Positions 1 through 52,933 of a stretch of 52,933 nucleotides of DNA are shown here, one piece after another. The translations under genes were made by a program, and so were the position numbers. The notes under the pieces were generated by a model. It worked only from the letters and a program-made list of their open reading frames with translations. It made no database searches and was not told the origin of the DNA. Position 1 is the stretch's first letter. The number at the start of each line of letters is the position of its first letter. Location of the stretch: IMG/VR virus record IMGVR_UViG_3300012920_000054, positions 1 through 52,933 of that record; one strand, given 5' to 3'. The stretch comes from a virus. Its lineage: Duplodnaviria; Caudoviricetes.

Positions 1-1089
1 AATTTGTCCTAAGTTCTCACCACCCGGTAATGTGTCAACTTTTGAACCTCTACCTTCTGCCGTTTGTGCAAAGAAGTAATCTTCCAACATACTCATTGGA
101 TTGTAGGCACTATCTGCCACACTTGCACCTGAACCATCTTTGGATTTGCCTGGTACACGTTTTTGTTGTACTTCATACTTAACTTGTTCTAAGTATTGTC
201 TTGCTTTGTGAGGTGGCATATTACCAACATCAATAAAGAACACACGTCTTTCAGGTGCTCTGTGTACTCTATATATAATAATAGAGTCTTCTAATAATTC
301 TTTTTGTTTGAATACTTTAAAAATAGGCTCTAAAATACTTACACCAAATGGCCAAGCCGCATCCATGCCTTCTGTTAAACTAATATGAACAATGTGTTTT
401 GCATCTACAGGTGTACCTTGATCAACACCATCCAATGCACCTGTTAAATAGCCTCCTCCACTTGTTGGATTTGTAGGACTCATTATACCTGTAAGTCCCT
501 GGCCGCTACCATATGGTCTTGCATGTAAGTTAGAAACTTTAGTTGCTACTTTTTCCTCAAACAAAGGATCTAAGTTTTTAATAAAATATGTTTCTATCTT
601 TTTACCAGCAGTTTCATTTACAATAACTTTTTCAATGTTTGCTTGGTCAACCCAATACAGTTCATATGATTCTGGATCTCTGATGAAAACTTGATCTCCG
701 TACTTAATACTGTTACGGAAAATTCTAAATGCACGTTTATGCATAGTGTTTAGATTACACCATTGCTCTAATGTTTTAGAAATAATTTTTGCTTCTGTGT
801 CGCTTGGAGATTCTGAATACTTAATCGAAAAAGGTAATCCTGATGCTTCATCTTCCTGTGTACCAAATTCTGCAATAACATCTAAGGCCGCATTGATTTC
901 TGAATCGGCATCCATGTTATCATATTGCATATAACGTATAAGCCTGTTAGGCGAGCCAGCATAAACTTCAGGTAACCAACTGGCTAACTGATTAGAGGCC
1001 GCTCCTGCGCCTTCACCGGATTGTTGCGTTTGTAGGTTTAGTGGTAATCCACTATTGTCAACCGGTGTAAAATGTTTTCTCCAACTCAT
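1..1089 (-). CDS. Portal protein (T4 gp20-like), 5' part; runs off the left edge
   Basis: Not in the ORF track. Minus-strand ATG at 1089 (MSWRKHFTPVD...). The frame contains gp20-type motifs RYMQYDNMDADSEINAALD, LEDSIIIYRVHRAPERRVFFIDVGNMP, SMLEDYFFAQTAEGRGSKV and TLPGGENLGQI at the edge. Confidence 0.93.
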   Translation of the reverse strand, partial: MSWRKHFTPVDNSGLPLNLQTQQSGEGAGAASNQLASWLPEVYAGSPNRLIRYMQYDNMDADSEINAALDVIAEFGTQEDEASGLPFSIKYSESPSDTEAKIISKTLEQWCNLNTMHKRAFRIFRNSIKYGDQVFIRDPESYELYWVDQANIEKVIVNETAGKKIETYFIKNLDPLFEEKVATKVSNLHARPYGSGQGLTGIMSPTNPTSGGGYLTGALDGVDQGTPVDAKHIVHISLTEGMDAAWPFGVSILEPIFKVFKQKELLEDSIIIYRVHRAPERRVFFIDVGNMPPHKARQYLEQVKYEVQQKRVPGKSKDGSGASVADSAYNPMSMLEDYFFAQTAEGRGSKVDTLPGGENLGQI

Positions 1090-1109
1090 AAATTAGTCTC
1101 TATTCAAAT

Positions 1110-1148
1110 ATTATACACAGTATTTATCATTAGTCAAGTACTTGTCAA
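1110..1148 (-). promoter_or_regulatory. Composite promoter upstream of portal: sigma70-like TTGACT-16-TATAAT plus GATAAATA late-type motif
   Basis: Minus strand: TTGACA 1148-1143, TTGACT 1137-1132, GATAAATA 1128-1121, TATAAT 1115-1110. Confidence 0.6.
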
Positions 1149-1150
1149 GA

Positions 1151-2053
1151 TTACAATGGCCAAGGTCTGCTACCTTCATGTTGTTTATAAGGCCAATCTA
1201 CATCATCTTGTAATTGCTTAGACCACTGTATTTGCTGTATTTTAGCATCAATTAACTTACATTTATCTATAATGCTTTGCGTTACAATATATCCGTTATT
1301 CTGTAAAAACTGGCAGTAAATAGAGCTAGATGGATGAAAATCATCCTCTTTTTTAGACGATTCTTGCGTCTCCCATGCCGGTATCCAAGTAACAGTAGGC
1401 ACCTCAAATGTGTTACCCATTTCGTTAAATAAGGTACTTTTAGACGCCATTTTGTCGTTTAAATGACTATATGTTTGTATTACATCACTGTTATCTCTAT
1501 GCAAATCATTTAACGTTAGATCGTAATTGTTCTGCTGTTCTGGTTCAACAGAGAACATTTGAAATGCTGTATAAGGTGCTTGTTGCATAACTGTTGTTGC
1601 ATTATCTATAATTGCTAAGTCTCTAATTAAGAATCCTCTGTCGCAATATCCAGCATCATTGTTACCAAGATCTAACTGAGAATGTATACTGTCTCCATGC
1701 ATATCCCAATTATGCAGTTGATTTTTTATTACTTCTGTTTCTCTAAACTTCACGATCTTTTTAAGTGTATCTGCAGAAGTGTAATAATCCAGTCTGTGGA
1801 ATGTGCTCCACATAACACCAACTAAATCTGTGTTGCATAAATTATGTGTGTACTGTAATTGGTTAAGTATAGTAGAAATATATGTGTTACCTTGCCCTGC
1901 TTTGGCATAAGATATAAATTCTAAATGGGGATTTTGTTCTGCAATGATGTTTGCCCATGTAGGCCAATACCATTCTGTAAAACTACAACCAACAACAAAA
2001 AATCTTTTATACTTTGCTGTATCTAATTGTGCGAAGTCTGTGATTAAGGACAT
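1151..2053 (-). CDS. Hypothetical protein, SGNH/GDSL-like fold (GCSFT...WPTWA; terminal D-F-H-P)
   Basis: 300-aa ORF with block I-like VVGCSFT, an AKAGQGN oxyanion-like block and DDFHP resembling the SGNH DxxH motif. Confidence 0.6.
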   Translation of the reverse strand: MSLITDFAQLDTAKYKRFFVVGCSFTEWYWPTWANIIAEQNPHLEFISYAKAGQGNTYISTILNQLQYTHNLCNTDLVGVMWSTFHRLDYYTSADTLKKIVKFRETEVIKNQLHNWDMHGDSIHSQLDLGNNDAGYCDRGFLIRDLAIIDNATTVMQQAPYTAFQMFSVEPEQQNNYDLTLNDLHRDNSDVIQTYSHLNDKMASKSTLFNEMGNTFEVPTVTWIPAWETQESSKKEDDFHPSSSIYCQFLQNNGYIVTQSIIDKCKLIDAKIQQIQWSKQLQDDVDWPYKQHEGSRPWPL

Positions 2054-2072
2054 AGTAAGTAGTTATCATCTA

Positions 2073-4997
2073 CTAGCTCAAACCACTTTCACTACTGAGT
2101 TTATCAACTGCTGATACTGTCTTCTTTGTATTAGTTGAAATATTACCAAGATGGCTTTCTATTTTTGTATTAATTGCTAAGACTTGCATAGTAGGATCAG
2201 ATGAAGTAGTACCATCAGCACTCATAGGCATTATACTAGTTGGACTCGGTGTAGGAGCATCTCCAGGAGCAATAGTATCAATTACTTTGTCAACTGTGTC
2301 CATCAATCTCTCACCAAAACCTTTTGATGTTGCATCGTTAAGTTTTTTAAGTGCGTCTGCTGATGCAATTATTTCTGCTGTTTCTATTGCATTTAGTCTG
2401 TCAATGGTGTCAATTAAAATATTCATTTCGCTTGTGAATGCATGTAATCCAGCACCATCTAATTTTGAGAATTTTTCAAATACATCTAATTGTGCATACT
2501 GGTCACTTATATCTGGTCCACTAAACCAACCTTCATCTGTTGCGTTAGCAAATGATTTCATAGCATCTGATATTGCTTCAATACCTGCGGCAGTACTCTT
2601 TAGTTCTGCTTCAGAAACATCTCCTAACTCTTTGATATTTTTAGTTGTGGCATCTTGTAAGGCAATATCTTCCTCAACACTATTTCCAAACAAACTACCA
2701 ATTGCCTGTGCGGCATATCCAATACCTGCGGCCGCTATACCTATACCTGCAAGTGCTACACCTATTGCCGCTAAACCTGGAGCAACTACTGTTGCCGCGG
2801 CTCCTGTAACGGCTAATACAGCACCAAAAATTCCTAGAGGTATTGCTACCATTAATAAGCCTTTACCAAATTCTTTCCACTCCATTTCTGCAAATGAAGT
2901 TATTGCTGTTTCAAGTCCTAATAATGCAACACCAACACCTGCGGCGGCTACACCAAATGCGGCCATGCCCACAGCACCGGCTCCAAAGCCTGCACCTGTC
3001 TTGGCGGCACCTTTACCGCTTGGCATCTTGTTATCAATTTTACTTCCGCCGAACCCAGGCATTTTGCTACTTGCAAAACTCATTGCACTTTCCATGCCTT
3101 TTGAGAACAACGCACCAGCGGCACTCTTAACTGCCTTATAGGCAAATGCAACTAGTAATGCATTAATAATTGTACCACTAAGATCAAACTGTTCTATTGG
3201 TTCGCCGTCTGGTCCTTCAACTGTGTCTGTGTCAACAATTATATTTGCTATAAATCCAAATACTTTAGCAACTGCTCCTGCCACACCTGCTATGGCACCA
3301 AAGGCTACTGCTACAGTATCAATAAATCCTGTTACGTCTGATGCCTCCCAATTCTGAACCCAACCTGCTACTTTGTCTCCCATGTTTTCAATGAAAGGAT
3401 TTACTTTCTTTTTAATTGATTCTGCAAGATTCTTCATAGAACCTGTACCATCTTCAGTTAAACCAAATAAGCCTGAGAAAGCAAGTGCAATTTTTTCTGC
3501 TTGAGCATTAAGTACCTGGAATATAGATTCTGATTCTTCTACCCTAGCAAGTTCTTCTTCGTTGAGATTTTTTAATTCTTCTTCTGTGAGTACTCTACCA
3601 TCAAGTGTCTTTGTGCCCTCGGTGAATGCACTTAAGAATTGTGTTAACGGTGTACCAAAAGACGCAAGTAAATTATTACTTGTTCCTGCTAAACTACCTC
3701 TAAATTTAGCCAATGCATTGTCTAGTGTTGCAGATGCTTTTGCTAATTGATTTATATCTTCAGCCGCTTGTCCTGATTGTCTTAATTGTCCAATAGAAAG
3801 TGAAAGTTGTTTACCTAGATCGCCAAAGTTCTCAATAACTGGTCTAATTTCTGCAAGTTGCTCATCTGTTAATCCTTTAGCGGCATTTACTAGAGTACTA
3901 CCAAACTCATTCATCATAAGTGCGGCCGCTTCTGGGTTGGTTTTACTCAACTCATTTATTTGTTGTATTTTTGCTCTTAAATCTGTTCCTGCCTGTGCAT
4001 CCAAGGCAGTTAGTGCCTCAAATAATTCTCCACCTGCATCTGTTCTAAATGCAACACTTTCTAACATTGCATTTTGTATAGCATTGTTCACACCTTGGCT
4101 CAAACCAGATGCTGACATTTCACTTGCCATGCTTTGAATAGCAGTCACAAATCCATTTGCTTCTGGACCCATTGACTGTAATAATAATTGTATAGAAGCA
4201 TTTGTTGTTAATGTATCATCAGCCGAGCCTGCAATCTCGTCAATACTTTTACCAAGTATTGCAGTTGCTTTTAATTGCATTTCATAAAGTTCGGCACTAC
4301 GTTTTGCTTGTTTTTGTCCGTCAAGCATATTAAGTAAACCAATTTGCTGTCTAAGTTTTAAATCTGAGTCTAAAGCCTCTGACATCTGTGCAAGAGTTAT
4401 ACCAAAGTCTGAACCGGCGCCTGTGATGTCTTGAATACTTTTTGTGAGCTGGAGGAAATCTCTTCTACCAACTACTGCAATTATAGATGAAGCATCTTCA
4501 AATCTTTCATTAAGTTGCGCCGAAGTGAAACCCAGAGACTGCATAGATGCTCTAAAGTTAGCCGCATCGTCAAATGCATCACCGGTACCTAAGTCTAAAC
4601 TGGTTCCGCCTCTGCTGTCTCGTAATTGATTACCTATTGCTTTTAAGCCAATCGCCGCGGCAGAAACAGCCGTTAAGAATATGCCAAATATTCCAACACC
4701 TGTTTTAAGTGCTGATTGGAACATACCTACACTCTTGCCACTTTCACCAAGCAAAGTACCTTTGCCTTTACCGTCTTTAATCTCGTTTATGGCTTTGATT
4801 AATTCATCATTGTCTTTGCCTTCTTCATTACCGATACGATTAATTTCCTTAACAAGGTTTTCCATACTGCCTTTTTGCTTGGTGGAAACACCTTCAAGTT
4901 TTTGTATGGCTTCCAACATTTGTTGCAGAGTCTGTTCTGTCGCCCATGCTGGTGCAGTAAATTGCTGTCCATCTATTGATAAGTTAATGTCTGCCAT
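2073..4997 (-). CDS. Probable tail tape measure protein
   Basis: 974 aa, Ala/Gly/Leu-rich and helical, with hydrophobic Gly-Ala segments. It lies next to a gp26-like chaperone, within a tail module. Confidence 0.72.
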   Translation of the reverse strand: MADINLSIDGQQFTAPAWATEQTLQQMLEAIQKLEGVSTKQKGSMENLVKEINRIGNEEGKDNDELIKAINEIKDGKGKGTLLGESGKSVGMFQSALKTGVGIFGIFLTAVSAAAIGLKAIGNQLRDSRGGTSLDLGTGDAFDDAANFRASMQSLGFTSAQLNERFEDASSIIAVVGRRDFLQLTKSIQDITGAGSDFGITLAQMSEALDSDLKLRQQIGLLNMLDGQKQAKRSAELYEMQLKATAILGKSIDEIAGSADDTLTTNASIQLLLQSMGPEANGFVTAIQSMASEMSASGLSQGVNNAIQNAMLESVAFRTDAGGELFEALTALDAQAGTDLRAKIQQINELSKTNPEAAALMMNEFGSTLVNAAKGLTDEQLAEIRPVIENFGDLGKQLSLSIGQLRQSGQAAEDINQLAKASATLDNALAKFRGSLAGTSNNLLASFGTPLTQFLSAFTEGTKTLDGRVLTEEELKNLNEEELARVEESESIFQVLNAQAEKIALAFSGLFGLTEDGTGSMKNLAESIKKKVNPFIENMGDKVAGWVQNWEASDVTGFIDTVAVAFGAIAGVAGAVAKVFGFIANIIVDTDTVEGPDGEPIEQFDLSGTIINALLVAFAYKAVKSAAGALFSKGMESAMSFASSKMPGFGGSKIDNKMPSGKGAAKTGAGFGAGAVGMAAFGVAAAGVGVALLGLETAITSFAEMEWKEFGKGLLMVAIPLGIFGAVLAVTGAAATVVAPGLAAIGVALAGIGIAAAGIGYAAQAIGSLFGNSVEEDIALQDATTKNIKELGDVSEAELKSTAAGIEAISDAMKSFANATDEGWFSGPDISDQYAQLDVFEKFSKLDGAGLHAFTSEMNILIDTIDRLNAIETAEIIASADALKKLNDATSKGFGERLMDTVDKVIDTIAPGDAPTPSPTSIMPMSADGTTSSDPTMQVLAINTKIESHLGNISTNTKKTVSAVDKLSSESGLS

Positions 4998-5025
4998 AAT
5001 TGTCTTTAAGTACCGTTTTTATGAT

Positions 5026-5033
5026 GATAAATA
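5026..5033 (+). promoter_or_regulatory. Late-type promoter motif GATAAATA (for gp26-like gene)
   Basis: Resembles the T4 gp55-dependent TATAAATA; the same octamer recurs upstream of other structural genes. Confidence 0.6.
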
Positions 5034-5065
5034 GTTTTGGATATTATTGTGTACCATCTACACAC

Positions 5066-5073
5066 TATTTATC
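5066..5073 (-). promoter_or_regulatory. Late-type promoter motif GATAAATA (for tape measure gene)
   Basis: tatttatc on the plus strand, about 70 nt upstream of the TMP ATG at 4997. Confidence 0.6.
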
Positions 5074-5097
5074 CTTTTTATTAACAGGAGTTTTAAT

Positions 5098-5955
5098 ATG
5101 GCAAAAAGTAAAAGTAATCCATTAGCAGGTTTTTACCGTGCCCCTAAATTATACACGGCAATACCAACTGGTGGAAAATATTATGATGAGGACATCATAG
5201 ACTGGCCTGATACAAATGAATTGCCTATTTTTCCAATGACAGCAAAAGACGAAATGATCATGAAAAATCCAGACGCATTGCTTAACGGAGAAGCAGTTGC
5301 ACAGGTTATTAAAAGTTGTGTACCTTGCGTCAAAGATCCAAGAAAAATGGTTAGCAATGACGTAGACACATTATTAATTGCAATTAATGGTGCAACATAT
5401 GGCGATGAAGTAAATGTATCAGCAAAGTGTCCAGAGTGTGAAACAGACAATAGTGGCGCCGCAAGTGTGCAAACAAGTTTAGATAACATGGTTATGGTTA
5501 AGGACGACTATGAAGTAAACACTGATCAAGGATTAAAAATTACTGTTAAACCATTCCTATATGAAAGCACAATACAGGCAGGACTTGCCAACTTCAAAAC
5601 AACAAGAAGTTTACAGGCATTGCAAGAAGTAGAAGATGAGTTAGAGCAACTTAAAGCATTTAACGAAAACTTTATGAGTATTGCTGGTTTGAACTTTGAT
5701 TTGATCTGTAATAGTGTAAACAGTATTTCTGGCACTGACGCAGACGGTGAAGAGTTTATTGTTACTGATAACAAGAGTATCAGAGAGTTTATGGAAAACT
5801 GTGATGCCGCTATTGGTTCTGCAGTAGAAAAACGTATTGGCGATATCAATGAATTAGGTATCAGCAAAGACTATCAATTAGAGTGTGAGAACTGCGGTCA
5901 TGTATTTAAAACTACTATCGCATTTGATCCTGTAAATTTTTCCACGGCTTCTTAG
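5098..5955 (+). CDS. Baseplate hub assembly/tape-measure chaperone (T4 gp26-like), 285 aa
   Basis: Start revised to ATG 5098 (AGGAG at 5086-5090). Motifs PMTAKDEMIMKNPDALLNG and DVDTLLIAINGATYG, two CxxC pairs (CPEC, CENC), and a terminal FDPVNF. Confidence 0.85.
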   Translation: MAKSKSNPLAGFYRAPKLYTAIPTGGKYYDEDIIDWPDTNELPIFPMTAKDEMIMKNPDALLNGEAVAQVIKSCVPCVKDPRKMVSNDVDTLLIAINGATYGDEVNVSAKCPECETDNSGAASVQTSLDNMVMVKDDYEVNTDQGLKITVKPFLYESTIQAGLANFKTTRSLQALQEVEDELEQLKAFNENFMSIAGLNFDLICNSVNSISGTDADGEEFIVTDNKSIREFMENCDAAIGSAVEKRIGDINELGISKDYQLECENCGHVFKTTIAFDPVNFSTAS

Positions 5956-6176
5956 CAAAAGCAAAACCTGAGGCAGTACTGGAGTTAATTAACAGACTCC
6001 GCAAAGAAGCCGATACCTTAGAAAAGAGCCTTATAGAAATTGCTGTGTATAGTGGCGGAAGTATATCATGGCAAGATGCTCAACTTATGTCCATTAAAGA
6101 ACGTGAATTGACTGTTAAGGTAATCAACAAATATAATCAAATCAAAGCAGGTAAGACTGTAGGGGAAGAAATGTAA
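5940..6176 (+). CDS. gp51-like C-terminal extension (78 codons, -1 frame), probably translated by frameshift from the gp26-like gene
   Basis: Not in the ORF track. The open -1 frame reads FHGFLAKAKPEAVLELINRLRKEADTLEKSLIEIAVYSGGSISWQDAQLMSIKERELTVKVINKYNQIKAGKTVGEEM*. The SWQDAQLMSIKER segment resembles gp51/chaperone C-terminal motifs. No ATG until 6087; slippery AAATTTT at 5934-5940. Confidence 0.75.
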   Translation, partial: FHGFLAKAKPEAVLELINRLRKEADTLEKSLIEIAVYSGGSISWQDAQLMSIKERELTVKVINKYNQIKAGKTVGEEM

Positions 6177-6195
6177 GAGACACTTCGTGTCTTTT
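6175..6195 (+). terminator. Hairpin AGACAC-TTC-GTGTCT followed by T-run; probable terminator of the gp26/gp51 unit
   Basis: Perfect 6-bp stem 6178-6183/6187-6192 immediately after stop 6176, with a short T tract. Confidence 0.5.
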
Positions 6196-6245
6196 CAATC
6201 TACATTCATTCGTTCGTTTCACTCACTTCATTCACTTGATTGAAA
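6193..6245 (-). repeat. Imperfect hairpin with 8-bp outer stem, tandem sheared G-A pairs and GAA triloop
   Basis: TTTCAATC 6193-6200 pairs with GATTGAAA 6238-6245. The minus-strand interior is GTGAATGAAGTGAGT-GAA-ACGAACGAATGAAT. Confidence 0.65.
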
Positions 6246-6249
6246 CTTT

Positions 6250-6630
6250 TTATTAAGATAATCGATTTCATGCAGATTCCGAGGTCATATGAAGCCAACC
6301 AATAAGGCTTCATAAAAAAAGGACTTCATGCGAGTACACGTCGGCCATAAACGAAGACAGGTATTTTGTTTGCACTCTATTGGGCTCTGACCTTACCAAA
6401 CCTGCGTCGATTTTTAATCTCATCTCGCTTCACTTATGAGAATATAGAGTATAGCAATACTTTTCACAACTATTAAGACTTAGCAAATGTATCTCACCAG
6501 TGGGTGGACATTTAAGCATCCTTTCGGGTAGTGCTAAGAATCGCATAACAACCAATGCTCATGCTTACCATCACACGTCAGGATGGATTTCGCAACGGAA
6601 TCATAATTGGCCCGTCAACCGTATGTGTTG
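6250..6630 (-). ncRNA. Candidate large structured non-coding RNA of unknown family
   Basis: Lies in a 566-nt ORF-free gap in an otherwise fully coding genome, directly downstream of the GIY-YIG gene. About ten identifiable stems, a GAAA tetraloop and a pseudoknot; G-U pairs and the GNRA loop favour the minus strand. Boundaries approximate. Confidence 0.6.
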
Positions 6631-6742
6631 TTTGTATGTGTTTTAAGAGTTAGACTTTGTGTCTGTGAGTGCCATGTTTGTATTCAGTAGATACTTATAT
6701 ACACCGATATTAGTGTATAAATTTTTTTGAGTAAAAATGCTC

Positions 6743-7171
6743 TTAAGAGCCTTTAAGGTGTTCCTTAAGAATTTGAGAGCCACCTATACGAACATTGATT
6801 ATGCCGTTGTAGTAGTCATCACTGAGTAACACTTCTCTGTCGAATTGTTCCTTGGCTTCTAAATAACTTGATATGCCCCTGCTAGGACAAAAGTGAAGAA
6901 TTTCTCTGATAAAATTCTCCTCGCCATATTTTTCTACATCTTCTTTGAGATGATCTGAACTTCCCCAATATGTTTTCCAATCGCTTTCTTTGTAACCACG
7001 ACGTTTGTTCTTTTTGCCTTTCAAGGGAGGTTTGGTTGTTTTGAACTTGGCTAGTTTTTTACCAACATACTTCATGCCGTTCTTTTTGTTTGTGATTAGA
7101 TACACAAATGCTTCACAGTCTTCTGGTAATGTGTCTATAATTGCTTTTTCGTATAACCAAGGACTACGCAT
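6743..7171 (-). CDS. Small GIY-YIG endonuclease (catalytic domain only)
   Basis: AFVYLITNKKNGMKYVGKK (GIY...YIG equivalent), YWGSS, conserved Glu in YLEAKEQ and Asn in YYNG. Start overlaps the gp46 stop (TAATG). Confidence 0.85.
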   Translation of the reverse strand: MRSPWLYEKAIIDTLPEDCEAFVYLITNKKNGMKYVGKKLAKFKTTKPPLKGKKNKRRGYKESDWKTYWGSSDHLKEDVEKYGEENFIREILHFCPSRGISSYLEAKEQFDREVLLSDDYYNGIINVRIGGSQILKEHLKGS

Positions 7172-8937
7172 TATGAAATGTACTCTGTATCAGTATTATA
7201 TGCTGTAAAGCCGCCTTCTTTTACAACTGTTAATACATTATTTACACGACCTACAAGTTCTTCTTTATGTGATATAAGCAAAATGTTTTTAGAATGTTCT
7301 CTATTCATTTTCTTGAGTATTGCTAATGCGTTTTCAACACCAGTAGTATCCATACCACTGTCTATAAGTTCATCAACACACATCAAGTTCATAGGATGAT
7401 TGAGACTTTCAAATATGTCTCTGAATGCCCAACTTAGTCCTAGTATAAGTCTATTACGTTCTCCTCTACTTAAATTATCAAAGTCTAAGTCTCTGCCATA
7501 CTCTGTGATCTCTACTCCTAAGTCACTAGCAAATTTTACATCATGCGGCAAACCTAACTTGTCTAAGTAGTGTGCAAGTCTGTGATTTAGATATGCAATA
7601 TTTTGATCAATAATACGTTTACGGATAAAACTGTCTTTGCTTGTTAGAAGTTTGTATAAAAACTCTTGGTGTTCTTTTAGGTGTGTTACTTCGTTAATAA
7701 TTTCAAAGTCAATTTCTTGTATACCTGTTTCACGCAGATTTTCAACTTGTTCATCATATGGATTTATTTCTTCTGCTTTTTCTTCAAGTTGTTTTTCTAA
7801 TGTGTCTAAGTTGTGTTTGTGTTCTAATGCATTTTCTAATGTTTCGTAAAATGTATCTTGTAATTCTGGAAGTACACCTAACTCTTCTAATGCATTGTCA
7901 AGTTCTTGTATACGTTCCTCAAGTCCTTCTCTGTATTTTACTTCTTCTGTGTACTTGTCTTCGAGATCCTTAGTATATTCCTCATGTGTGTCTAAGTGTG
8001 CTGTACTTTGTTCACAAGCAGGACACACACCTTCTTTTGCTTTTTGTATATTGTTCTCTAGTTCTGCTAATTTAGAAATACTTCTATTCAACGAAGTTGT
8101 AGTAGTTGTTTGTTCTTTTTCGATAGTGTTTATAGCAGTTTTTTGCTCACTAACATCTGCATTACTTTTATGTGCGGAAATTTCTTGCTCAATATCTATC
8201 TCCATAAGTGTACTAATGGATGTAGCCATATCTTCAAGTTTTTCAGAATGTGTTTTTGCCCATGCCTTGCTTCTGCTAGTAATCTCACTAATATTTTTTT
8301 CAATACGTTTGTTACTAGCCTCTATGGCATTTATTTTAATTTCTTCTTCTTTGATTCTATCCCTGCTGTCTTTCATAAGTTCTTTGAGAACTTCTGCTTT
8401 TTCGGATAGTTCTGTTATGCCTAACAGTTGTTCAATCATGTCACGTTGATCATTAGGCTTCATACCTAAGAAAGGTTCTGTGTATGTGTTTAGTGCAATC
8501 AAATGCTTAAACATTAGATGAGGGAAACCAATAATTTTCTCAATATCTTTTTGTGTTTCTCTACTGTCGCCTTGTTGTTCTTGATCTCCTGGCTCTACAC
8601 CGTCAATATACAGTTTGAGAATGTTAGGACGTCTGCCTCTTTCTATTCTGTATTCAGTGCCATCAATTTCGAAGTCAACTGTAACAATCATTGACTTACC
8701 ATTTGTTTTGTTGATGAGGTTATCACGCCTAATGTTTGTTAGTGCTTCTCCGTATAGTGCATAACTTAGTGCATTGATAATAGTAGTTTTACCTGTACCA
8801 TTCCTACTTCCATCTCCGCCCATGTCTAGATTGTGCCCTAGTACCAATGTTAAATTAACATTGTCAAAATTTACTGCCTGAGTTTGAGCACCAACACTCA
8901 TAAAATTCTTAGCAGATACGTTTTTGATCTTCAACAT
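7171..8937 (-). CDS. Recombination exonuclease ATPase subunit (T4 gp46 / Rad50-SbcC-like)
   Basis: Walker A NGTGKTT, coiled coils, Zn-hook CPAC, signature LSRGE, Walker B CVDELID and H-loop ISH. Confidence 0.95.
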   Translation of the reverse strand: MLKIKNVSAKNFMSVGAQTQAVNFDNVNLTLVLGHNLDMGGDGSRNGTGKTTIINALSYALYGEALTNIRRDNLINKTNGKSMIVTVDFEIDGTEYRIERGRRPNILKLYIDGVEPGDQEQQGDSRETQKDIEKIIGFPHLMFKHLIALNTYTEPFLGMKPNDQRDMIEQLLGITELSEKAEVLKELMKDSRDRIKEEEIKINAIEASNKRIEKNISEITSRSKAWAKTHSEKLEDMATSISTLMEIDIEQEISAHKSNADVSEQKTAINTIEKEQTTTTTSLNRSISKLAELENNIQKAKEGVCPACEQSTAHLDTHEEYTKDLEDKYTEEVKYREGLEERIQELDNALEELGVLPELQDTFYETLENALEHKHNLDTLEKQLEEKAEEINPYDEQVENLRETGIQEIDFEIINEVTHLKEHQEFLYKLLTSKDSFIRKRIIDQNIAYLNHRLAHYLDKLGLPHDVKFASDLGVEITEYGRDLDFDNLSRGERNRLILGLSWAFRDIFESLNHPMNLMCVDELIDSGMDTTGVENALAILKKMNREHSKNILLISHKEELVGRVNNVLTVVKEGGFTAYNTDTEYIS

Positions 8938-8939
8938 AA

Positions 8940-9956
8940 TTAAATTTCTATTCCGTTATAGATGTCGATAAGTCTTTGTTTATCAATAGTTTTAGAGTCA
9001 ATAGTTTCTAATTGTGTGATAACAATCTTATCCACACTTTCAAATTCAATCTCGCCACCTTCGTAGGCTTCCTCTTCTTCCTTGATTGGTATAAGTTGTA
9101 ATTCTCGTACATTATATTGCTCTGCCATCTTTTCTCTTATAAAGTTTGCCTCTTCATAAGATATACTGATGTCAAGTTTTACTCTTGCATAAGTGTACTC
9201 GTCTAATAGTGTTTCGTGATTGTCTAGCAGATCTTTTAATGTAAAAGATTTGTACTTAGGACATTCTGCCCAGTTTACATACACTGGCTCCTTGTCCCAT
9301 TCTAAGAACATTGCACCTCTGTCAGTATCGCCAACGTCTGCGTAATTGTGTGGGAAAGCATTACCTATATAGTGTATGTTGTTTTTGTATTGACGTTTGT
9401 GGAAGTGTCCACTAAACACATATTCAGGACCTGATAAGTCCTCTGCTTTAAGTCCACCGTGGTCGGGCATATCTACTAGGGCGTTCATTTTGAAGTACGG
9501 CAACTCTAGGTGCCCAAAGAAATATTTGGCTGTACATTTGGAAAGTGTTTTCCATTCGTCGCCAACCAACCACGGGGAAATTGCTACATCACCTTGCTCA
9601 AATGGTTCATCAACCATTACAAAGTTCGATAAGTCTCTTGCGTATTCGATGCTGTTTAGATCACGTTTGTCTCTGTAGTACAAATCATGATTACCTGTAA
9701 TAAAGTATACCTTTTCAAAAGCATCATTTAGTTTTTTTAAGTCTTTGATTGTTGCGTTCATAGTAGCAATATTAATACTTGCTCTATGATGATGCCAATC
9801 ACCTAGAAATATACATGTCTCACAATCTCTTGCTTTAGACTCTTCGATAAACCAATCTACAAATCTAGCACAATCGTCGAGATGTAATCTACTATTTTGC
9901 TTTAGGCCGTAGTGAATATCCGTGAAACACGCGGCATGTTTAAAAAGTTGTGACAT
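8940..9956 (-). CDS. Recombination exonuclease nuclease subunit (T4 gp47 / Mre11-SbcD-like)
   Basis: Metallophosphoesterase motifs TDIH, GDWHH, GNHD, GHLE and GHFH; adjacent to gp46. Confidence 0.95.
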   Translation of the reverse strand: MSQLFKHAACFTDIHYGLKQNSRLHLDDCARFVDWFIEESKARDCETCIFLGDWHHHRASINIATMNATIKDLKKLNDAFEKVYFITGNHDLYYRDKRDLNSIEYARDLSNFVMVDEPFEQGDVAISPWLVGDEWKTLSKCTAKYFFGHLELPYFKMNALVDMPDHGGLKAEDLSGPEYVFSGHFHKRQYKNNIHYIGNAFPHNYADVGDTDRGAMFLEWDKEPVYVNWAECPKYKSFTLKDLLDNHETLLDEYTYARVKLDISISYEEANFIREKMAEQYNVRELQLIPIKEEEEAYEGGEIEFESVDKIVITQLETIDSKTIDKQRLIDIYNGIEI

Positions 9957-9959
9957 AAA

Positions 9960-10832
9960 TTAATCAAAGGCTCCTTCATCGCTTTTCCCTGATTCCATTG
10001 ATTCCCGCAGAATTCTCATTTCGTCTTCGTGTTTAATCTGTCTGCTGTAACTTGGTAAGTGCCCTTGATCTATTAGAATATCATCTCTGATACTTTGATT
10101 ACGTTTTTCAAGATTTAGTACTCTTGTAAAACTATTAATAACTGCCGCTGTATAGTATGCAAAAGGATTATCACTTTTTGCTTCGTTAAACTGTAAGCCT
10201 ACTTGGCTAAGTTGAACTAATGCTTGTCCACGCATTTCATCTACATAAGTGTAACCACGCCAGTTTGCTCTGTGGCTAAATCTTTCAACAAGTTTTAAGA
10301 ACATAGTTCCAAGTTTGTTAGTGATTCTTCCTACAGACGGACTAAATTTTCCGTTGCTTAGGCTACCTTCCCAATGACTTCTTGCAACTTCTTTAAGTTC
10401 TCCATTTTGAAATGCATAATGCTTGAAAGGTGGAAAATTAACTTTTGCCTTTGTTTCTGCTTCATTTCTAGGATTCTTTTTTCTGCCAGGCTCTAATGGA
10501 ATGTGTTCCATTGTCATGACTCTAAAAGTTACATCTTCGTCTGAAATAGTAGCAATATCTACAGCAAACTCTTTTTGCTTTGGCTTGTTTCTGTAGTCGC
10601 CACTACCATGCTGTATCATTGCTTCAGCATAGGCTTCGCTTTGAATTCTTGATGCTTGGTTTTCTTTTGCTTGTTTAATTGCTGTTTTATTAATCTTCTT
10701 AACGTCATCTACAATAACGTCATGCTGGAAATATTTCTCGTCCGATAGCCAACAAAAACTCATCTTGCTTTTGTGAATCTCTTTCAAGATGTCCTTATTA
10801 TTAAGGTAATTTACCTTCTTAGGTTGTGCCAT
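9960..10832 (-). CDS. Late transcription sigma factor (T4 gp55-like)
   Basis: N-terminal NYLNNKD, then NWRGYTYVDEM and NPFAYYT motifs typical of gp55. Canonical gp55-gp47-gp46 order. Confidence 0.88.
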   Translation of the reverse strand: MAQPKKVNYLNNKDILKEIHKSKMSFCWLSDEKYFQHDVIVDDVKKINKTAIKQAKENQASRIQSEAYAEAMIQHGSGDYRNKPKQKEFAVDIATISDEDVTFRVMTMEHIPLEPGRKKNPRNEAETKAKVNFPPFKHYAFQNGELKEVARSHWEGSLSNGKFSPSVGRITNKLGTMFLKLVERFSHRANWRGYTYVDEMRGQALVQLSQVGLQFNEAKSDNPFAYYTAAVINSFTRVLNLEKRNQSIRDDILIDQGHLPSYSRQIKHEDEMRILRESMESGKSDEGAFD

Positions 10833-10863
10833 GTGTTCTCCAAAATTATAATATTAAACAGTT

Positions 10864-10905
10864 ATTATACATTATACTTAACAAAAGTCAAGCAGTTTTT
10901 GTCAA
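10864..10905 (-). promoter_or_regulatory. Sigma70-like promoter for gp55-gp47-gp46-GIY-YIG operon
   Basis: TTGACT 10891-10886, 16-nt spacer, TATAAT 10869-10864; an additional TTGACA at 10905-10900. Confidence 0.65.
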
Positions 10906-10940
10906 AATCGTGAAAAATAAAAACAGCACTTAATGATGTT

Positions 10941-10948
10941 GATAAATA
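10941..10948 (+). promoter_or_regulatory. Late-type promoter motif GATAAATA heading the baseplate operon
   Basis: Octamer followed by GGAG at 10957-10960 and ATG at 10966. Confidence 0.65.
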
Positions 10949-10965
10949 CAAATATAGGAGACAAT

Positions 10966-11877
10966 ATGGTTGATTTTTTATCTAAAACCAAGAATGCGTT
11001 CAATGGACTGCTAAACAACAAAATAGCAGAAGCCAGCAGTAAACTTGGCAATAAAAACCCTTTAGCAAAGACATTCTTTGATAGAATGCTTGGTTCTGCA
11101 TTTCCTGGTTATGGTTTACCAAACAATCCAAACATAGCACTTACTGAAGGAGAGATTGACCGCAGACTACAAAGTTTAATAGCAGAAGCAGAACTTATGT
11201 CTCAGGCGTCTGAAAGAATTGAAACAGACGAAACATTGTCTCAATCATACGATTGGAGAGCAAGACTCAGACCTAAAAAAGGTGGTGAAAGTCTATTTTA
11301 TCAAAAAACTACAAAAGGTGACTCAGGTGATTACTTATTAAAACCTATTGAAGAGTCTGGTGGCATGGTATGGCAATACACTCCAAACATTATGATGCAA
11401 GGACAATCAAATTACAATCAAGCACATTATCAAGGCATGAACTATCAGATACCAACGTTTCAAAATAGTACACCGCCTATCTTGCCAGTAGCCGCTGATT
11501 TCACAGCAAACGATATTTACGAAGCAAGATACTTGTTAGCCATTTTTGCATTTTTAAGAATATGCGGTAAAGGCACATTTGGAGATTCAGCAGTAGCGGC
11601 TGGTAACTACGGTAGACCACCGCCAGTATTACTATTTGAATACATGGGTGACCACATGTTTAACAAGGTACCTGTAATTGTTACAAGTTACAACATACAG
11701 TTAATGGAAGAAGTTGACTATGTACCTGTTAAAGTTGGTGATACTGTTACGCATGTGCCTACAAGAACAAACATAATGGTTAACTTAGAAACAGCATACA
11801 CACCACAGAAACTAAGAAGGAAGTTTAACCTCGATACACTTACAAGCGGTGAATCATATAAGGATGGATTTATCTAA
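10966..11877 (+). CDS. Baseplate/tail tube initiator-type protein (gp48/gp54-like)
   Basis: Start revised to 10966 (RBS GGAG). Motifs WQYTPNI, GRPPPVLLF and FNKVPVIVTSY resemble contractile-tail tube initiators; lies before a gp53-like gene. Confidence 0.6.
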   Translation: MVDFLSKTKNAFNGLLNNKIAEASSKLGNKNPLAKTFFDRMLGSAFPGYGLPNNPNIALTEGEIDRRLQSLIAEAELMSQASERIETDETLSQSYDWRARLRPKKGGESLFYQKTTKGDSGDYLLKPIEESGGMVWQYTPNIMMQGQSNYNQAHYQGMNYQIPTFQNSTPPILPVAADFTANDIYEARYLLAIFAFLRICGKGTFGDSAVAAGNYGRPPPVLLFEYMGDHMFNKVPVIVTSYNIQLMEEVDYVPVKVGDTVTHVPTRTNIMVNLETAYTPQKLRRKFNLDTLTSGESYKDGFI

Positions 11878-12179
11878 TGCCTACATATAAAAGAGAAAGT
11901 TTTTTAAGCAGAGCAGAAAATAGAGATTCTCAGTTTCTCGATGTCAATGTGAACATTCCTAAAATAGGAAAAAGCATTGAAGATGAAACATTCACAATTA
12001 CACCGGAATACGAGGAAAGACCAGATAAACTAGCACATGTACTATACGAAAAAAATCAATTATGGTGGGTGTTTGCGGCAAGGAATCCGGATATTTTAAA
12101 AGATCCACTTGGAGACTTTAAAGCAGGAACTACTATTAAATTACCTGCGATGTCTTCTATAAAGAACATTACAGGTTAA
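11877..12179 (+). CDS. Baseplate wedge protein, LysM-like (gp53-like)
   Basis: ERPDKLAHVLYEKNQLWWVFAARN...GTTIKLP; TAATG coupling to the upstream gene. Confidence 0.8.
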   Translation: MPTYKRESFLSRAENRDSQFLDVNVNIPKIGKSIEDETFTITPEYEERPDKLAHVLYEKNQLWWVFAARNPDILKDPLGDFKAGTTIKLPAMSSIKNITG

Positions 12180-12180
12180 G

Positions 12181-14544
12181 ATGGCAAACAGCAATATACC
12201 TCAAATAGATGATCCATACGTAGGCAAAGTTTACGGAAACATTCTCGACAGATATGCATTACCAACTTATAATGTAAAGTTGTACATGCTCAGAAAAGAA
12301 CTTTCTGTTGACGCCAAAGACGGTGTTGCTTCTTTTGATGAATCCTTAACAGGACCTCCACAAGATCAAGTTATACTAGCACAAACAGGTGTAACTGCCG
12401 CATCTATAGATGATATAAGTATACAGGCACTAACTGCCACTGACGGACCAAATGCAATACAAGTCGACTTTACTGTACATCAACCTGGTGCCGCTACATT
12501 TTTAGATCAGATGCAAATGGCAAGAGCATTTCTTGGCCAAGAAAATGATTACATGCCTGTAGTATTTTTAGAAATACGATTCCAGGGCTATGAAGCAGGG
12601 TATGAACCAGACGAAGATGACGGCGGCGAATTTGCACAAATTTGCGGACCTTATAGATGGAAACTTAACATAACAGAAATAAATGTAGAAATAGATGAGG
12701 GCGGAAGTAGATACGATATCAAAGCAATACCAACAAAAAGTTTTGCTTATAGCAGTCCTCTGTTTAAAATACCAGCAAATATAAGTACAGCAGGCAAGAC
12801 AATCACAGAGCATGTTAATAGTTTACAAGAACAACTAAACACTTATCACAAAGAAACTGCTACGCATGAAGTCCCAGATGAATTTGAATTTGACTTAGAA
12901 GCATTACTTGGTACTGAAACTGATGCTAACTCTGATGGTACTGCTAAACAAAATAGAATAAATGATGAGACATTAATTACTAGTGCAGATGCAGAAGCAG
13001 ATGAACGTAACAGACTTTTGAGAACTTACGAAATAGGAGATGCTGTTACCGCCAAGCAGGCGTTAGTCGATGAGCCAAAAGTAGAAGGCGAAGAACCAGA
13101 ACAAATATTTGAAGAAGACAAAATTAATGTTCCTAAAGACATGACCATTGAAAAATACTTTGCAACGTTGCTTAGTATGAACCAAGAATTTTACGATAAG
13201 ATTAGTAGGAAAGAACAAATAGATGATGCAGAGTCTGATGCTAACACTTCAGAAGCACATGTTATATGGTTTAAAATGGATGCAAATGTCACACAATTAA
13301 AGTTTGATAAATCTAGAAACTCATATGCACATAAGGTAATATACAAACCAAGACTGTATAGAAGTTCAAGGCCTGATATTGTAATTGACTCAAAGGAAAT
13401 AGAAGTATCCAAAGAAGATTATAAAAACAGAGCAGAAGAAATTTTTGCAACAGGCGGTTTGAAAAAAGCATATCATTACATATTCTCTGGACTTAATGAT
13501 CAAATAAAAAGTTTAGATATAAAATACAATAACGGTATTGCATTATTAGTTCCACCAAAGGGAGGTGCTATTGGACAAGCCGCACTAGTGTTGGCAGAAA
13601 AAGCCGGTTCTATTCCTGCAGGAGAAGATACTACATTAGAAGGTGTTGTTGAAAACTTAATTGAAGCAAAAGGAAATGCAACAGCAAAAGATATCTTCAA
13701 AGATTTTATGGATGGCATTAATAAATTAAAAGACATAGCAGAAGATGGATTATCAGGATTGGTGCAACAATTAGAAGATGCAACGGGTCTTGATGTTGAA
13801 ACTATTACTGGTGCATTGCAAGGAAATAACGAAGCAAATCAACAAGCATTAGAAAATGCATTAGATTCAAAAGCACTTAAAAAACTTAATAACGAAACAC
13901 AAATTACTGCCACAGAACCATTCCCAGAATACAATCCTGAACTCAGTGATTATAATTATGCTGTTGATTTAGTCAACCCATTGGAAACACCTCTTACAGC
14001 AAATGACTTAGAAGAATTAGGCTATCTAACACTTGAGAGAGTAGAAGAAGCAACAGTAATAAAACAAAAACTTGATTCAACAGAAAATGTAAATGATCCT
14101 GAAAGCCAAGCCGCCACAATTAAAAAAGGTAGTGTACAAAATACATTGTTTGGTGTGATTGCAAGTCAGCATTCAAATGATTTAGCATTCTTAATACAAC
14201 TAGACATGGAACTTAGAGGTGATCCTTGGTATTTGGGTAAAGATACAAATGATAATTCTGACGAGGAACAAGCAAATTTTTACAAAGATGATAATCACTT
14301 CTATTTAGGAATACGTTCTCCAAAGACATTCGATATGGACTGGCGAGATGAGGACAGTGATATAAATACTGGTTATTGGAAAGGAGACGGAGTCTCTAGA
14401 TCGTTCGGTGGAATATACAGATTGGTTAGTGTGACAAATAATTTTTCTAATGGTGAATACTCTGTAAGTGTAAATGCACAAAGAGTTGTACCAACACAAG
14501 AATCAAAAATAGAGAACACTAATAAAGAGGAACCAGCACCATAA
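12181..14544 (+). CDS. Probable baseplate hub protein (gp27-like)
   Basis: 787 aa between the gp53-like and gp5-like genes; C-terminal ELRGDPWYL and GIYRLVSVTNNFSNGEY motifs. Confidence 0.6.
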   Translation: MANSNIPQIDDPYVGKVYGNILDRYALPTYNVKLYMLRKELSVDAKDGVASFDESLTGPPQDQVILAQTGVTAASIDDISIQALTATDGPNAIQVDFTVHQPGAATFLDQMQMARAFLGQENDYMPVVFLEIRFQGYEAGYEPDEDDGGEFAQICGPYRWKLNITEINVEIDEGGSRYDIKAIPTKSFAYSSPLFKIPANISTAGKTITEHVNSLQEQLNTYHKETATHEVPDEFEFDLEALLGTETDANSDGTAKQNRINDETLITSADAEADERNRLLRTYEIGDAVTAKQALVDEPKVEGEEPEQIFEEDKINVPKDMTIEKYFATLLSMNQEFYDKISRKEQIDDAESDANTSEAHVIWFKMDANVTQLKFDKSRNSYAHKVIYKPRLYRSSRPDIVIDSKEIEVSKEDYKNRAEEIFATGGLKKAYHYIFSGLNDQIKSLDIKYNNGIALLVPPKGGAIGQAALVLAEKAGSIPAGEDTTLEGVVENLIEAKGNATAKDIFKDFMDGINKLKDIAEDGLSGLVQQLEDATGLDVETITGALQGNNEANQQALENALDSKALKKLNNETQITATEPFPEYNPELSDYNYAVDLVNPLETPLTANDLEELGYLTLERVEEATVIKQKLDSTENVNDPESQAATIKKGSVQNTLFGVIASQHSNDLAFLIQLDMELRGDPWYLGKDTNDNSDEEQANFYKDDNHFYLGIRSPKTFDMDWRDEDSDINTGYWKGDGVSRSFGGIYRLVSVTNNFSNGEYSVSVNAQRVVPTQESKIENTNKEEPAP

Positions 14545-17321
14545 TGGCTAAGAATTTAAACAGAACAAGACATAAGGCCGCAAATGCTAGAATTAAGTAC
14601 GAGAAGTCACTTAATAGGCGTTCCTTGTTGGGTGTTTTTCTTGCTGAAGTAGTATCAACCAGAGACGAATCAAGATCAGGCAGAATGGAAGTTTTTGTTC
14701 CTGCATTAGATGGTAGTAGAAGTAATACAGCATCATACATTCCATGTAGATGGGCATCACCATTTGCAGGCACAACAGATGTAGAAGGCTTAGGCGAAGA
14801 TGTTAAAGATTATATAGGCACACAAAAAAGTTACGGTATGTGGATGGTTCCACCAGACGTGGGAAACCTAGTACTAATTACTTTTGCAGATGCTAACCCT
14901 AGTCAGGCATTTGTAGTCAGTTGCGTTTTTCCAGATAAAATTCATCACATGGTACCAGGTATGTCAAGTGGTAAGAGTTACAGTGACCCTAGTTTGTCTA
15001 TGCCTGTAGCAGAAAAGAATAGAAGAGACGCAAGACAATCACACAACGATGCATTACGCCCTGTACACGTTGACTTAGCAGAATCAATTACAAAGCAAGG
15101 ACTTTTACAAGATCCATTAAGAGGTGCAGGAAAAGGTTCTTCAAGGAGAGAATCGCCAAGTGAAGTATTTGGAATACTTACTCCTGGACCAAGAGACCCT
15201 GACAACTTTAATCACAGATTGGGTGGACACCAATTTGTTATGGACGATAATTTAAAAGAATCCTTAATAAGACTTAGAACTAGAAGAGGCGTACAAATAC
15301 TATTAGATGATACAACTGGTAGTATATACATGATTAACAAACAAGGTAGTGCTTGGTTTGAATTAGCCGCAAACGGTGATATTAATTTGTTCAGTGAAGG
15401 CTCCATAAACATGAGAGCAGAAAAGAATATGAACATTAGAGCAGACGGCAATTTAAATTTAGAAGCAGGACAAAATGTCCTCATGAAGGCCGCAGGTGAT
15501 AGAAGTGCCAAAGGCGAATATGTTGGTATACCAATGCTAGGTGCATTAGGCATACCTCCATTAGGAGTAGGTGGTAATATTAGATTTGAAGCCACAGGTG
15601 CATTAACAGGCTTAGGTGCTACAGGTGTTGCTATGACATCAAAAGACGGTGATATGGATCTTAGTGCCGCAGGTAGAATTGCTTACACTGGTGCCAAACA
15701 TGATATGACAGCAATAGGAACTGCCTTACCTTGGGGTTCTGGTATTGCTTTTCTATCTGATGTAGGTGCAATTGATTTTAAATCTGCTATTGCCGTAAAT
15801 GCTGTATCAACTGGTCCAGTTTCTTTGATGGGTTCATTTATTAATCTCAATACAGGCCCAGGCATACCAGCAGTACCGCCCCAGCCGTCCGTACCAGCAC
15901 CGCAGATCGGAACAAACAAATTTAAAGATGCAGGAGAAAAGGCACCCGAGTTTGAAAAGCCAGAGCCTGGTATAACATCAGATTCAGACGGAGATGGCAC
16001 AAGCGATTTAGAAGGCGCAGTAGAAGTAAATGTTGAAAACACAATGAAGTCTGCAAAACCTTTGGCTCCTACCGCAGGTAAACGAACAGGTAAACAAGAC
16101 GAAGTTGAAACAATACTTACAGCACTGGTAACAAAAGAGCCATATGTATCGCACTATCAAGCAGATCCTATAACAAGTTCCGAACAGGAACCGTCAGCAG
16201 ATCAAGAAGTAGATGAAAAATTACCGCCAGCATCAAGTGAGGAAGGACAAGCAAAACCAGATGATGTGCAAACAACCAAAGGCACGAACAAAGGTGCAAA
16301 TTATGTTGACCAAGCAGGTAATGTTATTGCAGGTGTTACTGATCAAGCAAAAACAGCCACAGATAAAATTGGAGATGGTGTAGCAACAGCAACAGGTGTT
16401 GCAAATGACATTATGGGTGCTGTTAATGATCCATTAGGAGCCGCTGATTCGCTTTTAAGTGGTAATCCACAATACGACGAAGCATTAGGTATTCTTAATA
16501 ACTTTGCATCAATGGATGCTACAAAACTTTTAGAATTAGCAGGACTTGGTGGTGTTATAGCAGGTATTAAAGCCGCACTACCGCCGATTAGATTTCCAAC
16601 TTCAAATGCATTATCTGAAAAAATAATTGGCTTGCAAAAAGAATTAGATTTTATGATGGCAGAATTAGAAGCATTTGGTATTGACCAATTTGGCTTTGAC
16701 ATGGATATGTTAGGTGCAGAATTTGGTGAGCTGAAAGGTTTAGTTGACGATGCTATAGCAACAGCCACAGATGGTATGGACTTAGTAAACAAATTAAAAG
16801 AAGTTGGTATAACCATGCCTGTTGAAGGAGAAAGAATTTTCCAAGACAAGTTTGGTAACATGCTTGTTGATTTTAGTTCTGGCATAGGACCAGTGGGTTC
16901 AACATTAGGACTTGTTGGCGATATGAACAAAGTGTATTCTCAAATTGCAGGAGATATCGACACACCACTGCACGAAAATGGTAAACTTGCAATAACAAGT
17001 TTTGCTCAGAGTGTAGGGCCAGAAGTTTTTGCAAGTAGCAGACTTAGAGACTATGTAAACGATCCAAGTAAACACAACTTGGTTGGTAGAGAAATGCAAA
17101 AATGGGTATTAGATAAGCCAGGTGGTACAGTTGACCCAGTATTGCAAGGGAGACGTTTATACGAATCTCAACTTTATCAGTCACCCGACGAAATGGATTT
17201 AGACTTTGGTGATTTACCTGATGGGGGAGTTAGTTGGACAGAGTTGGCTGAAATGATCAAAACACAACGTGAAGAATTCTACGTTAAGAAAACTTCTGAA
17301 GATGGACCGCCTACTGCTTAG
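14544..17321 (+). CDS. Baseplate central spike (gp5/VgrG-like) with C-terminal lysozyme-like domain
   Basis: N-terminal OB-fold motifs (SRSGRMEVFVP, YGMWMVPPDVGNLVLITF), GHQFVMDD followed by beta-helix repeats, and a C-terminal GH24-like segment. Confidence 0.85.
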   Translation: MAKNLNRTRHKAANARIKYEKSLNRRSLLGVFLAEVVSTRDESRSGRMEVFVPALDGSRSNTASYIPCRWASPFAGTTDVEGLGEDVKDYIGTQKSYGMWMVPPDVGNLVLITFADANPSQAFVVSCVFPDKIHHMVPGMSSGKSYSDPSLSMPVAEKNRRDARQSHNDALRPVHVDLAESITKQGLLQDPLRGAGKGSSRRESPSEVFGILTPGPRDPDNFNHRLGGHQFVMDDNLKESLIRLRTRRGVQILLDDTTGSIYMINKQGSAWFELAANGDINLFSEGSINMRAEKNMNIRADGNLNLEAGQNVLMKAAGDRSAKGEYVGIPMLGALGIPPLGVGGNIRFEATGALTGLGATGVAMTSKDGDMDLSAAGRIAYTGAKHDMTAIGTALPWGSGIAFLSDVGAIDFKSAIAVNAVSTGPVSLMGSFINLNTGPGIPAVPPQPSVPAPQIGTNKFKDAGEKAPEFEKPEPGITSDSDGDGTSDLEGAVEVNVENTMKSAKPLAPTAGKRTGKQDEVETILTALVTKEPYVSHYQADPITSSEQEPSADQEVDEKLPPASSEEGQAKPDDVQTTKGTNKGANYVDQAGNVIAGVTDQAKTATDKIGDGVATATGVANDIMGAVNDPLGAADSLLSGNPQYDEALGILNNFASMDATKLLELAGLGGVIAGIKAALPPIRFPTSNALSEKIIGLQKELDFMMAELEAFGIDQFGFDMDMLGAEFGELKGLVDDAIATATDGMDLVNKLKEVGITMPVEGERIFQDKFGNMLVDFSSGIGPVGSTLGLVGDMNKVYSQIAGDIDTPLHENGKLAITSFAQSVGPEVFASSRLRDYVNDPSKHNLVGREMQKWVLDKPGGTVDPVLQGRRLYESQLYQSPDEMDLDFGDLPDGGVSWTELAEMIKTQREEFYVKKTSEDGPPTA

Positions 17322-17481
17322 TAGAGTTTAACTGCTTATTAAGTTCATTAATTCTTTTATATGCATTGTACTTTGCTTTTTGCTCTTCAGCAACACATTT
17401 CTTAAGAATATCAATTTGATTTTCTAAACTAATTGCTAGTCGTCTATAAGTTTCGGCTTCAGTTTTTTCGTGATCCGCCAT
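17311..17481 (-). CDS. Small coiled-coil hypothetical protein (56 aa)
   Basis: Not in the ORF track: MADHEKTEAETYRRLAISLENQIDILKKCVAEEQKAKYNAYKRINELNKQLNSTKQ*. TAAATA motif 5 nt upstream; fills the gap after gp5 with an 11-nt tail-to-tail overlap. Confidence 0.7.
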   Translation of the reverse strand: MADHEKTEAETYRRLAISLENQIDILKKCVAEEQKAKYNAYKRINELNKQLNSTKQ

Positions 17482-17525
17482 AATACTATTTACAAATTAT
17501 AGTGCAATAATTACACTTTATAGGT

Positions 17526-17550
17526 AAAAAAGGGCAGTTGCCTGCCCTTT
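17526..17550 (-). terminator. Rho-independent terminator
   Basis: Minus strand AAAGGGCAG-GCAA-CTGCCCTTTTTT directly after the stop of the 80-aa ORF. Confidence 0.85.
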
Positions 17551-17552
17551 GA

Positions 17553-17795
17553 CTAGCCGGCCACCAATTCTCGCATTTCTGCAAATTCTGGTGGTACAAC
17601 TTTAGAGTTGTATCGAAAATTACCAACAAGATTGATTGTGTTAAACAAGCAATACTTCTTAGTAATGGAATCATAGATTCCAAAGGTAACATAACGTTTT
17701 TTAGATTCGTAAATCTTAATAAACCCTGCACCTTCTCGATTACGTTCCTCTGCAAGTGCCCAAATTTCATTGAACACATTGTTAAGGTGACGCAT
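17553..17795 (-). CDS. Hypothetical protein (80 aa)
   Basis: GAGGA RBS upstream, with its own promoter and terminator. Confidence 0.75.
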   Translation of the reverse strand: MRHLNNVFNEIWALAEERNREGAGFIKIYESKKRYVTFGIYDSITKKYCLFNTINLVGNFRYNSKVVPPEFAEMRELVAG

Positions 17796-17868
17796 TTCGA
17801 AATCCTCTTCCGATTTATGGGAGCAACAACATGTGTTGCCGTGTCACATATCTACTATGCTTATGCGT

Positions 17869-17897
17869 ATTTAAACATACTTGAAGCAGTATGTCAA
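17869..17897 (-). promoter_or_regulatory. Sigma70-like promoter TTGACA-17-TTAAAT with overlapping inverted repeat
   Basis: TTGACA 17897-17892, TTAAAT 17874-17869; ACATACT/AGTATGT inverted repeat at 17875-17894. Confidence 0.5.
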
Positions 17898-17933
17898 CCT
17901 TTTTGGTAAAATAAAACCCATTATATTGATTCT

Positions 17934-17941
17934 GATAAATA
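17934..17941 (+). promoter_or_regulatory. Late-type promoter motif GATAAATA
   Basis: 5 nt upstream of the gp25-like ATG at 17947. Confidence 0.6.
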
Positions 17942-17946
17942 ACAGT

Positions 17947-18321
17947 ATGGCTAGGTTAATAGGATTCAGTACAGTAGGTAGAACGAAGGCACCTTTCACG
18001 GTTACAGGTAAAGAGTGTGTGCTTCGAGATCTTGAAAATGAATTCTACACTAAAAAAGGCGAACGCCCAATGAGACCTAATTTTGGTAGCATTATTTGGG
18101 ATTTGCTTATGGACCCAGCAACAGGACAAGTAGAAAAACTTGTCAAAGAGGATATACAAAGAATTTTAGATAGAGACCCTAGGGTCGAAGAGAAAAAAGT
18201 TAAGGTACTGGTATTAGATAATTCAATCAGTGCCGAAGTGGTTATAGACGTGATTCCGTTTAATTCCGTTGAAACATTATACTTGACTTACACTCAGCAA
18301 ATTGAAGAAGGTATTAGTTAA
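17947..18321 (+). CDS. Baseplate wedge protein (gp25-like), 124 aa
   Basis: Start revised to ATG 17947; motifs KGERPMRPNFGSIIWDLL and DPRV. Confidence 0.92.
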   Translation: MARLIGFSTVGRTKAPFTVTGKECVLRDLENEFYTKKGERPMRPNFGSIIWDLLMDPATGQVEKLVKEDIQRILDRDPRVEEKKVKVLVLDNSISAEVVIDVIPFNSVETLYLTYTQQIEEGIS

Positions 18322-21300
18322 TGGCTAAAAGTAGACAAAATAATTTATTTGCCGCTGAAGACTGGAAAGTAGCCTACAAAGCATACAGCGAAGTAAACTA
18401 TCAAGCATATGACTTTGATACTATGCGTGGGGCAATGGTTGACTATGTCAAAACAAATTTTCCAGAAAACTTCAATGACTATATAGAAAGTTCAGAATTT
18501 ATTGCTATCATAGAACTGTTAGCATATCTTTCTCAGTCATTGGCATTTAGAATGGACATCAATACTAGAGAAAACTTTTTAGAAACAGCAGAAAGAAAAG
18601 ACTCGGTATTTAAACTTGCAAGAATGTTAGGATACAATCCTAAGAGAAATATTCCTGCTAGTGGACTAATGAAAATAGTCAGTATTAAAACATCTGAACA
18701 GATGACAGACAGCAACGGACAAAATCTTAGTAACAGAGTAATTTACTGGGACGATGCAAACAACAATAATAACTACGAACAATTTATATCGGTATTGAAC
18801 TCTGCAATGAGCAGTACTAACAGATTTACTTCTCCAATTCAAGAAGGCAGTATTAATAATATAAAAACAGAACTATATCAATTGAATACTCCTTTAAACT
18901 CACCAATTAGTTATAACAACTCTGTGAGAGTAGCAGGAGCACAGAAGCAGATTAACATTGTTAATCCAACTTTCCAAGACAACAGTCATTTCTTTGAAAG
19001 ACATCCTGATCCAACCAATCTGTTTAATTTGATTTACAGAAATGATGGTAAAGGAAACGGAAGTAGTAACACAGGTTTCTTTGTAATGTTCAGGCAAGGA
19101 CAGTTACAGTTTGCAGACTTTAACTATACTACTCCTGTTGAAAACAGAGTACAAGACATACAAGTTGCAAACATTAATGAATCAGATGTTTACTTGCAAG
19201 AAGTAAACACTGGCGGACAAGTGTTAAACAAATGGACCAAGATACCTAACACAGTTGGACAAACACTTAACTATAACAGCATAAGTTTAAATACTAGAAA
19301 CTTATATTCAGTTGAAAACGTAGGCGATAGTAACGGTATTAGATTACGTTTTCCAGATGGTGAGTTTGGAAATGTGCCAACAGGTATCTATAGAGTTTGG
19401 TATAGATCAAGCGATCCTTCGAGATATACAATTAATCCTGAAGAAGCAAAAAATCTAACAATCACAGTACCATATGTTAATGCCGCAGGTAAAGAAGAAA
19501 AACTTACATTAACATATAGTCTACAGTATAAAGTAGGTAATAGTGCTCCTTCAGAAAGTTTAGCGGCTATTAAAGATAGAGCACCTAAAACATTCTATAC
19601 ACAAAATAGAATGGTATCAGCACAAGATTACAATGTGTTCCCAGAAACACAAAGCAGTAATATAACAAAAGTAAAATCTATAAACAGAACACATTCTGGG
19701 CATAGTAGATATATTGATATTAATGATCCTACAGGAACATATCATAATATAGATACATTTGCCGATGATGCATTTTTGTATTCAAACGACTCTAACCACA
19801 CACAAGAAGTTATTGTCAACGAAGCCACAACAGCATTAGAAGTAGTATCAAGTATTTTACCAAATGCATTAAAAAATAGAAAAGTAAATAATTTTGTATA
19901 TTACAAAATGAGAAACGCATGGACTAATCCGTCAATGGGTGGTTCTTATGCAAACTTTAGGTATGAGACACAAGATCAAGTAGTTTGGAATCCGCTACCT
20001 CTTACAGGCGAAAGTAAGTCAGGATACATTAGCGAACAGTTTACTGACGGAAATAGAAATGTTTTAGTAAACACATTGACACAAACTGCAATGTTCAAAG
20101 AAAATACATTTTTAAAATTTGTTGATCCTGCAGATAACATAGGTGGCACAAAATGGGTAAGGCTTGTAAACATTGAAAACAATGGTGCCTTAAGTGCAGG
20201 ACTTAGTACAAGTATAGGACCAATTACTTTAAGCGAAGAAGTGCCAGCACTTTGGGAGGTTAGAGAAGTAATAGTATCAATGAGAAAACTTTTCTCTGTA
20301 GCAGAAATTAGTGGTGTAAATGGGTTCGAAACAGCCATAAAGAACAGAGAAACTTTCGGTATTGGGTATAATTTAATTACAGATTCATGGTATAAAATAC
20401 CAAGCACAGAACTAACAACAGCCTCTAAAACAGGCACATATAGTTTAGATTCTGCTAATGCAGGTCCAAACAGTTGGGTTATACTCATGGAGTATAGTGC
20501 TATTGATATTAATAATTACAAGTATAAAATGACAATTCGTGGTAGCGAATATGTTGTTCAAAGTGAAGCAGATCTTAAATTCTACAATGTAAAATCTGTT
20601 AAAACATTAGGTAGTGATAATAAAAGTAACAAGGATACAGTTATTATTACAAGCACAAATACAAAGCCAGGAACATCAGAGACATTTGAATGGAGTGGCT
20701 CAAAATGGATAAATTCAGAATTTGGATTAGCAATTGAACCTATCGGTCTTGCAATTAATTTACCGTTGAGAACAAGAGATACAAAAGCAACAGATGTAGA
20801 TACACAATGGGTAAGTAACTTTGGTATTATGAAAACATCTGGAACAACAGTTGCAGATCAAGTTTCATTTAATAGATATGTTGAAGAAGCAGTTATCACA
20901 TTAAATACGTTCCATCAGGTAGGTGGTATAACAAGTGAGACTAATGTAGTAATTGCAAATAATATTGGAACTATACAGAGTTTACCTAGCAAAATAGATA
21001 TACCGTTTAACAACACAACATTTGGAAGTAATTTTGTTGATACCTCTGAAGCAATACCATATGTAATTTATAGACAAGTTCCTAATGGAGGTTCACCAGG
21101 TGGAGAAAAAATATTTAGAGCAAATGCACAGGTTGTTACAGCAGATGGTGTAGCAGGAACAGGTTCAGGTCTTGATGATACTTCTAAGTCTTGGGGTACA
21201 GATGGTACATCACAAGACACAAGTCCAGACCTAGGAAGAATTTTATTTAAATCCTATGATACTGTAACAGGCGTAGGAAAATTAGAATACAACAGAGTAC

Positions 21301-22535
21301 AGAATGGTGACTATCACTACTCAAGAGATGGCTCTGCAAATCCTCCTTACAGAGATAAAATAGTTATTCATTATGAAAACAGCAAAGAAAAATTAGATAA
21401 GCCTATTGAATGGGAAGTTGTTGACAGTTTCAAGGAAAGCGATGGATACACTGACAATAGAAAAGTTATTGTTGCTCCTTTAGATACTGATAATGATTTA
21501 GTACCAGATAGACCAATACAATTTTTAGAGTATGTCGATGATTCAGATTATGTGTACTTTGAATACTACACAGACTTTGATGGTTATAGATATGATAAAC
21601 CATGTAGTGGAATTATACATGACTTTAGAAGAGAAGACAGTTTAGTTATTGATGATACAAAAGATAGTGTTTCACCAATATCTTACAACAAGCCAGTAAC
21701 ATTAAGTACATCAAAATGGATTGTTGTTAAAAATAAAACAGTAGCAATGCTATTTGAAAATTTAGTAAACAGCAAAGGACTAATAATTACAACAGCGGAT
21801 GATATGAAAACATATCAACTAACTCCTTTGAGTACAGCAAATAGCCAAGTAAAATTAAGTGAAACAACAGATTACTTTGTTAAGAATGGTAGAGGTAAAA
21901 CACAAAATACTGCCGCTCCATTTATAGCACCAGGAACAATACGTTGGAATCATGTTGCACCAAGTGATGTGAGAATTGATCCAAGTATTAGTAATGTTGT
22001 AGAAATGGTTGTGCTAACAACAAGTTATTACACACAGGTTAGAGAATGGCAAGCAAGGCCAGTAGGATCATTTCCTTTAGAGCCAACAAGTGATCAACTA
22101 GCATCAGAATTTACTAATTTAGATCAATACAAAACAGCAAGTGATTCATTAGTTTACAGAAGTGCTAAGTTTAAATTACTGTTTGGGCCACAAGCAGACG
22201 AGGTACATCAGGCAAAATTTAAGATTATTAAATTATCTGATCAGATTAGTGATAATGAGTTGAAAGCAAGAGTCATAACTGCAATCAATACATATTTCAA
22301 TGTAACAAATTGGGAGTTCGGAGAATCATTTTACTTCACAGAACTAAGTTCATATATTCATCAACAACTTGGTAGTAGCATAGGTAGTATTGTAATATTG
22401 CCAAAGAGCTCTACAGGAAAATTTGGTGAGATGTTCCAAGTAAAAGCAGAACCAAATGAATTGTTCTTAAGTACAGCAACAGTTAGCGATATTGAAATCG
22501 TAAGTAGATTAGATAACCAAACATTAGGATCATAA
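18321..22535 (+). CDS. Baseplate wedge subunit (gp6-like), 1404 aa
   Basis: YDFDTMR, NFNDYIESSEF, ENFLETAERKDSVFKLARMLGYNPKR, FPDGEFGNVP and QNRMVSAQDY motifs; follows gp25. Confidence 0.9.
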   Translation: MAKSRQNNLFAAEDWKVAYKAYSEVNYQAYDFDTMRGAMVDYVKTNFPENFNDYIESSEFIAIIELLAYLSQSLAFRMDINTRENFLETAERKDSVFKLARMLGYNPKRNIPASGLMKIVSIKTSEQMTDSNGQNLSNRVIYWDDANNNNNYEQFISVLNSAMSSTNRFTSPIQEGSINNIKTELYQLNTPLNSPISYNNSVRVAGAQKQINIVNPTFQDNSHFFERHPDPTNLFNLIYRNDGKGNGSSNTGFFVMFRQGQLQFADFNYTTPVENRVQDIQVANINESDVYLQEVNTGGQVLNKWTKIPNTVGQTLNYNSISLNTRNLYSVENVGDSNGIRLRFPDGEFGNVPTGIYRVWYRSSDPSRYTINPEEAKNLTITVPYVNAAGKEEKLTLTYSLQYKVGNSAPSESLAAIKDRAPKTFYTQNRMVSAQDYNVFPETQSSNITKVKSINRTHSGHSRYIDINDPTGTYHNIDTFADDAFLYSNDSNHTQEVIVNEATTALEVVSSILPNALKNRKVNNFVYYKMRNAWTNPSMGGSYANFRYETQDQVVWNPLPLTGESKSGYISEQFTDGNRNVLVNTLTQTAMFKENTFLKFVDPADNIGGTKWVRLVNIENNGALSAGLSTSIGPITLSEEVPALWEVREVIVSMRKLFSVAEISGVNGFETAIKNRETFGIGYNLITDSWYKIPSTELTTASKTGTYSLDSANAGPNSWVILMEYSAIDINNYKYKMTIRGSEYVVQSEADLKFYNVKSVKTLGSDNKSNKDTVIITSTNTKPGTSETFEWSGSKWINSEFGLAIEPIGLAINLPLRTRDTKATDVDTQWVSNFGIMKTSGTTVADQVSFNRYVEEAVITLNTFHQVGGITSETNVVIANNIGTIQSLPSKIDIPFNNTTFGSNFVDTSEAIPYVIYRQVPNGGSPGGEKIFRANAQVVTADGVAGTGSGLDDTSKSWGTDGTSQDTSPDLGRILFKSYDTVTGVGKLEYNRVQNGDYHYSRDGSANPPYRDKIVIHYENSKEKLDKPIEWEVVDSFKESDGYTDNRKVIVAPLDTDNDLVPDRPIQFLEYVDDSDYVYFEYYTDFDGYRYDKPCSGIIHDFRREDSLVIDDTKDSVSPISYNKPVTLSTSKWIVVKNKTVAMLFENLVNSKGLIITTADDMKTYQLTPLSTANSQVKLSETTDYFVKNGRGKTQNTAAPFIAPGTIRWNHVAPSDVRIDPSISNVVEMVVLTTSYYTQVREWQARPVGSFPLEPTSDQLASEFTNLDQYKTASDSLVYRSAKFKLLFGPQADEVHQAKFKIIKLSDQISDNELKARVITAINTYFNVTNWEFGESFYFTELSSYIHQQLGSSIGSIVILPKSSTGKFGEMFQVKAEPNELFLSTATVSDIEIVSRLDNQTLGS

Positions 22536-22538
22536 TAA

Positions 22539-25001
22539 ATGTCTGAAAAGAAAGTTTACCAAAAGTTACCCGCGGTACTTCAAACTACTGCGATAAAAAA
22601 CTTTTTTGAAAGTACTGTAGAGCAATTATTCAGTAAATCAAATGTAGAGCCTATACAAGGATATATCGGCTCTCCGAGTAGTGATGACGTAAATGTAAGT
22701 GGTAAATTCTTAGCAGAACCTACAACAGTTAAAAAATTCTATGGACTAACACCAACTGTAAACACTATTAATACAACTACAGGACAAAGTGAAAACTTGT
22801 TTTTCTATGACGAACTTGTAGAAACATTAGAGACATATGGTGTTAATGTTAAAAATCACAATAAAATTTTCTCAGAAAAATTTGCATCATTTTTACCTCC
22901 AATAAACATAGATAAGTTTACAAACTATCAAGAATACTATTGGTATCCAAAAGGGCCTGATGCTATATCAATCACAGGAACAGTAGAAAATTATATTGAT
23001 ATTGATAAAGATATAATAGGAATGAAAACTTTTACTCCATCAGGCGGTAAAGCATTTCGTAATGGCATGGTTGTAACATTTAGTGGTGATTACGTTATTC
23101 CTGCTTCAAAACATAACATAGAATATGTTGTACAGGGTGTAGGCGAAAGCATATCATTAATTAAGAAGGAAGTAAATCTAAGTGCTAGATATACATCTAC
23201 AGGATATACAAGCAACAGCATTGACCTAACTTACAAAACAACTGGTGCAGTTACAGACACAGTAACATATAATGCTCCACAAACAGGTGATGCTATTACT
23301 TCTGATGTTGGTGACCCAGAAGTGTACATCAAAGGAAGCGGAGCACCAGGAACAAAAACAGAAATTCAAACTATTAATGTTGGAACATTGAACAGATACA
23401 ATGGCACAACAACACTTAGCGATGGTAACACAACTATATCAATAAATCATGCAACTGCACAGCCAAGAAACATTGTGGAACTTGTTGCACAATTAAAAGC
23501 GGCAACTGGTTATAGTAATTTAAAATTTACAGTTGATGTTGCAGATAGATCTCCAGTTGACTATGTTGTACAAGAAAAAAATGCAATTAACAATAATGCC
23601 TGGAGTAGAATTAACTTTTGGTATCATAAAAATAATTTCTTAGATGCAGATAATTCTTTGCCTAGTAGATCATTTCGTGCAAGTCGACCTATTATCGAAT
23701 TTGACAAAACACTAGAACTATATGATCACGGAACAGGAAAGTCTATTGCTGACATTGATGCAGTAGCATATAACTATACATTCAAAGAATTAGATGGAAG
23801 TAATGCAGGCACAACATTTGTAGACGGTGTAAACAGACTTAATTACGATCAAATTATTTTTAACAACGAAGTAACAGACATTGCAAAGTATGTTTATAAA
23901 CTTACAAAAATACAAGCAGATCCTGTTATTACAACTACTGTGGGAAGTGGAGCACAATTTAGTATCACACTAACAGGACAAGGCAGAGATAGTGTTATTA
24001 GTGCTATAACAGTTACTGATGGTGGAAGTGGATACAGCTCTGTGCCAGAACTAACAATAGGTGGAGCAACAGGTAATAACTTTGGTAGTGGAGCAACAGC
24101 AACCGCTACTATTTCAGGTGGAGCCATTACAGGAGTTACAGTTACAAATGGTGGATCAGGGTATTATTTAAACGGCCAATATAGACTTGAGAAGGTTGGC
24201 GATCCTGAAACTAATCCTGCAAATACAAATGAAGGTGATGCACTATTCAAGCCTTTGATGGCATTAGCAAATCAAACAGTTTCCGTTAGAAGCGGTGAGT
24301 CGCAACTAGGTAAAGAATTTAGATGGGACGGATTGCAATGGATTAGATGTCAAGAAAAAGTTTTACCTAATCAAGCACCATTATTTAATTTGTACGACAG
24401 CGACGGCGTAGCATTAGATGATGTTGCGGTATATCCTGCTTCTACATTTAACGGTAGCAAAATATTTGGTTATGCTGTAGAAGTGCCTGAGAATGCAACA
24501 AATATTACTAAAAGCAGTATAGTAGACCCACAACTAGGACAACAATTAGTGTACAAACAATTTAATGCACAGAGTGAAATATTATTTGAAAACTTCATAG
24601 AAACAGAAAGTTTTAACTTTACGCCTTTTGGTAGTAATACTGCAACAGGTGTAACATTAGGAGCATCCAATACTGGTGGTCCATACTCTATAAACGGATA
24701 CTATCCTTTGTATGCCAGAGAAACATTAGCACAAGCGGCTGGAGACGGCACCGCACATGAACATGTGTTCTTTGGAAAAACTTTTTACATGCCAAATGGA
24801 CTTGAATTAGGAGTAACTTCCTTCCACGGAAATTACAACGGTTCTCTTACATCAGCAGACCTTACAGAAAGCACTACAACTACCTCAACAGGCGCAACTC
24901 CGATTGCAAGTTCCCCGATTTCTTCAACGATAAATACAAGTAATAATACAGGTGGATCCGGCTCAGGTGGAAGTGGTTCAGGCGGAGGATATGGATACTA
25001 A
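22539..25001 (+). CDS. Baseplate/virion structural protein (gp7-position), 820 aa
   Basis: Follows gp6. Contains LPAVLQT, PPINIDKFTNYQEYYW and RASRPIIEF motifs, GSGY-type beta repeats and a Gly/Ser tail. Confidence 0.6.
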   Translation: MSEKKVYQKLPAVLQTTAIKNFFESTVEQLFSKSNVEPIQGYIGSPSSDDVNVSGKFLAEPTTVKKFYGLTPTVNTINTTTGQSENLFFYDELVETLETYGVNVKNHNKIFSEKFASFLPPINIDKFTNYQEYYWYPKGPDAISITGTVENYIDIDKDIIGMKTFTPSGGKAFRNGMVVTFSGDYVIPASKHNIEYVVQGVGESISLIKKEVNLSARYTSTGYTSNSIDLTYKTTGAVTDTVTYNAPQTGDAITSDVGDPEVYIKGSGAPGTKTEIQTINVGTLNRYNGTTTLSDGNTTISINHATAQPRNIVELVAQLKAATGYSNLKFTVDVADRSPVDYVVQEKNAINNNAWSRINFWYHKNNFLDADNSLPSRSFRASRPIIEFDKTLELYDHGTGKSIADIDAVAYNYTFKELDGSNAGTTFVDGVNRLNYDQIIFNNEVTDIAKYVYKLTKIQADPVITTTVGSGAQFSITLTGQGRDSVISAITVTDGGSGYSSVPELTIGGATGNNFGSGATATATISGGAITGVTVTNGGSGYYLNGQYRLEKVGDPETNPANTNEGDALFKPLMALANQTVSVRSGESQLGKEFRWDGLQWIRCQEKVLPNQAPLFNLYDSDGVALDDVAVYPASTFNGSKIFGYAVEVPENATNITKSSIVDPQLGQQLVYKQFNAQSEILFENFIETESFNFTPFGSNTATGVTLGASNTGGPYSINGYYPLYARETLAQAAGDGTAHEHVFFGKTFYMPNGLELGVTSFHGNYNGSLTSADLTESTTTTSTGATPIASSPISSTINTSNNTGGSGSGGSGSGGGYGY

Positions 25002-25219
25002 TGGCTACAGTTAATTTCGTTGGCGCAACAAACACAGAAGGACCTTTTGCAATTAATGGTTTTTATCCATTGTATGCAACAGAGGCCAAATCTAATACTC
25101 ATGACGGTGGTAATGGTACATCACATGCTCACGTATTCTTTGGACAAACTTTCTATATGCCAAATGGACTTAAGATGGGTTCAACACAGTTCCATGGTGA
25201 ATACGATGGTTCTCTGACA
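24660..25219 (+). repeat. Duplicated ~64-codon protein module flanking the 820-aa/7185-aa gene boundary
   Basis: Copy 1 at 24660-24851 (GPYSINGYYPLYA...HEHVFFGKTFYMPNGLELG...FHGNYNGSLT). Copy 2 at 25022-25219 (GPFAINGFYPLYA...HAHVFFGQTFYMPNGLKMG...FHGEYDGSLT). Confidence 0.9.
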
Positions 25220-28200
25220 GCAGAATATAATCAATCCGCTACAACAAATAGTGCGTCGAACATAAAAGGATATTATTATTACAAACTGGACAAAACAGTA
25301 CCAGAATATCATAATGCTTGGAAATTTATTGATGAGCCAAGCAAACAAAGAATTTTTACATCATATTCTCTTACACAGGTTGACATAGATGCAAATGTTA
25401 CAGACTTTTTTGTAGGCTGTTATCCTGATGTCGACACAACAAAAGTGTGTGGTTATGATATCACTGTATTAATTAATGCAATACCAGTAACAACATTTAC
25501 ATACGGTGACAGACCTGCATTTATACAATTTCCTGATACGCAAACTTTTAATGTTGGCGACTTCATAGAAATTAGTGCATCTGCAAAAGAAGGCTTGATT
25601 AGTTCAAAAGGACCAAGCAAATATGAACTGCCACTAAGTTGGGGACACAACACAACTAACCAAGATATTTTAAATGTTAGTGCTCCAGAATATATTGGAC
25701 AATTTAAACAACACATAGAAAAGCAACAAGGCTTCTCAGGAGAATCTTTAGGAAGTAATAACTATCAAGACTCTTCAAAAGTTGCTGGCGTAGAAAACGA
25801 TATTGTACAAACAAACCAAGACACAATGCTTGGTGCTTTTCTTGTTGACGATAATCCAAGTAACTTAGTTGATGCATTGAGATTTAATGCCAACGAATAT
25901 ATTAAATTTAAAAATAGACTTCGACATGAAATTGAAAAGTATTACAATACCAATGCTACAACAGGACTTACAAATGAATATGTTTTAGATCAGGTATTAA
26001 GGAATGTTACAAGTTTTAAAATAGGCAATGATGTTTTTAACAAAACATATATTCTACCATTTGGTGACAATTATACAAAAGAAGATTTTACTGTTACTAC
26101 AGATACAGTAACATATACACTAAGTTCTTTTGCTGATTTAGATTTAATTGAAAACAGTTTGTTAGTGTACTTAAACAGCAAACTTTTAGTTGTTGAAAAA
26201 GATTATACAATTACAAGTTTTAGTCCACTGACTGTAAAATTATTAACATCAGCATCAGGTGGTGATACATTATGTACAAAACTTTATAATGCAGAAAGAG
26301 ATAGTGCCCAGTGTCCGCCTACTCCAAGTACAATGGGTATTATGCCATTGTATCAACCTATACTTGAAACAGACACAAGTTTTAAAACACCAATTACAAC
26401 ATTGGTAGGTCATGACGGTAGTAGACAAAAAGCATTTGGCGATTTCCGTGACGATATATTATTAGAATTTGAAACAAGAATTTACAACTCTGCAAAAGCA
26501 GAATTTAGAACTGCAAACAGTTTACCAGCATACAACAGCATAGATATTAGGTGTGGTGCTTTTAGAGATACAGGATATACACATGGTGAGTTTTATGATT
26601 TAATTAGACACTATTTTTCATCATGGACAATATCTGAAAACTTAGATCCTATTGTAAACGAATTTTTTGATTCCCAAGATGAGTGGTCTTGGAATTACAG
26701 TAGCACCGAATTACCAGGACATTGGAGAGGCTGGTACGAATTTTATTATGACACAGTAAGACCAAATACACATCCTTGGGAGATGTTAGGGTTTACTGAA
26801 AAGCCACTATGGTGGGACGAAGAATACTATGTGTATGATGTAGATGACATTGACAGATTAATACCAAGAGTTGATTACGGTTCAGGCAATACAAAACTTT
26901 GGACTGATTTAGAAGAAGGTATTATTAGACAAGGTCCAAGACAGAATCTAAACAATTACAAGATTAATAATCCTTACAGACGTATAGGGTTAGGGGACTT
27001 ATTACCAATAGATGCTAATGCAAAACTTATTAGTCCTTATAGAATTAAGTCAACAGATACTACAACAATATCTACAACATGGGTAGCATCAGAAGGCTCT
27101 GCTGATGATCAATTTGCTTTTAGAACAAACAGTTTTAGAAAGTTAGATGGTATAAACGTTACTGCTTCTGATAAACTGTATGTTGAAAGTAATAACTTGC
27201 CTACCGCAGATAAAAAGACAACAGAACAAGTAACATCGTTTGTTATACCAAGAAGATCACAACTTAATGATGCATCTACTTGGAACAATACCCCTCAAGT
27301 AAAAGCAAAAGCAATTGGTGTTTTAGTTAATGGTGATCCATTAATGAGTATCGATAGTGGCGAATATTGGGACACTGATAAAACTTATGAAACAGCAACA
27401 TGGATCTATAACAAAGCACAACAAAAAGATATTACAAATCCTGTTATAACTGAACAAGGTGTAGCAACACATTATACAATAAATCCAGATGTGTTAGGAC
27501 TTACAGAATGGGATACTGCAAATGCATCACCGGTTGTTGGTTGGGCATTTGATGGCTTACCAATTTACGGACCTTATGGTTACAGCGATGCTAATGACAA
27601 TACAAGTTCTGTAGTAAGAATACAAAGTGGCTGGGAGTTAGATACTAGAACAAGAGGCACAGGAAACACAGGCGAAACAACAGGGCCTGGTGGTAAACCA
27701 ACAGGACAATTCATAAAAGACTTCAAGATTAGTGCAAGTGCAGGATCAAGTGGTTTTACAGACTCATTTAACATGAGATATGCTGTAACAAAAGATAGTG
27801 CAACACCTATATGGCATTATGTTGCAACTGTAGACGCAAACAATAAGCCTGCTTTCCCATATCACGTAGGTGGTGGTATTGTAACAACAGATAGATGGGC
27901 AGGTAAGTTTAGAGCAGAAACTGAAGCAACAGGAACAATTTCATCTATTGATGTTATAGACGCAGGTGGATTATATACGTCGGCACCAACTATTACAATC
28001 ACAGGAGATGGCACAGGAGCAACAGCATCAGCAGTTATTGTTGACAAGAAAATTTCTAGCATTACAATTACAGCAGTAGGTAACGGATATACTTATGCTA
28101 CTGCAACAGTAGGTAACGACGGCGGAGGTGTTAGAGGTAAACTTAGAGTAAATGTATTAGGCGAGGACAATACCACATTCCAAGGAACTAGAAATCAAGC

Positions 28201-31200
28201 AGATAATCCTGCTATTGGTAGTGTAAAAAATGTATCAAGGTCTACGCAGTTAGGTACTGACGGAGTATGGAAACTGGGTGATGGCGCACCAATAGAGAAC
28301 GCATTTAAGTATAGTTCAACATATCCATTTGCTATAGCAGAAGCATTGCTACTTGCTAAACCAGGTCGCTTTGCAACAATATTCTCAGACCCTGTAGCAT
28401 TACAAAGACCTACAATCAATAATTCACAACTTCTAAGTAAAGTAACAAAGAAACGTTGGAAGTTCTTAGATAAAGCAGATTTTAAAATACACGGTGATAT
28501 AGATGTAGCAACAGGTAAAATGATTACCAATATTGGTTACACACAATTTATTAACAGTTGGTTAAAATTCCAAGGACTTGATACAGTTCTTAACTTTGTT
28601 AATCCTTTAAGAACACTTAACATGAAACTTGCTCACAGAATGAGTGGGTTTATTGATAAGGATACATTGTCAGCAAGAACAGATCAATACAGCAACGATG
28701 GTAATGCAACAAGTTTAATTATTCCGCAAGAAAATATTACAACTACATTGCATAGCAGTAATTACAAATCTAGAAATTTCTACACAGGTGTTATTGTAGA
28801 AAAAACTAAAACAGGGTATAGAGTAAGAGGTTACGATAAAAACAGAGGTTACTTTGAAGTTTATAATCTACTTAAGACAGGCAACAAAGTAGAAGTAGAA
28901 GTAGGCGGCGAACCAGAAGCATATAGTGTATGGGAGCCAAACGTAACTTATGACACAGGTAACATTGTACAATATAGAAATAATTTTTATCAAGCACCTC
29001 TGAGAATTGCATCAGGTTCTGTGTTTGAAAGTAAGTTGTGGCAAAAACTTGCCAAGTTACCTCAGGTAGATTCTGCAAAAGCAGTACACTATATTGAAAA
29101 AGACATATCAACTAAACGTGTTTCATATGAAACAGAATTTAAAACTGTACAAGAAATATTTGATTTACTAATAGGACTAGGACTTTATCAACAAGAACTA
29201 GGATTTGATTTTGGGGAATTTAATAGTTCTGCAGGAGCAGTTCAAGATTGGGCCTATAGTGCAAAACAATTCCTATTCTGGACAACAGGCGAATGGCAAG
29301 TAGGTAACACCATTGAACTTTCTCCTTTAGCAGGTAAAGTAAAATATATTGCACCAAGAGGATTTATTGCTAAGATAAACAGATCCGACAGAGAGCAGTT
29401 TACAATATTAAATCAATTTGGTGAAGGCATTGATCCTACAAGTTGTACTATAGTCAGAGAAGGAGAATTCATAGAAGTTTCCCCACCAGACGGCGAACAG
29501 ATTTACAGTTTGATGCTTTACACCAAAGAAGTTGAACATGCATTAGTATTTGATAATACCACAAACTTTAGTGATGTTATCTTCAATGAAACATTTAATC
29601 AAAGACATAAGAGAATAAAACTCAAAGGTCAAAGAACAAAGAATTGGAAAGGTAAATTCTTAAGTCAAGGATTTATTATCGACGGTGATGAACTATTACC
29701 AAACTTGGACAACTTAGCAGAAAGTTTAGGTCGTTATCATGAGTTTGGATTTATACCTGTTGAAAAACAAGTATACGAAGCAAGTAGAGCCTTGTTTGGA
29801 TATACCGAAAGAGATTATCTAACTGAATTAGATATTCAAGACGACGAACAGTTTGATTTCTACAGAGGAATGATACAAGGGAAAGGTACGTCTGAAAGTT
29901 TAGGCAGAATTGCAAGAAGTAGTGCAGTAGTATCCGGCAACGTAAATATTTTCGACGAGTGGGCACTTAGAGTAGGAGATTTTGGTGATACAGAAAATGA
30001 CCAAAGTATTGAACTTAAATTAGTTAAGTCTGATATTAAACAAGATCCACAACTTATAACATTAGATTTTCCAGAAAATGTAACAAACGTTGTTGAAAGA
30101 ATTGATATTATAGATCCTAAGTATGCATATGACTTAGCACCTACAATAGAAATAGCGGCTCCACCAGTGGGAGGCGTACAAGCAACTGCAAAAGTAACAT
30201 TAGATTCATCAACTAGAAAGTTACAAAAAATAACTGTAACAAATCAAGGTAGTGGTTACGGTGCCATACCAGTTGCTAAGGTATTAGCAAGTAATGTTCT
30301 AATTAGTGAAAGTAATGGTACAATACCAAAAGTTGTTGCAACAACAAGCAACTATTTTGACTTTACACAAACAAGTGCAAGTATAAAAATATCCGACGGA
30401 CTAAGTTCAAATGCCGCTATAACAATTAGTGTTACGAACGGCGGTAGTGCAATTACTACAGCAAACGTATTAGCGGCTGTGAATAATAATACAGCCATCA
30501 ATGCTAATGTACAATTAAATTTAATTGCTTCTGAAGTTATAAGCGGAAGCTCAACAGTTACAAAATATACAGCACAATTTATAGGTAAAGATTTTTATTT
30601 AGAGAATGGTGCAAACTTTGGTCATAGTGCGGCTAACATACACTATCAACCTGTACAAAGGTATGCAGTATCTAGTGCAATGCCAGGGTCAACTAGCCAA
30701 ACCACAATAAATGACATAGAAGTATTACTTAATGATACTGCTATAGATTCATCATTATACACATATGATGTTGGTAGTGTAAACACTAGCACAACTACAC
30801 AATCATATCCAAGTATAAATGTATCAGCAACTAGAGATGAAGGTAATGTTTATTATCCATTACAGAATAGCAGTTTCACAGTTACACTAAGTACACCAAT
30901 TGACGTAAATAATTTGGAAATTGGTACTGACGGTGATTACAAGTTTGTTGATTTATATATAGGCAATGTATTAATCAGGAACTCACATAACTCTATTTCG
31001 TTTGGTGATCATGATAATAATTCTGGTACAGCAGATCAAGAATATATTACAAGTAATGGAACAATGTATACTATTGCCGCCAATGGTGCTAGTATTACAT
31101 TCCCTGATGTATCACGTTTGCCTAATAGTGTTAAAACAGCAATTAAAAATCCTCCATTAATATCAGATGCTGACGGAAAACAACAAAGATTAGAATTTGT

Positions 31201-34200
31201 TTTAGATACTGGTACGGAAATTAAAGTAATAGAACATCCAACAGTACAACTAAGTCAAAATCTAACAACAGATGTACCAGGTACAAAATTAAATATCAGA
31301 GTAACAGCACCAGATGGTATTGCTGTTAGAATGGGTGCAAAAAGAAATTATCTTATCACAGAAGATGACAAAACTGATAATACAATAGTAATTGATATAG
31401 ATGACGCATCAAGATTTATTAAAAAGCCAACAGGTGTTAAAGACAACAACTTGTGGCCTACAACATCATCGGTAAATGCTTTTGGACTATTAGATAATTC
31501 ATATCCTACAATTAGAAATGCTGGATATGTAAATAGTTCTAATGTAACTTTCCAAGCATTTGATGTTGCTAGTATTCCAGAATTATACAAAGACGATATA
31601 TTAATCAAGCCAACAACAAATGATTTAATTCATATAGCAAAAAGCGAAAACAAAGATTGGAATGTTTATAAGTTAGAAAAAACTGCCGCTACTGTACACT
31701 ATGTAGAAAGAAATAATGACGGCTCTGTACAACTTATCACAGACGATAGCCTTTTCCAATACTTAGATACAAATGAAATTGGTCAGCCTAACACAGGAAA
31801 ATATTTAGATTATGTGTTATCACTGGACAATTCAAATTTAAGTTCTCCAGTTGTTGTATGGAATCAAGAAGATATAGTTAGAAGGACACAATCTCAGATT
31901 AGCGACTTTGAAGCACCACAAATGGTACAGGCTCGTATTAAGAGTATTGGTCCAAGAAAAACAAAAACTATCACAGCAGTATCGCCTCACTTTGGAAAGC
32001 AAATAAACGACATTGCTTTAACTCCTCAGGCAGATAGCACTACTGTAGTTGCAACAGGAAATGTACAAGACATAGAGGCATTTGATGCCTTTGAATTGGT
32101 AGACAATGCGGCTATCATAGATCAGCATCAAGCAACAGTTTCTTTAGCAAACACAGACGAACTAACATTTGACCCAATAAGAGTTGAAAGCATTACTGTT
32201 TCAAGTGCAGGTAGCGGATATACCGTGCCTCCTACTGTAAGTATTGCAAATGGTAGTGGTGGTGCAGGTGGAGATACTGCATCAGCAGTAGCAAGAATTA
32301 GTGGACCTGTAAGTGCTATAACAGTTGTTGATGGCGGTGTAGGATATGTTTCTGGAGCGGTAACAGTTGCAATTAGTCCTCCAGAGAATGTTGTACCTAC
32401 AACAGGCGTAGCCGATATTGCAACAGCAACAGCAACAGTTGATGCAGAGGGAACAATAACAGGCTTTACAATTACTAATGGTGGTAGCGGATATACTTCA
32501 AATCCTACAGTTACAATTATAGGTGACAACACAGAGATGGCAGTTGCAACAGCAACTATTAACGGTTCTGTTGATGAAATCATTATGGTTAATAGAGGTA
32601 GTGGTTACAGTGGTGGCACACCAGCAGTTACAGTCAGCGGTAATGCAACAGCAACAGCAGTAAGAACAGTTCCAGCACAAACTCAATTAGCAAAAATGGT
32701 TACTGGTGCTGGAGGAACAGCAACAAAAGTAAGTATTAAGTTCTTAGGTCAAATATCTGATTCATTAGAATTTAAACTTGAACCTCCACGAACAGCAACA
32801 GAACAAGCAACACTTGATGCATTACAGAGAAGAATAAATTACCCAATTACATTAAAATCCTATAACACATCAACTGGAACATTTGCAATCAAACATTCTG
32901 ATTTTGCTGTTACTGATTTCTTAACTAATTTAGAATCACCAGGATTCCAAACACGGGTACTTACATCGTTTACTCCAAGTAGTGCAAACTTCTTTACAGT
33001 AGCATCAGTAGGATTTAGAAGATTTGAATTTGAAGATATTACTTCTGGTGCAAGTATAGGTTACTCGACAAATGTAACAATTAGGCACTTAAACAAATCT
33101 AAGATTACTAGTCCAAATCACTCAGTGAGAGTTGGCGATACTGTAAGATTATTTACAAATACATTTAGCGGTGCTTACAAAGTTGAAAATGTAATTGATC
33201 ACGATAACTTTGTTATTAAGGCTCCATACATTCCAGGATTCACGTCAGGAACAATTTATGGCGAAGGCATAGAAATAAAAACTGTTGGACCACATGGTAT
33301 ATCGCCAGTGTATGCACAATCAAACAAAGGCATTGCTGTACACTTTGCTGATCCTAAAATATACAACCAAAAGTATGTTATAGATTCTATAACACCAGAC
33401 AGTATTTTAATAAGTGGTAGATGGGCACCGAGAACAGGTACTGCAATTTACTACGAACACAAAGTAGGCATGGTTACAGGTCAAACTCCTTACAACGGAA
33501 GTAATAGCCCAACTGCTACAAATATTATAACAGTAACAGATGACGTAAAACTAAATGAGTACTTAGTAACTTATAGTGCAAACAGTCAGATAGTGCCGTC
33601 ACAGTTTGTTACTATCGACGGCGATAAACTTTGGGTAGCACCTGAAGGATTGCCTTCTGTAACTCCTTCAGCAACTTATCCTGCAGTCGAACTAACAGTT
33701 GCTAGACAACGTGGTAGAGGACTTAACAGATATCCTCTAGTAACAACACTAGATCATGATGTGGTAAACATTAACGGAAGCGAATTTAAAATTGATAATA
33801 CAAATAGTGCAAAAGCAGTTGAAAGTTCTATTAATAGAGCAATAAGATTAAGAAGAGAATTTGTTAAAAGTGATCCAGCGGAAGGTGGTACTGAAATTGG
33901 ATTTGTTATGATGAACGATCCAAACACACCAGTATACGAAGACTTACCTTCAAGAATGATCAGTAACTACGGACCATATCTACGTGATGCAAACAAAATT
34001 GCTGAACTTTCAGGAGGAGCACTAGATGGTAGTAGACAAATGGTTTACGCCACAGCCGATGAAAAAATAATTGATAGAGAATTTAACAAAGGCACAGACA
34101 ACAGAGGACCAGTATATGGACTAACATATACAGACGAAGCAACAAATATATATTATGTTTGGGACGCCATGCGTTCTAAGTATATGGCTTACGATAAGTT

Positions 34201-37200
34201 ATATGGTGGATTAACACCAGAAAGAAATTCAGATAGTAAACCATTACCTCAAAATCATGTGAAGAAAGCACTACCTCCGTTTGCATTATGGAAAGCATCG
34301 GAAGGATATACTGTAAGTGCAAATCCTCTAGACAATAGAGCCTACGTTGCAGGAGATATAGTAAGATACAACGGTAAAGTTTACAAAGCCACAGCAGACA
34401 TCAACATGGCAGATAATGAAGTGTTTGAAGTTGCAAGATGGACAGAGGTAGTAGGCAATCCTGCAAGTGGTGATATAGAATCATTATTTGGTACTGAGAA
34501 CGAACAGTTTACAGATAATTTAATACCTAAGACAATTCCAGGTAATGGGCAAATTACAACTTATAGACCAGGTAATTCTCAGTCTTCCTATGATATGGAG
34601 GCAACAAAAACATTTACATTATTTGATTCTAGTACTATAACAATACCTACGTTTAGATTGAAGTCAAGTGAAGAAAATATATTTGAGATATTCCAAGCAG
34701 TACAAAACGATGGTTCAGGCGGAGTAAATGGACAAGTATATTACATACTGCTTGACTTAGTAAACCCAGAAAGATGCGGAGCAGAAATAGACTTTAATGA
34801 AACTGTAAACGCATATAATTCATTTGGAAACTACAAAAAGACAGGTTATTATTATGTTAACCAAATAACTCCTACAATCGACGGTTCAAATAGAATTACA
34901 GATGCTAAAGATCCAATAAGAATAGAAGCAACAGTAGGTGTAATAACAGTTCCACCAGTTGAGCCTGCAGTAAGTTTAGGACTACAATATATTGAAGAGC
35001 CTTATGCTGTAAGCGGAGGCAACAATACTGATGCTGTCGCAAACTTACAAAGTTTACCTCTAGTAACTGTTGAAGGCAACAGAGTAAAATTAGATGTAGC
35101 AGGTATGGATGAATACTATATCTGGACACCAGGCTTAACACCAAATGAATGGAATCCTACAGCAGATGGGCCAGGTTACTTACCAGGTGTAAATGGTAAT
35201 GACACAAACTTTGGTTACGGTAGAGGTTACTATGCAGAGAATGATAATCACTTACCAGATGATTATCCAGACATTGCAAGTTTCTACACAGACGGAAAAA
35301 CAGGCTACAATAGTGTTATGCCAAGATTTATGTATAACAAGAAGTTTACTGTTGATCCACCTGCTGTCAACATGGCAAGAATCAGATACTACGATGCGGA
35401 TGGCAACGAAATATCAGAAAGCGAAGCAAACATACTAGGTGTTGATGGTGTAACTACACAACCAACTTATGCAGATCCTACAAATGAGGACACAGGCGTT
35501 ACATTACTTCGACCAGAAGAAGTATTTGTTGCTTGTTTCTGGACAGAAGCATTCACATATAGAAATCAATTAGTAGGATTAGATTATAGCACACTTAATG
35601 GTGCAGGTCAACCTACACCTATACTTGATGATTATGAAGGTACAGTAGTAAGAGTAAAATATATTAGACTTACAGAATTACCGTCCAATGCATTTACTCA
35701 AAGAATTATTCCAGATACAGGTTGGGCAGGCAGAGGCTGGAGAAACAGATTATCAGATAGCCTACCTGAATTACCTAACGAAGATAATATATTTGATTTG
35801 TTTAATCCAGTTGCAACAGTAGGCGGTGGAACAGACAGCGAAACTGATACTGATGTTATACTTTCTATAGGCACAGATCAAGATGCTGATGGAGTTGTAG
35901 GTGTAACCACTGAAGGACAACTAGCACCAGGATTGAGCAACGACGAAACAATACCAGTTACAGAAAAAGGACCAATTTTAGGTGGCGACTTCTTAAACAA
36001 CTTGCCAGGACCATGTGCAACATTACCACAACTCACACCACCTGATGAAGATTCTAGAGCCTGTGATAGTGTAGACAATCAAGAAGAATTTTTATACATC
36101 GATAACAAGTCCGCACAAATGAGAGGTGAGGATATTGTCATTGATCAAGACACAGCAGATGCTAACGGTATTAACCCAGGCACATACAAAGATGATTTCC
36201 CGTTTGATCATTCAAGAGGAGATACTGCCGCCGGTGTTGGTAATTATGCTGATACATATGATAAGTCAAACTGGTCTTTTGTAAATTTAAAAATTGCAGG
36301 AAGTAGCCCATTAAGAGTTTTCTTTGATTTCTTAGAACATGAAAATCAAAGCACTTCATCCATGAATTATGGAAGTGTAGTTATAGTACAAAACGAAGAG
36401 CCTTACTTTAGTGAACTAGAAGGAGATGTTGGACTCATAGGCACATGGGTCAAAAATGGTGTTAATCCATTCTCAGTAGGCGAGATAGGACCTAGGAAAG
36501 AAAGAGAATGGTGGTCTAAAGCAACTATAGTAGATTCAACTATTGTTTCAGGTTCTGTTACAGGTACTAAAGGTGATCAGGTAGCAAGATACGGCGAAGC
36601 AGTTATTGGAAACACTAATTTAACCAGAGACACTATTGTCGATGATCAGATGATATCACGTGCTGATAACGAAAAACTAGCCTCGTCAGATACAACCTGG
36701 ATTGCAAGTCAAAATATTCCAAGTTCAGTAGATAATCAGAGAGTAAGTGGAAGCCACATACATGCCACAACTGGTCCTTTTTCAAACATTGCAGACGAGA
36801 ATCCAAGTATTAAATCAGATGCTGGTGCAAATGCTGATCGTTGGTTAGTTAATGACATAGGGGTCAGTGGAATAGGATTCATAGCAAGTACAGTAAATTG
36901 TACTAGAGGTGAATACATCACTGTATTCTTTAGACCTAGTAAAGAAGTTTCAAGACAAACAGTTAAAGATGATGTACTGTGGCAGTCAGTTATACAATTC
37001 AGAGGAGCAGTAGTAGACCCAGGCCTACTTGGAACTCCAGAAGAAGAATGTTTAGAAGGACATAGTACTCCATACGCATCTGGCGGTGTTAAAAGACAAT
37101 GGCAAGGCAGAAACAGTTGGGGATATTTTGGTCAACACAGATCCAGCAGAGAAAGATTTACTCCTGGACAAACCAGTCAGAGAAAAACTCACCTTGATAA

Positions 37201-40200
37201 TATTTACTTCCCTTATCAGTTGTTACCTAATCCATATAATTCAAATGACTATGATAATATGCCAGACGCAACATGGGGTAGTTGGGCACATTGTCACAAC
37301 GATCACAAATATGCAGGCTGGAGAGAAAACGTTGAATTAGCAAAGAGAACAATATCTAGCATTTCAAGAACAACAATACCAAAATACAATACAATAGAAA
37401 TTAAGGGATATTTTAGAGCACCATACACAGGTCGTTACTTAGTAGAAGGTTACTGTGATGATGGTATATGGGTTTGGATATCAAGTGAGGCTACTCAAAC
37501 AACAGGAAGAGGTGGCAGACCTGTTAGAAGAGGTATCGATGACTTGGCAGGCTTTGACGGCGATACTAGACACGAATATTTCAAAGACGATGGCTTCCAA
37601 AAGAGCAACATATATAACTATCACAGAGATAATCACCTACTCAGAATTGGGTGGTTAACAACCGATGATAATATTAAACACAACAAGCCTGGTGAAAGAT
37701 ATGTAGACTTAGAAGGTGGCAAGTACTATTTCATAAGAACAATATGTGGTAATAACAAAGGACCAGGATATTTTGATTTATCTTGGGTATGTACACCTGC
37801 TAACTCATTAACCAACTTTACTTTAACATCAGATCCTGATGATACTTATGCGTCTGGAACAATTAAAAGAGGTAAATTTACACTATCAGGTAGAGATTGC
37901 TCTGTTGAACTTCCAAATGATTCTTCCGATAGCAGTGGCAACGGCAATGACGGCGGCGGCGGAGGCGGCGGCGGTGGCGGTGGCAACAACGGCAACCCAG
38001 GAGCGGCAAGAAAACGTGAAGGTAACAGTGAAGGTTCTTACGAACAAGCAAGTCACAACGGCACCGCTCATAATGGTTACGGTAAAGGATGGTATAATAG
38101 ATATGCTAAATTTGCCAGTGATGCACAGGCTAGAGCATATGAAGTAAGAGCAACAAATGCCGGAGTTTATGATGGCAGATCATCAAACTTTAGTGGTGTT
38201 CAAATTGCCATTTGGAATGAAGTCGGAATAGCATGTCCTCCTGGATCACCTGCAAATTGTTCAACCAGTGTAGTAAGTCAAGATACTCCTATGGTTAAGC
38301 CAGGATTTGCAAGTCATGGCGATGCAGATCATACTAAATTACAAAGAGTAGTATTACCAAGCGGTGAAGTTATTTACGTTCCAAATGTTGATATCTATGA
38401 AGGCATCACAGTACATGGAATAGGTAATAGTACAACACCTGGGCAACGACATCTTTCAGGATATAATTTTATGCCTCACAGCATGAAACTTCCTAAGAAG
38501 AAACCATTAGTTGACGTAAATGATTATTCGTTTGTTGAAGGCACGTTAGATGAAGGCACAGCAGTCAGTGGACAAGCACAAAGAATTAGTGGTGGACTAT
38601 TATTACCTTTTGCTAAAAAACTTAAAACAGTTTCTAAGACTCCTTATATTTTAAAATCAGAAGAAGTCAATGAAGAACCGTGGGCAAAGAATTTAGAAAA
38701 CGGTGGAGACATTAATAAAACTACAAAGTATGTTCAGTATAATCCTAAAAAGATAGGTTCTACTGCAACAATTGGTGGTAAGACAATTAAGAACATTTCA
38801 AACTCTTCAGTTGGTAATCAATGGCAAAATAGTAACAACGGCGAAACAACAACCTACACAGGACCTGCATACGAGGAGCCTGGAGTAAACACTTCTACTG
38901 ACAGCGGAGAAGAAGTACAAACAGTAATGTCAAATACTGCTGATAATACATTAGTACCTGAATACTATGACGTAGCAGAAGCAGATTTCAACAATATTAT
39001 CTATAACCAAATGCCAGTAATACAAATTACACCAAGAGCAATAGATAACAACGGAAACTTTTATAATGCTGGTCCTACAGCCGCAACATATATTAGGAAG
39101 CCTACACCAGAGGTTGATATTGATCTAACTGATCTTATTGGCATCGACGAAGGTACAGAACTACTAATTAATGGTAGAAGAATTGTTAAAAGAGGAAACA
39201 GCGGCACAGATATCAAGACACAAATTAATTGTGCTAACATGGGTGTAAGTGCCGAAATAGACGAAGAGACAAACACATTGTCTATCATTAGTTGTAATAA
39301 CTTACCATTTAAGATCGGCGACGGCTGTGGAGGCGGAACATTCAAACAAGTTGGTGACTTCCACATTAACAGAGGATTCGATCAAGGTATCACAACCAGT
39401 GAAACTTTTGTAGCACCATTTATAGCACCTGTAGGAAAAACAACAAAAACAGGTTCAGGCAATGCCACAGTAGCAATTGGTGGTGGCGGTGGAGGTATGA
39501 TTCCAGGCTCAGAAGTAATAAACGACTATAGAAGATTGCCAGATGGTAATACAGAAAAGTTCTTCTATAGACCAGATGGTGAGCCTGATATATATGATAC
39601 ACCAGCAAGAATACCTTTGGTTACTTCAAATAAGAGTACAGGCGGTAGTGGTTATAGAGTAGGTGATAGATTAAGACTTATTGGTGGTACACCAGAAACA
39701 AATACACTTGGTCCATTGAATGCAAACGTTTGTATAGAATTTGCAGGTGCTGGTTATACTAACCCTGCTAACTTATCAATTGTGTTTAATGAAACAGTAT
39801 CAACTCCAGGAGTTGGTGGTGCCGCAACAGTAACAGAACTAGATGAAAATGGTGGTATTGCAAAAGTTGTTATGGTTAACCAGGGTGCGGCATATGATCC
39901 AGAAAATCCTCCAACACTTACAGTAAGAGATTCAAGTCCTACACCTACTATTATTCAAGTAGATGCTAGTTGGACTTCAAATGTTACATTACAAGCAGGA
40001 CAAATTGCACAGATTAACAAGAGAGTAAACATTAGTGGACTAGACGATCAAAACTCAGGTATTGAAACTGTCATTGAGCCAAGATTTGTTAGAGCAGTTG
40101 GTACCTATGCAATGGGAGCCAAAGAAGAATATACAGTAGGAAGTTCAGATGTTTCTATTAACACCAGTTTCCCTAACACAGTTAGAATTGCATTTGTTAG

Positions 40201-43200
40201 AGGTGGTGAAGCAATTAGACCAGAAAGTTATGTTAAGATAAAACATTTCCCAGGAACAAGTTTAAATGATTATTACATTACAGTAAATGGTGCAACAAGT
40301 GTCTCCTCTACACTTGTAGTTGACTCTGTAAATGATGTTAATGGGCAACAATATATTAAGCCAGGCATGGTTATGTCCAAAATGGTAAGCAGTACATTAA
40401 CAGTTATAGGAAATGTTACAAACGTAGATGTGAATACAAAAACAATCACACTTGATGTATTAACAAGTGTTGCAGATGGAGAAACAGTTTACTTTGTTGC
40501 TCCGCAAGAGAAAATGTTCTGGATACCTAAAAACTTAGATGAACATACACCAAGTGTAACAGAAACTTCGTTCCACATACAAGATCCTGCATTTAAAACA
40601 AATGCTGTGGTCACAAATATGTTTGGTGCGGGTGCAGATATTTCAATAACAGGTAGAAAGCCATGGTACGATGATTACACATCAGGAAACCTAGTTGATA
40701 CAATAGATCCTAGAACACCTAAGCAACAAGCAAAACTATCTGTAACTGTAGGCGATCCAAAAGAAAGAATGAACGGTGGAGCATTGAGAGTTGCTAAATT
40801 TATTGTAACTGATGTAGATGATAGAGGTGCTATTACTGGTATAAAAATTATTGACAGAGGACTTTACAAAGAGTTCCCAACTGATCTTACAATGGGTATT
40901 CCTTTGGAGTATGACTATGCATTAGAAGGTGCTGTAAGAATAAACACATCTCTAACTCCAGATGAGCAACAAGTACAAGTCGAAGAAGACATGAAGCGAA
41001 CACTTGGCTATGGTGACCCAGTAGATAAAAATAATTCTATGTATGGTGGTAACCACCCAGAGTATCAGTACACTCCATTCAGAGGTGCAGACGAACTGTT
41101 ACTGAGAAACAGAGGAAATCTTAGCGAAGAAGATGGTGATAAACTAGACGCACTTCTTTCAAAAGTAAATGCTGGCAATCAATTAAATGCAACAGAACAA
41201 GACGAATACGATGTACTGTTAAACAAACTAATTAGAATGCAAGGGTATGAAGCACCTAATAAGCATCCAGATTTTGAAGACTATCCAGAATTCTTCTGGG
41301 ACGGAACATCATTCCAGCAGTACTTTGGAACACCGGGTGCATACGACCCAACAACATTTATTGTTGTAGATTTAAGGTCTGCATCGCTTGAAGAATATAA
41401 TGCAAACCCAAGCGAATGGGCAAGGAAACAATTTAATTTAGGTAACCTAATCAGAAAGACAAAGGTTATAGAAACAAATCCACAAAAATACAATTTTGGA
41501 AGATATAATCCACAGGAAGTTGCAGGTGGTACAGGTGCTAGAGTATTCTTAACAGCACAAGAAATACCTAACTGTTCTGAAAAAGGAACTGCCAAATCAC
41601 AACTAGGATTACCAGATGAAGTATCTAATGTAAATGCACCTAAGTCTATTGCAAGACAATTGAATAATGCATTGAGAGGTGCAGGCTATCAGCCAGATGA
41701 AGCATACGCAGAATTCACTCCAATAGGAGAAGTAGGAGAAGTGAGAATTGTTACTCCAGGATATGATGGATTAAAAATTGATTCTCCTAATCCGGGCACC
41801 TTGGAGCCACTAGGATTACCTATCGGAGATTACAATAATGGAATGCTTTGTATTACTGCTATACTTGAAAAACAAGACGGTACACAGTATACAGATGAAG
41901 AAGCACTTGCTGACATACAAGCATTGTACGATACCAATGATGAATTAGGACTGCTTACTGGTGACGAACTCAAAGAAAGATATGGCACAGATCAAACAAG
42001 AACAGAAGTTGAATATGATGGTATAGATTCTATAATGACTTTAATTTGTGCCGAAGTAATTCAACCTAGCCCAAGAAGTGCGTATGACGATTACGGTAGT
42101 GGCAAGATAAATCCATATGATGTATTGTCACCTATTGGTCCGGGAGCATATGGACTTAACGATAACAACAGTATATTTGGCGACGGCAGACAACTACTTA
42201 CAAGAGAACTGTTCAGTTATGATGTAACAGACTTGTTTGGTGCAAATGTTAAATTAACAGGCTCAGGCAAACAGAACTCGCCTGTGAACTATTTTGCAAG
42301 TAAACGTTTCAATGATCAAAATGTAATTGACCCACTTGAAACTATAGTTACAAATACTTCTGCTGTAAATGAATTAGCATTAGAAAGCAATGCTTGGATA
42401 GACAGTTATTCAAATACTAATCAAACAATTATTGATAATGCGGCTGGGGTGAGCGATAATACAAACACAGTCTACACCATGGACAACTTTGTTGAAGGTG
42501 GTTGGGCATATTTAGAAAATGGTGTGCCTAAGAGATGGCAAACTCCATTAGTTGATGTAAACTTTATTACAAATGCAATAGTATACGATCCTGAAACAGG
42601 AAACAAAGTTAATAACTTAGACTTCTGGGATCCATTTAAAGGCATATTACCAGGATTTATACAAAACGAAATCTCATTTATATCTGAGGAAGATCCTGTA
42701 AGTTATAATAATGCTAGAACTAACTTTGGTAAGAACAATGTTGGTAAAGTATGGTGGGATACCAGTACAATAGCATACAATTGGTATGAGCAAGGACCTG
42801 ATGCTGAAAGAAATAGCAAGTGGGGTAGTGCTTTCCCAGGTAGCCAAGTAACAATTTGTGAATGGGTAGAAAGTAAATCTAAACCACAAAATTGGGCAGG
42901 CAACGGAACACCAAGATGGAGTGATAGATTTGTAACTGAAAGAAGACCTGATCCAAAGACTGGTGACTATGTAATGTTCTATTACTATTGGGTAATGAAT
43001 AGAACAGTACTTGATAATAAAGTAAAACGTTCACAAGGTAGAAAACTAGATACTAGAACTATTGCTAGATATGTTGCTGATCCTGTAGGCTATGGCATAA
43101 ACATGATTAGTTTTGCAAGTGAAAAGAGCATACTGGTACATAATATATCTGACATCAGAGAAGAAGAGTCACACTTACAAATTAATCTAAGTAGAAACTT

Positions 43201-46200
43201 AAATCCAGAAGGTATATCTCATACTGCTTGGAAATTAATGAGAGAAGGTGACAGTAATAGTACAGTACCAGATCATTTAAGTGACAAACTTATTGATAGT
43301 TTATGTGGTGAGAATGCAGAAGCATCGCCAGTACCAGATCCAAAACTTAGCGAAGTAGAAAAGTATGGTATAAGTTTTAGACCGAGACAGACTATGTTTA
43401 AAGACATCAAGTCTGCAAGACGTGTTATGGTTAGTGTACTTAATAGAATTTTAGAAAACACTAGAGTCAACTCTGAATATGCTGGTTGGGATAATTCATT
43501 GCCTACAGCAAGAGCATACTTAGATACAGTAAACTGGTATGCAGTTGATAGAACAGATCCTGTAACAAATGAGTCAATAAGATATAACGATTCATTAAAA
43601 CCAATATTTAATGTAACAAGTGTATCTGAACTTAATGGTTTAAGTAATGTGTCTGACGGTACAATAGTACAAGTTAAGAGTAATCAAAATGATACTGAAC
43701 AACTTTGGAGATATAATGCTCCATCTAGATCATTTGTATTAGTAAGTGTACTGAATGATACAGTTAAATTACCAAATACAATTTATACAGATACAACAAA
43801 TCCAACACTTAGCAGTGAACTAAGACTTATACTAGTTGCACTCAGAGATAATGTGTTTGCAAATACATCACATTGGAACGAACTGTTCTTTGAGATGATG
43901 AAACATGCATACATGGAACAGAAGCAACTAAGTTGGGCATTCAAAACTTCATACTTGTATATTGAAAAAGAAGAAAATGATTTAACAACTATAAATGGAT
44001 TTAAAGCAGATAACTTCCAGAGAGTATTAGATTACATGAATGAAGTTAAACCATTTAGTGCAAAAGTTAGAGAATACAAAGACGGTAAGAAGGCTCCAAA
44101 CGATTTAATTGGACAAAATAATATTAGTGACTACGATAAGCCACCTTATGTTGATTTAGTAACAGGTACTGTTAGAGTGCTTGATGAAAACTTAGTACAA
44201 GATACAGACATAATGGCAAATTCTAAAACTTATGTTGATTACTGGACAGCATGGAGAGATGGCTTACAACCTACTGATCCTATTAGAAGAGCAAACACAA
44301 CTATTACGTTTGACAGAACAAATTATATATTAACAGAAAGTAACTGGGACGTTGCAAATGTTTCACTAGAAACAAGCATAGGTTACAACATTGCAAATCT
44401 AGTTGTACAAACAAAAGAAGAAGTATCTGCTAACGCAAGTGTTAGAGCCGCAGATAAATTATTTAAGTTTGATGAGGCTGTACAAGCACAATTTATTGCA
44501 GAAGTTAATACATACTACAACGATGTAACAGCGGCAAGAAACAATGATATAGTTGGTAACGGAACTGTTATGGCAGGCCTAGTTGCAAGTGGACAACTTA
44601 AAAATACACTAGCACTTATCAAAGACAAAGTAGGTGGTAACTTCAGAGGTGAAACATTAGACGCAAGTAAGTTCTCAAGCATAATTGATCAAGCAGATTA
44701 CATGAGTGCTATACAAACAGACTTTGGATTTGATTCAGACTTGTTTGATGAAAATACTGATCATGATGATACAGTATTCACAGATAATAGAGATTTAACA
44801 AACTATGGACCTGTAACAACTTATGGTATTGGTGATACTAAGTGGGATAACTCAAAACAAATAGTTAGTTACGAAGGAGTATTTGATGCAATCGCTAATC
44901 CTGTAACACTAAGAAGAAGCGGTGATTCATATGATGGATTCGATGGTGTAACATTCCAGAGAGTAGCATACGGTGAAGAAAGACCAGAAGAACTAGCATT
45001 GCTAGATCCGTTAGAGAGTGTGATATTTACTGTTACAACCTCAGACTTCTCAAGAGGTGCCGCAGGTAATGTAAGTGTATATGATGATTTAGATACTGCT
45101 AATGCAACATTATTCCACCCAACAACATCATTGCGTGAAGACAGTTCAAATGTTGTTGTAACTAATGGTGGTATAGGTTATGTGAATCCTACTGTAACAA
45201 TTACAGATGCATACGGAAACAATCCTACAACTACAGCAGTTGCAACAGCAACAGTAAATGCCGCAGGTACTGTACAATCAATTACAGTGAGCAACGGTGG
45301 TGCTGGTTACACAGAAATTAACTTAGCACTAACAGAAACACTAACAGAAGTAACAAGTGCTGGTGCATTTGTGAATCAAAATGTTTTACCATTAGTAGGT
45401 ACTTCTAATGTTAAAGTAGGACAGATTGTTACAGTTAATAGTGTTGACATAGGTGAGGTTGCAAGTATAAATGGAAACAACGTACAATTAAACGCAGTAC
45501 TCAACGGTGATGTATCAAGTGGACAAACTGTACACTTTAGAGGACAAAACTTCTCTTACTCATTGAGTAACTTAGTTATAACAGCATCAGCAGGAGTTGA
45601 CCCAGATGATGCAGACAACTTCTTTGCAGTAGATAGTGTGGATGGATGGGACTCTGCAACTTCACTTGGAGCCGCAGGTTCATATGATACTGCATTAACA
45701 GTTGTACAAGAAAGAGTTACAACAAAAGTGGCGCCTAATGCCAAAGAAGTAACATATAGAATGCACCACAGTTTATTTGGTGACGTAGATTACTTGCGTA
45801 TCAGTTCAGCGGCAACTACAAAACTTGCTAAGAAGATGACATTATCATCAACTACAATTACAGTTGACGATGCAAGTTTCTTACCAAATCCAACTTCAAT
45901 TGTACCTGGTAGTATTTGGGTTGGCGATGAAAGAATACAGTATGGTAGAAGAAGTGGCAAAGTATTAAGTGCATTAACAAGAGGTGCCTTTGGAACAACA
46001 CCACAAGACCACGCAGTTGATACACCAATTTATAGTGCAGAACAATCAGAACATTTCAACCACTTGAATCCTGCAAGTAATATATGGCTTGACACAGGTA
46101 CACGTTATGGTGCCCCTCAGCCATGGGACGCAGATGAATGGGATGAAATTGAAGCGGCAAATATTGCAACATCTGATGTTGGAGTAACAATAACAAATGT

Positions 46201-46558
46201 TACAACTACAACTGCAACACTTACATTGCAAGGTACAGGCACAGCCAATATTGCACTTAATGAGGGTGTAAGAGTGTTTGCAAATGCTAATGTGAGTAAC
46301 TTTGAAGTAGTAGAAGTTACTGCAAACAACAGCGGTGTGTACACTATTACAGCAAGTGATCAAGATACATTAGACACTACATTATTTGTAGAAAACGGAA
46401 CTGCAACATTAAGAAACTTTGTGTACGGTGCTCAAAGTTCAGATGATGACTATGACTCAGCAGAAGTTACAGGACAGTCAGCAATGAGTTTAGCAGACAG
46501 AGGAAATGCAGACTTGTCAAACGTAAACAGTATTATGAAGTTTTTACATAAACTTTAA
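25001..46558 (+). CDS. Giant multidomain virion/baseplate protein, 7185 aa (YHYH-like, CBM-like, PA14-like and GSGY-repeat domains)
   Basis: Uninterrupted 21.5-kb ORF in the baseplate operon. Motifs SPVVGWAFDGLPIYGPYGY (YHYH-like), GYFRAPYTGRY...CDDGIWVW (PA14-like), and YMNEVKPFSAKVREY near the C-terminus. Confidence 0.8.
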   Translation: MATVNFVGATNTEGPFAINGFYPLYATEAKSNTHDGGNGTSHAHVFFGQTFYMPNGLKMGSTQFHGEYDGSLTAEYNQSATTNSASNIKGYYYYKLDKTVPEYHNAWKFIDEPSKQRIFTSYSLTQVDIDANVTDFFVGCYPDVDTTKVCGYDITVLINAIPVTTFTYGDRPAFIQFPDTQTFNVGDFIEISASAKEGLISSKGPSKYELPLSWGHNTTNQDILNVSAPEYIGQFKQHIEKQQGFSGESLGSNNYQDSSKVAGVENDIVQTNQDTMLGAFLVDDNPSNLVDALRFNANEYIKFKNRLRHEIEKYYNTNATTGLTNEYVLDQVLRNVTSFKIGNDVFNKTYILPFGDNYTKEDFTVTTDTVTYTLSSFADLDLIENSLLVYLNSKLLVVEKDYTITSFSPLTVKLLTSASGGDTLCTKLYNAERDSAQCPPTPSTMGIMPLYQPILETDTSFKTPITTLVGHDGSRQKAFGDFRDDILLEFETRIYNSAKAEFRTANSLPAYNSIDIRCGAFRDTGYTHGEFYDLIRHYFSSWTISENLDPIVNEFFDSQDEWSWNYSSTELPGHWRGWYEFYYDTVRPNTHPWEMLGFTEKPLWWDEEYYVYDVDDIDRLIPRVDYGSGNTKLWTDLEEGIIRQGPRQNLNNYKINNPYRRIGLGDLLPIDANAKLISPYRIKSTDTTTISTTWVASEGSADDQFAFRTNSFRKLDGINVTASDKLYVESNNLPTADKKTTEQVTSFVIPRRSQLNDASTWNNTPQVKAKAIGVLVNGDPLMSIDSGEYWDTDKTYETATWIYNKAQQKDITNPVITEQGVATHYTINPDVLGLTEWDTANASPVVGWAFDGLPIYGPYGYSDANDNTSSVVRIQSGWELDTRTRGTGNTGETTGPGGKPTGQFIKDFKISASAGSSGFTDSFNMRYAVTKDSATPIWHYVATVDANNKPAFPYHVGGGIVTTDRWAGKFRAETEATGTISSIDVIDAGGLYTSAPTITITGDGTGATASAVIVDKKISSITITAVGNGYTYATATVGNDGGGVRGKLRVNVLGEDNTTFQGTRNQADNPAIGSVKNVSRSTQLGTDGVWKLGDGAPIENAFKYSSTYPFAIAEALLLAKPGRFATIFSDPVALQRPTINNSQLLSKVTKKRWKFLDKADFKIHGDIDVATGKMITNIGYTQFINSWLKFQGLDTVLNFVNPLRTLNMKLAHRMSGFIDKDTLSARTDQYSNDGNATSLIIPQENITTTLHSSNYKSRNFYTGVIVEKTKTGYRVRGYDKNRGYFEVYNLLKTGNKVEVEVGGEPEAYSVWEPNVTYDTGNIVQYRNNFYQAPLRIASGSVFESKLWQKLAKLPQVDSAKAVHYIEKDISTKRVSYETEFKTVQEIFDLLIGLGLYQQELGFDFGEFNSSAGAVQDWAYSAKQFLFWTTGEWQVGNTIELSPLAGKVKYIAPRGFIAKINRSDREQFTILNQFGEGIDPTSCTIVREGEFIEVSPPDGEQIYSLMLYTKEVEHALVFDNTTNFSDVIFNETFNQRHKRIKLKGQRTKNWKGKFLSQGFIIDGDELLPNLDNLAESLGRYHEFGFIPVEKQVYEASRALFGYTERDYLTELDIQDDEQFDFYRGMIQGKGTSESLGRIARSSAVVSGNVNIFDEWALRVGDFGDTENDQSIELKLVKSDIKQDPQLITLDFPENVTNVVERIDIIDPKYAYDLAPTIEIAAPPVGGVQATAKVTLDSSTRKLQKITVTNQGSGYGAIPVAKVLASNVLISESNGTIPKVVATTSNYFDFTQTSASIKISDGLSSNAAITISVTNGGSAITTANVLAAVNNNTAINANVQLNLIASEVISGSSTVTKYTAQFIGKDFYLENGANFGHSAANIHYQPVQRYAVSSAMPGSTSQTTINDIEVLLNDTAIDSSLYTYDVGSVNTSTTTQSYPSINVSATRDEGNVYYPLQNSSFTVTLSTPIDVNNLEIGTDGDYKFVDLYIGNVLIRNSHNSISFGDHDNNSGTADQEYITSNGTMYTIAANGASITFPDVSRLPNSVKTAIKNPPLISDADGKQQRLEFVLDTGTEIKVIEHPTVQLSQNLTTDVPGTKLNIRVTAPDGIAVRMGAKRNYLITEDDKTDNTIVIDIDDASRFIKKPTGVKDNNLWPTTSSVNAFGLLDNSYPTIRNAGYVNSSNVTFQAFDVASIPELYKDDILIKPTTNDLIHIAKSENKDWNVYKLEKTAATVHYVERNNDGSVQLITDDSLFQYLDTNEIGQPNTGKYLDYVLSLDNSNLSSPVVVWNQEDIVRRTQSQISDFEAPQMVQARIKSIGPRKTKTITAVSPHFGKQINDIALTPQADSTTVVATGNVQDIEAFDAFELVDNAAIIDQHQATVSLANTDELTFDPIRVESITVSSAGSGYTVPPTVSIANGSGGAGGDTASAVARISGPVSAITVVDGGVGYVSGAVTVAISPPENVVPTTGVADIATATATVDAEGTITGFTITNGGSGYTSNPTVTIIGDNTEMAVATATINGSVDEIIMVNRGSGYSGGTPAVTVSGNATATAVRTVPAQTQLAKMVTGAGGTATKVSIKFLGQISDSLEFKLEPPRTATEQATLDALQRRINYPITLKSYNTSTGTFAIKHSDFAVTDFLTNLESPGFQTRVLTSFTPSSANFFTVASVGFRRFEFEDITSGASIGYSTNVTIRHLNKSKITSPNHSVRVGDTVRLFTNTFSGAYKVENVIDHDNFVIKAPYIPGFTSGTIYGEGIEIKTVGPHGISPVYAQSNKGIAVHFADPKIYNQKYVIDSITPDSILISGRWAPRTGTAIYYEHKVGMVTGQTPYNGSNSPTATNIITVTDDVKLNEYLVTYSANSQIVPSQFVTIDGDKLWVAPEGLPSVTPSATYPAVELTVARQRGRGLNRYPLVTTLDHDVVNINGSEFKIDNTNSAKAVESSINRAIRLRREFVKSDPAEGGTEIGFVMMNDPNTPVYEDLPSRMISNYGPYLRDANKIAELSGGALDGSRQMVYATADEKIIDREFNKGTDNRGPVYGLTYTDEATNIYYVWDAMRSKYMAYDKLYGGLTPERNSDSKPLPQNHVKKALPPFALWKASEGYTVSANPLDNRAYVAGDIVRYNGKVYKATADINMADNEVFEVARWTEVVGNPASGDIESLFGTENEQFTDNLIPKTIPGNGQITTYRPGNSQSSYDMEATKTFTLFDSSTITIPTFRLKSSEENIFEIFQAVQNDGSGGVNGQVYYILLDLVNPERCGAEIDFNETVNAYNSFGNYKKTGYYYVNQITPTIDGSNRITDAKDPIRIEATVGVITVPPVEPAVSLGLQYIEEPYAVSGGNNTDAVANLQSLPLVTVEGNRVKLDVAGMDEYYIWTPGLTPNEWNPTADGPGYLPGVNGNDTNFGYGRGYYAENDNHLPDDYPDIASFYTDGKTGYNSVMPRFMYNKKFTVDPPAVNMARIRYYDADGNEISESEANILGVDGVTTQPTYADPTNEDTGVTLLRPEEVFVACFWTEAFTYRNQLVGLDYSTLNGAGQPTPILDDYEGTVVRVKYIRLTELPSNAFTQRIIPDTGWAGRGWRNRLSDSLPELPNEDNIFDLFNPVATVGGGTDSETDTDVILSIGTDQDADGVVGVTTEGQLAPGLSNDETIPVTEKGPILGGDFLNNLPGPCATLPQLTPPDEDSRACDSVDNQEEFLYIDNKSAQMRGEDIVIDQDTADANGINPGTYKDDFPFDHSRGDTAAGVGNYADTYDKSNWSFVNLKIAGSSPLRVFFDFLEHENQSTSSMNYGSVVIVQNEEPYFSELEGDVGLIGTWVKNGVNPFSVGEIGPRKEREWWSKATIVDSTIVSGSVTGTKGDQVARYGEAVIGNTNLTRDTIVDDQMISRADNEKLASSDTTWIASQNIPSSVDNQRVSGSHIHATTGPFSNIADENPSIKSDAGANADRWLVNDIGVSGIGFIASTVNCTRGEYITVFFRPSKEVSRQTVKDDVLWQSVIQFRGAVVDPGLLGTPEEECLEGHSTPYASGGVKRQWQGRNSWGYFGQHRSSRERFTPGQTSQRKTHLDNIYFPYQLLPNPYNSNDYDNMPDATWGSWAHCHNDHKYAGWRENVELAKRTISSISRTTIPKYNTIEIKGYFRAPYTGRYLVEGYCDDGIWVWISSEATQTTGRGGRPVRRGIDDLAGFDGDTRHEYFKDDGFQKSNIYNYHRDNHLLRIGWLTTDDNIKHNKPGERYVDLEGGKYYFIRTICGNNKGPGYFDLSWVCTPANSLTNFTLTSDPDDTYASGTIKRGKFTLSGRDCSVELPNDSSDSSGNGNDGGGGGGGGGGGNNGNPGAARKREGNSEGSYEQASHNGTAHNGYGKGWYNRYAKFASDAQARAYEVRATNAGVYDGRSSNFSGVQIAIWNEVGIACPPGSPANCSTSVVSQDTPMVKPGFASHGDADHTKLQRVVLPSGEVIYVPNVDIYEGITVHGIGNSTTPGQRHLSGYNFMPHSMKLPKKKPLVDVNDYSFVEGTLDEGTAVSGQAQRISGGLLLPFAKKLKTVSKTPYILKSEEVNEEPWAKNLENGGDINKTTKYVQYNPKKIGSTATIGGKTIKNISNSSVGNQWQNSNNGETTTYTGPAYEEPGVNTSTDSGEEVQTVMSNTADNTLVPEYYDVAEADFNNIIYNQMPVIQITPRAIDNNGNFYNAGPTAATYIRKPTPEVDIDLTDLIGIDEGTELLINGRRIVKRGNSGTDIKTQINCANMGVSAEIDEETNTLSIISCNNLPFKIGDGCGGGTFKQVGDFHINRGFDQGITTSETFVAPFIAPVGKTTKTGSGNATVAIGGGGGGMIPGSEVINDYRRLPDGNTEKFFYRPDGEPDIYDTPARIPLVTSNKSTGGSGYRVGDRLRLIGGTPETNTLGPLNANVCIEFAGAGYTNPANLSIVFNETVSTPGVGGAATVTELDENGGIAKVVMVNQGAAYDPENPPTLTVRDSSPTPTIIQVDASWTSNVTLQAGQIAQINKRVNISGLDDQNSGIETVIEPRFVRAVGTYAMGAKEEYTVGSSDVSINTSFPNTVRIAFVRGGEAIRPESYVKIKHFPGTSLNDYYITVNGATSVSSTLVVDSVNDVNGQQYIKPGMVMSKMVSSTLTVIGNVTNVDVNTKTITLDVLTSVADGETVYFVAPQEKMFWIPKNLDEHTPSVTETSFHIQDPAFKTNAVVTNMFGAGADISITGRKPWYDDYTSGNLVDTIDPRTPKQQAKLSVTVGDPKERMNGGALRVAKFIVTDVDDRGAITGIKIIDRGLYKEFPTDLTMGIPLEYDYALEGAVRINTSLTPDEQQVQVEEDMKRTLGYGDPVDKNNSMYGGNHPEYQYTPFRGADELLLRNRGNLSEEDGDKLDALLSKVNAGNQLNATEQDEYDVLLNKLIRMQGYEAPNKHPDFEDYPEFFWDGTSFQQYFGTPGAYDPTTFIVVDLRSASLEEYNANPSEWARKQFNLGNLIRKTKVIETNPQKYNFGRYNPQEVAGGTGARVFLTAQEIPNCSEKGTAKSQLGLPDEVSNVNAPKSIARQLNNALRGAGYQPDEAYAEFTPIGEVGEVRIVTPGYDGLKIDSPNPGTLEPLGLPIGDYNNGMLCITAILEKQDGTQYTDEEALADIQALYDTNDELGLLTGDELKERYGTDQTRTEVEYDGIDSIMTLICAEVIQPSPRSAYDDYGSGKINPYDVLSPIGPGAYGLNDNNSIFGDGRQLLTRELFSYDVTDLFGANVKLTGSGKQNSPVNYFASKRFNDQNVIDPLETIVTNTSAVNELALESNAWIDSYSNTNQTIIDNAAGVSDNTNTVYTMDNFVEGGWAYLENGVPKRWQTPLVDVNFITNAIVYDPETGNKVNNLDFWDPFKGILPGFIQNEISFISEEDPVSYNNARTNFGKNNVGKVWWDTSTIAYNWYEQGPDAERNSKWGSAFPGSQVTICEWVESKSKPQNWAGNGTPRWSDRFVTERRPDPKTGDYVMFYYYWVMNRTVLDNKVKRSQGRKLDTRTIARYVADPVGYGINMISFASEKSILVHNISDIREEESHLQINLSRNLNPEGISHTAWKLMREGDSNSTVPDHLSDKLIDSLCGENAEASPVPDPKLSEVEKYGISFRPRQTMFKDIKSARRVMVSVLNRILENTRVNSEYAGWDNSLPTARAYLDTVNWYAVDRTDPVTNESIRYNDSLKPIFNVTSVSELNGLSNVSDGTIVQVKSNQNDTEQLWRYNAPSRSFVLVSVLNDTVKLPNTIYTDTTNPTLSSELRLILVALRDNVFANTSHWNELFFEMMKHAYMEQKQLSWAFKTSYLYIEKEENDLTTINGFKADNFQRVLDYMNEVKPFSAKVREYKDGKKAPNDLIGQNNISDYDKPPYVDLVTGTVRVLDENLVQDTDIMANSKTYVDYWTAWRDGLQPTDPIRRANTTITFDRTNYILTESNWDVANVSLETSIGYNIANLVVQTKEEVSANASVRAADKLFKFDEAVQAQFIAEVNTYYNDVTAARNNDIVGNGTVMAGLVASGQLKNTLALIKDKVGGNFRGETLDASKFSSIIDQADYMSAIQTDFGFDSDLFDENTDHDDTVFTDNRDLTNYGPVTTYGIGDTKWDNSKQIVSYEGVFDAIANPVTLRRSGDSYDGFDGVTFQRVAYGEERPEELALLDPLESVIFTVTTSDFSRGAAGNVSVYDDLDTANATLFHPTTSLREDSSNVVVTNGGIGYVNPTVTITDAYGNNPTTTAVATATVNAAGTVQSITVSNGGAGYTEINLALTETLTEVTSAGAFVNQNVLPLVGTSNVKVGQIVTVNSVDIGEVASINGNNVQLNAVLNGDVSSGQTVHFRGQNFSYSLSNLVITASAGVDPDDADNFFAVDSVDGWDSATSLGAAGSYDTALTVVQERVTTKVAPNAKEVTYRMHHSLFGDVDYLRISSAATTKLAKKMTLSSTTITVDDASFLPNPTSIVPGSIWVGDERIQYGRRSGKVLSALTRGAFGTTPQDHAVDTPIYSAEQSEHFNHLNPASNIWLDTGTRYGAPQPWDADEWDEIEAANIATSDVGVTITNVTTTTATLTLQGTGTANIALNEGVRVFANANVSNFEVVEVTANNSGVYTITASDQDTLDTTLFVENGTATLRNFVYGAQSSDDDYDSAEVTGQSAMSLADRGNADLSNVNSIMKFLHKL

Positions 46559-46582
46559 AATTAAAAGGTGCTTTAATAAAGT

Positions 46583-46590
46583 GATAAATA
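46583..46590 (+). promoter_or_regulatory. Late-type promoter motif GATAAATA
   Basis: 5 nt upstream of ATG 46596. Confidence 0.6.
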
Positions 46591-46595
46591 AAGGT

Positions 46596-47267
46596 ATGAG
46601 CAAGGATAATTTAAAAGAAACAGAAAAAAAGCCAGAAACTACAAAGCCTGATGATAATATGGGCCTCAATGTTAGCGGACATATTTTAATACGCGACAAA
46701 GACACTGGTCAAGAATTAGTAAACAAAAGAAATGCTATCCATTATGGTAACATGGCTTATATTGTTGCTCAAGCATTAACAAATCAAGATGACGCATTTA
46801 TACACTACATGGCGTTTGGTAATGGTGCAACTAGTGTTGACACAGCCGGTAAAGTAGTTTATAAAACTCCAAGAGTCACAGAAGGATATGAATCAGGTGC
46901 AAACTTATACAGCAGAACATTTGCTAAACCAGTAAGCACAGATGCAGAAAATCCAGCAAGTCAACGTGCAGGAAATAAAATTGAAGTTATTTCTGGAGTA
47001 AGTTATACAGATTTAAAAATTACATGTACATTAGGATATAGCGAACCAAGTGATGCAGATGCTTTCGATAGTAGTGTTACTAACGAAGGTAATTATGTTT
47101 TTGACGAACTAGCATTATTTTCTAAACCAACAGCAGACAGTTATGATGGATGGGCAAATGGTATTGATTCTAGCACAATGCTTACACACGTTATATTCCA
47201 CCCAGTACAAAAAAGTAAGAACAGGGTTATAGAAGTTATCTATACAATTAGAATACAATTAAGTTAA
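46596..47267 (+). CDS. Putative baseplate/tail structural protein, 223 aa
   Basis: Start revised to ATG 46596. Motifs GHILIRD, MAFGNGA, FDELALFS and THVIFHPVQKS...YTIRI resemble baseplate fibre-attachment proteins. Confidence 0.6.
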   Translation: MSKDNLKETEKKPETTKPDDNMGLNVSGHILIRDKDTGQELVNKRNAIHYGNMAYIVAQALTNQDDAFIHYMAFGNGATSVDTAGKVVYKTPRVTEGYESGANLYSRTFAKPVSTDAENPASQRAGNKIEVISGVSYTDLKITCTLGYSEPSDADAFDSSVTNEGNYVFDELALFSKPTADSYDGWANGIDSSTMLTHVIFHPVQKSKNRVIEVIYTIRIQLS

Positions 47268-47278
47268 TAGGATAAACT

Positions 47279-49657
47279 GTGCCATATATTATAGACAACA
47301 GAGCAGGACAAAGTATCATCATTCCAGATGGTGGACTCAACCAAGATTTTTCCATTGACTTAGTAGGTAGAAATTATGCAAACTACGGTGAGCCTATTGC
47401 TACTGCATTTGTAGATCTATTAGATAATTTTGCAAACAGTACTGCACCAACAAAGCAAACAAACGGACAACTTTGGTATGATGCAGGTAAGAAAGTATTA
47501 AGAGTCTATGATAGTATAGGAGGACAATGGATACCTCTAACACCATTAATAAGCTCATCAGGTGTACCTAGCGGAGAGAACGCAACAAGTACATCATATT
47601 ACGATCAAACAAATTCAAAGTTCTATGTCAATGATGGAACAGGATACAAAGTTGTAGGACTTGCTGGAGAAACTAACACAGGTTTCTCAGGTGAGACAGC
47701 AGTTTCCTCTCCATCAAGATATGGTACAAGACTTAGAAATATATTCTTAGAAGATTCCTCTTCAGTGCCTAGAGCAGTAACGGCAATAGTTTTAACAAAC
47801 AGTTCAGGTGCATCTCCTACATTTACAAATGAAGAAAAAATTGTTGCTATATTCAGCGGACATGCAGACTTCACAATAGGAAATTTAACAAGTGCAACAG
47901 AAGGTGAATCAGCAAACTACTATAGTCAACTCACAGAAGCAGGTGGTATAGGAACTACAATTAGAACAGGTATCAATCTCAGAGACGATAATACTTCACT
48001 GATAGACAAATCCAAAAGATCATTTAGAAGTGATGCCGCATACAGTATTAATGTTGGCAGTTACGGATCTGATGGAGCAAACATTTCTGGTAGTGCTATT
48101 TTTCATTCAGGCGGTGATTCAGTACCAGCAACCACAGATACACATGACCTAGGTTCAAGTACAAATGTGTTTGCAGAAGGATATATTAAAAATTTAACAA
48201 TAGGTAATGGTACTACAGGTAGTATATTATCTACAGCAGGAACTACAGCAATTGGTAGTTCAGTAACACCATTTGACAATGCTTACATCAGTAGTTTAAG
48301 CATGTCAGGCCCAATAACATTCTCATCAAGTTCTAACTTGGGTAGCAGTACTGCTAGAGCAGGCACAGGTTTCTTCTCAGGAGTAAACACATCTGCACTA
48401 ACAATAGGCACACAAGTTTTTCCAACTGGTGACGGCACAAGTGGACAACAAATATTCACTGATGGCGCAGGTGGCTTGTTTTGGAGAGACCCTGTCAGTT
48501 CCATTACAAATATTTTTGCAAGAGGTGGTACAGTAAGTTCTAATACATCGTCAACAGTAAATGGAGTGAGCGAAACAACATTTATTATTGATATAGGTGC
48601 AGGACAAGGTATCACAGTACTTGACGATGAGATCCGAGTAAGTTTATCATCATTTGATACAGATAATTTAAATGAAGGATCTGTAAATCAATACTATACA
48701 GATGCTAGAGTCAGGAATGCAATTAGTCTAATAGACGGCGGCGGTGATGGCTCAATGACTTACAACAACAGTACAGGTGTATTAACCTACATAGGACCTA
48801 CCCCTACAGAAGTAAGAGCAAATTTCAGTGAAGGCAACGGTATTAGAATTAATGCTGGTGGTGAAATTAGAGTCCATGAGGCAGAAATAGATCACGATGT
48901 ATTGAAAAATTTTGTTATAACTGAGCATATTGATCACGACAACTTACATGTTATAGCAGGTGATGGTTTAACTGGTGGTGGTGAAATAACTGCAAATGTT
49001 ACACTCAATGTAGCAGGTGGTTATGGTATTACAGCAAATGCAAACGACATTGAATTAGCAAATTCAGATGTAAGAGGATTATTTACTGCAGGAGATGGTA
49101 TCTCAATTAACTCATCAGGAGTAATTACTAACACAGGTGTTTTAACAAATCCTAGTACGGCAGACTTTGTAACAAAATCAGACACACAAACAATTGGCGG
49201 AGCAAAAACATTTACCGCGGCAATAGTGTCCGACGGTGGTATTAGCATGGGGGCCTCAGATATAAGTTATACTGGAGAATTAATATTTTCAAAGACTGAT
49301 GGATCAACAGGTACAGTTACTTTTGGAAGTGGCGGCAGTATAAATGCAGACGGTGATATCACAGCATTCTCAGACAAAAGATTAAAAGAAGATATAAGCC
49401 CAATAGAAAATGCACTAGAAAAAGTAAGTGGACTTAATGGTTACACATATAAAAAGATCGGCCAAGAGAAACGTCTAACAGGTTTGATTGCACAAGAGTT
49501 ACAAGAAGTGCTACCAGAAGCAGTTCATGAAAATGAAGATGGCATGCTAAGTGTTGCATACGGCAATGTAGTTGGCTTACTTGTTGAAGCAATCAAAGAA
49601 TTGCAGGCGGAGGTGGCTGAGCTGAAGCAGGAGTCATCATCCAGTGGCAATATCTAG
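47279..49657 (+). CDS. Tail fibre protein with C-terminal intramolecular chaperone (peptidase S74) domain
   Basis: N-terminal LVGRNYANYGE...LLDNFA...GQLWYD anchor, Gly/Ser/Thr-rich shaft, and AFSDKRLKEDI...GLIAQELQEVLPEAV...VAYGNVVGLLVEAIKEL. Confidence 0.88.
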   Translation: MPYIIDNRAGQSIIIPDGGLNQDFSIDLVGRNYANYGEPIATAFVDLLDNFANSTAPTKQTNGQLWYDAGKKVLRVYDSIGGQWIPLTPLISSSGVPSGENATSTSYYDQTNSKFYVNDGTGYKVVGLAGETNTGFSGETAVSSPSRYGTRLRNIFLEDSSSVPRAVTAIVLTNSSGASPTFTNEEKIVAIFSGHADFTIGNLTSATEGESANYYSQLTEAGGIGTTIRTGINLRDDNTSLIDKSKRSFRSDAAYSINVGSYGSDGANISGSAIFHSGGDSVPATTDTHDLGSSTNVFAEGYIKNLTIGNGTTGSILSTAGTTAIGSSVTPFDNAYISSLSMSGPITFSSSSNLGSSTARAGTGFFSGVNTSALTIGTQVFPTGDGTSGQQIFTDGAGGLFWRDPVSSITNIFARGGTVSSNTSSTVNGVSETTFIIDIGAGQGITVLDDEIRVSLSSFDTDNLNEGSVNQYYTDARVRNAISLIDGGGDGSMTYNNSTGVLTYIGPTPTEVRANFSEGNGIRINAGGEIRVHEAEIDHDVLKNFVITEHIDHDNLHVIAGDGLTGGGEITANVTLNVAGGYGITANANDIELANSDVRGLFTAGDGISINSSGVITNTGVLTNPSTADFVTKSDTQTIGGAKTFTAAIVSDGGISMGASDISYTGELIFSKTDGSTGTVTFGSGGSINADGDITAFSDKRLKEDISPIENALEKVSGLNGYTYKKIGQEKRLTGLIAQELQEVLPEAVHENEDGMLSVAYGNVVGLLVEAIKELQAEVAELKQESSSSGNI

Positions 49658-52616
49658 ACCTATAAGTTTTACCAAAATTGATAATGAATTAAGTTTAGGT
49701 AATTCACTGGGTAACTATCGCGGAGAATTCTTTCTGCATGTACCTTCAAACTCAGCAAGAATAATAGCACCTAATATGCCTATCAGCATGAGCTCTCTAG
49801 AAGGCTGTACAGTATTAGGCGACAATAATCCAATAACACCAAACATTGAACTTAGAAGTCAGTCACCACTAACTCAAAAAGTAAGTGTTCGCCCAGGCGG
49901 TACAACCACAATGACTGTAAAGTTTGATTCCAATTTTAATCACGATCCACAGCCAGTATTAACTTATCCAGTACAGCAAAATGTTGATGAACCTACAGTT
50001 GAATGGTTTGAAACAACTGGAGGCACCTATACTGCGGTGAATTCTTCTGAATATAGAACACGAGTAAGTGTTAAGGAGCCTGGTGTGGGTCCAGGAGAAT
50101 TAGATTTCACAGCAACGTCTGTTCTCACTATATCTACAGCAAGTGTAGGATCAAGAACTTTTGTTGCAGTAGGAAAAGCATATACTAGCAGAATGGATGT
50201 AGTAAATACTCCTATAGTAGCAACAAACAGTCAACAGTTTCCAGAATACAAAGTAATAGCATCCGTGGGTGCGGCACCTAGTGCTACACCAGGACAAGGA
50301 CAAATTTATGGAAAACCTAATCCTTACACTAGAACAATTATAACATATACAAATGGTGATCCTACTTTCTATCCAGAATTTACCATAATGTTCTTGGCAA
50401 GACTTTTTGGCTTCAATGTGCCTCCAGGGCAAGACAATAGACATCTATATGACTACCCTGCCAGGGAAAACGGCTGGGTCGCTACTTCACCAGCATATTG
50501 GCATCGAAGAGTCATGCTGTCCACCGACGGTGGAATAACTGAAACAGATGTCTCAGCACAGTTTTCAAACGACGATGTTCAAATGCCAGACTTTGGACCT
50601 AGTCTATTAGGATATCAAGGGTGGCAACAAGTTGCTATGAGAAAAAAATATACCGTAGCATATGAACACGGATATAGATATAGACCAACTATATCGAGAC
50701 GCAGAGAGTATGTAGATCCTACTGGAAACACAGTAACACTATCCACAGTTGTTGCAATACCAACTTTTGTAGTCAACATATTAGAGAAGACTGTAGACAA
50801 TGCTATTCCTACATTATTAAGTATTAACATTGACAAAGATGAAGTTGAAGAGATGCCAGGTGACGGCACATTTAATGTCACAGTTACTACACAACATGCA
50901 CAAGGTTATGGCTTTATAATGTCATCCAGTGACGGAAATGTTATACCACCAATGTGGAATCCAAGACTGATCATTGAAAAAGATGTACAAACATACACCT
51001 TAGGTAACGGCGGGGCATCAAGATTAACTGCAAGTAATCAAGGAAATGATCGAATACTCACCATAGGAGCAAGACCATACGAAGCAGGTGAGTGGAGTTC
51101 AGATGATGAAATAGTTGATCATGTAATTATTAAGAACATGGGTAAAATGCAAAAACTTTCTGGTACAGGCGTAGACAAGGGCACAGTCGACGAAGGCGAG
51201 TCATTTACGTTTACCGTAGTAGGCATAAACTTCCCAACAGCAATGACTGATGATTGGACATGGGAAACAACTTTCCCAGCCGAGACAGTGGTTGCTACAT
51301 CCGGAACATTTAATGTACCTTATTCAGGTAATAAATTTACAGGTAACTATTCTGGTTCGTTTACAGTTGATACTGTGGCAAGACCAACGCACTACAAAGA
51401 CGTCACAGGTGGTAGAATAAAAGTATATTACAAAGGTAAATTATTTGCACAAACAGCCAGTAATTTAAAAATTAAAAACACCTCAGCAGAGCCAGTAACA
51501 TTGCCTACTGCATTAGCAAATCCAACGCATCATGTACATGTCAAGACTGGAGAGACTGGACGGCCTGTGAGTGGTTATTATTATGCTACAGTTACATTAA
51601 ACACAGACGGAACGTACACTAGAAACAACGATGTGTACAATCCAGGTCCTAAACTTTACGCATCACCACAACCATTAGAAGGTGATTGGAAACCTAGAAT
51701 AACAGGATTGAACGGGGCAGTAGTAAAAGAAGTAGCATACGAAGATTATCTATTTGGGGTTAAACCAAGCGGTGCCGCTATTGCTTCTACGAATATCTCT
51801 GGCGGTACAGCATCATTACAACTACAGGCTATAAAATTAGTAAGTGCATTTGCTATGGCAAATTGTACTTTTAATTGGGAGTTTTATAACGAGGCATCCG
51901 GTGCCACAAGAACTGGAGGTACTATAAGTTGTAGTATTACAATTGATGCTATACCAACAGGACCAGGCATTGTAGATATCATTGGTGGCGAGACTGGTAT
52001 AGTCGGAGAAGATCCTTTTAGTACCGGTTTTGTTGTTGATGAGCCTAGAGGTGGAGATGGCAAAATTATCTCTGACCCAGATGTATTTGAGCCTTTAACA
52101 GGACAAGTAAATACTGGAGGAGAAATAAAAGAAGACACTCAAACAACTACTGTTTTTACTAATAATACACAAACAACTACAACTGTAAACACAGGTGTAG
52201 GAACAATAACAGTAACAGCGGCTCAGGTAGCCGCGGCTCAGGAAGCGGCGGCACTAGCGGCCTCATTAGCAGAAAAAGAAGCCATGGGAACATCTTATGA
52301 TTCCGGCGCGGCAGAACCTGTAGTAGTAGTTAAACATCCAACAGCAGGTTCGTTACTGAGAACATTCTGTAAAGGAACAACTAAAATGGGTGTGTATGCA
52401 AATGGTAGTGGTGGTTCATACAATGCAGTAATAAAACGTAATTCTACTGATTGTGGATACGAAGAACCTATAAAAACAACTGAAGCGGTTACAGTTACAC
52501 CTGCTGTAGCAAAATATAATGAAGCAGAAGTACAGGCACAGGTTGATAAGGCACTGGCTGAATTAGGTGTAATAGATCTAAGTGATATTTTAAGTCAAAT
52601 ACGAATATCTTTTTGA
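49644..52616 (+). CDS. Putative tail fibre-associated/adhesin protein with Ig-like beta domains, 990 aa
   Basis: GTG start with AGGAG at 49629-49633, overlapping the fibre stop. Thr/Val/Pro-rich; two related segments DKDEVEE...FNVTV and DKGTVDEGESFTFTV. Confidence 0.55.
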   Translation: MAISRPISFTKIDNELSLGNSLGNYRGEFFLHVPSNSARIIAPNMPISMSSLEGCTVLGDNNPITPNIELRSQSPLTQKVSVRPGGTTTMTVKFDSNFNHDPQPVLTYPVQQNVDEPTVEWFETTGGTYTAVNSSEYRTRVSVKEPGVGPGELDFTATSVLTISTASVGSRTFVAVGKAYTSRMDVVNTPIVATNSQQFPEYKVIASVGAAPSATPGQGQIYGKPNPYTRTIITYTNGDPTFYPEFTIMFLARLFGFNVPPGQDNRHLYDYPARENGWVATSPAYWHRRVMLSTDGGITETDVSAQFSNDDVQMPDFGPSLLGYQGWQQVAMRKKYTVAYEHGYRYRPTISRRREYVDPTGNTVTLSTVVAIPTFVVNILEKTVDNAIPTLLSINIDKDEVEEMPGDGTFNVTVTTQHAQGYGFIMSSSDGNVIPPMWNPRLIIEKDVQTYTLGNGGASRLTASNQGNDRILTIGARPYEAGEWSSDDEIVDHVIIKNMGKMQKLSGTGVDKGTVDEGESFTFTVVGINFPTAMTDDWTWETTFPAETVVATSGTFNVPYSGNKFTGNYSGSFTVDTVARPTHYKDVTGGRIKVYYKGKLFAQTASNLKIKNTSAEPVTLPTALANPTHHVHVKTGETGRPVSGYYYATVTLNTDGTYTRNNDVYNPGPKLYASPQPLEGDWKPRITGLNGAVVKEVAYEDYLFGVKPSGAAIASTNISGGTASLQLQAIKLVSAFAMANCTFNWEFYNEASGATRTGGTISCSITIDAIPTGPGIVDIIGGETGIVGEDPFSTGFVVDEPRGGDGKIISDPDVFEPLTGQVNTGGEIKEDTQTTTVFTNNTQTTTTVNTGVGTITVTAAQVAAAQEAAALAASLAEKEAMGTSYDSGAAEPVVVVKHPTAGSLLRTFCKGTTKMGVYANGSGGSYNAVIKRNSTDCGYEEPIKTTEAVTVTPAVAKYNEAEVQAQVDKALAELGVIDLSDILSQIRISF

Positions 52617-52654
52617 TGCTGATAGTAATAAATATATGCGTATTTAATTAAGAT

Positions 52655-52662
52655 GATAAATA
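52655..52662 (+). promoter_or_regulatory. Late-type promoter motif GATAAATA
   Basis: Intergenic, upstream of ATG 52703; a second AATAAATA at 52627-52634. Confidence 0.6.
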
Positions 52663-52702
52663 ACAGTAAGGAAAACATAAAGTTTAATGAGGAAAAACTC
52701 TA

Positions 52703-52933
52703 ATGTCATATGATATACAAAATACAGACGGTTCGTTAAATTACTCCGTTGCAGATAATCAGGTAAACACTAGCCAGTTTTCACTTGCATTGATCGGTCG
52801 TAATACAGCGAACTATGGTCAATATTTTGCTCAGAATGCCATTAGGCACCTTGAAAACTTTGCTAGTTCAGTACCACCTACACCAGGTACAAAATTAATT
52901 GGTCAATTATGGTTTGATAAAAATAGCAATGAA
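52703..52933 (+). CDS. Second tail fibre-type protein, 5' fragment (paralogous N-terminus to 47279..49657)
   Basis: GAGG RBS at 52689-52692; MSYDIQNTDGS...LIGRNTANYGQYFAQNAIRHLENFA...GQLWFDK; runs off the right edge. Confidence 0.85.
   Translation, partial: MSYDIQNTDGSLNYSVADNQVNTSQFSLALIGRNTANYGQYFAQNAIRHLENFASSVPPTPGTKLIGQLWFDKNSNE

What the first reader, a model, noticed from the sequence alone, without database searches (positions are those of the whole stretch)
6176..6245. Twin GAA-triloop hairpins with tandem sheared G-A pairs: ssDNA-type signal, possible replication origin
Seen: the minus strand reads TTTCAATC-AAGTGAATGAAGTGAGT-GAA-ACGAACGAATGAATGTA-GATTGAAA and then AGACAC-GAA-GTGTCT. 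The first hairpin's interior pairs only if tandem GA/AG mismatches alternate with 2-bp Watson-Crick steps (three such blocks, one bulged A), so the fold is strand-specific. Established: d(C-GAA-G) triloops and tandem sheared G-A pairs are unusually stable in DNA; T4 origins and ColE1 use transcript-derived R-loop primers. Inference: the structure acts as ssDNA. With a structured RNA transcribed towards it at a convergent strand switch, the locus could be an RNA-primed origin or a packaging/nicking site.
Basis: partly seen in the sequence, partly recalled or inferred. Interest (0 to 1): 0.7.

Follow-up and report, generated by a model that had tools for sequence, protein, structure and literature searches.

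The report
Terminal hairpins of a phage RNA
The two hairpins are real and conserved, but they look like the folded tail end of a large, uncatalogued non-coding RNA that marine T4-like phages carry behind a small nuclease gene, not a replication origin.

Summary
Observation confirmed. Minus strand 6178-6245 carries a GC-rich GAA-triloop hairpin and a long hairpin whose 8-bp outer stem encloses 2-bp Watson-Crick steps alternating with tandem G-A/A-G mismatches.

In 44 distinct homologues, 89.3% of cells pair against 69.1% in shuffles (0 of 500). 15 of 16 pairs change on both sides, and the GA positions stay GA. G-U wobbles occur only in the minus sense (21 against 0).

The ssDNA/origin reading is not supported:
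- The hairpins are one end of a ~510-nt ORF-free conserved element (6173-6685), found in 196 of 241 fetched phage loci.
- In 110 of 112 informative loci found by DNA motif alone, the element abuts the tail of a ~141-aa GIY-YIG gene.
- Contigs of two RNA libraries lie on its core and fold back at 6685.
- GC skew only follows gene direction.
- Most relatives have no convergent strand switch.

Best reading (about 0.6): the hairpins are the 3' terminal domain of a minus-sense ncRNA, comprising an end hairpin plus a conserved "GA-rod" module.

The element matches no Rfam family. This scan already reported the RNA on other DNA. New here are its tail domain, the evidence for its strand, and a likely 5' end.

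The parts
6178..6192 (-). Hairpin 1: 6-bp GC-rich stem with GAA triloop, the distal (3') end of the element
   Evidence: 99.2% of cells paired and 5 of 6 pairs changed on both sides in 44 distinct sequences. 60 distinct stem sequences across 117 distinct loci; loops read GAA, GUA, GCA or GGA in the minus sense in 60 of them. Listed as terminator-like on the minus strand only.
6193..6245 (-). Hairpin 2, the 'GA rod': 8-bp outer stem, four 2-bp Watson-Crick steps separated by tandem G-A/A-G mismatches (one with an extra A), GAA triloop
   Evidence: Tandem positions are GA in 33, 31, 41 and 24 of 44; the loop is GAA in 34 of 44. The short form in the other subfamily has GA/GA in 78 of 78 and G-N-N-A loops in 69 of 78.
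6246..6267 (-). A/U-rich linker of variable length between the RNA core and the hairpins
   Evidence: Alignments. Its length varies from about 20 to 90 nt, and many relatives carry an extra hairpin there.
6173..6685 (-). Whole conserved ORF-free element (putative ~510-nt ncRNA), of which the hairpins are the 3' end
   Evidence: nhmmer finds it in 38 of 40 baseplate-anchored loci and in 196 of 241 loci. No ORF of 60 aa or more in the window copy. No Rfam match. Contigs of RNA libraries X19 and X20 lie on 6316-6685.
6692..6699 (-). TATAAGTA box, a possible late-type promoter 6-7 nt upstream of the inferred RNA 5' end (~6685)
   Evidence: position. Foldback joints at 6680-6685 in X19 and X20. A similar box directly follows the GIY-YIG stop in 10 (strict) plus 11 (loose) of 43 distinct long-hairpin relatives. 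This is inference; the box is not enriched in the window.
6743..7171 (-). GIY-YIG nuclease gene (142 aa) whose 3' end faces the element
   Evidence: Pfam PF19835 SegE_GIY-YIG, E 4.6e-33. Adjacent to the element in 110 of 112 informative loci found by DNA motif alone.
5047..6176 (+). Convergent baseplate-hub gene (PF12322) with a -1-frame extension ending in TAA 6174-6176, one base before hairpin 1

Best explanation
The twin hairpins are the 3'-terminal domain of a ~510-nt structured non-coding RNA. The RNA is read from the minus strand, the same direction as the upstream GIY-YIG nuclease gene, and probably starts near 6685.

Hairpin 1 is a sequence-free but strictly base-paired GC-rich stem with a G-N-A triloop. 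It most likely defines and protects the RNA's 3' end, acting as a weak intrinsic terminator and/or a block to 3' exonucleases. In this window, where a plus-strand baseplate gene converges on it, it probably also stops that transcript.

Hairpin 2 is a conserved structural module. It is a helix in which tandem (presumably sheared) G-A pairs alternate with 2-bp Watson-Crick steps under a G...A loop. It has one GA block in most relatives and is expanded to three or four blocks in this phage's subfamily. It most likely serves as a rigid recognition surface for a protein or for another part of the RNA.

Shown: the fold, its conservation, its strand bias, its fixed link to the element, and the presence of the element's core in RNA libraries.
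Inferred: the RNA's polarity, both of its ends, and every functional role.
For: Fold and covariation:
-.
- Three relatives (L034, L026, L030) replace the inner GA blocks by a fully Watson-Crick 7-bp stem under the same GAA loop. Those positions therefore lie in a helix.

Minus-sense polarity:
- Hairpin 2 has 21 G.U cells in the minus sense and 0 A.C cells.
- In the short-form subfamily the mismatch positions are GA/GA in 78 of 78, and the loops are G-N-N-A in 69 of 78.
- Hairpin 1 loops are G-N-A in the minus sense in 60 of 117 distinct loci.
- For the whole element in 78 distinct sequences, the consensus fold is -128.0 (minus) against -114.2 (plus). In the 54 pairs predicted in both senses, minus-sense wobbles outnumber plus-sense ones 81 to 36.
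- A strongly covarying helix is flanked by two minus-sense G.U pairs kept in 57 and 63 of 78.
- In the 16-sequence alignment two helices gain G.U in the minus sense (4 and 12 sequences) where the plus sense has A.C.

One unit with the RNA:
- All 52 model hits lie at the distal end of the element.
- There are none at E<=0.01 in 46 loci without the core.
- In L038 the nuclease gene and the element are inverted together.

Expression and 5' end:
- In the 3-kb stretch, the contigs of RNA libraries X19 and X20 (one study) lie almost only on 6316-6685.
- Both carry the same foldback joint at 6680-6685 with a 5-nt microhomology. This marks an RNA end.
- A late-promoter-like box sits 6-7 nt upstream on the minus strand.

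Terminator: the consensus scan lists hairpin 1 as terminator-like on the minus strand only.
Against: - Polarity was not measured. Contigs carry no strand, and the foldback joint fits equally a 3' end of a plus-sense RNA.
- One helix (6281-6286 with 6322-6327) shows G.T wobbles in the plus sense in the window, L019, L023, L016 and L013, with a compensatory change in L013 (read).
- The wobble count in shared pairs is 81:36, not clean.
- A plus-only hairpin covaries: GC 18, AT 15, with 41 plus-sense wobbles.
- Single-sequence folding favours plus: z -1.58 against -0.29.
- Downstream of hairpin 1 in the minus sense, relatives have no uniform U-tract (columns 101-109).
- The promoter-like box is absent directly after the stop codon in 22 of 43 distinct long-hairpin relatives and is not enriched in the window.
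- The nuclease protein, including its basic insert, is the same whether the rod is long, short or the RNA is not detected. Nothing ties the rod to that protein.
Confidence: 0.6

Rival explanations
1. The two hairpins are only transcription terminators at a gene junction. In the plus sense they are tandem intrinsic terminators of the baseplate operon, or together they form a bidirectional terminator. On this view the GA pattern has no function of its own.
For: - Hairpin 1 starts one base after the stop codon of the plus-strand ORF.
- In the plus sense both hairpins are followed by T-rich runs in the window and its close relatives.
- 20 of 24 long-hairpin loci with a clear neighbouring ORF have a convergent neighbour.
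- Hairpin 1's sequence is free while its pairing is kept, as expected of a terminator.
Against: - The plus-sense site does not reach the scan's T-run criterion.
- A terminator needs no conserved mismatches, yet the GA positions are nearly invariant: 78 of 78 in the short form.
- Wobbles are all minus-sense.
- In the plus sense the interior would be tandem pyrimidine-pyrimidine mismatches.
- 58 of 92 loci have no convergent gene.
- The hairpins never occur without the RNA core.
Confidence: 0.15
2. The element is a plus-sense RNA and the twin hairpins are its 5' domain. The end at 6685 would then be its 3' end.
For: - Plus-sense wobbles in the helix 6281-6286/6322-6327 and in a plus-only covarying hairpin.
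- A better single-sequence z-score for plus.
- The foldback joint fits self-priming from an RNA 3' end.
Against: - In hairpin 2 there are 21 minus-sense wobbles and no plus-sense ones.
- GA/GA and G...A loops have no stable plus-sense equivalent.
- The consensus fold is better in the minus sense, and wobbles in shared pairs run 81:36.
- There is no terminator at 6685 in the plus sense.
- In 58 of 92 loci both flanking genes run in the minus sense.
Confidence: 0.15
3. One reading: the minus DNA strand folds into these hairpins when single-stranded. They would then act as a single-strand initiation, nicking or packaging signal, possibly with the neighbouring RNA as primer.
For: - The fold is strand-specific and conserved.
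- C-GAA-G triloops and tandem G-A pairs are very stable in DNA (recalled: Hirao and colleagues; not checked here).
- The locus lies beside the recombination genes 46/47.
Against: - No GC-skew feature exists beyond gene orientation, and the window is only about 14% of the genome.
- The hairpins are always the end of a large element with many covarying helices and G.U pairs, which points to RNA.
- The convergent switch is not conserved.
- The DNA energy model does not form the zipper, although that model lacks G-A bonuses.
- No nicking, primase or terminase link was found.
Confidence: 0.07

Closest known systems
Large 'ornate' phage-borne ncRNAs of unknown function (GOLLD, ROOL, HEARO; Rfam), and the GIY-YIG-associated RNA already reported by this scan on other DNA
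   Same: It is several hundred nucleotides long, ORF-free and highly conserved, with many covarying helices. It is carried by uncultured aquatic phages and has no known role. Like the scan's earlier reports, it abuts a ~141-147-aa GIY-YIG gene and holds two near-identical short boxes.
   Different: There is no match to any of 4227 Rfam models in the window or in 23 related loci. The hairpin tail with its multi-block GA rod has not, to my knowledge, been described for those families.
Polynucleobacter-1 RNA motif (Rfam RF01718), a lead from earlier notes of this scan
   Same: Earlier notes call the GIY-YIG-linked phage RNA a larger relative of this motif.
   Different: This was not reproduced for this window. 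cmscan gave no RF01718 row at E<=10 over 5900-6900 or at E<=1 over 11 related loci.
Helices with tandem sheared G-A pairs and GNA/GNRA-type loops (RNA internal-loop motifs; the DNA d(GCGAAGC) mini-hairpin and GA-rich repeat hairpins; recalled)
   Same: 5'-GA-3' faces 5'-GA-3' between Watson-Crick pairs. Loops begin with G and end with A, and the fold is strand-specific.
   Different: Here the unit is iterated three to four times in one natural hairpin and covaries across a family. The sheared geometry is assumed, not shown.
Rho-independent (including bidirectional) terminators
   Same: There is a GC-rich stem-loop at a gene junction with free sequence and kept pairing, and T-rich flanks in this subfamily.
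   Different: The U-tract is weak or absent in the minus sense in relatives. The conserved mismatch pattern of hairpin 2 is not explained by termination.
T4 oriF/oriG R-loop origins and single-strand initiation (ssi) signals of ssDNA phages and plasmids (recalled)
   Same: The shared idea is a transcript running into a structured, strand-specific DNA region.
   Different: No promoter-plus-unwinding-element architecture, skew signal or primase link was found. The element is a long, conserved, folded RNA rather than a short primer.

Membership tests
GIY-YIG-associated large phage ncRNA (earlier reports of this scan; not a published family) | An ORF-free conserved stretch of about 400-520 nt lies directly behind a ~141-147-aa GIY-YIG gene | tested here: met
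   The gene is adjacent in 110 of 112 informative loci found by DNA motif alone.
GIY-YIG-associated large phage ncRNA (earlier reports of this scan; not a published family) | Two short boxes are nearly identical to each other and change together | tested here: met
   The window boxes near 6268-6277 and 6326-6335 change in parallel in L011, L012, L015 and L019. This was read by eye and was not counted formally.
Any Rfam 15 family (including RF01718 Polynucleobacter-1, GOLLD, ROOL, HEARO, group I intron, tmRNA) | A covariance-model match at gathering score, or at least a low E-value | tested here: not met
   0 matches at gathering score in the window and in 12 loci. Only chance-level rows appear at E<=10 over 5900-6900 and at E<=1 in 11 loci.
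Intrinsic terminator, minus sense (hairpin 1) | A GC-rich stem of 5 or more pairs with a 3-8-nt loop | tested here: met
Intrinsic terminator, minus sense (hairpin 1) | A U-tract directly after the stem | tested here: inconclusive
   The window passes the scan's loose rule. The tails in relatives are mixed A/T (columns 101-109).
Intrinsic terminator, plus sense (hairpin 1) | A stem-loop followed by 5 or more T in 8 | tested here: not met
   It is not listed on the plus strand; by my count the tail has 4 T in 8. The criterion is simple, so a weak terminator is still possible.
Replication origin (T4 oriF/oriG type or ssi signal) | A GC-skew or coverage inflection at the site | tested here: not met
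   The cumulative skew minimum lies near 10.9 kb, and the skew tracks gene direction. The window is only about 14% of the genome, so this is a weak test.
Replication origin (T4 oriF/oriG type or ssi signal) | A persistent RNA-DNA hybrid or primase recognition of the folded ssDNA | not testable with these tools
   This needs origin mapping or biochemistry.
Kink-turn | A 3-nt bulge followed on the same strand by G-A, facing a G-A on the other strand (recalled definition) | tested here: not met
   By inspection, the GA blocks are symmetric 2x2 loops. The one 3x2 loop is not followed by GA on the long side.
Tandem sheared G-A helix with G...A loops | 5'-GA-3' faces 5'-GA-3' between Watson-Crick pairs, kept while the flanking pairs covary | tested here: met
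Tandem sheared G-A helix with G...A loops | Sheared (trans Hoogsteen/sugar-edge) geometry | not testable with these tools
   This needs NMR, a crystal structure or chemical probing.

The most novel reading that the evidence does not exclude
The GA rod plus end hairpin is the handle by which a protein partner grips this RNA. The most exciting candidate is the adjacent minimal GIY-YIG nuclease, which has no DNA-binding domain of its own. That would make the cassette an RNA-scaffolded or RNA-directed nuclease of a kind not yet known for the GIY-YIG fold. The expansion from one to four GA blocks would then tune that contact.
Probability: 0.08. Interest if true: 0.85.

Novelty: new variant of a known kind. 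Interest (0 to 1): 0.5.

Why it matters
This work turns an isolated odd hairpin into a defined part of a widespread RNA that is still unnamed in the catalogues. The RNA occurs in at least 120 IMG/VR contigs by one 21-nt motif, and its nuclease partner gene in at least 600 stretches.

For that RNA, the work supplies:
- a likely polarity;
- a likely 5' end;
- a 3' domain;
- a compact covariance model.

These are what is needed to design probes, RACE primers and deletion constructs.

The iterated tandem-GA helix is also a clean natural example of a modular non-Watson-Crick rod. Its length varies between subfamilies while its chemistry is fixed.

If the rod proves to be a protein or RNA docking site, it would give the first functional handle on the cassette.

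Tried and rejected
- Known RNA families: four Rfam searches gave nothing, and ARAGORN found no tRNA or tmRNA.
- Isolate phages: blastn of the element against 50,697 phage records gave only three 25-nt chance hits. Phage Melnitz has the nuclease gene but only a 148-nt gap behind it.
- Group I intron, hammerhead and kink-turn were considered from recalled consensus features and dropped. There was no Rfam support, no three-way junction and no bulge-plus-GA arrangement.
- A strong sigma-70-like site at 6108-6137 lies inside the coding extension and is not kept in L006, so it was set aside.
- A crude all-against-all covariation scan on the nhmmer alignment was too noisy to settle the strand.
- mafft-qinsi could not run because an extension is missing, so I used MAFFT plus RNAalifold and the covariance-model tools instead.
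- A 7-nt complementarity between the CA-rich 5' leader and hairpin 2 in the window does not covary in L006, so it was dropped.
- Nuclease insert length against rod length shows no relation.

RNA libraries:
- No contig of X19 or X20 covers 6178-6287, so the hairpins themselves are not shown to be in RNA. This is no evidence of absence.
- X18 covers only coding pieces.
- The DNA-run contigs show nothing that I can interpret at the site.

Literature:
- Two full-text searches returned no paper on an RNA behind GIY-YIG genes in T4-like phages.
- I saw only the listings and the starts of abstracts and read no paper.
- Supplements were not consulted and may hold relevant RNA lists, for example those of Weinberg et al. 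2010 (PMC2864571).

Full report
**What is there.**

The window is a 52.9-kb fragment of an uncultured marine virus. CheckV estimates it at 14% complete, which implies a very large genome. Its genes are T4-like:
- a baseplate-hub gene (PF12322, 5047-5955, plus strand);
- a SegE-type GIY-YIG gene (6743-7171, minus strand);
- homologues of recombination genes 46 and 47 behind it.

Between the plus-strand block, whose -1-frame extension ends with TAA at 6174-6176, and the GIY-YIG gene lie 566 bases without an ORF of 60 aa or more.

The finding covers the first 70 of these bases. The RNA energy model returns the proposed zipper as the minimum-energy fold of the minus strand. Neither the RNA nor the DNA energies stand out much from shuffles. 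The case therefore rests on comparison with relatives.

**Conservation of the hairpins.**

The baseplate protein retrieved 40 related IMG/VR loci. The nuclease protein retrieved 80 more of at least 600 matching stretches. A 21-nt DNA motif retrieved 120 more, with the scan stopped at its limit.

- 89.3% of cells pair against 69.1 +/- 1.0 in column shuffles (0 of 500).
- The covariation score is 0.540 against 0.185 (0 of 500).
- Sliding the partners by 1-3 columns drops the score to 0.085 or less.
- 15 of 16 pairs show changes on both sides.

The innermost step is paired in 44 of 44 (GC 30/AU 14; UA 31/CG 13). One step is weak, at 44% paired.

The mismatch positions do not drift. They read GA in 33, 31, 41 and 24 of 44, and the loop is GAA in 34 of 44. 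In L034, L026 and L030 the inner GA blocks are replaced by a perfect 7-bp stem under the same loop, which shows that these positions sit in a helix.

A covariance model built from A2 gave these results:
- It finds exactly one copy in the window.
- It finds one in each of 51 further loci among 100 sources.
- On its own (structure-fitted) alignment, hairpin 1 is 99.2% paired, with 5 of 6 pairs changed on both sides.

Across 117 distinct loci, hairpin 1 has 60 different stem sequences.

**The short form.**

In the largest subfamily (78 distinct sequences), hairpin 2 is a 20-nt hairpin with a 4-5-bp stem, one tandem GA block, two pairs and a tetraloop. GA faces GA in 78 of 78, and the loop reads G-N-N-A in 69 of 78.

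The window's subfamily is thus an expansion of a one-block module to three or four blocks. The same mini-module appears as an insertion elsewhere in the element in L012, L013, L015 and L020.

**The hairpins are the end of something larger.**

The whole gap is conserved at the nucleotide level, at 68-97% identity, even where the flanking proteins are only 55-60% identical.

Iterative nhmmer defines a 512-column element, window 6173-6684. It is present in 38 of 40 baseplate-anchored loci and in 196 of 241 loci overall. It has many covarying helices.

Among loci found by the DNA motif alone:
- 110 have the GIY-YIG gene with its 3' end abutting the far end of the element;
- 8 are too short to tell;
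- 2 lack the gene.

In L038 the gene and the element are inverted together.

The converse does not hold. Phage Melnitz and many other loci have the gene without the element.

The long-form hairpins never occur without the core. There are 0 hits at E<=0.01 in 46 such loci, and one at E 0.49.

Nothing in Rfam 15 matches the window or 23 related loci. No isolate phage record carries the element at blastn sensitivity.

Earlier reports of this scan describe the same nuclease-linked RNA on other genomes. I took two leads from them:
- The Polynucleobacter-1 lead, which I could not reproduce here.
- The 'twin box' description, which matches what I had already seen.

**Which strand.**

Evidence for the minus sense:
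- In hairpin 2 all 21 wobble cells are G.U in the minus sense, and none is A.C.
- GA/GA and G...A loops make sense only in the minus sense.
- For the whole element, the consensus fold of 78 sequences is -128.0 (minus) against -114.2 (plus).
- In the 54 pairs predicted in both senses, minus-sense wobbles number 81 against 36.
- A helix with heavy covariation is flanked by two minus-sense G.U pairs kept in 57 and 63 of 78.

Evidence against the minus sense:
- One helix near 6281-6327 has plus-sense wobbles in five sequences.
- One plus-only hairpin covaries with 41 plus-sense wobbles.
- Single-sequence z-scores favour plus.

I judge the minus sense the more likely, at about 4:1. It has not been measured.

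**Expression and the other end.**

Of three RNA libraries sharing words with 5000-8000, two from one study (X19, X20) have contigs almost only on 6316-6685. The third (X18) covers only coding pieces.

Both X19 and X20 carry the same foldback chimera. The plus sequence runs to 6680-6685 and then turns back at 6444-6439, with a 5-nt microhomology. This is the signature of self-priming at the end of an RNA or of its cDNA, so an RNA end lies at about 6685, which is also the boundary of conservation.

In the minus sense this would be a 5' end. A box differing at one position from the T4 late-promoter consensus, as I recall it, lies at 6699-6692, 6-7 nt upstream. A similar box directly follows the nuclease stop codon in 21 of 43 distinct long-hairpin relatives: 10 strict and 11 loose. 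The box is not enriched in the window, so the promoter is an inference.

**Origin hypothesis.**

- GC and AT skew follow gene orientation. The cumulative minimum is at the divergent switch near 10.9 kb, not at 6.2 kb.
- The neighbouring gene beyond hairpin 1 is co-directional in 58 loci, convergent in 34 and unclear in 13. The 'convergent strand switch' is therefore a feature of this subfamily only.
- No test available here speaks for ssDNA function, and none can strictly exclude it.

**Mechanism proposed.**

A minus-sense RNA of about 510 nt starts near 6685 and runs through, in order:
- a CA-rich leader with repeated short motifs, which is specific to this subfamily;
- a conserved core;
- an A/U-rich linker;
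- the GA rod and a GC-rich end hairpin.

The end hairpin is terminator-like on the minus strand by the simple scan. It probably fixes and protects the 3' end. In this window it can also serve the converging baseplate transcript.

The rod is a conserved, rigid, non-Watson-Crick module and is presumably a recognition surface. Its partner is unknown. The nuclease protein does not vary with rod length.

**Verdict.**

- The feature is the 3' domain of an uncatalogued but widespread phage RNA that this scan has met before.
- Confidence in the main reading is about 0.6.

Noticed in passing
window 5934-6176 (+): A canonical -1 slippery heptamer (A AAT TTT) lies 13 nt before the baseplate-hub stop codon. 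The -1 frame then stays open for about 80 codons without a start codon. The heptamer and a 79-81-codon extension recur in the related loci (38 of 40 by my script; the two misses are script artefacts).
   Followed up: partly
window about 6268-6277 and 6326-6335: Two near-identical 9-10-nt boxes inside the RNA core change in parallel between relatives, for example in L011, L012, L015 and L019. They behave as direct repeats that covary, not as a helix. This is unexplained.
   Followed up: partly
window 6600-6685 (-), and the same place in families A/B: The 5' leader of the element is CA-rich. It carries 2-5 copies of short motifs, such as an AUGGCA/AAGGCAC type and a CAGACACNAAGUC type. The leader is absent in the largest subfamily, where the conserved core starts at the nuclease stop codon. 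This could be a set of protein-binding repeats.
   Followed up: no
window 25001-46558 (+): A single open reading frame of 7185 codons lies within the structural-gene block.
   Followed up: no
window, whole: The T4 late-promoter octamer occurs once in 52.9 kb against 6.6 +/- 2.7 expected (0 of 100 shuffles had none). It is depleted rather than enriched.
   Followed up: no
L012, L013, L015, L020 (element core, between the two boxes): A copy of the one-block GA mini-hairpin is inserted at a second place in the RNA in these relatives. This suggests a portable module.
   Followed up: no

What the first reader, a model, noticed from the sequence alone, without database searches (positions are those of the whole stretch)
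6250..6742. Candidate large pseudoknotted ncRNA directly downstream of a minimal GIY-YIG nuclease
Seen in sequence: 6177-6742 is by far the largest non-coding gap in the window. On the minus strand I can pair by eye (plus coordinates) 6617-6612/6598-6593; 6586-6582/6572-6568; 6564-6559/6548-6543; a three-way junction closed by 6538-6532/6485-6479 holding a CC-GAAA-GG hairpin (6527-6520) and 6512-6508/6490-6486 plus 6506-6503/6498-6495; 6441-6436/6423-6418; a long-range closing helix 6412-6407/6265-6260; 6405-6400/6362-6357; 6399-6396/6383-6380, whose loop AGGUCA (6393-6388) is complementary to UGACCU (6287-6282), giving a pseudoknot; and a 9-bp hairpin 6314-6306/6296-6288. GCAUGAA occurs twice in the 3' domain (6331-6325, 6273-6267). 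A TATAAGTA late-like motif at 6699-6692 could give it its own promoter. I do not recognise it as tRNA, tmRNA, RNase P or a group I/II intron. Inference: an undescribed ornate phage RNA at the end of the gp55-gp47-gp46-GIY-YIG operon, possibly a nuclease partner, a ribozyme or a replication primer RNA.
Basis: partly seen in the sequence, partly recalled or inferred. Interest (0 to 1): 0.9.

Follow-up and report, generated by a model that had tools for sequence, protein, structure and literature searches.

The report
Large twin-word structured phage RNA
The gene-free half kilobase behind a small nuclease gene of this uncultured marine giant T4-like phage encodes a real, elaborately folded non-coding RNA that hundreds of related phages share; it shows the same short word twice, and its job is still unknown.

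Summary
Observation confirmed. The gap is by far the largest ORF-free stretch of the window.

The element (about 6177-6685, minus strand) is conserved and syntenic. It occurs in 79 of 123 protein-anchored viral loci, 188 of 238 motif-anchored viral loci and 119 of 120 metagenome loci.

Compensatory changes support most helices. G.U versus A.C counts put the RNA on the minus strand (219 vs 12; 53 vs 14). Metatranscriptome contigs from three studies cover 6173-6680 but not the neighbouring gene.

No Rfam family matches (0 hits in the window and 49 related loci), and no cultured phage carries the element.

Not supported: the long-range closing helix and a conserved late promoter. The pseudoknot is always pairable but barely covaries.

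New finding: two single-stranded 12-nt segments 58 nt apart carry the same 7-nt word in 80 of 81 distinct relatives (10 words). No complementary partner was found.

The nuclease looks like a neighbour, not an obligate partner. Function is unknown.

This scan has met the same family before on other genomes. Those notes tie freshwater relatives to Rfam RF01718, a link I could not reproduce here.

The parts
6177..6685 (-). The whole RNA as best delimited. The structured body is 6635-6177; the 5' leader runs from about 6685.
   Evidence: Conserved block found by nhmmer and cmsearch. RNA-library contigs cover 6173-6680. The flank beyond the 3' hairpin is not conserved.
6593..6617 (-). 5' hairpin UGACGG/CCGUUG with a conserved loop
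   Evidence: 6 of 6 pairs in the window. The arms covary by eye (GAUAG/CUAUC, AGCAG/CUGCU, CGCAG/CUGCG). The homologous group-B helix has 4 of 4 compensatory pairs.
6543..6586 (-). Two small hairpins (6586-6582/6572-6568 and 6564-6559/6548-6543) in a variable region
   Evidence: Complementary in the window. 77% and 65% of cells paired on 10 relatives. The region differs between subgroups.
6479..6538 (-). Three-way junction: closing helix, CC-GAAA-GG hairpin (6527-6520), and 6512-6508/6490-6486 with 6506-6503/6498-6495
   Evidence: Closing helix 100% paired with 4 compensatory pairs; inner helices 96% and 79%. The GAAA hairpin is replaced by longer hairpins in relatives.
6418..6441 (-). Hairpin UCUCAU/AUGAGA with a conserved GAAGCGAG-type loop
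   Evidence: 95% paired, 6 of 6 pairs compensatory. The loop motif recurs across subgroups.
6357..6405 (-). Helix GCAGGU/ACCUGU enclosing hairpin UUGG/CCAA with the conserved 12-nt loop UAAGGUCAGAGC (6395-6384)
   Evidence: 97.6-99.2% paired, 2-3 compensatory pairs. The loop is nearly invariant.
6388..6393 (-). Loop strand AGGUCA of the candidate pseudoknot
   Evidence: Pairs with 6287-6282. In one search, five of the six pairs are pairable in 81-82 of 82 rows and the sixth in 7 of 82, with no double-sided change. One compensatory case.
6282..6287 (-). 3' strand UGACCU of the candidate pseudoknot
   Evidence: Same evidence as the loop strand.
6339..6356 (-). Small hairpin CUUCG/CGACG
   Evidence: 71-74% paired, 2-3 compensatory pairs, poorly aligned.
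6324..6335 (-). Twin word, copy 1: ACUC-GCAUGAA-G
   Evidence: The same 7-nt word as copy 2 in 80 of 81 distinct rows. Left unpaired in the consensus folds.
6288..6320 (-). U7 run (6320-6314) and hairpin UAUGAAGCC/GGCUUCAUA (6314-6306/6296-6288) between the two words
   Evidence: 92-98% paired, 5-6 compensatory pairs. Its mismatches are G.U on the minus strand (15 G.U vs 1 A.C).
6266..6277 (-). Twin word, copy 2: AUCU-GCAUGAA-A
6193..6245 (-). 3' domain: helix UUUCAAUC/GAUUGAAA around 37 purine-rich nt built of YGAA repeats
   Evidence: Closing helix 97.9% paired with 7 of 8 compensatory pairs in group B. Sequence. The tandem G.A pairing is inference.
6178..6192 (-). Terminal hairpin AGACAC-GAA-GUGUCU, the 3' boundary of the element
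   Evidence: 100% paired with 4 of 6 compensatory pairs in group B. Flanks beyond it are unrelated between loci. On the plus strand it is followed by UUUUC and may end the convergent gene (inference).
6692..6699 (-). UAUAAGUA, a late-promoter-like motif (doubtful)
   Evidence: Present. RNA-library contigs end 12-21 nt downstream of it. A comparable motif is present in only 25 of 172 leaders.
6260..6265 (-).
   Evidence: 6 of 6 pairs in the window, but 42-65% paired and no covariation in relatives.
6743..7171 (-). Neighbouring 142-aa SegE-type GIY-YIG gene (context, not shown to be part of the RNA's function)
   Evidence: PF19835, E = 4.6e-33. Directly upstream of the RNA in 167 of 188 loci. 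Lacks the RNA in 41 of 295 loci.

Best explanation
Window 6177 to about 6685, minus strand, is the gene of a large (about 460-510 nt) multi-domain structured non-coding RNA. It belongs to a big family found only in uncultured marine giant T4-like phages.

Shown:
- The sequence is conserved in a fixed position, after the gp47-gp46-GIY-YIG genes and convergent with the baseplate-hub gene.
- Most helices are kept by compensatory changes.
- The wobble-pair asymmetry fixes the strand.
- RNA libraries hold this stretch without the neighbouring gene.

Inferred:
- The RNA accumulates as a stable species of its own. I cannot tell whether it comes from a start near 6680-6685 or from processing of the operon transcript.
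- It acts in trans as a scaffold that presents two unpaired copies of one 7-nt word, one on each side of a hairpin.
- A common reader binds both copies: a nucleic acid that pairs with the word, or a dimeric or twice-binding protein. Selection for that shared reader keeps the copies identical while the word itself drifts between phages.

For: Conservation and synteny:
- Element found in 79 of 123 protein-anchored loci, 188 of 238 motif-anchored viral loci and 119 of 120 metagenome loci.
- 167 of 188 copies lie directly behind the GIY-YIG gene on the same strand.

Structure:
- Group B, full length: 79 pairs in 15 helices, 97.5% of cells paired against 38-42% slid. 44 pairs change on both sides, against 22.7 +/- 2.5 in shuffles (0 of 500).
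- 3' core of group A: 90.5-91.8% paired, with 11-12 compensatory pairs. This includes 7 loci that were not in the model's seed.

Strand (G.U/U.G versus A.C/C.A in the helices):
- 219 vs 12.
- 53 vs 14.
- 30 vs 2 without the poorly aligned hairpin.

Expression:
- Contigs from 4 metatranscriptome runs of 3 studies cover 6173-6680. None covers 6717-6918. Their right ends lie at 6671-6680.

Twin word:
- Identical 7-nt word in both copies in 80 of 81 distinct rows, with 10 different words.
- 130 of 157 unique sequences pass a strict pattern.
- Mutual information of 1.4-1.6 bits between the two sets of columns, and no third set comparable.
- Both copies lie in stretches the consensus folds leave unpaired.
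Against: - Single-sequence folding energy of the minus strand is no better than shuffles (z = -0.89).
- Contigs cannot show strand, ends or level, and one RNA contig runs on to 6087, past the 3' hairpin.
- No conserved promoter: 25 of 172 leaders.
- No reader was found. There is no complementary site in the RNA, within about 5 kb on either side, or in the 52.9-kb window, and the internal X region is not a cognate partner (mean z about 0).
- The trans-acting scaffold role is therefore inference only.
- Related sequences can beat the shuffle controls without any structure. The slid controls and the wobble asymmetry answer that objection only in part.
Confidence: 0.6

Rival explanations
1. It is only the long structured 3' untranslated end of the gp47-gp46-GIY-YIG messenger. 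In that case it is a cis-acting terminator and stabiliser block that protects the operon RNA or stops convergent transcription, with no trans function.
For: It lies directly after the stop codon on the same strand in 167 of 188 loci. There is no conserved promoter (25 of 172). It ends in a strong hairpin that sits between convergent genes.
Against: About 15 covarying helices and a concerted twin word are far more than a terminator needs. RNA libraries hold the element but not the gene upstream of it. The hairpin has no U tract on the minus strand. The same gene does without the element in 41 of 295 loci.
Confidence: 0.12
2. It is a ribozyme, for instance one that cuts itself free from the operon transcript or acts on another RNA. 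The twin words would then be substrate or guide segments.
For: Size, a conserved core with variable peripheral domains, a conserved loop with a candidate pseudoknot, and a separate RNA species without a conserved promoter.
Against: No match to any ribozyme family of Rfam in the window or in 49 related loci. No cleavage site or splice-like joint was seen; the only joint lies outside the element. There is no catalytic test.
Confidence: 0.08
3. The RNA is the partner or guide of the neighbouring minimal GIY-YIG nuclease, and the twin word addresses two nuclease copies to a target.
For: Tight adjacency and co-orientation (167 of 188; 254 of 295). The protein has no appended binding domain: 142 aa, PF19835 only. 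The word is variable, unpaired and present twice.
Against: A 71%-identical protein in the cultured phage Melnitz sits behind the ribonucleotide reductase genes with no such gap. No core match was found in its whole genome or in four large viral contigs. 41 of 295 loci have the gene without the RNA, and 8 of 188 RNA loci lack the gene directly upstream. The protein is 70-92% identical across loci whose words differ. No binding was tested.
Confidence: 0.06
4. It is a DNA-level element: a replication origin with a primer transcript, iterons, or a recombination site. The two words would be protein-binding or crossover repeats.
For: Direct repeats that change in step are typical of iterons and crossover cores (recalled knowledge). 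The position near baseplate genes loosely recalls T4 ori(uvsY) (recalled). It is the largest non-coding gap in the window.
Against: Helices are kept by compensatory changes, and their mismatches are G.U on one strand only (219 vs 12). That is an RNA signature, not a DNA one. There are only two repeats, with fixed differences between them. No composition test was run.
Confidence: 0.04
5. It codes for small proteins. Both words contain start-codon-like NUG-A and open short frames (14 and 21 codons in the window).
For: About 85% of the words read AUG, GUG or UUG followed by A. Short ORFs start at both words.
Against: Hairpin covariation changes the encoded residues (for example R to W, R to Q) and indels break the frames. 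Some words have GAG, AAG, CAG, CGG or CGC at that place. No Shine-Dalgarno sequence precedes them, although the phage's own genes have one.
Confidence: 0.02

Closest known systems
Polynucleobacter-1 RNA motif (Rfam RF01718; Weinberg et al. 2010, PMC2864571; I saw only its table row)
   Same: According to earlier follow-up notes of this scan, it is an orphan structured-RNA motif from aquatic samples with unknown function. The notes say it forms the first third of full-length 'twin-word' RNAs that sit behind a GIY-YIG gene in freshwater T4-like giant phages.
   Different: The Rfam model (141 positions, cut-off 37 bits) finds nothing in this window even at E <= 10. It also finds nothing in 49 related loci. 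The 5' and middle domains differ strongly between subgroups. If the relation is real, the marine branch has diverged beyond the model, and two thirds of the RNA are uncatalogued.
GOLLD and ROOL, large ornate phage-associated RNAs (Rfam; Kretsch et al. 2025, PMC12286853, search listing and start of abstract only)
   Same: Several hundred nucleotides, many covarying helices, encoded by phages, function unknown.
   Different: No sequence or structure match. A different genomic setting: no tRNA neighbours and a fixed slot behind gp46/GIY-YIG. Oligomer formation was not tested here. The twin word is not a reported feature of those RNAs (recalled).
Satellite phage P4 immunity: CI RNA with seqA/seqC (recalled from memory, no call)
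   Same: Two direct repeats in one transcript that must stay alike because a single complementary sequence reads both.
   Different: Here no complementary segment exists in the RNA or nearby. The RNA is also about seven times larger.
Type III toxin-antitoxin antitoxin RNAs such as ToxI, and phage pseudo-ToxI (recalled from memory)
   Same: Tandem direct repeats in a structured phage or host RNA that evolve in concert because one protein reads each unit.
   Different: Here only about 12-26 nt of each 58-nt unit are alike and the hairpins of the two units differ. No toxin gene follows; the next gene is convergent. The repeats are a small part of a 0.5-kb fold.

Membership tests
Rfam RF01718 Polynucleobacter-1 | Match to the family covariance model at or above 37 bits | tested here: not met
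   No match at E <= 10 in the window. No match at E <= 1 in 15 related loci. No match at the gathering score in 34 more.
Rfam RF01718 Polynucleobacter-1 | Homology of the 5' third to a genuine RF01718 member | not testable with these tools
   I held no RF01718-positive sequence. The claim comes from earlier scan notes only.
Known large RNAs and ribozymes in Rfam 15 (GOLLD, ROOL, HEARO, OLE, RNase P, group I/II introns, tmRNA, 6S) | Match to any of the 4227 covariance models | tested here: not met
   0 matches at gathering score in the whole window. Only two chance-level hits (E = 3 and 9.9, unrelated families) in 5900-7000. ARAGORN found 0 tRNA or tmRNA genes.
Twin-word phage RNA family (this element's own family, defined here) | Conserved 3' core: helix GCAGGU/ACCUGU, loop hairpin and central hairpin | tested here: met
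   Window scores 156.5 bits with model R1. 30 matches at E <= 0.01 over 100 sources, 94 matches over 100 sources, and 90-92% of cells paired.
Twin-word phage RNA family (this element's own family, defined here) | The same 7-nt word twice, flanked ACUC.../AUCU..., about 58 nt apart | tested here: met
   Window: GCAUGAA at 6331-6325 and 6273-6267. Family: 80 of 81 rows identical and 79 of 81 with the ACUC/AUCU flanks.
Twin-word phage RNA family (this element's own family, defined here) | Slot directly 3' of the SegE-type GIY-YIG gene that follows gp46, ending in a hairpin | tested here: met
P4-type immunity RNA (direct repeats read by an internal complement) | A segment complementary to both repeats in the same transcript | tested here: not met
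   No consistent complementary site in 50 sequences or their flanks. Cognate versus non-cognate duplex energies give a mean z of about 0.
Type III antitoxin RNA | Near-identical tandem units followed by the toxin gene on the same strand | tested here: not met
   The units share only the word and a few flanking bases. The next gene is convergent.
Intrinsic terminator (for the 3' hairpin, minus strand) | G+C-rich hairpin followed by a U run on the transcribed strand | tested here: not met
   The tail on the minus strand is CUUACAUUUC. The U run (UUUUC) follows the hairpin on the plus strand.
RNA-guided nuclease system (RNA plus adjacent GIY-YIG protein) | Obligate co-occurrence of protein and RNA | tested here: not met
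   41 of 295 gene-bearing loci lack the RNA. Melnitz and four large contigs show no core match. 8 of 188 RNA loci lack the gene directly upstream.
RNA-guided nuclease system (RNA plus adjacent GIY-YIG protein) | Physical binding and word-dependent cleavage | not testable with these tools
   Needs biochemistry.

The most novel reading that the evidence does not exclude
The twin word is a programmable address. On this reading the RNA is the adaptor of a so far unknown RNA-addressed system of giant marine phages. It would hold two copies of an effector, possibly the co-transcribed minimal GIY-YIG nuclease, on a nucleic-acid target that pairs with the word. Fast, concerted word changes would then retarget the system. 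That would be a new class of RNA-guided machinery unrelated to CRISPR, IscB/TnpB or bridge RNAs.
Probability: 0.06. Interest if true: 0.95.

Novelty: new variant of a known kind. Interest (0 to 1): 0.76.

Why it matters
Large structured RNAs of unknown function are rare, and each one found so far has opened new biology. This one has several properties that make it worth pursuing:

- It is about 0.5 kb long and is kept by compensatory evolution in hundreds of uncultured marine giant phages.
- It is present in RNA libraries from the sea.
- It has no match in Rfam and is absent from all 50,697 cultured or deposited phage records searched.
- Its twin word changes between phages but always in both copies. 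That points to a specific reader, RNA or protein, that is still to be found.

It might also yield a new sequence-addressed RNA tool.

The finding also corrects annotation. The gap is a gene, and pieces of the family may sit unnamed in catalogues of short candidate RNAs.

Tried and rejected
1. Single-sequence folding. The z-scores (-0.89 minus strand, -1.98 plus strand) do not single the region out. I rejected them as a criterion because the comparative signal is strong.

2. Global MAFFT plus RNAalifold on all 50 sequences gave almost no structure. The subgroups had to be treated apart.

3. RNAalifold on the window's subgroup paired the 5' strand GACGGG with CCUGUC far downstream. I rejected that in favour of the local 5' hairpin, which is perfect in every subgroup inspected.

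4. Partner of the twin word:
- No complementary site in the element, in the flanks or in the window on either strand.
- The variable X region between the loop hairpin and the helix 3' strand is not a cognate partner.
- Pairing of GCAGGU with the start of copy 2 is possible in 96.8% of cells but is not above shuffles.
- The loop could also pair with a UGGCC in the first unit (80.4%, no double-sided change).
- A generic search for the 'longest exact direct repeat' did not beat shuffles, so I replaced it with column-based counts.

5. Palindrome idea (word pairs with itself or with the other copy). Many words contain CAUG, ACGU or UCGA, but by my own reading of the word lists only about 7 of 16 variants are palindromic. 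That is not clearly above chance, and it was not computed.

6. Promoters:
- CTATAAATA-like motifs are not enriched in the window (29 found, 32 expected).
- A near-consensus sigma-70 site at 6108-6137 on the plus strand is not conserved.
- The late-type motif after the stop codon occurs in 25 of 172 leaders.

7. Cultured relatives:
- No blastn match for three representative elements.
- The nearest cultured phage by gp46, PA5oct, has a syntenic poorly annotated stretch but no match to my models.
- No core match in Melnitz or in four large contigs. That model covers group A only, so this is weak.

8. The PDB sequence search with the nuclease found nothing.

9. Motif scans:
- The raw counts in viral contigs and genome contigs are near chance expectation for such short patterns. 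I used only the confirmed subsets.
- Only 3 of 80 GTDB hits are real, and they are probably phage contigs binned into MAGs.

10. RNA runs:
- Parts of the window without cover prove nothing by themselves.

11. The catalogue of Fremin and Bhatt 2023 (PMC10690425; search listing plus four passages) names no T4-like or baseplate-linked RNA in its text. Its supplements, which list the 8,495 candidates, are closed, so short pieces of this RNA may be in there.
Full report
SETTING. The window is a 52.9-kb fragment of an uncultured virus record, rated about 14% complete, which implies a giant phage.

Gene order around the finding:
- Plus strand: a baseplate-hub (gp26-type) gene at 5098-5955, and a start-less -1 frame that stays open to 6176.
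- Minus strand: a 142-aa SegE-type GIY-YIG protein (6743-7171; PF19835, E = 4.6e-33), gp46 (7171-8937), gp47 (8940-9956) and a gp55-type late sigma factor (9960-10832).

With ORFs of 75 aa or more, 5956-6742 is the largest uncovered stretch (787 nt; the next is 164 nt).

THE OBSERVATION. GCAUGAA stands at both stated places.

Folding energy alone does not mark the region. The minus strand gives z = -0.89 (21 of 100 shuffles as good) and the plus strand z = -1.98. The decision has to come from comparison with relatives.

CONSERVATION AND SYNTENY.
- A search with the hub protein fetched 43 related viral loci.
- The gap DNA itself aligns in most of them, at about 72% nucleotide identity even where the hub protein is only about 60% identical.
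- A search with the GIY-YIG protein fetched 80 more loci, out of at least 597 matching stretches.
- A profile of the element hits 79 of these 123 loci. That gives 50 distinct sequences, 47-97% identical to the window.
- They fall into a group A, which includes the window, and a more distant group B.
- Two 15-nt motifs fetched 238 further viral loci, of which 188 carry the element.
- Of 80 motif hits in GTDB genomes, 3 are real: two contigs of one Neomarinimicrobiota MAG and one of a Crocinitomicaceae MAG. They are probably binned phage DNA.
- No record among 50,697 deposited phages matches three representative elements.

The element keeps its slot:
- 167 of 188 motif-found copies lie directly behind the GIY-YIG gene on the same strand. 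13 cannot be judged and 8 do not.
- The sequence beyond the terminal hairpin is unrelated between loci.
- Extra genes can sit between the hub gene and the element.

STRUCTURE AND STRAND.

Group B, 24 full-length sequences:
- RNAalifold predicts 79 pairs in 15 helices.
- 97.5% of cells pair, against 38-42% when partners are slid.
- 44 pairs change on both sides, against 22.7 +/- 2.5 in shuffles (0 of 500).
- The covariation score is 0.360 against 0.166.

3' core of group A, 21 sequences:
- 90.5% of cells pair and 12 of 29 pairs are compensatory.
- A covariance model built from this alignment gave 30 matches over 100 sources. These include 7 loci not in its seed and two weak ones, none in group B and none in the Melnitz locus. 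The counts on that alignment are the same.
- On 94 further matches, 91.8% of cells pair and 11 of 29 pairs are compensatory.

- 82.4% of cells pair, against 35-40% slid.
- 25 of 72 pairs are compensatory, against 14.0 +/- 2.3 in shuffles (0 of 500).
- Helix by helix: the three-way junction, the 6441/6418 hairpin, the 6405/6357 helix and the 6314/6288 hairpin are solid.
- The 5' hairpins are supported but blurred by MAFFT.
- The long-range helix 6412-6407/6265-6260 is not supported.

The pseudoknot AGGUCA/UGACCU:
- Five of its six pairs can form in essentially every member.
- It shows one compensatory case among 21 sequences and none among 87.
- I call it plausible, not shown.

The mismatches in the helices are G.U on the strand of the GIY-YIG gene, and hardly ever A.C:
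- 219 vs 12.
- 53 vs 14.
- 41 vs 12, or 30 vs 2 without one poorly aligned hairpin.

This fixes the RNA on the window's minus strand. It also argues against a purely DNA-level element.

EXPRESSION.
- Six metatranscriptome runs hold small shares of the stretch. I laid four of them, from three studies.
- In all four, assembled contigs cover the element. Pieces span 6087-6601 and 6574-6679; 6349-6444 and 6415-6680; 6346-6495; and 6173-6396, 6368-6531 and 6515-6671.
- None covers 6717-6918, and the GIY-YIG gene is almost bare.
- The right ends at 6671-6680 lie 12-21 nt downstream of UAUAAGUA (6699-6692).
- Contigs show neither strand, ends nor level, and one runs past the 3' hairpin. This is therefore moderate evidence for a stable RNA species of its own, not proof.
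- A late-promoter-like motif after the stop codon is not a family feature: 25 of 172 leaders, against 2 of 172 in a control stretch. Processing from the operon transcript is an equally good origin.

THE TWIN WORD.
- Two segments 58 nt apart, ACUC-GCAUGAA-G (6335-6324) and AUCU-GCAUGAA-A (6277-6266), flank a U7 run and the best-supported hairpin.
- Across the family the 7-nt word differs, but both copies carry the same word.
- On a model-based alignment the copies are identical in 80 of 81 distinct rows, with 10 words. 79 of 81 rows keep the fixed flanks ACUC and AUCU. Copy 1 ends in G in 77 of 81 rows.
- A strict pattern finds identical cores in 130 of 157 unique sequences of both groups, with 9 and 6 cores. 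The other 27, printed, show matching copies with other tails where both copies are in view.
- Mutual information between the two sets of columns is 1.4-1.6 bits, and no third set comes near.
- Close relatives with the same intervening hairpin can carry different words.
- Both words lie in stretches that the consensus folds leave unpaired.
- I found no complementary partner in the RNA, in the flanks or in the window.
- Most words read NUG followed by A, like start codons. Hairpin covariation and indels rule out conserved reading frames, and some words break the pattern.
- A relation of identity rather than complementarity points to a shared reader, or to alternative pairings with a site I could not find.

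THE NEIGHBOUR.
- The GIY-YIG protein is 70-92% identical over the best 80 loci.
- Its closest cultured relative (71%) is in Methylophilales phage Melnitz. There it follows the ribonucleotide reductase genes and has no such gap.
- 41 of 295 loci with the gene lack the RNA.
- The group-A core model finds nothing in the Melnitz genome or in four large contigs of that kind.
- The protein therefore does not need the RNA beside it, and I found nothing that links the word to the protein.

COMPARISON WITH WHAT IS KNOWN.
- Rfam 15 gives no match at the gathering score in the window.
- It gives only two chance-level hits at E <= 10 around the element.
- It gives nothing in 49 related loci.
- ARAGORN finds no tRNA or tmRNA.

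After I had found the family and the twin word, I looked up earlier notes of this scan.
- The same kind of RNA behind a GIY-YIG gene has been followed up many times on other genomes. A word search returns 306 notes in at least 242 genomes.
- The verdicts are the same: a real RNA, a twin word, an unknown reader, and the nuclease as a neighbour.
- Those notes name the orphan Rfam motif Polynucleobacter-1 (RF01718) as the first third of freshwater relatives.
- I tested that lead. The model finds nothing in this window at E <= 10 or in any related locus I scanned.
- For the marine branch, membership is therefore not met.
- I could not fetch an RF01718-positive relative to test homology directly.
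- The 2010 paper gives only a table row for the motif.

VERDICT. The finding is a real minus-strand gene for a large structured RNA of a widespread marine-phage family.
- It has no match in Rfam and is partly known to this scan.
- The functional ideas remain open.
- I put about 0.95 on 'real structured minus-strand RNA', and about 0.6 on the fuller statement that it is a separate trans-acting RNA which presents its twin word to one shared reader.

Noticed in passing
window 5928-6176 (+), slippery site 5934-5940: AAATTTT lies in the right phase at the end of the hub gene. The -1 frame is open for 82 codons to 6176 without an early start codon, which suggests a possible programmed -1 frameshift fusion.
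   Followed up: no
window 6108-6137 (+): Near-consensus sigma-70-type site TTGACT-18-TATAAT (11 of 12) inside the -1 frame ORF, pointing into the element. It is not conserved: the 49 relatives reach at most 9 of 12, at scattered places.
   Followed up: yes
window 6640-6690 (-), and leaders of related loci: The RNA leader carries CAUGGCAC (6676-6669) and a small AGAC-N5-GUCU hairpin. Relatives carry several such copies. GGCA occurs 1.17 times in the first 130 nt against 0.26 in nt 200-330, over 172 leaders. The meaning is unknown.
   Followed up: partly
L364 6517-8030 (Pseudomonas phage PA5oct, NC_071039.1 about 75666-77180): The nearest cultured phage by gp46 (53% identity) has the same gp55-gp47-gp46 row. 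It is followed by about 1.4 kb holding only 38-50-aa annotated ORFs before the baseplate-hub gene. This may be unannotated non-coding RNA. There was no match to my models.
   Followed up: partly
L435, L443, L366 (GTDB genome contigs): Two contigs (335 kb and 153 kb) of one Neomarinimicrobiota MAG and one 72.8-kb contig of a Crocinitomicaceae MAG carry the RNA core at 101-116 bits. They are probably giant-phage contigs binned into bacterial MAGs.
   Followed up: partly
window 6743-7171 (-) and GenBank phage records: Homologues of the 142-aa GIY-YIG protein are labelled 'NAD synthetase' in many deposited cyanophage and rhizobiophage records and in PHROG 447. Pfam places the protein in SegE_GIY-YIG. 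This looks like a propagated misannotation.
   Followed up: no
window 6193-6245 (-): The 37-nt interior of the 3' domain is built of YGAA units on both arms. These could pair as U-A steps alternating with tandem G.A pairs. Here it is part of the RNA, and its closing helix covaries (7 of 8 pairs in group B).
   Followed up: partly
L140, L151, L165 and others: In some subgroups the tail after the word differs (AAUG/AAUA, GAUG, or AUCAUCAAGU twice) but again matches between the two copies. In one subgroup the tail of copy 2 enters a long hairpin in the variable spacer that follows.
   Followed up: no

Follow-up and report, generated by a model that had tools for sequence, protein, structure and literature searches.

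A stand-alone SegE-type GIY-YIG nuclease adjoining gp46 and a conserved noncoding tail in a phage genome

The window analysed here is the whole stretch of 52,933 nucleotides of the Caudoviricetes record IMGVR_UViG_3300012920_000054. It encodes, directly behind a gp46-like gene, a GIY-YIG nuclease of 142 amino acids, a typical representative of the small GIY-YIG enzymes that form a very large family in phages. Membership in this family, the fold and the conserved catalytic residues are established by profile searches, a structural search and alignments, and the enzyme family as a whole is independent of the structured element downstream of the gene. Our preferred reading, to which we assign a probability of roughly 0.5, is that the protein is an RNA-independent, stand-alone SegE-type DNA endonuclease and provides substrates for gp46/47, in analogy to endonuclease II (EndoII, DenA) of T4. 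The protein is therefore of a known kind; the noncoding tail of about 0.5 kb behind its gene is a candidate new RNA.

Results

The nuclease and its family

The gene and its most conspicuous segment are located as follows.

6743..7171, minus strand: stand-alone SegE-type GIY-YIG nuclease gene, 142 aa (ATG-started open reading frame, matches to PF19835 and phrog_447)
6986..7051, minus strand: codons of the Lys/Arg-rich insert, residues 41-62, modelled as a beta-hairpin (AF2 model and alignments)

The 142-aa reading frame of the original prediction is confirmed on the minus strand. The protein matches the Pfam family PF19835 (SegE_GIY-YIG) with an E value of 4.6e-33 and 114.5 bits, the gathering cut-off being 25 bits. 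This match extends from end to end: residues 5-125 are aligned to positions 1-123 of the 123-position profile. The Pfam search of the 142 residues revealed no domain besides PF19835. The protein also matches phrog_447 (E 1.8e-36), and the secondary matches in PHROG, PADLOC and NCBIfam are homing or group I intron endonucleases. Using the single protein and a 57-sequence profile, a sequence search of the PDB gave no meaningful match, the only rows being TRF1 and HSP90 at chance level (E at least 0.07).

The family comprises at least 6038 sequence clusters, and 790 phage records contain matches to it; its members occur in about 400 cyanophage records. Relatives are about 140 aa long throughout these clusters and likewise among the best 150 of 2201 representatives. 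A word search for longer fused relatives found 2 among 140 candidates, which we rate as weak evidence, and the BFVD contains Seg-like proteins of 271-357 aa with a TM score of 0.74-0.77 to the nuclease model. The variable columns of the reading frame are distributed over the codon phases as 64/43/127, a strong third-position bias, and the gene is under purifying selection.

The stand-alone SegE-like proteins of phages are known as PF19835, PHROG 447 and, in cyanomyoviruses, T4-like gene cluster 213; many of their records carry the mistaken annotation 'NAD synthetase'. They share length, N-terminal extension, basic hairpin and invariant residues with the window protein, and we see no essential difference at the protein level. 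What differs is the setting: the gene described here follows gp46 and has a long conserved noncoding tail, whereas the annotated copies of cyanophages, Melnitz and a Sinorhizobium phage have no tail. A literature search for the PF19835-type stand-alone family found no characterised member.

T4 SegE, a free-standing homing endonuclease of 205 aa, has a homologous core (38% identity over 82 columns, hhalign probability 97.9%), but aligns to the window protein over SegE residues 2-83 only. It lacks both the basic hairpin of about 20 residues and the N-terminal extension, and its further C-terminal residues, about 120 in number, are without counterpart here, so the nuclease indeed carries no appended DNA-binding domain, as had been claimed. 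The protein is more than the minimal catalytic domain as which it had been described: besides the insert, it has an N-terminal extension of about 20 residues with two short strands.

Fold and conserved residues

The AF2 model of the nuclease reached a pLDDT of 94.8 and a pTM of 0.87. When it was compared with 48,161 chains, the top four structural matches were all GIY-YIG domains, with Z scores from 8.5 to 5.4, and the three-stranded sheet with helices typical of the GIY-YIG superfamily is present in the model. The best match was the catalytic domain of I-TevI (PDB 1LN0, 1MK0; Z 8.5, rmsd 2.7 Å over 82 residues, Foldseek probability 0.99), followed by PD-T4-3 (Z 7.1), UvrC-N (Z 5.7) and T4 EndoII (Z 5.4); matches to Slx1 were weak (Z 3.1-3.2). 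The sequence relation to I-TevI is weak as well (hhalign probability 9.8%). I-TevI is encoded in an intron, and its catalytic domain is linked to a DNA-binding region made up of a zinc finger and a helix-turn-helix.

In an alignment of 57 diverse relatives of about 140 aa, which share 38-61% identity with the window protein, the residues W5, F22, Y24, Y35, G37, W65, Y68, S71, Y103, E105 and N122 are invariant. The GIY motif corresponds to F22-V23-Y24 and the YIG motif to Y35-V36-G37, with Y24, Y35 and G37 among the invariant positions. The metal-binding Glu (E105) and the C-terminal Asn (N122) are aligned to the SegE stretch ending in YYN. The core Arg that is conserved among GIY-YIG nucleases would fall within the basic stretch, as R57 or R58. 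Its placement is uncertain; judged by sequence alignments, the K/R-rich positions 56-58 are where it is expected. R57 is at least 90% conserved in an alignment of 11 sequences, but was not flagged in the alignment of 57. This uncertainty counts against the EndoII-like reading.

The very basic insert on which the original prediction was based is present exactly as quoted (residues 42-61, KFKTTKPPLKGKKNKRRGYK). Residues 40-60 include nine K/R and no D/E, and the strands of the hairpin are modelled at 42-47 and 57-62 with a pLDDT of 95-96 for the block. The stretch is missing from T4 SegE in both the hhalign and the MAFFT alignment, and it occurs in all 57 diverse relatives with a length of 18-27 residues and on average 8.6 K/R and 0.16 D/E. 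Judged by these alignments, the basic hairpin is a built-in hallmark of the family and a real insertion relative to SegE.

Gene neighbourhood

The genes flanking the nuclease and its tail are listed below.

7171..8937, minus strand: gp46-like Rad50/SbcC subunit, 588 aa (PF13476, E 1.9e-15; phrog_77, SbcC-like, E 1.1e-100)
8940..9956, minus strand: gp47-like Mre11/SbcD subunit, upstream in the gene string of the nuclease (PF00149 Metallophos, E 3e-07)
5047..5955, plus strand: baseplate hub gene (gp26-like), on the far flank of the slot holding nuclease and tail (PF12322, E 2.4e-15; phrog_150)
6045..6176, plus strand: convergent 43-aa open reading frame ending at the B3 hairpin (ORF call)

A TAATG overlap with gp46 had been proposed and is evident from the sequence: base 7171 is common to the start codon of the nuclease and the TAA stop codon of gp46 (minus strand ...CATAATG...). 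The proposed coupling to gp46 is borne out by this overlap and by the related loci of the clade. The nuclease gene was found in 49/49 loci with a gp46 relative and at least 1800 nt of sequence after it, and it abuts gp46 in 27 of them; ten further gp46-relative loci without the gene have at most 1239 nt of downstream DNA, too little to judge. The coupling to gp46/47 is not universal, since 16 of the 49 loci have the gene in inverted orientation, behind the baseplate gene string and not behind gp46. The 43-aa reading frame has tblastn relatives in 10 of 80 loci.

Among the remaining close relatives the nuclease gene follows nrdB in 12 of the 14 loci examined, and also in Melnitz; denA of T4 is likewise located directly after nrdB. 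The site varies with the phage group: the gene lies after nrdB, near the endolysin gene, near talC or, in phiN3, beside homing genes, and both orientations are seen within one slot. A search for the DenA sequence in Melnitz, P-RSM4, S-SRM01 and phiN3 did not detect it; T4 served as positive control, and Melnitz and P-RSM4 were re-run alongside. No tRNA or tmRNA was found in the window. A group I intron remnant holding the reading frame, considered because I-TevI is encoded in an intron, was ruled out as 5900-7300 has no Rfam match at E values up to 1, and a split host gene was ruled out as well, gp46 being complete and the downstream gene convergent.

The changing sites and orientations could reflect mobility. 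In that case the gene would be an active or decaying Seg-like homing endonuclease gene that spreads by cutting genomes without it. Its closest characterised relatives are indeed homing enzymes, namely SegE (E 6.4e-13 in the hhalign comparison) and I-TevI, and the secondary database matches are of the same type. The nrd genes are known homing hot spots, where T4 has mobE and I-TevIII, and in some loci the nuclease is 88-90% identical to that of the window while gp46 is just 73% identical. Against this stand the single domain of 142 aa without the C-terminal DNA-binding region that Seg-type enzymes use for their long target sites, and, as weak evidence, the rarity of longer relatives. Instead of the patchy presence expected of a homing gene, the gene is fixed in all 49 informative loci, where we found no empty site, and the strong third-position bias and constant length also speak against homing. 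In addition, the co-conversion gradient expected for homing, with identity decaying away from the gene, was not seen when the locus was compared with its relatives. We consider homing a possible but unlikely explanation.

The noncoding tail

Downstream of the nuclease gene the following elements were defined.

6177..6742, minus strand: class I noncoding tail of about 565 nt, candidate RNA of about 0.5 kb (no open reading frame above 48 aa; nucleotide conservation)
6646..6677, minus strand: block B1, motif ACAGACAC[C/A]AAGTC preceded by GGCAC (nhmmer matches in 32 loci)
6245..6442, minus strand: block B2, strongly conserved core 6323-6410 and a 3' hairpin (78 distinct sequences)
6178..6247, minus strand: block B3, 7-bp stem and terminator-like hairpin at 6178-6192 (63 distinct sequences)

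In the two closest relatives the nucleotide sequence of the tail is 95% and 92% identical, whereas gp46 and the nuclease gene reach 82-85% and gp26 reaches 78%; the tail is constrained at the nucleotide level and better conserved than the neighbouring genes. Block B1 occurs in one to three copies in relatives, usually 20-40 nt past the stop codon. B2 has 37 invariant columns common to its 78 distinct sequences, and a pattern scan of viral contigs found at least 120 stretches. RNAalifold predicted 12 pairs in B2, two with compensatory change, and compensatory pair types were seen in the 3' hairpin, whose arms in the window are ATGAAGCC and GGCTTCAT. An all-against-all analysis of column covariation on B2 was too noisy, as one divergent sub-clade differs at many columns together, and our statements on B2 structure are limited to the P1 stem and the 3' hairpin.

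Pairing is most evident in B3, where positions 6238-6244 pair with 6194-6200 and enclose a purine-rich loop of 37 nt. Over the hairpins at 6178-6244, comprising 13 pairs, 97.4% of the cells are paired among 63 distinct relatives, compared with 77.5% in shuffles and 29-44% with slid partners. Changes on both sides occur in 12 of the 13 pairs, and none of 500 shuffles reached the observed score. A consensus scan placed a terminator-like site on the minus strand at 6192-6178. The structured RNA candidate suspected behind the gene is a conserved structured noncoding element with covariation-supported hairpins. Between tails of type A and type C, identity amounts to 83-87% over a length of about 480 nt.

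An Rfam search of 5900-7300 found no family at E values up to 1, and that of 6150-6760, with E values up to 10, yielded only three chance-level rows (E 2.8-9.5). Single-sequence folding of the whole tail was not distinctive (z -0.89 for the minus and -1.98 for the plus strand). A hidden small protein gene in class II tails was ruled out by the distribution of variable columns over the phases (95/101/93). Just upstream of the tail there is no convincing sigma-70-like promoter. The T4 late consensus TATAAATA occurs once in the window with 6.6 occurrences expected, and for the post-stop motif CTATATATTG there is no enrichment (113 observed, 100 expected). Four RNA-library runs from three studies gave contigs that map to 6173-6685. 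None map to the nuclease reading frame, gp46 or gp26, which is no evidence of absence, as the contigs are short and of low depth and the tail is the sole part conserved enough to pass both the 31-mer index and the filter of 88% identity in this search.

The hairpins bear on a second alternative, in which the nuclease would nick branched, flap or hairpin DNA in recombination-dependent replication together with gp46/47, in the manner of Slx1 or UvrC, with the adjacent hairpins as possible substrates. The partnership with gp47 and gp46 in one operon, the abutting genes in related loci, the structural matches to UvrC-N and Slx1 and the conserved hairpin with its 7-bp stem about 500 nt downstream are in line with such a function. 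The Slx1 matches are weak, however, close relatives beside nrdB have no hairpin tail, and the G-U pairs in the B3 hairpins (14 cells) favour a sense-strand RNA over a DNA cruciform. We regard a structure-specific nuclease as improbable.

The original prediction had suggested that the nuclease is RNA-dependent and may form a ribonucleoprotein with the adjacent RNA. In this reading the enzyme would act as a ribonucleoprotein or under RNA control, with its hairpin binding that RNA, or it would cleave RNA. Some observations agree with a partnership. In this clade, gene and tail of about 0.5 kb stay together and keep their orientation to each other when the unit flips between gp46 and gp26, and the tail shows nucleotide constraint and covarying helices. 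In 76 of 80 B2 loci the gene lies upstream on the same strand at a distance of 141-581 nt; in the remaining four the upstream sequence is at most 228 nt long. All B2 loci belong to a single syntenic clade, however, so that the linkage in 76/76 loci is not independent evidence. The nuclease family extends well beyond the RNA. Of the 74 closest relatives whose downstream DNA is long enough, 17 have B2 and 25 have B3, so the family is not always found beside its RNA; when the co-occurrence and synteny of RNA motif and family were checked as had been proposed, most homologues turned out to be without the RNA, the outcome that had been named as speaking against the idea. In four annotated genomes inspected there are merely 28-148 nt after the nuclease gene, and in some tail-less relatives (type D loci) a coding reading frame starts 14-35 nt past the stop codon. 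Tail-less relatives nevertheless retain the hairpin sequence, which is near-identical, among others, in Melnitz and in the loci L032, L045 and L047. Protein and RNA also do not diversify together: at least 11 switches of tail class are needed on the protein tree, and the two proteins nearest to that of the window (support 100/98) have the other tail class. GIY-YIG enzymes are not known to be RNA-guided or to cleave RNA. An RNA-dependent nuclease is not borne out by these data, and we regard it as very improbable. Just as improbable is a single functional module of gene and structured RNA in this clade of uncultured marine T4-like phages, with the RNA recruiting, regulating or being processed by the enzyme.

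Discussion

The gene order and the independence of the enzyme family from the tail RNA are shown by the comparison of loci and relatives. DNA as the substrate, a low specificity and a hand-off to gp46/47 are inferred. In T4, gp46/47 take part in the breakdown of host DNA, and EndoII acts ahead of them. The window protein, made from one gene string with gp47 and gp46, would most likely introduce nicks or breaks into host DNA or recombination substrates, and the Mre11-Rad50-type exonuclease gp46/47 would then process the ends, as for EndoII in T4. With one active site per subunit, the enzyme may nick DNA or cut it as an oligomer, probably with low sequence specificity.

By analogy, the N-terminal extension and the beta-hairpin following the YIG strand may form the nucleic-acid-binding surface. 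EndoII binds DNA via its N-terminal and middle regions, and the exchanges K12A and K76A weaken binding (PMC2764454). GIY-YIG restriction enzymes have insertions and terminal extensions in place of extra domains; in Eco29kI, Hpy188I and PD-T4-3, as here, a single nuclease domain is enlarged in this way (PMC1564403). These three serve in bacterial defence and recognise defined short sites or modified bases, and, unlike in GIY-YIG restriction systems, there is no methyltransferase partner beside the nuclease described here.

T4 EndoII (PDB 2WSH) resembles the window protein in being a small stand-alone GIY-YIG enzyme, and it is encoded right after nrdB as are close relatives of the window protein. 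The position of these relatives, together with the four phages without a detectable DenA, supports the EndoII-like reading. The general layout is common to both, stand-alone with extra N-terminal and internal segments that may correspond to each other; the structural match reaches just Z 5.4. EndoII forms a tetramer and prefers DNA with unmodified cytosine. The reading is weakened in that a sequence comparison with EndoII detects no relation (hhalign probability 0.7%), the nearest relatives being homing enzymes. It is also weakened in that no mechanism is known by which these phages spare their own DNA from a nuclease of low specificity.

RNA dependence of the nuclease, which would have been remarkable, is unsupported; an RNA-partnered module, if true, would be the first of a GIY-YIG nuclease. 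In a less bold version the tail by itself would represent a novel class of large noncoding RNAs in phages. As a conserved structured noncoding element without an Rfam family, it merits a separate study. The nuclease family is among the most widespread small nucleases of marine and enteric phages, and if its members are the functional counterpart of EndoII, this would explain how T4-like phages without denA start the breakdown of host DNA for their nucleotide supply.

The nuclease is a single-domain member of the SegE family

The nuclease gene lies on the minus strand together with the following genes:

6743-7171, minus strand: nuclease ORF, ATG start, 142 aa
7171-8937, minus strand: gp46-like gene, 588 aa, TAA stop
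8940-9956, minus strand: gp47-like metallophosphatase gene, upstream of the gp46-like gene
9960-10832, minus strand: further ORF, upstream of the gp47-like gene

Base 7171 is common to the nuclease start codon and the TAA stop of the gp46-like gene (CATAATG on the minus strand), which confirms the TAATG overlap stated in the original prediction; the Lys/Arg-rich stretch quoted there is identical to residues 42-61. The ORF at 9960-10832 matched no Pfam family and is presumably gp55, a label based on gene order only. Among cultured phages, the gp46-like protein (7171-8937, minus strand) is closest to a group around the Pseudomonas jumbo phage PA5oct (53% identity), and the nuclease to Methylophilales phage Melnitz (71%). 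The window thus belongs to a lineage that is uncultured and whose affinities are mixed. In the whole window there is a single occurrence of the T4 late-promoter consensus TATAAATA (14361-14368), where 6.6 are expected from shuffles; this phage probably has late promoters unlike those of T4.

Residues 5-125 of the nuclease cover all 123 positions of the Pfam family PF19835 (SegE_GIY-YIG, E 4.6e-33), of which the protein is a new member. In the same Pfam search the generic GIY-YIG model stayed below the cut-off and a second domain was not found. PHROG 447 (148 positions) also matched (E 1.8e-36), and every weaker match in PHROGs, NCBIfam and PADLOC was to a homing or a group I intron endonuclease. 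A word-indexed search yielded 6038 clusters at E <=0.001, the best 120 being 138-164 aa long; an exhaustive search of 50%-identity representatives yielded 2201 at E <=0.001 (1042 at E <=1e-10), and the best 150 of the 2201 are mostly 130-160 aa. In an alignment of 57 relatives that share 38-61% identity with the window protein, W5, F22, Y24, Y35, G37, W65, Y68, S71, Y103, E105 and N122 are invariant. The variable columns of the ORF by codon phase (64/43/127) indicate purifying selection. An AlphaFold2 model with this alignment as input reached a pLDDT of 94.8 and a pTM of 0.87. Foldseek against the PDB ranked the I-TevI catalytic domain first (probability 0.99), an independent structure search returned GIY-YIG nucleases as its four best matches, and the nearest BFVD models are phage 'SegE-like GIY-YIG domain' proteins of 131-159 aa.

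Best matches of the nuclease model in the independent structure search
I-TevI: Z 8.5, rmsd 2.7 A over 82 residues
PD-T4-3: Z 7.1
UvrC N-domain: Z 5.7
T4 EndoII: Z 5.4

Taken together, family, fold, invariant residues and selection identify a real single-domain GIY-YIG nuclease, and judged from sequence and model it is almost certainly active. PHROG 447 bears the label 'NAD synthetase', which is contradicted by the modelled fold. The same label is annotated for the GIY-YIG family in hundreds of phage records; with fold and motifs of a nuclease, it looks like a propagated annotation error. In the literature searched, no characterised member was found, and the family appears uncharacterised. A passage of PMC3037559 mentions an 'endonuclease' in 15 of 16 cyanomyoviruses, which may or may not be this gene cluster.

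The basic insert is a predicted hairpin common to the family

The family profile matched T4 SegE with a probability of 97.9%, with a gap in SegE opposite about 20 window residues; at its C-terminal side SegE is longer than the window protein by about 120 residues. Both the basic insertion and the missing C-terminal DNA-binding tail that had been predicted are thus borne out relative to SegE. The insertion is, judging by the alignment, common to the family and not peculiar to this gene: the segment is included in the PF19835 model and is present in 57 of 57 aligned relatives, with 18-27 residues, on average 8.6 K/R and 0.16 D/E, and the consensus LKGxKxK. In the model it forms a beta-hairpin whose strands span 42-47 and 57-62 (block pLDDT 95-96). 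According to passages of PMC2764454, DNA binding by T4 EndoII requires the N-terminal and middle regions, and passages of PMC1564403 describe GIY-YIG restriction enzymes that rely on insertions and terminal extensions rather than additional domains. By analogy with these precedents, a role in DNA binding would be the economical reading of the hairpin.

Gene order and distribution

A tblastn search detected the nuclease in 790 phage records, and in 427 the match covers at least 80% of the protein. Among the records are 339 of Synechococcus phages, 46 named 'Cyanophage' and 22 of Prochlorococcus phages, and further Felixounavirus-type coliphages and phages of Salmonella, Sinorhizobium, Flavobacterium, Roseobacter and others. 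In four annotated genomes the gene follows nrdB (Melnitz), lies by endolysin genes (S-SRM01), adjoins two homing endonuclease genes (phiN3) or follows talC (P-RSM4), with the next gene 28-148 nt past it.

Among the 80 closest IMG/VR loci (nuclease 69-92% identical), 57 also contain gp46. Of the gp46-relative loci, 49 extend 1800 nt or more past gp46, and the nuclease gene is present in all 49: in 33 it lies on the same strand (27 abutting gp46), in 16 it is inverted. In the 10 loci that lack the gene, the downstream sequence is no longer than 1239 nt. The inverted nuclease-plus-tail unit lies between gp46 and gp26 (L240, L253, L030, L012 and 12 further loci), and between gp46 and the B3 hairpin of the tail these loci have an additional ORF, convergent and about 106-117 aa long. 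In 12 of 14 close loci without gp46/gp26 nearby, the gene just upstream encodes the ribonucleotide reductase small chain. This position was seen in L026, L032, L035, L036, L039, L043, L045, L050, L057, L064, L068 and L077, and also in L001. In T4 it is denA (EndoII) that directly follows nrdB, the position held by these close relatives. DenA was not detectable by sequence in Melnitz, P-RSM4, S-SRM01 and phiN3; T4 itself, the positive control in a run that included Melnitz and P-RSM4, matched at 3.7e-95.

The variable locations, and nearest relatives that are homing enzymes, would suit a Seg-like homing enzyme, but the DNA-binding domain is missing and the gene is fixed in 49/49 loci, and we regard this explanation as unlikely. 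That the protein is a structure-specific recombination nuclease appears less likely still.

The noncoding tail is a candidate structured RNA

The 566 nt after the nuclease stop (6177-6742) contain no ORF longer than 48 aa and end against a convergent 43-aa ORF and the gp26-like baseplate hub gene. They are noncoding, yet constrained at the nucleotide level in the two closest relatives.

Nucleotide identity of the window to its closest relatives
Tail: 95% and 92% (two closest relatives)
gp46: 85% and 83% (two closest relatives)
Nuclease gene: 85% and 82% (two closest relatives)
gp26: 78% (closest relatives)

Conserved blocks of the tail
6646-6677, minus strand: B1, short motif, 1-3 copies just past the nuclease stop in relatives
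6323-6410, minus strand: B2 core, 37 invariant columns, 78 distinct sequences
6178-6247, minus strand: B3, 7-bp stem around a purine-rich loop, then a terminator-like hairpin

B1 reads ACAGACAC[C/A]AAGTC with GGCAC before it. Many relatives have it once, or in tandem up to 3 times, 20-40 nt past the nuclease stop; it could mark where an RNA begins, where it is processed or where a protein binds. The motif is also found at L033:3435-3507 and at other loci. A perfect 7-bp hairpin (TATACAC ... GTGTATA) is located at 6698-6719 (minus strand), 24-45 nt past the nuclease stop, and is an insertion relative to most relatives, whose B1 begins 20-40 nt after the stop. Within B3, 97.4% of 814 cells are paired, compared with 77.5% in shuffles and 29-44% with the partners slid; both sides change in 12 of 13 pairs, the observed score was reached by 0 of 500 shuffles, and the sense (minus) strand is favoured by the presence of 14 G-U cells. 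A consensus scan placed a terminator-like site at 6192-6178 (minus strand).

The class II tail of other relatives (about 480 nt; the window tail is class I) is without B2 and keeps B1 and B3. Codon periodicity was looked for in class II tails and not found (variable columns 95/101/93). Class II tails accompanying a gene that follows gp46 are 83-87% identical, over about 480 nt, to those accompanying an inverted gene, and they always lie downstream of the nuclease gene in its orientation, so that gene plus tail behaves as one unit. The tail has no match in Rfam. RNA-library contigs from four runs of three studies lie on 6173-6685 and are compatible with a transcript; they prove little, given their short length and the fact that no other part is as well conserved as the tail. 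With its constraint and its covariation-supported hairpins, the tail is a candidate new large phage RNA that deserves its own analysis.

Dependence of the nuclease on the tail is not supported

The original prediction raised the possibility of a nuclease dependent on the adjacent RNA and suggested co-occurrence as a test. Co-occurrence proved to be one-way: loci with B2 carry the nuclease, whereas the nuclease mostly occurs without B2 or B3. Of at least 120 existing B2 loci, 80 were fetched by exact pattern. In 76 of these the nuclease gene precedes B2 on the same strand at a distance of 141-581 nt, and in the remaining 4 the upstream sequence is no longer than 228 nt. All belong to one syntenic clade, so this association mainly reflects shared ancestry. 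In the 74 closest relatives whose downstream DNA is long enough, B2 was present in only 17 and B3 in only 25. In type D loci a coding ORF begins 14-35 nt past the nuclease stop, and in the wider family the tail is absent from the four annotated genomes examined (Melnitz, S-SRM01, phiN3, P-RSM4). The basic hairpin is almost identical in tail-less proteins, Melnitz showing 5 differences from the window in residues 40-62 (manual count in the alignment). On a maximum-likelihood tree of 57 nuclease proteins, tail type (class I, class II or none) requires 11 changes compared with a minimum of 2; for class I, at least 5 changes are forced by well-supported branches. The two nearest proteins of the class I window (support 100/98 and 100/96) have class II tails. 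The nuclease thus does not co-diversify with the RNA, and an RNA-partnered nuclease is very improbable.

Possible role in DNA breakdown

The reading that we prefer, with a probability of roughly 0.5, is an RNA-independent DNA endonuclease of low specificity that supplies ends to the gp46/47 exonuclease. The enzyme would hold DNA by its own hairpin and N-terminal extension and nick or cut it with low specificity; in this phage it would be co-expressed with gp47 and gp46, to which the ends would pass. In T4, gp46/47 digest the fragments after cleavage by EndoII. EndoII is annotated in the T4 record as 'initiating degradation of cytosine-containing DNA'. Against an EndoII-like reading, the sequence kinship of the window nuclease lies with homing enzymes and not with EndoII; furthermore, the gene is inverted behind baseplate genes in a third of the clade, and self-protection would be left without explanation. 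The recurrent neighbours, the gp46/47 recombination nuclease and ribonucleotide reductase, point to a place of the enzyme in that part of the infection programme which breaks down DNA and supplies nucleotides.
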